From positions 1 to 17,230 of the forward strand of contig JAGVWJ010000026.1 of assembly GCA_018304385.1 (NCBI GenBank): a stretch of DNA of 17,230 nt, in the 5' to 3' direction. The position numbers and the translations under genes were made by a program. A model generated the notes under the pieces. It was not told the origin of the DNA. It worked only from the letters and a program-made list of their open reading frames with translations, and searched no databases. The stretch comes from Candidatus Micrarchaeota archaeon (GTDB taxonomy: Archaea > Micrarchaeota > Micrarchaeia > Anstonellales > Bilamarchaeaceae). Shown in pieces: positions 1 to 17,230 of this stretch. Positions within the stretch are counted from its first letter, which is position 1; each line of letters opens with the position of its first letter.

Positions 1-1
1 C

Positions 2-589
2 GCATACGGTACTGAGCTTCCAACAAAGCGCTTGTCAGTTTCTGTTCATGTTGCTGTTGGAGATGCACTTGTTGCTTTACCAGTTCCAGTACCTACTGAA
101 GCAATAGGTGCATATTCATTAGCTTTTGGCAGTATGGTAATGCATAAGCTTGGAAATCCACAACAAATTTTAGATGCAATAGAAAAACTTGCTAGGGCAT
201 TAGTTTCTGTCAGAGAACCATTACAACTAAACATAGAGAGTTTTCGTTTTGCCACTACTGAAGCAGGCATTTCAGTTGCAGAAAATTTGCTTGGTGATGG
301 TAGCACAGATCATAAACGCTTTTGCGCAGCATTAGCAGTAATTCTCGAGCTCCAAAACATAGTTGGTAAAACTACAGTTGAGCTTTATCTAAAGGCAAGA
401 ACCCTAAAGGCTGGCGCAGTGAGTGACGTTTCTATGTATTTTGATGAAGTAGTTAGAGACAAAGGTTTAGCAGCAGAGCTTGATGTTGGAACCTACGAAC
501 ACCTTATTAGATGCGCACTTAAGCTTGACCAGATGCCATATGCTGAGTCTATGTCCTATCATCTAGTTACAGTAGAAATTAGAAAATAA
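2..589 (+). CDS. Hypothetical protein, C-terminal part (5'-truncated by window edge)
   Basis: Frame 2 is open from position 2 (AYGTELPTKRLSVSV...) to TAA at 587-589, so the TTG at 32 is internal. No recognisable motif. Abuts the convergent antiporter gene. Confidence 0.7.
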   Translation, partial: AYGTELPTKRLSVSVHVAVGDALVALPVPVPTEAIGAYSLAFGSMVMHKLGNPQQILDAIEKLARALVSVREPLQLNIESFRFATTEAGISVAENLLGDGSTDHKRFCAALAVILELQNIVGKTTVELYLKARTLKAGAVSDVSMYFDEVVRDKGLAAELDVGTYEHLIRCALKLDQMPYAESMSYHLVTVEIRK

Positions 590-1633
590 TTATCTCACAA
601 AATAAAACAACACAGCAATAATAAGATACATAATAACTAGCTGTGCACCTTCAAACCAATTGCATCTACCATCAGTTGATATCTCATTTACAATAAGCAC
701 GCTTGCGAATACTGCGATAACTTCAAATGGTGTGAATACCAAGTCCATCGGCTGGCCAAGCGCTATACCAGCTAGCACAGCAACAGGTGCTACAAATAAA
801 GCGATCTGCAAGCTGGAACCAACAGTTACATTTACGCTTAAATCAAGATCATTTTTCAATGCGAAGAATATAGCACCTGCGTGTTCGGCTGCATTACCGA
901 CTAACGCAACAATAATCCCACCAATAAACAATTCAGTTAATCCAAAGTCTTGTGCAACATGCTCTATCTGCCCAACAAATACTTCACTGATTATTCCCAG
1001 AGCGATAGTGGATGCCGCCAGTACACCTATAGCAAAATTTTTACTCCAGTGAGCTTTTTCTTCTTTCTCCTGTTTTCTAAATAAATATTCGTGTGTTTTT
1101 AGCGAGAAAACTATACTTAACAAATAAATTGAAATTAGAAGGATCGAAACAGCTATACTGAGCAACTGCTCATCGTTTCCACGATGCTCTACTGGCACAA
1201 AATGAAATAAACTCGGAATCATTATACTCATAAAAGCGATCAGGAGCATTGTTGAATTCAAACCAGCTAAATGTGTTGAAAATTTTTGTTCTTTAAATTT
1301 TAATCCACCAATAAACATACTAATTCCAAATACGAAAAGTAGATTGCCAATTATGCTTCCGGCAAGTGATGCCTTAACTAAATCTATCAGTCCTCTGTTA
1401 ATTGCCAATAGTACAATAATCAGTTCTGCAGCGTTTCCAAATGTTGCATTAAGCAGTCCGCCAATATGGCCCCCATATATTTTTGCTAATTCTTCTGTTG
1501 CCTCACCCATTTTCGCTGCTAATGGTAAAATAGCAAATAGTGAACTAGCGAATAATAATGTACTATCAGCGTGCGTTAGATTAAGAAAAATAGTAATTGG
1601 GATGAAAATAAGCAGAATATCCATTATGCGCAT
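590..1633 (-). CDS. cax: Ca2+/H+ antiporter (CaCA family, CAX/ChaA-type)
   Basis: About 10 hydrophobic segments, with alpha-1 repeat GLLNATFGNAAE and alpha-2 repeat LVGNAAEH, plus GSSLQIALFVAP and NWFEGAQL typical of CAX proteins. Start is 1633 or 1624. Confidence 0.93.
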   Translation of the reverse strand: MRIMDILLIFIPITIFLNLTHADSTLLFASSLFAILPLAAKMGEATEELAKIYGGHIGGLLNATFGNAAELIIVLLAINRGLIDLVKASLAGSIIGNLLFVFGISMFIGGLKFKEQKFSTHLAGLNSTMLLIAFMSIMIPSLFHFVPVEHRGNDEQLLSIAVSILLISIYLLSIVFSLKTHEYLFRKQEKEEKAHWSKNFAIGVLAASTIALGIISEVFVGQIEHVAQDFGLTELFIGGIIVALVGNAAEHAGAIFFALKNDLDLSVNVTVGSSLQIALFVAPVAVLAGIALGQPMDLVFTPFEVIAVFASVLIVNEISTDGRCNWFEGAQLVIMYLIIAVLFYFVR

Positions 1634-1650
1634 GAATAAGCATTAATTGA

Positions 1651-1663
1651 ATATATTTTAAAA
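1651..1663. promoter_or_regulatory. Shared bidirectional TATA-like element for cax and GGGP synthase
   Basis: ATATATTTTAAAA lies in a 52-nt divergent gap, roughly 20-30 nt from both start codons (1633 minus, 1686 plus). Confidence 0.55.
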
Positions 1664-1685
1664 CAATGCGACCAATATCTCAATT

Positions 1686-2462
1686 ATGAAACCAGGAAAG
1701 GTAGAACAATACATACATGAACAGTTAGCAAAAAAAGGCGCCTTGCTATTTGCACTAATTGATCCGCTTGATTATAAATCGCCAGAAGATGCAATAAAAA
1801 CTGCAAAGCAAGCAGATCAGGCAGATTGCGATGTGGTGCTTATAGGTGGAAGTACTGGCGTGCAGGGCGAGATGCTCGATAATCTAACTAAAGCGATTAA
1901 GCAAGTAGTTAGCGTGCCAGTTGTACTGTTTCCTGGCAATATTGGTACAGTAACAAAATACGCAGATGCAGTTTATTTCATGTCGCTTCTGAACTCTAGA
2001 AATCCATATTGGATAAGCGGAGCACAGATGCTTGCAGCGCCAATGGTTAAGCAATGCGGAATAGAGCCATTACCTGTTGGTTATATCGTAGTTGAGCCTG
2101 GCGGAACAGTTGGCCATGTCGGTGAGGTTAATCTAATGCCGCGAGATAAGCCAAAGCTTGCAGCATCGCTTGCATTAGCAGCGCAATATATGGGAATGAG
2201 ATTTGTAATAACTGACACAGGAAGTAATCCGAAGGATGGGTATGTACCATTGGAGATGGTTAGCGTAGTTGCGAGCGTGCTCGACGTGCCATATATAGTT
2301 GCTGGCGGCATTCGCAGTGCAGAGGATGCAAAAAATGTTGTAACAGCAGGTGCATCTGCAATACAAGTTGGCACTGCATTCGAACAAGGTAATGCAACTG
2401 CAAAAATGGTTGAAATGGTTAAAGCAGTGCGCTTAGCAGGCGCAAAGCGCATAAGAAAATAG
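1686..2462 (+). CDS. Geranylgeranylglyceryl phosphate (GGGP) synthase, archaeal group II type
   Basis: Motifs ALIDP, IGGSTG, LFPGN, DAVYFMSLLNSRNPYWISGAQ, GYIVVEPGGTVG, GGIRS and GTAFE match Methanothermobacter-type GGGPS. Confidence 0.92.
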   Translation: MKPGKVEQYIHEQLAKKGALLFALIDPLDYKSPEDAIKTAKQADQADCDVVLIGGSTGVQGEMLDNLTKAIKQVVSVPVVLFPGNIGTVTKYADAVYFMSLLNSRNPYWISGAQMLAAPMVKQCGIEPLPVGYIVVEPGGTVGHVGEVNLMPRDKPKLAASLALAAQYMGMRFVITDTGSNPKDGYVPLEMVSVVASVLDVPYIVAGGIRSAEDAKNVVTAGASAIQVGTAFEQGNATAKMVEMVKAVRLAGAKRIRK

Positions 2463-2493
2463 AGATTAAAACATTTCTAATTGTAATTGAATA

Positions 2494-4287
2494 ATGGCAC
2501 AAGCATATAAGAAAACAGAAATAGAACTAGCAGCTAAAGAGATTAAAAGCGACTTAGTAAGATTAGGTCTGAATAGAGTTAGTGACCATGTTGACCTAGT
2601 AATGAGAGATGCTATAAAAAGATCAGAGAGCCTAGAACAGTTTAGGCAAAAGGTATTTGATCTAATTGCAAAGAAGGATCCAAAGGCTGCGATAAATCTA
2701 TATCAGCAAGCAGAGGGCAGGAGGTATTGGGAATACCTAAAAACAGACGATCTAAAAATAGAGCTAAGTGGCAAGCAAGTTGCAGTAAAAGATGCGCTTG
2801 TAGCATGCGCAGCAATAAAAGATGAAAATGTAAGATTGGAACGATTCAAGGAAATAATTGGGCAGATAGCAGAAAAATTCAGATTAAGAGAAAAAGACGG
2901 CCAACAAAGAAATGGTTTTGGTATTTCTTATGATCTTCAGAGCTCAGATCCATCAGAGCTTATGGATCCTGCAAAAAGATCATTTAACTGTATCTCAGGC
3001 TCTATTATTCTAGGACAGATGATTATGTATGCCGCAGCACAAGTAGACGTGCAAGAGCATGTATCAGTAAAAGCACAATTGGTTGCATCATATTCATTAG
3101 GTGGTAGATGGGATGATGGTGGGCATGTAATGCTTAGGGTAGATATTAAAGACAAGGCATTTTTCTTTGATTCTAGCAATATGTTTATTGCAAATCATGG
3201 TTCTAATCTTATTTTAAATCCAGAAAAACCAACCCAGGTAACAATGAAAACATTTCGCACGGTTACATATAATCTAGGTGAAGCTGCAGATCTAACCCCT
3301 AAGTTTATGGAAGTAGTCAGATTCCAAGATAGATTATTTGATATGCATGGTGCAATAGATCCAAAAACTGCTGATCAAATATTAAAAATGCCGCCAATAT
3401 TTATTGCATATTTCGTTGGTCATTTAACAGAAAATCAACAAAGGGCATTTTTCAAAAGTTTTGATACAGAAGATATTAGAAGAATAAAAAGCCCTGCATT
3501 GAGGTTTAAACTTTCTGTACTTGCTGCATCAGTGTATGCAGAATCAAACCCTGCGCGTGCAAGGGCCTTTGGAGCATTAGCACTAACCTCTCTAAGCGCC
3601 ACAATTACTGATAGAGCAGAACGAGACAGGATGCCACTAGGCAACTTGCTTGATTCAAGCATCCAACTCGTAAAAATTATGAAAAGAGATAACGATCTTT
3701 TAGTTAGATCTGGAATTTGGGCATACCTGCCGTACGTAATAGCAAACTCTACAGGTGAGCTTTCTAAGCTTCAGGCAGCAGAGGTGAGAAGTTTTCTTAC
3801 TGCTTTTTATGAAAAAAACGATAAAATATTTGATAAATTGGAGGCAGGGCCAGTTATTAATTGTGTACGTGGATTGCTTACCTTAGATAATATCGTTGGC
3901 GCAGAAAGTTCACAAACTGAAGTAGTATTAAACGTGCTATATGCAAAAATGGGAATTAATAGAAGCAGATTAATAGCCTCATTGAGGAGCAAGGCAAAAG
4001 AATCTTATGATCCACACAAAGAATCCGTTCTAGCCAGAACTGATGCGAATTATATCCTAGAGATAAGTTTTCTAAATATCACAAACGAGATTTTTTCTGA
4101 AACCATGTTTTCTTTAGAAAATTTAAGGTATCGTGTTGCAAACAGTCCAATTGTTGGGCACGCTGTATATGCGATTTTAAAAGAAAAAGAAAGTCTTCAT
4201 AGTATATTTTTCGCAACAAATGTACAACCCCTAGGTCGTCCTAATAAAGATTTAAGGGTAAAGGCAAAAGAGCTAGGTTTGGTATAG
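2494..4287 (+). CDS. Hypothetical protein with putative transglutaminase/papain-like Cys-His-Asp core
   Basis: 597-aa ORF. FNC166ISG, GGH211VMLRV and FFFD226SS have the order and spacing of transglutaminase-like triads. The C-terminal region looks helical. No signal peptide or TM segment seen. Confidence 0.6.
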   Translation: MAQAYKKTEIELAAKEIKSDLVRLGLNRVSDHVDLVMRDAIKRSESLEQFRQKVFDLIAKKDPKAAINLYQQAEGRRYWEYLKTDDLKIELSGKQVAVKDALVACAAIKDENVRLERFKEIIGQIAEKFRLREKDGQQRNGFGISYDLQSSDPSELMDPAKRSFNCISGSIILGQMIMYAAAQVDVQEHVSVKAQLVASYSLGGRWDDGGHVMLRVDIKDKAFFFDSSNMFIANHGSNLILNPEKPTQVTMKTFRTVTYNLGEAADLTPKFMEVVRFQDRLFDMHGAIDPKTADQILKMPPIFIAYFVGHLTENQQRAFFKSFDTEDIRRIKSPALRFKLSVLAASVYAESNPARARAFGALALTSLSATITDRAERDRMPLGNLLDSSIQLVKIMKRDNDLLVRSGIWAYLPYVIANSTGELSKLQAAEVRSFLTAFYEKNDKIFDKLEAGPVINCVRGLLTLDNIVGAESSQTEVVLNVLYAKMGINRSRLIASLRSKAKESYDPHKESVLARTDANYILEISFLNITNEIFSETMFSLENLRYRVANSPIVGHAVYAILKEKESLHSIFFATNVQPLGRPNKDLRVKAKELGLV

Positions 4288-4794
4288 TTTTGCAAATCCT
4301 TCAAAAAATTTCAGTCGTTCTTCTTGAGTTGGCATAAATTTATCTTTCTTATACCAATATTTTCTAATTAATTCTGCTAATTCAGGTTTATATGCTTCAA
4401 CCATTCTTAAAAAATCTTGCTCAGCAGTTAATCTTATCTGTTCTATAGTAATCCCTAATGGTTCTGATATTTGAATAACCAATTCTCTTTCAAATAATCT
4501 TGGCAAGGCAAGGAATACAATTGCCATTTTTTCTCCATGGGTTTTTCTTTGATTAAACTCCTGCGCAAGCATTGTTAAATCGTCAACATAAGGCTTGCTA
4601 TCATCCTTTGATCTTTTCATAAGAGCCAGCGTATTTGCATATATTGTTTCATATACCTCGTTAAGTGCTATTCCATTTTTCTCTCTTACTAAATAATTAG
4701 CAAATTCAGATAATTCTTTTTTTATATTATCAAAATTTCTACATGTAACAAATTTATCTACTATACGATCAATTCTTTCAGATGCTGCAGGCAT
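4273..4794 (-). CDS. Hypothetical helical protein (~173 aa)
   Basis: Start placed at ATG 4794 (MPAASERIDRIV...), preceded by GGAG and an upstream AAAAATATAT. The 67-codon extension to 4995 covers hairpin-rich sequence and is not protein-like. 3' end overlaps the convergent ORF by 15 nt. Confidence 0.65.
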   Translation of the reverse strand: MPAASERIDRIVDKFVTCRNFDNIKKELSEFANYLVREKNGIALNEVYETIYANTLALMKRSKDDSKPYVDDLTMLAQEFNQRKTHGEKMAIVFLALPRLFERELVIQISEPLGITIEQIRLTAEQDFLRMVEAYKPELAELIRKYWYKKDKFMPTQEERLKFFEGFAKLYQT

Positions 4795-4856
4795 CGCTCC
4801 GTCGTAATCTTGTTTATTCTTACATGATATATTTTTACATGATACTAAAGCTATTA

Positions 4857-4995
4857 CAGCAACTTCAGCAAGCACTAATAGTCTTGAAGTACGAATTCCA
4901 TGTACTTCAAGAGATCGTGACTGAAAGTCACGGGATTTTGGAAATATTCTGCTCTTTGTTGCTTGATTTCGCTGCCCCCCGTAACCTAATCTCAT
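4857..4995 (-). ncRNA. Candidate structured non-coding RNA or long structured leader, family unidentified
   Basis: 11-bp hairpin 4882-4912, 7-bp hairpin 4916-4932, long closing stem CAAGCA/TGCTTG and outer CAGCGA/TTGCTG stem. TTTAAAAA on the minus strand at 5026-5019. Confidence 0.35.
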
Positions 4996-5038
4996 GTGTC
5001 CATATTTGTATAGAAATGTTTTTAAATTGGGGGTACTG

Positions 5039-6356
5039 CTATTCCGGATCCACTATTCTTATTTTCTCAACTTTTTTAGCTTTTGGTCTTCTTGGTTTTT
5101 CCACTCTCTCTAGCGATCTAGTAACTTCTAAATCAGAATTCGGAATAAGGGTTACTTCTTGTGGTCGATGCCCACTTAATTCTATTTTGAATGTGGCTGC
5201 CTGATCGCTTTTTTGAAATTCTATGCCTAGTGGTGTTGTTCCAAGTTCATTGTTATTATGAAAAACACGTGCACCACCAGGTGTTGTTCTAAAAACAAGT
5301 GTTACATCTTTCTTTATTACCTGTTTCGGTTCTTCTCTTCTTTCTGGTGTTGCTATTTCCGCTCTTTCAACTGGCTGTTTCAATTCATTTGTCCGTACTG
5401 GTTTAAATAATAGGAATACAGTTGCAAACGTTGCAATTGCAGCAGCTGCAGCGCCCACAATAAATAGTCTTGGTTGTCTTAATCTTCTTTCCATTATTTC
5501 TGTTGTGGGTGGAAGAACCACGCTATCTGATACAATCCCCCTCGCAGGTTCAACAACTGTTCTTTCTTCATTATCTTCATTTATTGCTCCTACTAAGTCT
5601 TCTATGCTCTGAAATCTATTATTTGGATCTTTTTCCAGTGCACGTAAAATTATTGATTCAACTGGGAGTGGGATATCAGAACATACCTTGCTAGGCGGTT
5701 TCGGTTGATGATTAATTTGCATATTTAATATTACTGCATTACTTTGGTCGTTAAATGGAACCTACAGCAGTAAGTTGCCCGCTTTCCTTTCCTAAATCTA
5801 AAAACTTTGCAAGTCCAAAATCAAGTACTTTAACGAAATTCCCTCTTCCATTTTTTTCTATTAGAAATATATTCTCAGGTTTTAAATCCCTGTGAACTAC
5901 TCCTTGTTTATGCGCTGCGGCAAGTGCGCCGCATACCTGTAAAATAATTGGTTTTGCACGTTCCCAAGTTAACTGATTTCCACCTATTAGTTCTTGTAAT
6001 GTTTTTCCTTTAAGATATTCCATAACTAAAAAAAGACGATCCTCTGTTGTCACGTCCATATCAAGAACTCTTACAATATTGTCATTATCTATAAGCGTAC
6101 CTGCCCGTGCCTCTCTTATAAAGCGTCTTACCGAATCACTATCACTGGCCAGCGTGGATGAGAGCACCTTTATAGCAACCTCCCCGCCGGTTAACTCGTG
6201 TTTTGCGCGATAAACTACACCCATTCCACCTCTTCCTAATTCCTCAAGAATAGTGAATCGTCCTGGTAGCGTTGATATGAGTGGGTCTTGTCTTAGACTA
6301 GTTGGTTTTCTTGGACCTGAAGTTTCACCTGCAGCTTGTCCATTTCTTAATCGCAT
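5039..6356 (-). pseudogene. Disrupted Hanks-type Ser/Thr protein kinase (kinase-TM-PEGA-like), with internal deletion and frameshift near 5751-5762
   Basis: 5' ORF 5751-6356 has LGRGGMGVVY, VAIK, HRDLKPEN and DFGLAK, then stops in the activation loop. A shifted frame resumes at 5761 with VPFNDQS...PKPPS...RALEKDPNNRF, a TM segment (LFIVGAAAAAIATFATVFLLF) and a PEGA-like domain (TTPGGARVFHNNNELGTTPL). The GTPxYMSPEQ and DIYSLG segments are absent. Confidence 0.85.
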
Positions 6357-6380
6357 GTTATATTTTATGGTTCGAAAGCA

Positions 6381-6413
6381 TTTTAACTTTATGCAGCCTG
6401 CAAAGGATTATAA
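6381..6413. promoter_or_regulatory. Divergent archaeal TATA-like elements for the kinase gene and pyrE
   Basis: TTAAAA on minus (6386-6381) is ~25-30 nt upstream of ATG 6356. TTATAA on plus (6408-6413), preceded by purine-rich CAAAGGA, is ~25 nt upstream of ATG 6436. Confidence 0.5.
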
Positions 6414-6435
6414 CTTTTCCATTATTTATACAATT

Positions 6436-7095
6436 ATGAATACTGACTTTATAGAATTTTTAGCTAAAAGCGGCGCGGTTAAGTTTGGCGAGTTCACGCT
6501 TAAAAGTGGTAGACAAAGCCCGTTTTTCATAAGTACTGGCGTACTATGTGATGGCGCAACAAGCTACGAACTAGGAAGGCATTTTGCAAGAAAAATAAAT
6601 GAGGTTTACGGCAATAATATTGACGCAGTCTATGGGCCAGCGTATAAAGGCATTCCGCTTGTAGTAGCAGTTAGCATTGCATTGCAAAAGGAGTTTTCAA
6701 TAAATAAACCCTGGATCTTTGATCGTAAAGAGAAAAAAACCTACGGAGATATAAGTGCATTTGTTGGCGCAGCGCTTGATATTAATGCACGTGTGGTAGT
6801 AGTTGATGATGTTTTTACAACTGGAGAAACAAAGATGGAAGCAGTTGATAAAATAGAACGCATAATAAAAGCCAAAGTAGTGGGTATCGTTATTGCTGTT
6901 GACCGACAGGAGAAGGGCGTGCGCCTAGGTGCAATAGAAGAATTTACCAATAAAACTGGAGTCCCAGTGCACAGCGTAACAACTATCAAGGATGTTTTTG
7001 ATCATCTTAAGAATAGAACTGTAGAAGGAAAGGTTTATGTTAGTAACAAAACATATGAAATGTTTATTGATTATAGAAAAAAATATGGAATATAA
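6436..7095 (+). CDS. pyrE: Orotate phosphoribosyltransferase
   Basis: FTLKSGRQSPFF, YGPAYKGIPL, DRKEKK and PRPP-binding VVVVDDVFTTGETK. Start moved to ATG 6436 because the upstream extension overlaps the kinase gene. Confidence 0.95.
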   Translation: MNTDFIEFLAKSGAVKFGEFTLKSGRQSPFFISTGVLCDGATSYELGRHFARKINEVYGNNIDAVYGPAYKGIPLVVAVSIALQKEFSINKPWIFDRKEKKTYGDISAFVGAALDINARVVVVDDVFTTGETKMEAVDKIERIIKAKVVGIVIAVDRQEKGVRLGAIEEFTNKTGVPVHSVTTIKDVFDHLKNRTVEGKVYVSNKTYEMFIDYRKKYGI

Positions 7096-7809
7096 TTATT
7101 GATGATATTCCTGCTCAAAAATCCTTAAATTAGGAAACACCTCTACACCAGTATTTCCTATTTTCATTGGGAATATATCCAAGCTATGGTCAGTTCCACG
7201 CATTTTTCGAACGAACAGTGCTCGTGTATGTCCACCACCGGTTTCTTTTGATATTATGCGCAACACAACAACGCCATCAACTATGAATTCTGAAAGACCG
7301 CTTACAGAATATAATTCTGATCTTTCTTTTATATCAGATACTGCGAGTGTGGTACAATTTAATTCTCTTATATAAAGATGCAGATCTCTTATTCCTTTTC
7401 TATTTTCTATTTCATCCTTAAAATACATGCCAAGCAATACTAGCGAATCAACAACAAGTCTTTTTGCTTTTATCTCATTAATAGAAGAAAATATGCATTC
7501 TTTCAGCGCTTCGTAACTATCTTTTTTTGGTTTTGTTACAATTAATTTTTTATTTTTTAATAGATTATCCACATCCCAACCAAAGTTTTTCATAACCTTT
7601 ATTACATCCTCAGGTTTCTGTTCAAGCGTTATATAAACTCCTGGTTCACTGTAAGTTTTTGCCCCGCTATAAACAAATTGCATACCAAATATACTCTTTC
7701 CTGTACCACATGAACCAGAAAGTAGAATGGTGTTTCCCATTGGAAAGCCACCCTCAATTAGTTTATCAAATCCAGGTACGCCACTTGGTGTTCTTTCAAT
7801 AATCGCCAT
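7096..7809 (-). CDS. Single-domain KaiC-like/RAD55-family ATPase (COG0467 type)
   Basis: SGVPGFDKLIEGG, Walker A GSCGTGKS, Walker B RLVVDSL, and RKMRGTDH arginine-finger region. Confidence 0.92.
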   Translation of the reverse strand: MAIIERTPSGVPGFDKLIEGGFPMGNTILLSGSCGTGKSIFGMQFVYSGAKTYSEPGVYITLEQKPEDVIKVMKNFGWDVDNLLKNKKLIVTKPKKDSYEALKECIFSSINEIKAKRLVVDSLVLLGMYFKDEIENRKGIRDLHLYIRELNCTTLAVSDIKERSELYSVSGLSEFIVDGVVVLRIISKETGGGHTRALFVRKMRGTDHSLDIFPMKIGNTGVEVFPNLRIFEQEYHQ

Positions 7810-7844
7810 GATTTTAAAAAACAGTTAAAGATTTTAAATCTAGC

Positions 7845-7892
7845 GAATTCCTACGGAATTCACTAACTGTCAAAATGGCGGCCATTTTGACA
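7845..7892. repeat. Two adjacent inverted repeats
   Basis: GAATTCC-TAC-GGAATTC (7845-7861) and TGTCAAAATGGC-G-GCCATTTTGACA (7868-7892; 12-bp arms, 1-nt spacer). Confidence 0.8.
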
Positions 7893-7896
7893 TACA

Positions 7897-8439
7897 TCAC
7901 ACAGTGATCTTGCAATCGCAGAACTGACTTATTTGAGAGATTATCTGTTTCGCTTCTCCTTCGTCTTCCATAGAAACTATAACACCACTCATCCCGTAAT
8001 GTCTTATTTTTAAGATCAGAAAATGAATAAACATTGCAACACTTTTTGTTGAATTATACAAGAGCATAGTAGTAACTGAATCAAGAAATAGAAAAGAACC
8101 CTTTGCAGACATTCCTTTCAACGCACCTTCCAATATTGAACCCATTTCTGTAAGACTTTGCGGGGATTCTACAAATATAATATTGCCTGCACGCTCTACC
8201 TCTTCGCCAGCAAGCTTTGTTACGCAATCTATTATTAATATTTTAGAAATATCTATTGCGCTATCTTTAAAATCTTCTATCAATGCAGAACTTGGTTTGT
8301 TTAGAGACATATATATGCAGTTTTTCTTTTTACCATTAACCAATATTTTTATTATTTTTTTATTTGTTTCATGGTAATTATTAGATTTTGAAACAATTAG
8401 TATTATTCCCTTCTCAGGTAATTCTATATCCTGGCCCAT
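7897..8439 (-). CDS. Degenerate KaiC/RecA-fold protein lacking Walker A (DUF7504-like)
   Basis: KNCIYMSLNKP, ILIIDC and FLFLDSVTTMLLYN (Walker B-like), with no GxxxxGKS. Start placed at ATG 8439, 4 nt after the upstream stop; the longer ORF overlaps the upstream gene. Confidence 0.7.
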   Translation of the reverse strand: MGQDIELPEKGIILIVSKSNNYHETNKKIIKILVNGKKKNCIYMSLNKPSSALIEDFKDSAIDISKILIIDCVTKLAGEEVERAGNIIFVESPQSLTEMGSILEGALKGMSAKGSFLFLDSVTTMLLYNSTKSVAMFIHFLILKIRHYGMSGVIVSMEDEGEAKQIISQISQFCDCKITV

Positions 8440-8443
8440 CAAA

Positions 8444-8761
8444 TCACAAATACTGTTTTGTATTCTTATTAACTTTATATAAAAATAGGAACAAGAATAT
8501 TCCAGCAATCATTAGAAATAATTTTGCAAGCAGCATTGCACTATCTTTATCAACTACTTCAAATGATTGATCTAAATAGCTTATTGAATTCATAAGTTCG
8601 AAAATCGAGCTCAGCATAAAACACAATGTTGCAAATATAAAAAATTTTATCTCCTTTAGCTGCGATACCCTAGCAAGTACTATTGAAAAGGCGAATAATG
8701 CAGCAAACATACCCATTTTTGTTAGTGATATTATCCAGGATAATACCGTTAGTTCGCTCAT
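8444..8761 (-). CDS. Small 3-TM membrane protein
   Basis: 105 aa with three hydrophobic segments. ATGA start/stop overlap with the upstream gene suggests translational coupling. Confidence 0.8.
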   Translation of the reverse strand: MSELTVLSWIISLTKMGMFAALFAFSIVLARVSQLKEIKFFIFATLCFMLSSIFELMNSISYLDQSFEVVDKDSAMLLAKLFLMIAGIFLFLFLYKVNKNTKQYL

Positions 8762-9102
8762 TCTTCTTCACCGTGCCTAATTTTTTTCAAAAAACCCGTA
8801 GTGGCGTATTTGAGTAAGTATATCTTATAAGATGCCATTAGTAGCATTACACCGGCTATTATAACGATTATCTGTATGCTTGCCTTTAGCACCTGGGTAG
8901 TTGCTGTTGTTGGGAACCAAAAAAATATAAATATATTTAGGATATTTACAAAAAATATCAGAAAAATGGCTGCAAGCAGATATGGAAGCGCTGATGTAAA
9001 CTTACCACCGTAGAGTTTTTTAGTAAGTGTTATTCCAAGCATCAATGTAACTGCGTAAGTGCCAAGACTAAGGAGATCCAATATTATTTCCTGAAATGCC
9101 AT
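8758..9102 (-). CDS. Small 3-TM membrane protein
   Basis: 114 aa with three hydrophobic segments. First gene of the apparent minus-strand operon. Confidence 0.8.
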   Translation of the reverse strand: MAFQEIILDLLSLGTYAVTLMLGITLTKKLYGGKFTSALPYLLAAIFLIFFVNILNIFIFFWFPTTATTQVLKASIQIIVIIAGVMLLMASYKIYLLKYATTGFLKKIRHGEEE

Positions 9103-9137
9103 GCGTTTATTGCATCTGTTATCCTTTTATTTATTTC

Positions 9138-9240
9138 TATGTGCAAGTCTGAGTTTTTCCAGCTTCCAGTGGAAGCCGTCGTTTTCTTAGGCAACCCCCA
9201 GAAGGCGCTTGCCATTGCATTCACAAGAGCGCGCCGGCAG
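9138..9240 (-). ncRNA. Candidate structured small RNA or 5' leader divergent from tRNA-Gly, family unidentified
   Basis: 56% GC over 9141-9240 (hand count) between AT-rich flanks, with several stems. It starts ~25 nt downstream of the palindromic TTTAAA at 9266-9271 read on minus. Confidence 0.35.
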
Positions 9241-9264
9241 TTCAATAGTTTCTTTGCGGAATAA

Positions 9265-9271
9265 TTTTAAA
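9265..9271. promoter_or_regulatory. TATA-like box upstream of tRNA-Gly, possibly bidirectional
   Basis: TTTTAAA about 30 nt upstream of tRNA position 1. Confidence 0.55.
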
Positions 9272-9315
9272 CTGTTACTTCTAAATCTTTATTTCTTATT
9301 GCGGCTGTAGTCTAG

Positions 9316-9463
9316 GCCCAGCCAATTTCAGTTACCAGTTTCGAAACGCGGGACAGAAAACTGAATCTGGCTAGCGCAACCCCAAAACATGGATTACTTG
9401 TTTTGGAGCTCGACCTTTTTGACTTTAGAAACATATATGTGTTGAAAAGGTCGAAATGGATAA
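9316..9463 (+). other. tRNA intron in the D-loop (position 15/16), 148 nt
   Basis: Relaxed bulge-helix-bulge: central helix GUCU(9310-9313)/GGAU(9458-9461), bulges AG|G and AA|C. The exact junction is inferred from this geometry. Confidence 0.75.
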
Positions 9464-9505
9464 CGGTAGGATTCGAGATTGCCAATCTCGTGACCCGGGT
9501 TCGAA

Positions 9506-9565
9506 TGAACTTTTTTAGGTAAAAAAGTTCACAAAAAACTGCTTCGTTAATGAAGCATATGAAAA
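9506..9565 (+). other. tRNA intron in the T-loop (position 59/60), 60 nt
   Basis: Central helix UUCG(9500-9503)/UGAA(9560-9563), bulges AA|U and AA|U, with the T-stem as the flanking helix. Confidence 0.82.
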
Positions 9566-9579
9566 TCCCGGCGGCCGCA

Positions 9580-9598
9580 TTTTTATTATTTTTAGTTT
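9580..9598 (+). terminator. T-rich archaeal-type terminator after tRNA-Gly
   Basis: TTTTTATTATTTTTAGTTT directly follows the discriminator base. Confidence 0.6.
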
Positions 9599-9635
9599 CC
9601 GGTTCCCAGTTTTGAGTCTTTGGTTGTGGGTTTTG
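9594..9635. repeat. Degenerate heptamer tandem array (6 units)
   Basis: AGTTTCC GGTTCCC AGTTTTG AGTCTTT GGTTGTG GGTTTTG. Confidence 0.6.
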
Positions 9636-9744
9636 TATTACATAAGAGGAACATATAAACGGCCGACGTGGCATAAGTAGTACATAAAACCACGTCTTTA
9701 TAGAAACTATTTGTAGTGCACGGCTTTACTATAATGAGAAAATA

Positions 9745-10929
9745 TTAAGTCGTTACAGTGCACTCTGAAAGGAATATACTTGCTTGTTTATCATTTGAAA
9801 TTTCTATTAGCATTTTAGCAACTTCCTTATCATCTTTTAGTTCTGTTATCTGCATTTTTTTATACAGATTACGTATGTAATTTTTTTCGTTTGCATATGC
9901 GTCCCTATTAAGTTGCATGATTATTTTCTGTCTACATTGTTTGTTTTCAGAATAAAAATCACCAAAATTTTCAAGTGGTAAGTCGCTATCTATCTGCCTT
10001 CTATCAACACTAACATTAGATATAATTATCTCTCCAACTAACTTGTTCTTATAATCCCTAAGTGTTGCTTTTTTGATTTCGAAATTGCATAAACCTTGGT
10101 CAAAGCTGTCGTGCAGTGCCCTTGCAAGCATTTCTTCAAACCACAACGGATGTACTTTTAGGTAATATAAATTAAACACGTGCGTGTGTTCATGATACTC
10201 GCCAGCATTACAGTTCTTTGGGTAATACCTATCAAATACATATATTCTGTCTCCTTCTTCCATGAATCCACTTTCAATGCTATCCGCCTTATCTAGCTTT
10301 TTTCTCTCTATGCTTTGAAATGCATAATTCTTATATGTACAAGCATCATTTTCTATACTGCACATTCTTGCTAATTCTGAATCAGATGTTAGTATTATAA
10401 AATTAATAAGCCTGCTCTGCACATCCTTATTTTTATATAAGAATTCAGGGCTGACATTTAGATATTCTGATATGTATGGGTGCTCAATTGCATCTACAAA
10501 CCTAGCAACTAGATAGCACGAGCGTATTACATCTTCTCTTTTTATCTTTTCAGCTTCTTTTGGCCCAGGGCAATCATATAAAACATAGCTTCCATAAAAC
10601 ACAATACGCTGTGCGTTTGATTTTTTTGCTTTGTTTATTGTTGTTTCTGGTTTAGCCTCATATAATTCAAAGCATCTATATGTAGAATTTTCAAAAAGCC
10701 CTTGTGGTGCACTGTAAGAAGAGCAATCTAAATAATTAGTTTTCCCTGGCCTTTTTATTTCAGCTATGGGTTCTGGGATTTTTGTTATAGGTTTTATTTC
10801 AGTATCATTTTTCCATATTGTTTTATTATTTTCTATTTTTTCAACAGTTTTTACTTCCTTATTGTCTACTGGTTCATTCTGGATGCATCCCAATACTAAC
10901 ATAATAATGATAATTATGATAACTCGCAC
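9745..10929 (-). CDS. Predicted lipoprotein with HExxH zinc-metallopeptidase motif (gluzincin/MA-clan-like)
   Basis: Hydrophobic N-terminus ending LVLG-C (lipobox-like). HEHTH at 10194-10180 is followed by PLWFEEMLA, matching the HExxH...WxxExxA pattern. GTG start. Confidence 0.65.
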   Translation of the reverse strand: MRVIIIIIIMLVLGCIQNEPVDNKEVKTVEKIENNKTIWKNDTEIKPITKIPEPIAEIKRPGKTNYLDCSSYSAPQGLFENSTYRCFELYEAKPETTINKAKKSNAQRIVFYGSYVLYDCPGPKEAEKIKREDVIRSCYLVARFVDAIEHPYISEYLNVSPEFLYKNKDVQSRLINFIILTSDSELARMCSIENDACTYKNYAFQSIERKKLDKADSIESGFMEEGDRIYVFDRYYPKNCNAGEYHEHTHVFNLYYLKVHPLWFEEMLARALHDSFDQGLCNFEIKKATLRDYKNKLVGEIIISNVSVDRRQIDSDLPLENFGDFYSENKQCRQKIIMQLNRDAYANEKNYIRNLYKKMQITELKDDKEVAKMLIEISNDKQASIFLSECTVTT

Positions 10930-11020
10930 GATTCGTCACCTATCTAAGTGCAATGCGATAATTATTTAAAGACTATTAAGTCTTGTGTTAGATAATATTT
11001 TCTTATCTAATGTGACGATT

Positions 11021-11830
11021 ATGACCACTCTTTTATTAGAAGACATTGCAAAACAGCTCGATATATTTAATGTTAGCGAGCTATTGCCTCATGAACAAAC
11101 TGTTCCACCTAATTTAAAGCGATTAAAAGAAGCAATGCTTAATATTGGGCAGCTTGTTGATCCAATTATTGTAGATAAAGAAACAAAGGTAGTACTTGAT
11201 GGCAATCATCGCCTAAAGGTTTTACAAATAATTGAATGTCCTCTTTCTGTTTGTCAAACAGTAGAATACAAAGATCCAAAAATAGTAGTTGGAACTTGGT
11301 ATTTGGCAGTTAATAAACCAATAGAAGATATTCTAAAAACTAATATCAAAGTTGAAAAGATAGATTGTGATGAGGGTAAGAAAGCACTAACTAACTCTAA
11401 AGCTCCGTTTATGGCAGTCTGTAAAAAGGACGGTAACCAAAATGCATGTTTTATAGAACCAGGTAGCTATAGGCTAAAAGAGCTTATAGAAGAGCAGAAC
11501 TATGTGCTTAGCAGTATGAAAGGGGATTTTGATATACGTTATATCCCAGATGATCAGTCTGAGGAGTATTTGTCAAAGGGTTACAGTGTATTTTTTAGAC
11601 GCGCATATACAAAAGACGAGATAATAAAAGCTGCTAAGGACCATAATCCATTTCCGCCTAAGTCAACAAGGCACATCATTCCAGATAGAATAATTAGATT
11701 AAATATGCGTTTAGGTTGGTTGCATGAAGAGAAAAGCGAAGCTCTTCGCCATTTAAATGAAATGCTTGCCAACCGTGTTTATAATGGCAATGTCCGACGC
11801 TATGTTGAACCTGTGATTGTTATATATTAG
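11021..11830 (+). CDS. serK: SerK-like free serine kinase (ParB/Srx-fold)
   Basis: PHEQ, VLDGNHR, GTWY, EEQ and YTKDEI...FPPKSTRHIIP are colinear with Thermococcus SerK motifs (PHEQ, DGHHR, YTWY, EEQ, TKEEV...FSPKTTRHVLP) as I recall them. Start is ATG 11021 or GTG 10985. Confidence 0.78.
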   Translation: MTTLLLEDIAKQLDIFNVSELLPHEQTVPPNLKRLKEAMLNIGQLVDPIIVDKETKVVLDGNHRLKVLQIIECPLSVCQTVEYKDPKIVVGTWYLAVNKPIEDILKTNIKVEKIDCDEGKKALTNSKAPFMAVCKKDGNQNACFIEPGSYRLKELIEEQNYVLSSMKGDFDIRYIPDDQSEEYLSKGYSVFFRRAYTKDEIIKAAKDHNPFPPKSTRHIIPDRIIRLNMRLGWLHEEKSEALRHLNEMLANRVYNGNVRRYVEPVIVIY

Positions 11831-11860
11831 CCATTAGCTTCTGGCAAGTGGCTATTAGCT
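11826..11860. repeat. Degenerate heptamer tandem array (5 units)
   Basis: ATTAGCC ATTAGCT TCTGGCA AGTGGCT ATTAGCT, located between convergent genes. Confidence 0.7.
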
Positions 11861-11868
11861 TTTAATTA

Positions 11869-13065
11869 TTACTCTAATAATTCAATAACCCTTTCTACAG
11901 CCCCGCTTTTTGCAGCTGCAAATTGTTTCTGTTTTATCCTTCTGTTTAGTGCATCAGATATTGTTTCTGCCAATTTTGTTTCTTCAGTTGCTAGTGCGGA
12001 TACATCATTTCCATATAAGAAGCTTTGGAAATCATGAGGTGGAACAGTATAACCTGCTGTGAGTCCTGGAACCCAATGAACAATTATTGGTTCATCTTTT
12101 TTTACTATTGTTCTAACCACTGCTGCCGTTACGTTTGGGTTTCCAAATGTACCAACAACTAAATCTGCAGCATAAAATAATTCTTCTAAAGAATATTCAT
12201 TTGCTGGATCGCTTCCTCGCGCTGTCACAGGATTATGTAATGTTGCTTTTGCATGCGCTGGTGAATAACCTTCAAATGCTGATTTCGCATCCTCATTTCT
12301 AAATGGATGCGGTCTGACTATTATATTTATTTTTATTCCGCTCGTTCGTGCAACGTTATCAATAACTCGTAAAAACGATTGCAGTACGCTTGTTTCTGTA
12401 AATCCAATATCTGGATATCCTTTCCAAGAATCGCTTAAGAAAACTACGAGTTTTGCATCTCTATCAAAAGAAGCGAAAACTGGTTTTGCCAATAATTGCG
12501 CGCGCGTTTCAACGCTTAACGTTGCAATCCTTTCCGCAGTATATTCGAAATACGGATTACCCGTTACTGCTAAAATATCATCTGGAAACCCTAGCCTTAA
12601 CATTTCTTGTCTTGCGAATTCATCCATTATTGCGATTTTAGTTGGTAAGCGCTTTAATGGATCTTTGATTACAAATCCAGGCAGCGCAGTATCCAAATCG
12701 CTAAATCTTTCTGCATAACAGCCCCAAGTATCAAGAATAGCAACAGATCTTGTACTCATTATCTTTGCTAATTGCCAGAGTATTTGCTCGAGTGTTAGCG
12801 GGTTATCTTTATCTTGGAACTGCGTACCAGTAAGTATAACATTTGGTCTAAAGTTTGTGATCTCTTCACCACATACCTGAGGACTCGCATGTTCTATTAC
12901 TCTATCAGGTTCTACTTTCATTGCTCTAAAGGTAGCAGTTGCTGCGCCATAAGAAAGCACTCGAACATCCGTGCCACGCGCTTTTAATCGCTGTGCAATA
13001 GGTGCAACTACCTCTGCCCCTCCGTTCATAGATGCAGCTACTAGAATTCGCTTTGACATAGTCAT
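11869..13065 (-). CDS. GT-B-fold glycosyltransferase/surface carbohydrate biosynthesis-like protein
   Basis: Two Rossmann-like halves with VTGNPYFE, IIVRPHP and LEELFYAADLVVG. Resembles UDP-GlcNAc 2-epimerase-like and CDP-glycerol phosphotransferase-like families. Start is 13065 or 13059. Confidence 0.65.
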   Translation of the reverse strand: MTMSKRILVAASMNGGAEVVAPIAQRLKARGTDVRVLSYGAATATFRAMKVEPDRVIEHASPQVCGEEITNFRPNVILTGTQFQDKDNPLTLEQILWQLAKIMSTRSVAILDTWGCYAERFSDLDTALPGFVIKDPLKRLPTKIAIMDEFARQEMLRLGFPDDILAVTGNPYFEYTAERIATLSVETRAQLLAKPVFASFDRDAKLVVFLSDSWKGYPDIGFTETSVLQSFLRVIDNVARTSGIKINIIVRPHPFRNEDAKSAFEGYSPAHAKATLHNPVTARGSDPANEYSLEELFYAADLVVGTFGNPNVTAAVVRTIVKKDEPIIVHWVPGLTAGYTVPPHDFQSFLYGNDVSALATEETKLAETISDALNRRIKQKQFAAAKSGAVERVIELLE

Positions 13066-13157
13066 ATTGTGGTAGAAAGGTTTTATAAATGCTTACTACT
13101 CCTGTGGGCAGGGTACGCATTATAAATCTACTTTAATATATTTTATCAACTGATTCT

Positions 13158-14777
13158 ATGGAATTTACAGAAGAAGAAAAGAAAATCCTACAACAATTCA
13201 TGACTAATGTTGATAAGCCAATATTCGCATTAGTTAACTTGCCAGAGGTAGTAAAAGGAGCATTGTTTTCACGCTATTCGCGTACAACGAAATCTCTGAG
13301 GCGTGTTCTGTTAGAAGAGTTTATCCTTAAACCTGAGACTGGTTTTAAAGAAATAGTGAATTATCAGGTATCAAGCGGAAGCGCCCAAGCAGTTGCAATA
13401 AAAAAAGCAGAAGAATTTTACGATCGTGTGCTAGTTGGCTATGGGGATGATAGTGTTGCAGAGCTTGCAGGTGCGCATGTAGCAATCGAAGATGTAACAA
13501 ACATTGCAACTAAAATAATCGAGGATAGCCGCATTGGTTTAAGCCCATTGGAAAAAAGCACAAGATACGTTTATTTTGATCAGAAGCGCGATGGAAAATG
13601 GCCATATTACGAAGATCCAACTATCATGCAAGGCGAATTCGCTGCGCTTTACAGAGAAACATGCGATTTCCTATTTGAAACATACGCCAATCTAATTCCA
13701 AAGGTTTCTAAATACATAACCGATCTTTATCCAAAAGACGAATCAACAAGCGATCGCGCTTATAGCTCGAGTATTAGAGCGAAAACATGTGACCTTTTGC
13801 GTGGCTTATTGCCTGCATCAACCATAACAAATATGGGTTTGTTTGGAGATGGCCGCGCATATGAGTATTTACTTACAAAAATGTTTTCATCTAACCTACA
13901 AGAGATTCGCAATATTGCCGCAATGTTACAAGAGGAATTGCGTAGCGTTATTCCAAGTTTTGTAAAACGTGCAAATGACAACTACGGAAAGGCAATGCAG
14001 CAATACATGCGCGATATTGATCAAAACACAGTAAAGCTTGTTGAGATGAAATTAAAGAATTTCAAATTTGAGAAACAAGAAAAAGATGTTACACTCGTTG
14101 ACTATGATACTGACGGCGATGAAAGAGTCGTCTCTGTAATATTATATCAATATTCTAAAATTCCTCTTGAGCAGGCGCATATAATTGCAAAAAACATGTC
14201 TGATCAAGAAAAAGAAGAACTAATTGTAAGCTATGTTGGCAAACGCGCAAATCGTAGACATAAACCTTATCGTGCGTTTGAACATATATATTATACATTT
14301 GATATCCTTGCGAATTTTGGAGCATATCGAGATTTGCATCGTCATCGTATACTTACACAACAGCGCCAATTGCTTAGTTGTGATCATGGGTACACACTGC
14401 CAAAAGAGCTAGCAGATGCAGGATATGCTGATCAATTTAAGGCTGCAATGGACAAGGCGAGAGATACATATACTAAGATAGCAAAAGCAACGCCAGAACA
14501 TGCGCAATACGTTGTACCACTTGCATATAAAATTCGTTGGTACATGCGTATGAATCTACGTGAAGCCTGCCATTTATGCGAGTTGCGTAGCATGCAGCAA
14601 GGTCATCCTGATTATAGAAAGGTTGCTCAGGACATGTTCTCTGAAATAAATCTAGTGCATCCAATGCTTGGCAGACACATAATTTTTGTTGATATGAAGG
14701 AATATGCATTCGAGCGTTTGGAGGCAGAGAAGAAACTAGATAAGAAGCTAGAAGAGATTAAGAAGAAGTATAGTTGA
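13158..14777 (+). CDS. thyX: FAD-dependent thymidylate synthase, long two-domain form
   Basis: GYGDDSVAELAG, SPLEKSTRYV, LRGLLPA, RDLHRHR, ELRSMQQGHPDYR. 539 aa with duplicated Thy1 domains. Confidence 0.92.
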   Translation: MEFTEEEKKILQQFMTNVDKPIFALVNLPEVVKGALFSRYSRTTKSLRRVLLEEFILKPETGFKEIVNYQVSSGSAQAVAIKKAEEFYDRVLVGYGDDSVAELAGAHVAIEDVTNIATKIIEDSRIGLSPLEKSTRYVYFDQKRDGKWPYYEDPTIMQGEFAALYRETCDFLFETYANLIPKVSKYITDLYPKDESTSDRAYSSSIRAKTCDLLRGLLPASTITNMGLFGDGRAYEYLLTKMFSSNLQEIRNIAAMLQEELRSVIPSFVKRANDNYGKAMQQYMRDIDQNTVKLVEMKLKNFKFEKQEKDVTLVDYDTDGDERVVSVILYQYSKIPLEQAHIIAKNMSDQEKEELIVSYVGKRANRRHKPYRAFEHIYYTFDILANFGAYRDLHRHRILTQQRQLLSCDHGYTLPKELADAGYADQFKAAMDKARDTYTKIAKATPEHAQYVVPLAYKIRWYMRMNLREACHLCELRSMQQGHPDYRKVAQDMFSEINLVHPMLGRHIIFVDMKEYAFERLEAEKKLDKKLEEIKKKYS

Positions 14778-14784
14778 TTGCTGC

Positions 14785-14812
14785 AATGGGCAGTCAGCCA
14801 TGAGCAGTGAGC
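14785..14812. repeat. Degenerate heptamer tandem array (4 units)
   Basis: AATGGGC AGTCAGC CATGAGC AGTGAGC, just after the thyX stop. Confidence 0.6.
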
Positions 14813-14848
14813 TATAACGTTTAAAAATTATAATGCTGAGTGTTATTT

Positions 14849-15277
14849 ATGAGCGATACAAATTTAATAGAGACTATACTTCGTGAAAAGTATGGTGACT
14901 TAGGCGTGCGCATTTATGGTCTAATAGATGGTCAACGCAATACAGAGCAAATTATGAATACAGTAGGTCTACCAGAATCAAAACTTTTAGATGTCCTATC
15001 ATTTATGGAGGCAAGGGGCATAATAAAAATGAGATATCCTCAGCAGCAGTCGCATACAATTACCGTTACTCTTCCAAATGCATTGAAGGAAAGAATGCAG
15101 AGGCATAATTTGAATTGGGATAAAACAGTTACAAAACTCATATCTCTATATTTGGATGGGTTGGAAAAGGCAAAGAGCGGGCTTAAATCTAAAAAATCAA
15201 AGAAAAAGAAGGCAACAACTAAAAAGAAAACAAAAGTTAAAAAATCAAAAGCTAGCAAGAAATCAAAGAAAAGATAA
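14849..15277 (+). CDS. Putative DNA-binding protein: wHTH-like domain, RHH-like domain and Lys-rich tail
   Basis: N-terminal LIDGQRNTEQIMNTVGLPESKLLDVLSFMEARGII (wHTH pattern), TITVTLPNALKERM...NWDKTVTKLI (ribbon-helix-helix pattern), and a tail with KSKKSKKKKATTKKKTKVKKSK. ATG 14849 preferred over GTG 14840. Confidence 0.6.
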   Translation: MSDTNLIETILREKYGDLGVRIYGLIDGQRNTEQIMNTVGLPESKLLDVLSFMEARGIIKMRYPQQQSHTITVTLPNALKERMQRHNLNWDKTVTKLISLYLDGLEKAKSGLKSKKSKKKKATTKKKTKVKKSKASKKSKKR

Positions 15278-15280
15278 ATA

Positions 15281-17068
15281 TTACTTTGGCGTTGTTTCTG
15301 GTGCTTTTGGTTTTTCATTTCCTTTTCTACTTTTTAAATATAAAATTATTAGTATAATTACTATAAGAACAGCTACGCCGATCAACACCATATTCTGATC
15401 TATCCCAGTCTGTTGTTTTTTCGTTTCAATTTCTTTTGCTTGTATTGCTAGTTTTTTTGCTTCATCTGCTAATGATGCTGCTTTCTCATAATTATCATTA
15501 TCAAAAGCCGCTTGTGCTTGCACAAACTTTACCTTTGCGTCATCTACATTTTTATTCGCTTGGCTTGCAATTGTTATAGCTTCATTAGCCTCCTTTATAC
15601 GATCTTCAGCAAGTATCTTTATTGCTTCTTCTATTGGCGGTGTTGGTGGCGGAGTAGGCTGAGGCTTAGGCTTTGATTCTTTCGTTATACATCTTCCTTC
15701 TTGGCATATTTGATCAGTACCGCAAGTTATAGTTGTCCCTTTACCTAATGCGCTCTCGCAATAATATTCGACTAATGTTGTTTCAGATAAGCACTCATCA
15801 TTTTGTATTGTTATTAAATCTTCGACCCCATATTCAACAGTTCCTTTTTTGCTTGTCTCTATTCCACCATCTGTATCGCTGCAATATTGCGGAGTTGTTG
15901 CTTCTGGCCCGCTAATACATTTTCCATCGCTACATATCTGCCCTGTAGAACAATCACGCTCTAAAGCAATACGATTATCCCCATCACAAATATACTCACG
16001 AACAGTATTGCTATCTATACATCCATCCTGTTCATCATTTCCACTGGTTTCAACCAGTGTTGCAGCATTTCTCGTTCCTGATCTTGTAGTTCCTCTTATT
16101 GATAAACCGTCACCATCATTATCAGTGCAAAATTCAATATCTCCAGCCGGAATGCACTTAGTTCCTGCGCAATTATATCCTGCAGGGCAAGCAATAGTTG
16201 TATTTATTACTGTGCTACCAGAGCAACTAAACTCCCTTACAGTATTAGAATCAACACAGGAATCAGTATATGTAGCAGTTATCCTGCTAACACCTTCTTT
16301 TTGTCTTTTCATAGTTATTGTTCCAGTTGTGGTTGTATCTGCGCCATCACTATCTGTGCATACAATATCTCCAACAACACAGCGGCCATTAGCACAAACC
16401 GAAAGCGAGCTACAATTTATGTTTTGGCTAGAAAGCGTTTCATTCGCTAAACAGGTTCGTTCTTTAACTGCGCTTGCATTTAAACAAACATCAGCAATTG
16501 TCCTTGTTTCAGGGTCAGCACCAGATTGTGCTATACTATAAAATATTATATTTCCTCTAACATCTTCAGGTACTATTTTTTTAGCAGTTACAGAACTAGC
16601 AATAGTTTGCGGTAAGGGTAAGCCTGTTGCATCTGGATCATTACAATAATATGTTTCAGGCGGTATAGTTAGCTTTATAGTAACATTTCTTGAGCTTGGG
16701 GTTGCTAGCCCAGAACAAAACTCTCCATAATATCCATCTATGTCCGATACTTCCATGTTTATTGGTATTGGTACATTTGTATCTGCGTCCTTAACACTAA
16801 ACCCAACATCCTCAAATCTACTTAGGTTAGACGTCGTAGTTCCAAGCCCAATTCCTGTTGGGTGGCTGATAAGTGCATACGAGCTAGAGCTTGTTTTGCA
16901 TAAACCACCAGTAAATGATGCACGTGCATAGATATCTATTATTTTTACTGCCATATCTTCTATATCAAATGTACCACCTACTCTGAGTGGTCCAATATAA
17001 AAAGTTCCAGGTGCGATACCTGCAAATAAAATAGATGAAAGAAGCAGGATTAGAACAATAATTCGCAT
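15281..17068 (-). CDS. Membrane-anchored Cys-rich surface protein
   Basis: N-terminal signal peptide, four 6-Cys repeats, Pro-rich linker, Ala/Glu/Lys helical segment, and a C-terminal TM followed by a basic tail. Confidence 0.85.
   Translation of the reverse strand: MRIIVLILLLSSILFAGIAPGTFYIGPLRVGGTFDIEDMAVKIIDIYARASFTGGLCKTSSSSYALISHPTGIGLGTTTSNLSRFEDVGFSVKDADTNVPIPINMEVSDIDGYYGEFCSGLATPSSRNVTIKLTIPPETYYCNDPDATGLPLPQTIASSVTAKKIVPEDVRGNIIFYSIAQSGADPETRTIADVCLNASAVKERTCLANETLSSQNINCSSLSVCANGRCVVGDIVCTDSDGADTTTTGTITMKRQKEGVSRITATYTDSCVDSNTVREFSCSGSTVINTTIACPAGYNCAGTKCIPAGDIEFCTDNDGDGLSIRGTTRSGTRNAATLVETSGNDEQDGCIDSNTVREYICDGDNRIALERDCSTGQICSDGKCISGPEATTPQYCSDTDGGIETSKKGTVEYGVEDLITIQNDECLSETTLVEYYCESALGKGTTITCGTDQICQEGRCITKESKPKPQPTPPPTPPIEEAIKILAEDRIKEANEAITIASQANKNVDDAKVKFVQAQAAFDNDNYEKAASLADEAKKLAIQAKEIETKKQQTGIDQNMVLIGVAVLIVIILIILYLKSRKGNEKPKAPETTPK
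15689..16645 (-). repeat. Four CxDxD(G/A) six-cysteine protein repeats
   Basis: Repeats begin CNDPDA (aa142), CTDSDG (237), CTDNDG (314) and CSDTDG (396). Each continues DxC...ExxC...C...C and ends CxxGxC or CxGxxC. Confidence 0.85.
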
Positions 17069-17098
17069 ATCTAGCTTTCGAAAGAAATAGTTAAAAAA

Positions 17099-17230
17099 CT
17101 ACGTAATTGCCTCGCTTAGCATATATATACTCCCGCAGATTAGAATCATATCTTTTTTTCCTGCAAGTTTTTTCGCATACTTAATACTTTTCTTAGCATC
17201 TTTAATTGCAATTGCTTTTGTATATTTATT
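17099..17230 (-). CDS. folC: Folylpolyglutamate/dihydrofolate synthase, C-terminal end (5'-truncated by window edge)
   Basis: Not in the ORF track. Reads NKYTKAIAIKDAKKSIKYAKKLAGKKDMILICGSIYMLSEAIT-stop (TAG 17101-17099). ICGSIYMLSE matches the FolC C-terminal vxGSLYlvge motif. Confidence 0.75.
   Translation of the reverse strand, partial: NKYTKAIAIKDAKKSIKYAKKLAGKKDMILICGSIYMLSEAIT

Follow-up and report, generated by a model that had tools for sequence, protein, structure and literature searches.

Among the systems closest to the one described here are the disrupted tRNA genes of ARMAN-2 (Candidatus Micrarchaeum acidiphilum), for which the main text of Fujishima et al. (2011, PMC3239211) describes a 59/60 intron of the hBH type in pre-tRNA-Cys(GCA) and introns at both 53/54 and 59/60 in pre-tRNA-Pro(GGG). 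The ARMAN-2 splicing endonuclease (EndA) cuts strict 37/38 as well as relaxed 59/60 substrates in vitro (PMC3239211). It is a chain of approximately 395 amino acids composed of three units, in which Tyr236, His251, and Lys282, together with Arg275 and Trp384, were assigned catalytic or substrate-binding roles by mutagenesis, and Lys161 within the loop GTYKVSEH confers broad specificity and cleavage of relaxed motifs (PMC3488258). In the Thermoproteales, according to the work cited through PMC4033280 (Sugahara 2008; Fujishima 2010), up to three introns occur per tRNA gene at many positions, and the similarity of introns in different tRNA species is read there as transposition. Catalogued archaeal tRNA introns range from 11 to 129 nt with medians of 12 to 25 nt (PMC4090602) or are given as under 100 nt (PMC4033280), and the long tRNA-Trp intron of Haloferax and other Euryarchaeota carries a box C/D guide RNA, as cited in PMC4090602. 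Recently, hidden tRNA insertions were reported from Asgard archaea; standard annotation overlooks them, their location is often the D-loop, and they prefer splice-competent sites (bioRxiv 10.64898/2026.10.13.758758).

We analyzed a window of 17,230 nucleotides, the whole stretch of DNA under study, from a Candidatus Micrarchaeota metagenome-assembled genome (MAG) of 1.53 Mb (65 contigs, 36.5% GC, 89% complete). Positions 9301 to 9579 very probably represent a real, functional, and apparently sole tRNA-Gly(GCC) gene with two introns of the bulge-helix-bulge (BHB) type that are spliced by an epsilon2 EndA and RtcB. Joining the three exons (15, 42, and 14 nt) (Table 1) yields a 71-nt tRNA, and introns account for 208 of the 279 bases of the gene (75%), exactly as stated in the original prediction. 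ARAGORN calls the spliced exons tRNA-Gly(gcc) with a canonical cloverleaf over all 71 nt, comprising a 7-bp acceptor stem, a 4-bp D-stem, the anticodon loop TTGCCAA, the T-loop TTCGAAT, and the discriminator A; the CCA end is absent from the encoded exon 3. The original prediction had also warned that standard tRNA finders may miss this gene, as ARAGORN and the Rfam tRNA model indeed do. ARAGORN, run with or without anticodon-loop introns on the unspliced window, called no tRNA at the locus, and no Rfam family, including the tRNA model and the self-splicing group I and II introns, matched between 9200 and 9700 at the gathering threshold or at an E value of ≤10. A cloverleaf by itself is weak evidence at this locus: when the acceptor stem and T-arm were held fixed and a script removed one or two further stretches fitting the 4-bp helix rule, the region 9301-9579 gave 600 alternative products that ARAGORN accepted, and these carried dozens of different anticodons. 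Because the cloverleaf is insufficient on its own, the identity of the gene rests on comparative data.

Table 1. Features of the tRNA-Gly(GCC) locus (positions in the window) and further intron-containing tRNA genes of the same genome (contig and positions)
Feature	Coordinates	Strand	Remarks
TATA-like A/T-rich box (putative promoter element)	9265..9271	+	Read from sequence; ~30-36 nt upstream of mature 5' end
Exon 1, tRNA positions 1-15	9301..9315	+	Acceptor 5' strand, U8, A9, D-stem 5' strand GTCT, A14, G15
GTCT	9310..9313	+	D-stem 5' strand in mature tRNA; exon strand of intron 1 central helix
Intron 1, 148 nt	9316..9463	+	Site 15/16; three hairpins, then exon-pairing 3' tail ggat+aa
Module A of intron 1	9317..9383	+	Long hairpin between GCCCAG and CTAGCGCAACCCC
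Hairpin B of intron 1	9382..9406	+	CCCCAAAACA...TGTTTTGG; MFE fold; conserved across five family members
Hairpin C of intron 1	9410..9454	+	14-bp stem; MFE fold; compensatory changes in tRNA-Gly(UCC) copy
ggat	9458..9461	+	Intron strand of intron 1 central helix; aa (9462-9463) and then the 3' splice site come next
Exon 2, tRNA positions 16-59	9464..9505	+	D-arm remainder, anticodon arm, variable loop, T-stem 5' strand, T-loop 54-59
Anticodon GCC	9481-9483	+	Within exon 2
Intron 2, 60 nt	9506..9565	+	Site 59/60; hairpins ~9507-9530 and 9540-9557
Exon 3, tRNA positions 60-73	9566..9579	+	U60, T-stem 3' strand, acceptor 3' strand, discriminator A
T-run, likely transcription stop	9580..9584	+	Directly after discriminator; read from sequence
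Apparently spurious ORF, 120 codons	9312..9674	-	Antisense to tRNA gene; mechanical ORF list
tRNA-Gly(UCC)	C40:56404-56150		15/16 intron of 137 nt, 37/38 intron of 47 nt; verified by exact coordinates
tRNA-Gly(CCC)	C3:4358-4457		29-nt intron at 15/16; verified by exact coordinates
tRNA-Thr(GGU)	C62:26406-26678		Introns of 141 nt and 60 nt; verified by exact coordinates
tRNA-Arg(UCU)	C20:60015-60446		432 nt, three introns; verified by exact coordinates

A 41-nt pattern of exon 2, with at most three mismatches allowed, matched 10 of 150 genomes of the same order. Exon 2 is identical in a third genome of the same genus, and the same three exons were present at every ortholog locus that was read. 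The mature sequences of the orthologs are identical to this tRNA at 62 to 67 of 71 positions. Two orthologs contain no intron, one of them from the same family (genome G063) and the other, with two additional D-loop bases, from another family (G016). The G063 ortholog agrees with the spliced product at 65 of 71 positions and runs uninterrupted through GTCTAG-CGGTAGG and TTCGAA-TCCCGG, precisely the junctions predicted for the noncanonical sites 15/16 and 59/60. Among 11 orthologs, every stem cell holds a standard pair (231/231), with compensatory changes on both sides in five pairs (4-67, 5-66, 6-65, 27-41, and 50-60 in gene numbering), while G1-C72, C2-G71, G3-C70, and A73 are invariant. These last four features constitute the archaeal glycine identity set. 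TTTAAA-type boxes are found 30 to 45 nt upstream of most orthologs, and a T-run lies directly 3' of the gene in approximately half of them. Judged from these sequences, the gene is under selection as a tRNA.

An intron at 15/16 is present in 10 of the 12 tRNA-Gly(GCC) genes compared, counting this one, with lengths of 29, 29, 41, 46, 50, 52, 57, 95, approximately 134, and 148 nt; some of these genes also have 59/60 introns, of 36, 43, 60, or 232 nt. Including the intron-less genes, lengths thus run from 0 to 148 nt at 15/16 and from 0 to 232 nt at 59/60. All three tRNA-Gly genes of the genome and its tRNA-Thr(GGU) have 15/16 introns as well, so the original description of this position as unusual does not hold locally. 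Between genera, the intron sequences are unrelated. At the syntenic locus of a genome from the same genus (G154), where the flanking proteins are 73 to 82% identical, a diverged member of the intron 1 family occupies 15/16 and a different intron, of 232 nt, occupies 59/60. In another member of the genus (G121), the D-loop intron of the tRNA-Gly(GCC) gene is unrelated and 50 nt long, and the T-loop is uninterrupted. The sites thus stay the same within the genus while the introns in them are exchanged.

The archaeal BHB motif consists of a 4-bp central helix between two 3-nt bulges, with cleavage after the second base of each bulge and with flanking helices h and h'. The 5' bulge comprises the final two bases of the exon plus the first base of the intron, the 3' bulge comprises the final two bases of the intron plus the first base of the next exon, and the four exon bases preceding the 5' bulge pair with intron bases n-5 to n-2 to form the central helix. 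The predicted motif of intron 2 is close to this canonical form. Its 4-bp central helix pairs TTCG (9500-9503) with tgaa (9560-9563), its bulges are AA/t and aa/T (cut at the slash), and its outer helix is the 5-bp T-stem, with the inner helix replaced by a local 10-bp hairpin that starts at intron base 2. The junction could also be written as 60/61, with T at both 9506 and 9566 and the same product, although only the 59/60 reading provides four pairs for the central helix.

Intron 1 has a more relaxed motif, predicted to be of the bulge-helix-loop type. Both the minimum free energy (MFE) fold and a rule-based check recover a 4-bp central helix of GTCT with ggat, two of its pairs being G-U, and bulges AG/g and aa/C with correctly spaced splice sites. 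There is neither an outer helix nor a directly opposed inner helix (0 bp in each case) but a three-hairpin junction instead, and the intron tetramer ggat copies the true 3' strand of the D-stem (GGAT). The 4-bp helix is kept with the same spacing in all nine orthologous D-loop introns (as GGAT, GGAC, GGGC, GGGT, or AGAC) and an inner helix of 6 to 10 bp in five of the nine; 15/16 is therefore probably a conserved site of the bulge-helix-loop type. Forcing the precursor into both motifs with the bulges unpaired costs only 6.5 kcal/mol (-91.5 versus -98.0 kcal/mol for the MFE fold). The papers cited here report no in vitro cleavage of a D-loop intron of this architecture.

The unconstrained MFE fold also pairs A14, which extends the helix of intron 1 to 5 bp (GTCTA/tggat) and reduces the 5' bulge to 1 nt. 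Relaxed motifs with bulges of 1 to 4 nt are known (PMC3239211), and intron 1 is modular, with a module A that has a family of its own. Such observations would suit a transcript that is spliced at slightly different boundaries, through bulges of other than 3 nt, or stepwise, with one intron nested in intron 1. The outer junctions are nevertheless fixed, because splicing has to end in the sequence that the intron-less ortholog shows, and no internal BHB motif was seen in the long continuous hairpins of intron 1. We consider splicing of this other kind very unlikely and retain the 15/16 and 59/60 boundaries.

The relaxed-specificity endonuclease that the original prediction called for, and whose type was to be determined, is encoded in the genome. 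PF01974 matched two genes of the assembly. One of them is an intact EndA of 399 amino acids with PF02778 and PF01974 and three units, which aligns over its full length with the epsilon2 EndA of ARMAN-2 (4fz2_A, PDB 4FZ2; E = 1.2e-129). In this alignment, the columns of Y236, H251, K282, R275, and W384 are kept, and the ARMAN-specific loop reads GTYKAAHR, with the Lys retained. The closest public copies of this EndA (80 loci, 59 to 95% identity) belong to Micrarchaeota/Micrarchaeia MAGs, apart from a few generic or mislabeled records. A second endonuclease-like ORF encodes 161 amino acids and scores 35.6 bits. The ligase RtcB (PF01139, 339 bits) is present at the end of contig C51, where its sequence is cut off by the contig end.

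We propose that transcription would give a 279-nt precursor, which homodimeric epsilon2 EndA would cut at BHB-type sites in the D-loop (15/16) and the T-loop (59/60). At 15/16, the 5' cut would fall in the bulge between the GTCT/ggat helix and hairpin A and the 3' cut in an unpaired stretch two bases beyond the helix, in the manner of a bulge-helix-loop motif. RtcB would then ligate the three exons into the 71-nt tRNA, to which CCA would be added later. The actual cleavage and ligation steps we infer from sequence.

Disrupted genes of this kind appear to be the norm in the host genome. ARAGORN detected 2 tRNAs in the assembly by default and 4 when introns were allowed, and the Rfam tRNA model found 4 above threshold. 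Runs of ARAGORN with anticodon-loop introns and at lowered thresholds produced approximately 200 mostly meaningless calls genome-wide and were set aside, as was a splice-and-scan census (helix-rule introns plus ARAGORN), which was too permissive, yielding hundreds of products per locus with a wrong one often on top. A search anchored on a 7-bp acceptor stem, U8, and a T-arm with an optional T-loop intron returned 22 plausible tRNA genes, of which 21 exceed the length of a mature tRNA (99 to 342 nt) and 12 have T-loop introns of 39 to 202 nt. Because other tRNA genes share this build, a two-intron tRNA-Gly(GCC) gene is typical of its genome. BLAST searches with the exons and the spliced sequence revealed no second tRNA-Gly(GCC) gene in the 89%-complete assembly and only two other glycine tRNAs, and a scan for GCC anticodon arms found none other in a tRNA context, which, as far as the assembly goes, answers the original question of whether the genome has another such gene. 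GGC and GGU codons together amount to 37 per 1,000 codons and 56% of all glycine codons.

These data bear on whether the locus could instead be a decaying pseudogene, that is, a tRNA-Gly disabled by two repeat insertions, left unspliced, and replaced by another gene. The repeat families of the inserts do occur outside tRNA genes as well, or share modules with genome-wide mini-elements, and the motif of intron 1 is minimal. Since the assembly is incomplete, DNA missing from it may carry another tRNA-Gly(GCC) gene that lacks introns. The exons, however, are without defect and under full tRNA constraint over 11 genomes, and inserts lie at exactly these two sites in many relatives, always with the 4-bp helix and the splice spacing. 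Moreover, no other GCC tRNA was found in the assembly despite the abundance of GGY codons, and the long build is common to 21 of the 22 anchored tRNA genes; with nearly all tRNA genes of the genome built alike, they cannot all be dead. We regard decay as highly improbable and the gene as very probably functional.

The minus-strand ORF that overlaps the tRNA gene (Table 1) was flagged at the outset as a false reading frame, and it indeed exists and has been deposited publicly as a protein, in a singleton cluster and on 9 contigs. Its 120 codons are open, and its presence in public collections is what would recommend it as a real small protein gene, with the tRNA-like pieces a coincidence. Pfam gives no match to it, and 75 genomes of the same family yielded no full-length relative; its matches elsewhere are short pieces that coincide with copies of the intron repeats or with tRNA exons, approximately half of them broken by stop codons. 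Nor is the frame conserved at the syntenic locus of the same genus, where the intron sequence differs. A coding function with coincidental tRNA pieces is thus exceedingly improbable, and by its sequence the ORF looks like a spurious product of annotation.

Copies elsewhere in the genome indicate that both introns are members of mobile, multicopy families that move between tRNA genes and positions. The 59/60 intron of tRNA-Gln(UUG) (C26:5708-5768) matches intron 2 with 97% identity over 61 nt, and that of tRNA-Gln(CUG) (C22:9468-9423) is 100% identical to the first 46 nt of intron 2. The intron 1 family was found in this genus alone among the 75 family genomes searched. It occupies 15/16 in tRNA-Gly(GCC), tRNA-Gly(UCC), and tRNA-Thr(GGU) and 37/38 in tRNA-Arg(UCU) and in the tRNA-Asp(GUC) of G121, and parts of it are also contained within T-loop introns of G121; the hosts were confirmed with ARAGORN, except that the G121 tRNA-Asp(GUC) was read by eye. 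Intron 1 is 84 to 86% identical over 80 to 88 nt to the introns of tRNA-Thr(GGU) and tRNA-Arg(UCU), and hairpins B and C are 80 to 90% conserved across the family with a few compensatory changes (alignment A1). The last six bases vary from copy to copy, but the tetramer always pairs with the four host exon bases before the splice site, the exon/intron tetramers being GTCT/GGAT, GTCT/GGAC, GCTC/GAGC, CTTC/GAGG, and CTGT/ACGG. We infer the route of intron movement from these copies and likewise that the introns are without a function of their own. Both would be selfish structured elements that persist probably because splicing renders them harmless, and they would owe their length to hairpin modules akin to the miniature repeats of the genome.

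Those miniature repeats share the ends of module A. The 13-mer at 9371-9383 has 26 exact copies in the genome and 39 copies with up to one mismatch, and the termini of module A are those of a hairpin mini-element of approximately 30 to 34 nt with approximately 34 to 39 genome copies. By a crude open-frame test, 12 copies of the mini-element lie in sense and 8 in antisense orientation within long open frames and 14 lie outside. Copies in both orientations and outside frames point to a miniature repeat at the DNA level and not to an RNA intron. A role of the mini-element as a spliced mini-intron of mRNA was ruled out, given both orientations in open frames and a hairpin devoid of BHB geometry. 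In the intron family, the short hairpin of the mini-element is replaced by a long one whose sequence varies while its pairing is kept. GTGCCAG and AGCGCAACCC resemble two universal segments of 16S rRNA, which we take to be chance.

Micrarchaeota tRNA introns could conceivably arise from, and be enlarged by, miniature repeats that also insert in protein genes and spacers, but we put this forward tentatively and hold it to be doubtful. A hairpin that lands in a tRNA gene may survive if a 4-nt stretch at its 3' end pairs with the adjacent exon, since this pairing may offer the broad-specificity epsilon2 EndA a minimal bulge-helix motif. The intron 1 family, with its shared module A termini, may be such an element caught in the act, and between hosts only the terminal tetramer (GGAT, GGAC, GAGC, GAGG, or ACGG) and two further nucleotides may have been retailored. 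The shared module and the rematched tetramer suggest, but do not show, a route of intron origin. If true, this would be a concrete, testable route of archaeal tRNA intron gain, a matter that the recent Asgard work left open. The mini-element, copies of which lie within open frames in either orientation and also in intergenic regions, resembles Rickettsia palindromic elements and other coding insertions of the miniature inverted-repeat transposable element (MITE)-like type, and it is linked to intron 1 solely through the shared termini. To our knowledge, no tRNA intron is known to include elements of these types.

The practical consequence is that standard tools miss the one gene found to decode over half of the glycine codons of the organism, with a false protein deposited in its place. 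Annotations of Micrarchaeota MAGs with very few tRNAs are probably wrong for the same reason.

Overall, the gene adds a well-supported case to a phenomenon already known, combining the disrupted tRNA genes of Micrarchaeota with intron families like those of the Thermoproteales. It shares with ARMAN-2 the phylum, the epsilon2 type of EndA, noncanonical sites including 59/60, more than one intron per gene, relaxed motifs, and escape from default tRNA finders. Unlike the assayed ARMAN-2 introns of 13 and 25 nt, the introns here are 60 and 148 nt long and form long hairpins, and the main text of the ARMAN-2 paper (PMC3239211) describes neither a 15/16 D-loop intron nor shared intron families. Three features go beyond the cited literature: the length of the introns, the recurrence of the 15/16 site, and a family with a rematched 3' tetramer and a module shared with a coding-region mini-repeat. 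The original characterization of 148 nt as unusually long stands against the published 11 to 129 nt (PMC4090602) but not within this genome and genus, where introns of 137 to 232 nt occur; the locus would extend the size range of endonuclease-spliced tRNA introns past the catalogued maximum of 129 nt. The euryarchaeal tRNA-Trp intron is likewise long, structured, and removed through a BHB motif. That intron, however, sits at 37/38 and carries a functional guide RNA, whereas for the long intron here a box C/D guide RNA was considered and rejected, with no C/D boxes seen by eye and no match in Rfam. The Asgard insertions have their hidden nature, their D-loop placement, and their preference for splice-competent sites in common with the introns described here. 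The Asgard study saw no general sign of copying between tRNA genes, in contrast to the near-identical introns found here in different tRNAs, and the D-loop site here stays occupied across genera while its content turns over. Multi-intron genes, intron families spread across tRNAs, and a broad-specificity endonuclease are all features in common with the Thermoproteales, although these belong to a different phylum and their EndA is (alpha-beta)2 and not epsilon2. The Micrarchaeota would be the second lineage, after the Thermoproteales, with clear intron families hopping between tRNAs and positions, and these families can here be compared directly with an endonuclease type that has been characterized both biochemically and structurally.

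The tRNA set of G000, the assembly carrying the window, is nearly all cryptic to standard tools. Across the whole assembly (1.53 Mb, 89% complete), ARAGORN detected 2 to 4 tRNA genes; with the Rfam tRNA model, 4 scored above threshold. The tRNA-Arg(UCU) gene is composed of approximately 82% intron, distributed among a D-loop intron of ~45 to 50 nt, a 137-nt intron at 37/38, and a T-loop intron of ~175 nt. Besides the three-unit epsilon2 splicing endonuclease, G000 encodes a 161-aa endonuclease-like protein, for which the catalytic-domain match is weak (35.6 bits).

Among related genomes, G109 contains two copies of tRNA-Gly(GCC) on separate contigs (L009 and L013, on C25 and C43) with identical exons and an identical downstream flank of ~70 nt, but with different D-loop introns (41 versus 95 nt). 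The pair looks like the product of a gene duplication followed by intron replacement. In the loci from two other relatives, L005 (G101) and L012 (G016), additional copies of the tRNA-Gly(GCC) 3' end, comprising the T-arm and the 3' strand of the acceptor, lie 20 to 110 nt downstream of the gene. These copies resemble attachment-site duplications left by elements integrating into tRNA 3' ends.

Within the window, the 394-codon ORF beside tRNA-Gly(GCC) has no Pfam matches. The syntenic locus of G154, a genome of the same genus, lacks it: there, the ortholog of the gene at 10985-11830 lies only ~120 nt from the 3' end of the tRNA. This ORF may be an insertion adjoining the tRNA gene. Farther along, the ThyX (Thy1) domain of the 539-aa ORF is confined to residues 312 to 502, and the N-terminal 310 residues have no Pfam match.

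Coordinates of ORFs, genes, and repeat elements in the window, in G000, and at locus L108
Feature	Location	Strand	Remarks
394-codon ORF	window 9745-10929	-	between tRNA-Gly(GCC) gene and next conserved gene
539-aa ORF	window 13158-14777	+	ThyX (Thy1) domain
161-aa protein	L002:1465-1950 (G000 C53)	-	tRNA-intron-endonuclease catalytic-domain match
tRNA-Arg(UCU) gene	G000 C20:60015-60446	+	432 nt, three introns
AAAC(T/G)GCCGACG module sites	window 9650-9690; G000 C33:21115-21137; G000 C20:60340-60370; L108:1320-1345
Mini-element, example copies	G000 C19:15169-15233; C62:39539-39568; C33:39958 (-)
Mini-element, window counterpart	window 9371-9383

A further small repeat module consists of AAAC(T/G)GCCGACG with a hairpin behind it. 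It lies shortly downstream of tRNA-Gly(GCC) and is also present in spacers and within long T-loop introns that interrupt other tRNA genes. G000 also carries ~34 to 39 copies of a mini-element of ~30 to 34 nt, consisting of GTGCCAGG, a short hairpin, and CTAGCGCAACCCC. A crude test for open frames places 12 copies in sense and 8 in antisense orientation within long open frames, and 14 outside them. Tandem copies were found following a lipoprotein-like signal peptide, and another copy forms an 11-codon insertion close to the N terminus of an aconitase-family protein. As a coding repeat, the mini-element behaves like the Rickettsia palindromic elements.
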